From Octopus sinensis (lineage: Eukaryota), in the NCBI RefSeq assembly GCF_006345805.1, contig NW_021830071.1, positions 1 to 5,395 of the forward strand: a stretch of DNA of 5,395 nt. The letters run 5' to 3'. The notes under the pieces were generated by a model, which was not told where the DNA came from, made no database searches, and saw only the letters and a program-made list of their open reading frames with translations. Made by a program: the position numbers and the translations under genes. Shown here piece after piece: positions 1-5,395 of this stretch; position 1 is the first letter of the stretch, and each line of letters begins with the position of its first letter.

Positions 1-438
1 GTGTGTGTCACTGTGTCTATATATTTGTGTTGTGCGTGTGTGCCTCTGTGTGTGTGAAGATATATATATATCAATATATAATATATATATATATATATAT
101 AATATATATTAGTATGCCTGTAGATATATAAATATGGATACATGTAATGTGTGTTTTATATACATATATTCTATTCTATATATATATATAAATACATATA
201 ACATATATTTATGTATGTATGCATATATTTATATATATAATATGTATATATATATCTATTTAGTCATTTTCTGTATATGTATATATATGTGTGTGGGTGT
301 GTATGTTTGAGTGTATGTGTGTGTATGTGTGTGTGTTATATATAAACATCAGTACAAAAATATGTTTCGTCAAGATATATATGTGTGAGTATGTATGTGT
401 GACATATGTATTTTTATGTGTGTATATATGCATACATA
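1..438. repeat. Low-complexity (TG)n/(TA)n microsatellite mosaic
   Basis: Interrupted runs of gtgtgt, atatat and gtatgt throughout the segment. Confidence 0.9.
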
Positions 439-821
439 TACTACCGTCCGAAATGAATTAGCACCCTTGATTTTCTCTTCACTCAAGGTATGTGCTGTGC
501 ACCTAGTGGCCATATCTCGAACTATTGCTTTGTTGCAGATTCACTGTTGCGCAGAACGATGACGTAACTTTGTTTGGCAGACAGTTTTTGATAGTCTACA
601 GCCTTATGAATGTTGACATAGCAGTGGCAACAACTTGGATTGCGGATGCGACAAATCTTCCCTTTGTTTAATAGATATAGGTAGCGCGCCTCGCAAGGAC
701 CGAAATCACACCATACTAAGTTTTCTCATCGCGTAAGACGTTTTGAACAGCTCATAGGTTAATTGATTTAACCTATTTAATGTAGAAATTTGAGAAGTGC
801 TATTAATTTCTGACGCAAGTG
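439..821 (+). mobile_element. Tc1/mariner-like non-autonomous element (internally deleted/MITE, ~383 bp)
   Basis: Left end 439-465 TACTACCGTCCGAAATGAATTAGCACC aligns with the reverse complement of 796-821, CACTTGCGTCAGAAATTAATAGCACT (20 of 27 columns match, one gap). TA flanks both ends (437-438, 822-823), as expected for a Tc1/mariner target site, although both flanks are TA-rich anyway. A CACT-type TIR start is Tc1-like. A weak, frameshifted transposase N-terminus-like remnant follows ATG 559. Confidence 0.7.
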
Positions 822-1045
822 TATATATGTTATATATATATACATGTATGTATAAATACTTATGCTTATATCTAAGTAAATATATATTGTATATATATCT
901 ATATATATATATATCTATATATATATATATAATATATTTTATATCTCCGTGTTTGTGTAAATGTGTTTGTGTGCATGCCTCTCTCTCTCTCTCTGCGTTT
1001 TCATGTCTGCGTTTGTGTGTGTGCGTGTGTATATGTGTTTTCATA
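822..1045. repeat. (TA)n, (CT)n and (TG)n simple repeats
   Basis: Direct reading. These runs account for the low-complexity YI/HT/CV ORFs 706..1044 and 797..1057. Confidence 0.9.
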
Positions 1046-1579
1046 ATTTTGTGCTAAAATGTAATCCAAATACTTTTTGAAATATGATCGAGTTGATCAT
1101 GACTGCGGTTGCGCGTGAATGTGTATGAGGTTGCAGTTTTAGGGAATACGTAGATACAAACACACACGCACACGCATAAGGAAGAGTTACTTTGGTAGAT
1201 GTGTAGATGAAATTTCTAAGTGATATGGCATCCATTATTGTTTCAAATTTGCCAGTGCGTTCGCCATTGCATAACCCCCACTCAAGAATCAGGATAGCGT
1301 TATACGACCAAATTATACGACCAAATTAAGGCAGGATGGGTCGAAACGACTATTGAGCAAAGACAACGATTAATTGCAAATTCATATTCTGCTTACGTAA
1401 GAAATTATTATTATTTTTATCTCAACCAAAAGTGCAGATCTCCTAACAGAGATCCTTCTGTAATATACGCCGACTGCAGCTGATATCAGACAGCCCAAAC
1501 TGTGCCACTGCACTACTCAACACTTGAACACAATAATTGACATATAACCATTCGTCCCCAAAATTAAATATATCTGTAA

Positions 1580-1790
1580 ATATATATAACGTTAATTCAG
1601 GGTAGAAATTGATATTCATCAATTAGAACCAGTGGTCTAGCATATTAAAAAAATCCGAAGATTAAAATATTTATATATACCAATTAAGGACTGAACACGA
1701 AAAGTGGACAGTCAAATGCTAGATATAGATGTCAAATCGCCATCTCCACAAAAGGATTATGTCTCAGATCAACTCAGCAAAAAAACCAAA
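1580..1790. repeat. Direct repeat copy 1 (~210 nt)
   Basis: ...ttaattcagggtagaaattgatattcatcaattagaaccagtggtctagcatattaaaaaaatcc...accaaa, near-identical to 2082-2296. Confidence 0.95.
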
Positions 1791-1828
1791 GCAATAAAAA
1801 AGTGAAAATATACGAAATAAATATTTAC

Positions 1829-1892
1829 CCATGTACTAATTAGTTTCGACTGTTATTTTCCGCAAGGAAAAGTGCAGCCATCATCAGCATGG
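1829..1892 (-). ncRNA. Type I hammerhead ribozyme (minimal form, palindromic stem III)
   Basis: Minus strand reads CCAUG-CUGAUGA-U-GGCUG-CAC-UUUUCC-UUGC-GGAAAA-UAA-CAGUC-GAAA-CUAAUUAG-UA-CAUGG. Stem I is CCAUG/CAUGG. Both conserved core boxes (CUGAUGA, GAAA) are present. Stem II is GGCUG/CAGUC plus UUUUCC/GGAAAA. Stem III is the perfect palindrome ACUAAUUAGU. The cleavage triplet is GUA, with predicted cleavage between window positions 1834 and 1833. Confidence 0.88.
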
Positions 1893-2081
1893 TCCCATAT
1901 AAAATGCAATTTGCTGGACTAGCCGCAAACACGATACCGAAATATCGCGTGCGTGGAGTACAGCCTATTACATTTGAATATATATTTCAAATGCCTTTAC
2001 TTTTGGCGCGTTGAGACCCGAGAAAAACTAGCCTGCAGCTAATAATTAGCAGCAGTTAATTTATCGGTTAGAGAACATACA

Positions 2082-2296
2082 TATTTATATAACATTAATT
2101 TAGGGTAGAAATTGATATTCATCAATTAGAACCAGTGGTCTAGCATATTAAAAAAATCCCAAGATTAAAATATTTATATATACCAATTAACGACTGAACA
2201 CGAAGAGTGGACAGTCAACATGCTAGATATAGACGTCAAATCGCCATTTTCCACAAAAAGATTATGTTCTCAGATCAAACTCAGCACAAAACCAAA
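2082..2296. repeat. Direct repeat copy 2 (~215 nt)
   Basis: ...ttaatttagggtagaaattgatattcatcaattagaaccagtggtctagcatattaaaaaaatcc...accaaa. Homology to copy 1 stops at 2296, where a pyrimidine tract begins. Confidence 0.95.
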
Positions 2297-2297
2297 T

Positions 2298-2353
2298 GTT
2301 CCTTTTTCTCTCTCTTCCTTTCTCTCTCTCTGCCTTTCTTTCGTTTTTTTCTC
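2298..2353. repeat. CT-rich polypyrimidine low-complexity tract
   Basis: ttcctttttctctctcttcctttctctctctctgcctttctttcgttttttctc. Confidence 0.8.
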
Positions 2354-2708
2354 CAACTGATACTGATGCAACTTTACGTCCCCCTAACTCAGTATATGAG
2401 AATCGCTACATAGATGATTTTAACTTGCGTGCATATATGTACGCATGCATTTATGTGTATATTTTAGATTTATATTATACGTCTGTATATGTATGGCGTT
2501 TGCACGCATCCTTCTGTGTATGTTGATATATATATGTACACTTTAATATAAATATGTATTGCAGTGTAATATTTATAATAGGTTTTAATTTCTATACTTT
2601 AATTATGCTTTCTTCATTAACGTCAATATGTAACGTCAATATTCAATGTAAGGTTTTTTCCTCGAATTTTATAATTTTTATAAGTTTTTATATATATATA
2701 TACATATA

Positions 2709-2913
2709 TTTTTGACCGTTGTTTATCGCTCGAAGATTGACCGTTTTTCTAAAGGGCCAATCAAACAAGTCCATTTTTTTTAAAGTGTAGCGTTTGTAAG
2801 AGTCTAGATTGAATTGATATATCGGTTCCATTCTAGCAAAAACTGTCTGATGAACGGCAACGATAAAAACTCAGAGTAACAGATTTTGTTGAATTTCTGC
2901 TGCTTAAAATAAA
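2709..2913 (+). mobile_element. Probable Penelope-like terminal repeat (pLTR) fragment with decayed hammerhead
   Basis: A ~200-nt non-repetitive island between two (TA)n runs. It contains a hammerhead remnant (2843-2882) and AATAAA at 2908-2913. The PLE assignment and boundaries are inference. Confidence 0.4.
2843..2882 (+). ncRNA. Degenerate type I hammerhead ribozyme remnant
   Basis: CUGU-CUGAUGA-acggcaacgau-aaaa-ACUCAGAGU-A-ACAG. Stem I CUGU/ACAG, the CUGAUGA box, a near-palindromic stem III ACUC(A)GAGU and the GUA site sit in the correct order. The G of GAAA is missing and stem II cannot form properly, so it is probably inactive. Confidence 0.55.
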
Positions 2914-2982
2914 GTAATAATATATATAATATATATATATATATACATAGATATATATACATATGTATATATATATATATTC

Positions 2983-3055
<73 letters not shown>

Positions 3056-3100
3056 ATGCATGTTCATATCTATTCAATATTATATATAATATATATATAA
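2914..3100. repeat. (TA)n microsatellite
   Basis: Long, nearly pure TA run (pure over about 2995-3043). Confidence 0.95.
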
Positions 3101-3104
3101 TCAT

Positions 3105-3307
3105 TGGACGCACGCAGTTGTCGAGTGGTACCCGCGTGAGCGAAAAAGACCACCGGAAGACCTCCACGACGGTAGTGACGATTTCAAGAGGACGATTGGG
3201 ATCACGTGGATGAGAAAGACGCGATCCAGAGTGGAGTGAACAGCGTGCTGTGAACAGCGGTGTCAAATGGAAGCCTGACAGACTGGTCGGTCAAATTGAT
3301 CAAGTGA
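3105..3307 (+). mobile_element. RTE-clade LINE 3' fragment (ORF C-terminus pseudogene plus short 3' UTR)
   Basis: From 3105: WTHAVVEWYPRERKRP(P), then in a shifted frame GRPPRR (3155-3172), then back in frame SDDFKRTIGITWMRKTRSRVE*TACCEQRCQMEA* (stops 3237-3239, 3276-3278). This matches the RTE C-terminal motif W(T)xxxxEWxPxxxKRxxGRPxxRWxDD. Confidence 0.8.
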
Positions 3308-3646
3308 ATATAGATATATATATATATATCTATATATACATACATTAGAAAGTTGGAGAGTTGGAGATGATGTACAGGTATTTTATATTAGAAGAATGAG
3401 GTATCAGAAATTCGGATGGTTTATATTTACCAGATATTTATTTGTATATTACCTGTTTTATACATCATATAACTTATATCATATATCATATATTAGCGCT
3501 TGCGTCCATTCTGTAGCGAGTTTTTTTATATCTTTTAGACATTTCACTACCAGTGGCCTAGCATATAATAAATAATATAATATAAAATAATAATAATAAT
3601 AATAAATAATAATAATAATACATAATAATAATAATGAATTAGTATA

Positions 3647-3664
3647 TAGTGCTCAGGTGCACCA
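3647..3664 (-). other. 3'-terminal stem-loop of the CR1/L2-group LINE
   Basis: Minus strand UGGUGC-ACCUGA-GCACUA forms a 6-bp stem (one G-U) about 12 nt before the (ATT)n tail. This is the position where L2/CR1 3' recognition stem-loops are known to occur. Confidence 0.5.
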
Positions 3665-3755
3665 CAACTTGTCAGAAAGTGCATATAAAGTACATGCAGT
3701 AATGTAGAAATGTCTGGAAAGTGAACATGCTTGTGTGTGTATGGAGGGGAGAAAA

Positions 3756-4064
3756 TCAAGTGTTGTGTTGGCGAATCTCAGGAAGCATGGAAGTCTTGAA
3801 GGATGCAGTGCTCCGACAACTAACAACCGATGCCGGCAGTTTGTTCCACGCTTCAGCAACTCTCAGCGTGAAAAAATGGTTCGTGAAGTCATGGGAGCTG
3901 TGCTGTTTTCTTACTTTGTAAATATGTCCACGGGTGTTAGATGGGTGGAGTTTGAAGAGGTGCTCAGTGTTATTGTTTGTGCGATGGTTGATAATTTTAT
4001 GGGTGCCTGCCAGGTCAGCTGCCAGACGTCGGAGTTTCAATGTGTCCATGCCCAGGGAAGTAAG
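3756..4064 (-). pseudogene. C-terminal ~100 codons of LINE ORF2 (downstream of the reverse transcriptase domain)
   Basis: Corresponds to ORF-track ORF 3756..4049, extended in frame to 4064. The ATG at 4049 is an internal Met, not a real start. Confidence 0.8.
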
Positions 4065-4115
4065 TATAAAACATGTATAAAACAGTCAATAGACAACATA
4101 TTCTCAATATAAAAT

Positions 4116-4559
4116 AGTATATATTTAACACTCAAGCAGCTTTACAATCTAGAATAAACAATCGAAACGACCAAAACGACATTTAAGAGCAATTTTGAAG
4201 GGAATGAAAAATAAGAACGTTTACTTTGTTATTTTTTTTGCTATCAAACCTAGATTTCGAATATTATTTAGCAAATAAAAATAATTTGGCGAAATTTTCA
4301 TCAGTGACCGCGCCGTAACAATTAACATATAATTTAGAAACAGATATCACGTGTCTCATCATCATATTTTATTACTCTGCAAATTCCCCGCGTAATCGCA
4401 GTTTCAGTCGGCAGCAAATGAAGAAATGGTGAACTGACCTTCTGAAAATGATAAAACATGTCCCGTAAAATATATAGGGTAGCGAGTTTTTAGAAAATTC
4501 ACTACTTCTAGCGTGTAAAGCTGTTTGTTGAAGCAGGTTCTCTTGTGTTTAAATACACT
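4116..4559. mobile_element. MITE-like element with long imperfect terminal inverted repeats
   Basis: 4133-4154 caagcagctttacaatctagaa is the reverse complement of 4506-4527 ttctagcgtgtaaagctgtttg at 19/22. Outer segments 4116-4131 (agtatatatttaacac) and 4545-4559 (reverse complement agtgtatttaaacac) are also similar, with ~17 nt missing from the left arm. The interior is non-coding. Family not assigned. Confidence 0.55.
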
Positions 4560-4666
4560 TATATATATATATATCTATATCTATATATATTTATATATTT
4601 ATATAATTAGTTATATATATATATATATAATATATATATATATATTATATTTAATATACATATATC

Positions 4667-4697
<31 letters not shown>

Positions 4698-4767
4698 TAT
4701 AAATTATTTATATATATATATAATATACATATATATATAATATACCTATATATATATATAACTTATT

Positions 4768-4800
<33 letters not shown>
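4560..4800. repeat. (TA)n microsatellite
   Basis: Degenerate TA run of ~240 nt; source of ORF 4525..4740. Confidence 0.95.
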
Positions 4801-4856
4801 GTCAGGTGTTGGACAAAATAACACCTAGAATCACAGCATTGTACTTTTGAAATATC

Positions 4857-4863
4857 TATAAAA
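4857..4863 (+). promoter_or_regulatory. Possible TATA box of the Tc1 transposase promoter
   Basis: TATAAAA about 125 nt upstream of the former start codon, inside the element's 5' region. Such motifs are common by chance in AT-rich DNA. Confidence 0.25.
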
Positions 4864-4985
4864 CCGTCAAAAACTTGTTTATTTTCATGTTGTTTGATTT
4901 ATTATTAGTGTTGCTTAATATGCTTTGCTAAAATTGCTGTTTCTTTTCAGATATCTTCTGGAAAAGGTGATTAAAATTCACTAAA

Positions 4986-5395
4986 ATTACAGATGTATCA
5001 AACTTTCAAAGATGTGAAATTGTCGGTGCTCGTATGGCAGGCGCTACAGTAACGAAAACAGCCAAAATGTTTGGTGTTTGAAGAAGTACTGTCTCGAAGG
5101 TAATGACAGCCTTTAAGAAAGAGGGAAAAACCTCCTCGTCGAAGCAAAACTCCGCAAGAAAACCAAACCTTTCAGCTCCCAAAATTACTGCATTCTTCAT
5201 GACCACCTTGAGAACCTAGTTTCCACAAAAGCTGTACGCTGGGATCTGCAGAAAGCCGGATTTCACGGGAGGGCTGCAATCAGGAAACCACTACTTTCAA
5301 AGCCAAAAGATACAAAGCATTTAGAGTGGAGTAAAAACCTACAAAATTGGTCCCTATAGCAGTAGATGAATGTTATTTTCTCGGGCGAGTCATCC
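4986..5395 (+). pseudogene. Tc1 transposase pseudogene (N-terminal HTH domains to first catalytic motif)
   Basis: (ATT)ITDVSNFQRCEIVGARMAGATVTKTAKMFGV*RSTVSKVMTAFKKEGKTSSSKQNSARKPNLS-APKITA, then a frameshift near 5193, then LHDHLENLVSTKAVRWDLQKAGFHGRAAIRKPLLSKPKDTKHLEWSKNLQNWSL*Q*MNVIFSGESS. Shows the paired-like HTH, GRKP-like linker, RKPLLS, W..W and VIFSDES motifs. Stops are at 5079, 5357 and 5363. Confidence 0.92.

What the first reader, a model, noticed from the sequence alone, without database searches (positions are those of the whole stretch)
1829..1892. Structurally intact type I hammerhead ribozyme on the minus strand
Seen: all catalytic core nucleotides (C3-A9 CUGAUGA, G12-A15.1 GAAA, U16.1, A17) are present. 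All three stems pair: stem I 5 bp, stem II 5+6 bp around a 3x3 internal loop, and stem III the perfect palindrome ACUAAUUAGU. One extra U lies between A9 and G10.1. Established: minimal type I hammerheads with short palindromic stem III are typical of Penelope-like retroelements and metazoan retrozymes and often cleave as dimers; single-nucleotide insertions after A9 are tolerated in some natural hammerheads. Inference: this copy may still self-cleave after GUA (1834/1833). It is the only feature here that looks undecayed and potentially catalytic among otherwise dead elements.
Basis: partly seen in the sequence, partly recalled or inferred. Interest (0 to 1): 0.85.

Follow-up and report, generated by a model that had tools for sequence, protein, structure and literature searches.

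The report
Penelope-type minimal hammerhead ribozyme relic
The window, probably octopus DNA, really does carry a complete small self-cutting RNA motif of the kind that Penelope-like jumping genes scatter by the thousand through animal genomes, so it is genuine but ordinary, and this lone copy is unlikely to cut by itself.

Summary
Window 1892-1829 (minus strand) holds a complete type I hammerhead: stem I of 5 bp, CUGAUGA, one extra U, a 5+6 bp helix II, GAAA, the 10-nt palindrome ACUAAUUAGU, and GUA before the cut at 1834/1833. It is the only such motif in the window. Chance would give about 4e-6 per window, and about 5e-4 per 2.7-Gb genome at this quality.

The extra U is not a defect. It is a published hallmark of the minimal hammerheads of Penelope-like elements (PLEs), along with a short helix I, a long helix II and a palindromic helix III. 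All 33 minimal hammerheads I recovered from unrelated metagenomic contigs carry it.

Rfam finds no hammerhead here, but it also misses those control motifs. A model built from the controls hits exactly 1829-1892(-) at 23 bits.

The motif sits in a non-coding ~503-nt unit present as 1.43 head-to-tail copies (2296-1580), with only one ribozyme. Folding favours an inactive monomer, while a two-molecule fold gives the double hammerhead. This is a new member of a known kind, probably an immobile relic. No sister copies could be fetched, so covariation and activity are untested.

The parts
1888..1892 (-). Helix I, 5' strand (CCAUG)
   Evidence: Pairs with CAUGG at 1833-1829. The covariance model R1 aligns it as helix I.
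1881..1887 (-). Catalytic box C3-A9 (CUGAUGA)
   Evidence: Direct reading. Matched exactly by R1.
1880..1880 (-). Unpaired U between A9 and G10.1, a hallmark of PLE minimal hammerheads
   Evidence: Direct reading. [quoted passage not shown] All 33 min-HHRs found in metagenomic contigs have a T here, although the descriptor allowed none.
1848..1879 (-). Helix II: GGCUG/CAGUC (G10.1-C11.1 at its base), 3x3 internal loop CAC/UAA, UUUUCC/GGAAAA, loop UUGC
   Evidence: Predicted in every fold, whether monomer, dimer or 503-nt circle.
1844..1847 (-). Catalytic box G12-A15.1 (GAAA)
   Evidence: Direct reading. R1 alignment.
1835..1844 (-). Helix III palindrome ACUAAUUAGU (A15.1 to U16.1). It forms 3 bp plus an AAUU loop in a monomer, or a 10-bp helix between two copies.
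   Evidence: It is a perfect reverse-complement palindrome. The MFE of two molecules is the double hammerhead with this 10-bp helix.
1833..1834 (-). Predicted cleavage site: after A17 (1834) of GUA and before C1.1 (1833)
   Evidence: Follows from hammerhead numbering applied to the sequence. Not tested experimentally.
1829..1833 (-). Helix I, 3' strand (CAUGG)
1580..2082 (-). One full ~503-nt non-coding unit that contains the hammerhead (35% G+C)
   Evidence: The period is 503-504 nt from the direct repeat. There are no Pfam matches in any frame. The circular fold is -119.2 kcal/mol, z = -3.1.
2083..2296 (-). Upstream partial copy, holding only the 3' 214 nt of the unit and no hammerhead. It makes a pseudo-LTR-like direct repeat with 1580-1793.
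   Evidence: 93% identity over 215 columns to 1580-1790. Boundaries come from the alignment with flanks.
2299..2339 (.). AG-rich microsatellite abutting the element's upstream end, a possible insertion target
   Evidence: Tandem Repeats Finder row 2299-2339. PLEs show an insertion bias for microsatellites (PMC8557442). That this was the target is inference only.

Best explanation
The motif is a genuine minimal type I hammerhead ribozyme of the class carried by Penelope-like retroelements (PLEs) and their non-autonomous derivatives, the animal non-LTR retrozymes. It lies in a non-coding ~503-nt unit inserted as 1.43 head-to-tail copies (2296 down to 1580 on the minus strand) in what is probably an octopus genome.

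The likely mechanism in the parent family is inferred from the anatomy and the literature. Longer-than-unit or tandem transcripts bring two ribozyme copies together. Their 10-nt palindromes pair to build a stable shared helix III, and the helix I strands pair crosswise. Each core then cuts after GUA, leaving a 5'-OH and a 2',3'-cyclic phosphate. Unit-length RNA can be circularised by a host ligase and copied by a PLE reverse transcriptase into longer-than-unit cDNA. That would explain the partial-tandem insertion seen here.

This particular locus has only one ribozyme and no partner in cis, and its monomer prefers an inactive fold. It is therefore most likely an immobile, neutrally drifting relic whose core happens to be intact.

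What is shown: the motif, its non-random nature, its match to the min-HHR hallmarks, the partial tandem, the lack of coding capacity, and the dimer fold. What is inferred: self-cleavage, circular RNA, mobilisation by a PLE, and neutrality.
For: The complete core and three helices are the only hit in the window. The chance expectation is 4e-6 per window, and about 5e-4 per 2.7-Gb genome at the observed quality. All four non-descriptor hallmarks of PLE min-HHRs listed in PMC4209133 are present: a nucleotide between 9 and 10.1, G10.1-C11.1, palindromic 15.2-16.2 and loop 3, and a short helix I with a long helix II. In 26 AT-rich, eukaryote-like metagenomic contigs I found 33 min-HHRs. All have the extra T, including eight motifs not selected by my search pattern, and they show compensatory changes in helices I and II. 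The covariance model R1, built from 16 of them without the window sequence, hits 1829-1892(-) full length at 23 bits, E about 6e-5, with the next best hit at 9 bits. The two-molecule MFE of -39.6 kcal/mol is exactly the double hammerhead, with a 10-bp intermolecular helix III, crosswise helix I and an unpaired core. The unit is arranged as a partial tandem, with 1580-1790 and 2083-2296 at 93% identity and a period of 503 nt. This is the more-than-unit head-to-tail layout described for PLEs. The unit length lies within the 51-972 bp reported for non-LTR retrozyme families, in which monomer derivatives are common. The unit is non-coding, has low G+C, and folds better than shuffles as a circle, z = -3.1. 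The host is inferred from a LINE-tail ORF that is 94% identical to an Octopus vulgaris protein and 91% identical in DNA to locus L001.
Against: No Rfam hammerhead family scores, even at E<=10, though the same holds for the control min-HHRs. No second copy of this hammerhead or of the 503-nt unit could be retrieved from any collection, so family membership, copy number and stem covariation are untested. No reverse transcriptase or GIY-YIG remnant lies in the window, and no target-site duplication of 6 nt or more was found. The seeds for R1 were partly gathered with a pattern taken from the window's own core and helix II base, so part of the 23 bits is circular. The monomer hammerhead fold is only about 0.14% of the ensemble. 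In a 126-nt native context the fold is unremarkable, z = -0.36. In a hypothetical tandem transcript the double hammerhead lies 4.2 kcal/mol above the MFE. The window's helix II (32 nt with an internal loop) and helix III palindrome (10 nt) are both larger than in the min-HHRs I could compare (15-26 nt and 6 nt).
Confidence: 0.72

Rival explanations
1. The motif is the hammerhead of the pseudo-LTR or 3' end of an autonomous PLE that was severely 5'-truncated on insertion, rather than part of a dedicated non-coding retrozyme-like family. The ribozyme class and mechanism are the same, but the parent element differs.
For: PMC4209133 reports that most genomic min-HHRs occur as single motifs 'probably related to truncated PLEs'. 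PLE hammerheads sit in pLTRs near the 3' end, and PLEs insert as partial tandems. The window shows such a partial tandem.
Against: The full repeat period is only 503 nt and has no RT or GIY-YIG similarity in any frame. A truncated autonomous copy in partial tandem would be expected to keep some coding sequence between the repeats. The hammerhead lies in the unique part, not in the repeated pLTR-like part. The two readings cannot be separated without an octopus PLE consensus.
Confidence: 0.2
2. The motif is a canonical, monomer-active type I hammerhead, stabilised by loop 1 to loop 2 tertiary contacts as in coral or schistosome repeats, and it cleaves efficiently on its own in this locus.
For: The catalytic core is complete and the triplet is GUA. 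Beyond the 5-bp helix I, AUAU/AUAU could pair across a 4x4 internal loop (GGGA/GUAA), which might serve as a loop 1 (direct reading).
Against: There is no hit to Rfam Hammerhead_1 or any other hammerhead model. Helix II is 11 bp with an internal loop, not the canonical 4 bp plus loop 2, and helix I is 5 bp rather than 6 (one search gives the canonical sizes). The monomer MFE pairs CUGAU of the core with AUUAG of helix III. The palindromic helix III and the extra U point to the dimeric minimal class.
Confidence: 0.05
3. The motif is a chance match to a degenerate descriptor in AT-rich repetitive DNA, and the adjacent direct repeat is an unrelated local duplication.
For: A loose min-HHR descriptor is expected to hit about twice by chance in a genome of octopus size. 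No sister copies and no Rfam support were found.
Against: At the observed quality (5-bp helix I, 5+6 bp helix II, 10-nt perfect palindrome) the expectation is about 5e-4 per genome and 1e-9 per window. The unrequested hallmark, the extra U, is present. A model built from other organisms' motifs hits exactly these 64 nt. The two-molecule MFE reproduces the double hammerhead.
Confidence: 0.03
4. The motif is a domesticated hammerhead that processes a host transcript, for example one in an intron or 3' UTR, and is kept by selection at this locus.
For: The motif is intact while its neighbours (LINE tail, Tc1/mariner fragment) are broken.
Against: No host gene is recognisable in the window. A repeat divergence of 7% predicts only about 2 hits in 64 nt, so intactness needs no selection (inference). 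The minimal dimeric architecture is poorly suited to a single-copy cis role.
Confidence: 0.02

Closest known systems
Minimal hammerheads (min-HHRs) of metazoan Penelope-like elements (Cervera & de la Pena 2014, PMC4209133; Lunse, Weinberg & Breaker 2017, cited in PMC6765202)
   Same: Both are type I in topology, with a helix I of 4-5 bp and a larger than usual helix II. Both have an unpaired nucleotide between A9 and G10.1, a G10.1-C11.1 pair and a palindromic helix III/loop 3 that implies action as a dimer. Both occur as a lone motif in a partial-tandem, low-G+C repeat.
   Different: No RT/GIY-YIG ORF or recognisable pLTR of an autonomous PLE lies nearby. The palindrome is 10 nt, against 6 nt in every comparison motif. 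Helix II is 32 nt long with a 3x3 internal loop. The host would be a cephalopod, and I found no report of hammerheads in cephalopods.
Animal non-LTR retrozymes (Cervera & de la Pena 2020, PMC7229834; Li, Clavereau & Pollet 2026 preprint, 10.64898/2026.07.22.740005)
   Same: Both are non-coding, low-G+C units a few hundred nt long, carrying one type I hammerhead per unit in head-to-tail arrangement. The 503-nt length lies within the 51-972 bp range. Monomer derivatives are common, and the family is thought to derive from PLE pLTRs. The unit folds better than shuffles as a circle.
   Different: Only 1.43 units and a single ribozyme are present, so no unit-length RNA can be released from this locus. 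Invertebrate retrozymes described so far mostly carry canonical, monomer-active hammerheads. This one resembles the dimer-dependent amphibian and PLE type. Circular RNA has not been shown.
Newt satellite 2 and axolotl retrozyme hammerheads, and the viroid ASBVd double hammerhead (Forster et al. 1988, cited)
   Same: A short helix III capped by a palindromic loop makes the monomer unstable. Two copies form a double hammerhead with an extended helix III.
   Different: Those have a canonical 4-bp helix II with loop-loop contacts, occur in long tandem arrays or replicating circles, and have no extra nucleotide after A9.
CChMVd (+) hammerhead with an extra A10 (De la Pena & Flores 2001, cited)
   Same: It has one extra nucleotide between A9 and G10.1 in a natural, active hammerhead.
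   Different: It is a type III plant viroid ribozyme, so the context and the helix that is open both differ.

Membership tests
Hammerhead ribozyme, type I | Conserved core C3 U4 G5 A6 N7 G8 A9 ... G12 A13 A14, with A15.1-U16.1 and a non-G at position 17 | tested here: met
   CUGAUGA at 1887-1881, GAAA at 1847-1844, U16.1 at 1835 and A17 at 1834.
Hammerhead ribozyme, type I | Three helices around the core, with helix I open (5' and 3' ends in helix I) and a G10.1-C11.1 pair at the base of helix II | tested here: met
   Descriptor hit, constrained fold at -13.8 kcal/mol and R1 alignment.
Hammerhead ribozyme, type I | Score at or above the gathering threshold of an Rfam hammerhead model (Hammerhead_1, _3, _II, HH9, HH10) | tested here: not met
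   No hammerhead family is listed even at E<=10. In the control, Rfam also lists none for eight loci carrying min-HHRs, so this test lacks power for the minimal class.
Hammerhead ribozyme, type I | Site-specific self-cleavage | not testable with these tools
   This needs in vitro transcription or mapping of RNA ends.
PLE minimal hammerhead (min-HHR) | [quoted passage not shown] | tested here: met
   U at 1880. The hallmark is stated in PMC4209133, and 33 of 33 comparison motifs carry it.
PLE minimal hammerhead (min-HHR) | Palindromic 15.2-16.2 and loop 3, giving an extended helix III in a dimer | tested here: met
   ACUAAUUAGU is a perfect palindrome, and the two-molecule MFE is the double hammerhead.
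PLE minimal hammerhead (min-HHR) | Short helix I (4-5 bp) and a larger than canonical helix II (6-8 bp) | tested here: met
   Helix I is 5 bp. Helix II is 5+6 bp around a 3x3 internal loop, which is longer than the published range.
PLE minimal hammerhead (min-HHR) | Location in the flanking repeats (pLTRs) of an RT plus GIY-YIG element | tested here: not met
   There is no RT or GIY-YIG similarity in the unit or elsewhere in the window. The motif lies between the direct repeats, not in them. The literature notes that most genomic copies are solo motifs, so this lowers the claim of being 'in a PLE', not the assignment to the ribozyme class.
PLE minimal hammerhead (min-HHR) | Membership of a multi-copy consensus family with covariation within the genome | not testable with these tools
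   No eukaryotic genome collection is on hand. The viral scan, the six-frame protein query and exact look-ups found no copies.
Animal non-LTR retrozyme | Non-coding, low-G+C unit of roughly 150-450 bp (up to 972 bp) with one type I hammerhead per unit | tested here: met
   The unit is 503 nt, 35% G+C, with no Pfam hits.
Animal non-LTR retrozyme | Tandem array with at least two hammerheads, so that a unit-length RNA is released | tested here: not met
   Only 1.43 units and one hammerhead are present. At best the locus is a 'monomer derivative' in the sense used.
Animal non-LTR retrozyme | Stable, highly self-paired circular RNA | tested here: inconclusive
   The circular MFE is -119.2 kcal/mol with z = -3.1, but the complementary strand gives z = -3.9. 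Expression as a circle is untestable here.
Canonical type I hammerhead with loop 1 to loop 2 contacts (schistosome, coral, human intronic) | Helix I of about 6 bp closed by loop 1, and helix II of about 4 bp closed by loop 2 with conserved interacting nucleotides | tested here: not met
   Helix II is 11 bp with an internal loop, and there is no Rfam Hammerhead_1 hit.
Schistosome Sm-alpha-like SINE with hammerhead | tRNA-derived pol III promoter upstream of the ribozyme | tested here: not met
   ARAGORN finds no tRNA-like gene in the window. This is a weak test for degenerate promoters.

The most novel reading that the evidence does not exclude
The 503-nt unit may represent a so far undescribed cephalopod family of retrozyme-like, PLE-dependent non-autonomous elements. 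Its hammerhead would have an unusually long helix II with an internal loop and a 10-nt palindromic helix III, giving a more stable double hammerhead than the usual 6-nt version. Its tandem copies elsewhere in the genome would still be transcribed and processed into small circular RNAs in octopus tissues.
Probability: 0.2. Interest if true: 0.45.

Novelty: new member of a known kind. Interest (0 to 1): 0.25.

Why it matters
The finding adds a probable cephalopod example to the very wide distribution of Penelope-type minimal hammerheads. It also shows a variant with a longer palindromic helix III and a bipartite helix II. If the family proves to be multi-copy and expressed, it would give a handle on ribozyme-derived circular RNAs and on PLE activity in octopus genomes, which are known for abundant transposons. 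There is a practical lesson too. Rfam's hammerhead models miss this whole class, so Rfam-only annotation pipelines will under-report such ribozymes. And the 'extra U' should be read as diagnostic rather than as damage. As a single locus it is an ordinary relic of a known kind of mobile element.

Tried and rejected
1. Rfam cmscan was run on the whole window and on 1780-1950 at E<=10 and gave no hammerhead family. I do not treat this as a refutation, because Rfam also misses the control min-HHRs.

2. The mir-297, mir-3149 and mir-1277 'hits' in the window are (TA)n/(TG)n low-complexity matches far below gathering scores, so I dismissed them.

3. The search for sister copies failed by every route:
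- The viral contigs pattern scan gave 0 matches.
- The single metagenome scan returned 120 loci, none related to the octopus unit. Most GC-rich hits are chance matches inside bacterial coding sequence.
- A chimeric six-frame protein query of 1560-2310 against 5.8 billion proteins gave no hit.
- Exact look-ups of two window ORFs found nothing on record.
- The 20-kb Octopus vulgaris locus L001 is only a paralogous LINE site, with no hammerhead.

4. I looked for RT/GIY-YIG ORFs next to the metagenomic min-HHRs, both to confirm PLE linkage and to seed an octopus PLE search. I found only short or unrelated ORFs (jockey-like RT and mariner-like fragments by eye), so I dropped this line.

5. No target-site duplication of 6 nt or more flanks 2296/1580.

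6. A tRNA-like SINE promoter was not found.

7. Supplementary alignments of PMC4209133 and the Lunse et al. paper are not held, so I could not build a fully independent reference alignment.

8. A stable monomer fold was rejected. The MFE of the 64-mer, of the 126-nt context and of the 503-nt circle all pair the core CUGAU with AUUAG.

Full report
**1. Observation**

The minus strand from 1892 to 1829 reads CCAUG-CUGAUGA-U-GGCUG-CAC-UUUUCC-UUGC-GGAAAA-UAA-CAGUC-GAAA-CUAAUUAG-U-A-CAUGG. This gives:
- a 5-bp helix I;
- the C3-A9 box;
- one extra U at 1880;
- a helix II of 5 bp (with G10.1-C11.1 at its base and one G.U), a 3x3 internal loop and 6 bp closed by UUGC;
- G12-A15.1 (GAAA);
- the 10-nt palindrome ACUAAUUAGU running from A15.1 to U16.1;
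- A17 at 1834, with the predicted scissile bond between 1834 and 1833.

Every item in the finding checks out at the stated coordinates.

A type I descriptor of my own finds this site and nothing else on either strand. It found nothing in 40 Mb of first-order Markov sequence with the window's composition. An analytic estimate, verified by conditional simulation (4.3e-10 against 4.1e-10 per position), gives 4.4e-6 expected hits per window and about 2 per 2.7-Gb genome for the loosest minimal-hammerhead descriptor. For a motif as good as this one it gives about 1e-9 per window and about 5e-4 per genome. The motif is not a chance match.

**2.

cmscan against all 4227 Rfam 15 families lists no hammerhead family at E<=10. 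This holds for the whole window and for 1780-1950 alone with laxer filters. As a control I scanned eight metagenomic loci that together carry about a dozen clear minimal hammerheads (see section 4). Rfam lists no hammerhead there either. The curated models therefore do not cover this class.

**3. What class it is**

Cervera and de la Pena (PMC4209133) defined the minimal hammerheads of Penelope-like elements (PLEs). [quoted passage not shown] The authors list four features that emerged without being in their descriptor:
- consensus families with covariation;
- the G10.1-C11.1 pair;

The window motif has the last three, and the first cannot be tested here.

The same paper reports three further points. 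Most genomic min-HHRs are solo motifs. Single motifs show no detectable cleavage in vitro. Dimers or helix-III-extended versions cleave only weakly. The review PMC6765202 says the same and cites Lunse et al. for cleavage as dimers.

**4. Independent comparison set**

My one metagenome scan used CTGATGATGGC-N15-35-GTCGAAAC and returned 120 loci. The GC-rich ones are chance matches in bacterial genes. About 26 AT-rich, eukaryote-like contigs carry 33 complete min-HHRs with a 6-nt palindrome, ACAUGU. All 33 have a T after A9, although the descriptor allowed none. Eight of them have helix II sequences such as GGGCG...CGCCC and GAGC...GCUC that my search pattern could not have selected.

Sixteen distinct sequences align with 92.7% of cells paired and 27 cells changed on both sides, against 9.9 +/- 2.2 in shuffles and 2-12 in slid registers. 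One caveat applies: the descriptor required pairing, so the percentage paired is partly by construction.

A covariance model built from these 16 sequences, without the window sequence (R1), was run with filters off over the window and over 20 kb of Octopus vulgaris DNA. It hits exactly 1829-1892(-), full length, at 23 bits with a rough E of 6e-5. The next best hit scores 9 bits. Part of that score is circular, because the seeds were found with the window's own core and helix II base. The helix I pairing, the helix III pairs and position 17 are independent of the pattern.

**5. Folding**

- As a 64-mer the hammerhead fold is -13.8 kcal/mol against an MFE of -17.3. In the MFE, CUGAU of the core pairs with AUUAG of helix III. 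The hammerhead fold makes up about 0.14% of the ensemble.
- In a 126-nt native context the fold is unremarkable, z = -0.36.
- Two molecules together have an MFE of -39.6 kcal/mol. That structure is exactly the double hammerhead: a 10-bp intermolecular helix III, helix I formed crosswise, and both cores unpaired.
- The ensemble dimerisation energy is only about -4.1 kcal/mol, so pairing in trans at cellular concentrations is negligible.
- In a hypothetical tandem transcript of two units, the double hammerhead lies 4.2 kcal/mol above the MFE.

This is the behaviour expected of a dimer-dependent, weakly active min-HHR. It argues against efficient cleavage by a lone copy.

**6. Context**

Windows 1580-1790 and 2083-2296 are direct repeats with 93% identity over 215 columns and a period of 503-504 nt. 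Alignment with flanks fixes the ends at about 2296 and about 1580. On the ribozyme strand the order is:
- a partial copy of 214 nt, which is the 3' part of the unit;
- a full 503-nt unit with the hammerhead at unit positions 191-254.

That makes 1.43 head-to-tail copies with one ribozyme. The insertion ends do not coincide with the cleavage site, so the template was longer than a unit. This more-than-unit, partial-tandem layout is the signature of PLE insertions. The 503-nt size is within the 51-972 bp of non-LTR retrozyme families, which are now argued to derive from PLE pLTRs and often occur as monomer derivatives.

Further properties of the unit:
- It has no coding similarity in any frame, and no relatives among 5.8 billion predicted proteins.
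- It is 35% G+C and as a circle folds to -119.2 kcal/mol, z = -3.1. The complementary strand gives z = -3.9, so this is weak evidence.
- No target-site duplication of 6 nt or more was found, and no tRNA-like promoter.
- The upstream end abuts an AG-rich microsatellite, which is compatible with the microsatellite bias of PLEs.

**7. Host and neighbours**

A 97-aa ORF at 3756-4049(-) is the C-terminal tail of a LINE-type element. It is 94% identical to an Octopus vulgaris predicted protein. The DNA is 91% identical to a paralogous site on O. vulgaris chromosome OX597841.1. The window is therefore most likely from an octopus. The 3' end of the window carries a frameshifted Tc1/mariner transposase N-terminus (HTH_23, HTH_SB, HTH_Tnp_Tc3_2). 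Long (TA)n and (TG)n tracts fill much of the rest. I found no paper reporting hammerheads in cephalopods. The only link is that octopus PLE remnants of the hammerhead-less Naiad clade are known.

**8. Is 'intact' meaningful?**

If the two repeat copies were identical at insertion, 7% divergence means about 3.5% per copy. That predicts about 2 changes in 64 nt and about 0.5 in the 15 invariant positions (inference). An intact core is then unsurprising under neutrality and is not evidence of present function.

**9. Verdict**

This is a genuine hammerhead of the PLE and non-LTR-retrozyme minimal class, sitting in a short non-coding partial-tandem element. I am confident in the motif and its class (about 0.85). 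I am less confident in the sub-classification between a non-autonomous retrozyme-like unit and a truncated PLE end. This copy is probably inactive on its own.

It is a new member of a known kind. The longer palindrome and the bipartite helix II are modest variations. The missing decisive evidence is sister copies, covariation, RNA ends and cleavage assays, and none of these could be obtained with the collections on hand.

Noticed in passing
window 3756-4049 (-), with the (ATA)n tract 3565-3635 just downstream: A 97-aa ORF forms the C-terminal tail of a LINE-type retrotransposon. It is 94% identical to an Octopus vulgaris 'hypothetical predicted protein / Tick transposon' entry, is 5'-truncated and is followed by a microsatellite tail. 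This is the basis for assigning the window to an octopus.
   Followed up: partly
window ~4990-5395 (+), frames +2 then +1: A frameshifted N-terminal fragment of a Tc1/mariner transposase (HTH_23 at 3.8e-6, HTH_SB, HTH_Tnp_Tc3_2 at 8e-6) runs off the end of the window.
   Followed up: partly
window ~3105-3300 (+): A G+C-rich island of about 200 nt (about 50% G+C against 32% for the window) lies between two (AT)n tracts. It has no Pfam hit and no tRNA. It may be a SINE or another repeat fragment inserted into a microsatellite.
   Followed up: no
window 1300-1328: A perfect 13-nt tandem duplication (TTATACGACCAAA x 2.2, 100% matches) lies in otherwise unique sequence downstream of the element.
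   Followed up: no
window 60-259, 288-336, 822-937, 2920-3099, 4560-4800: Long (TA)n and (TG)n microsatellites produce all the mir-297, mir-3149 and mir-1277 'matches' in the Rfam E-value scan. All of those are far below gathering scores and are not microRNA genes.
   Followed up: yes
L003, L009, L027, L029, L035, L037, L045, L050, L053, L057, L058, L068, L072, L074, L081, L087, L093, L095, L104, L105, L109, L112, L118, L119, L120 (coordinates): AT-rich, eukaryote-like contigs in public metagenomes carry several families of minimal hammerheads. The layout is helix I of 4-5 bp, CUGAUGA plus an extra U, then GAAA followed by CAUGU, so that A15.1 to U16.1 reads as the palindrome ACAUGU. Rfam 15 does not detect any of them. 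They are probably host (animal) DNA within the metagenome samples.
   Followed up: partly
L009 (943-985+, 2243-2289+, and two on the - strand) and L104 (1319-1365+, 401-447-): Minimal hammerheads occur in pairs on opposite strands within 1-2 kb. This echoes the 'dual min-HHRs in opposite strands' noted for Schistosoma in PMC4209133 and the inverted truncated copies typical of PLE insertions.
   Followed up: no
L050 2948-3064: A near-perfect 117-nt hairpin scores 47.7 bits (E 5e-7) against the plant MIR2600 model on both strands, below the gathering score. It is most likely an inverted-repeat transposon (MITE-like) rather than a microRNA.
   Followed up: no
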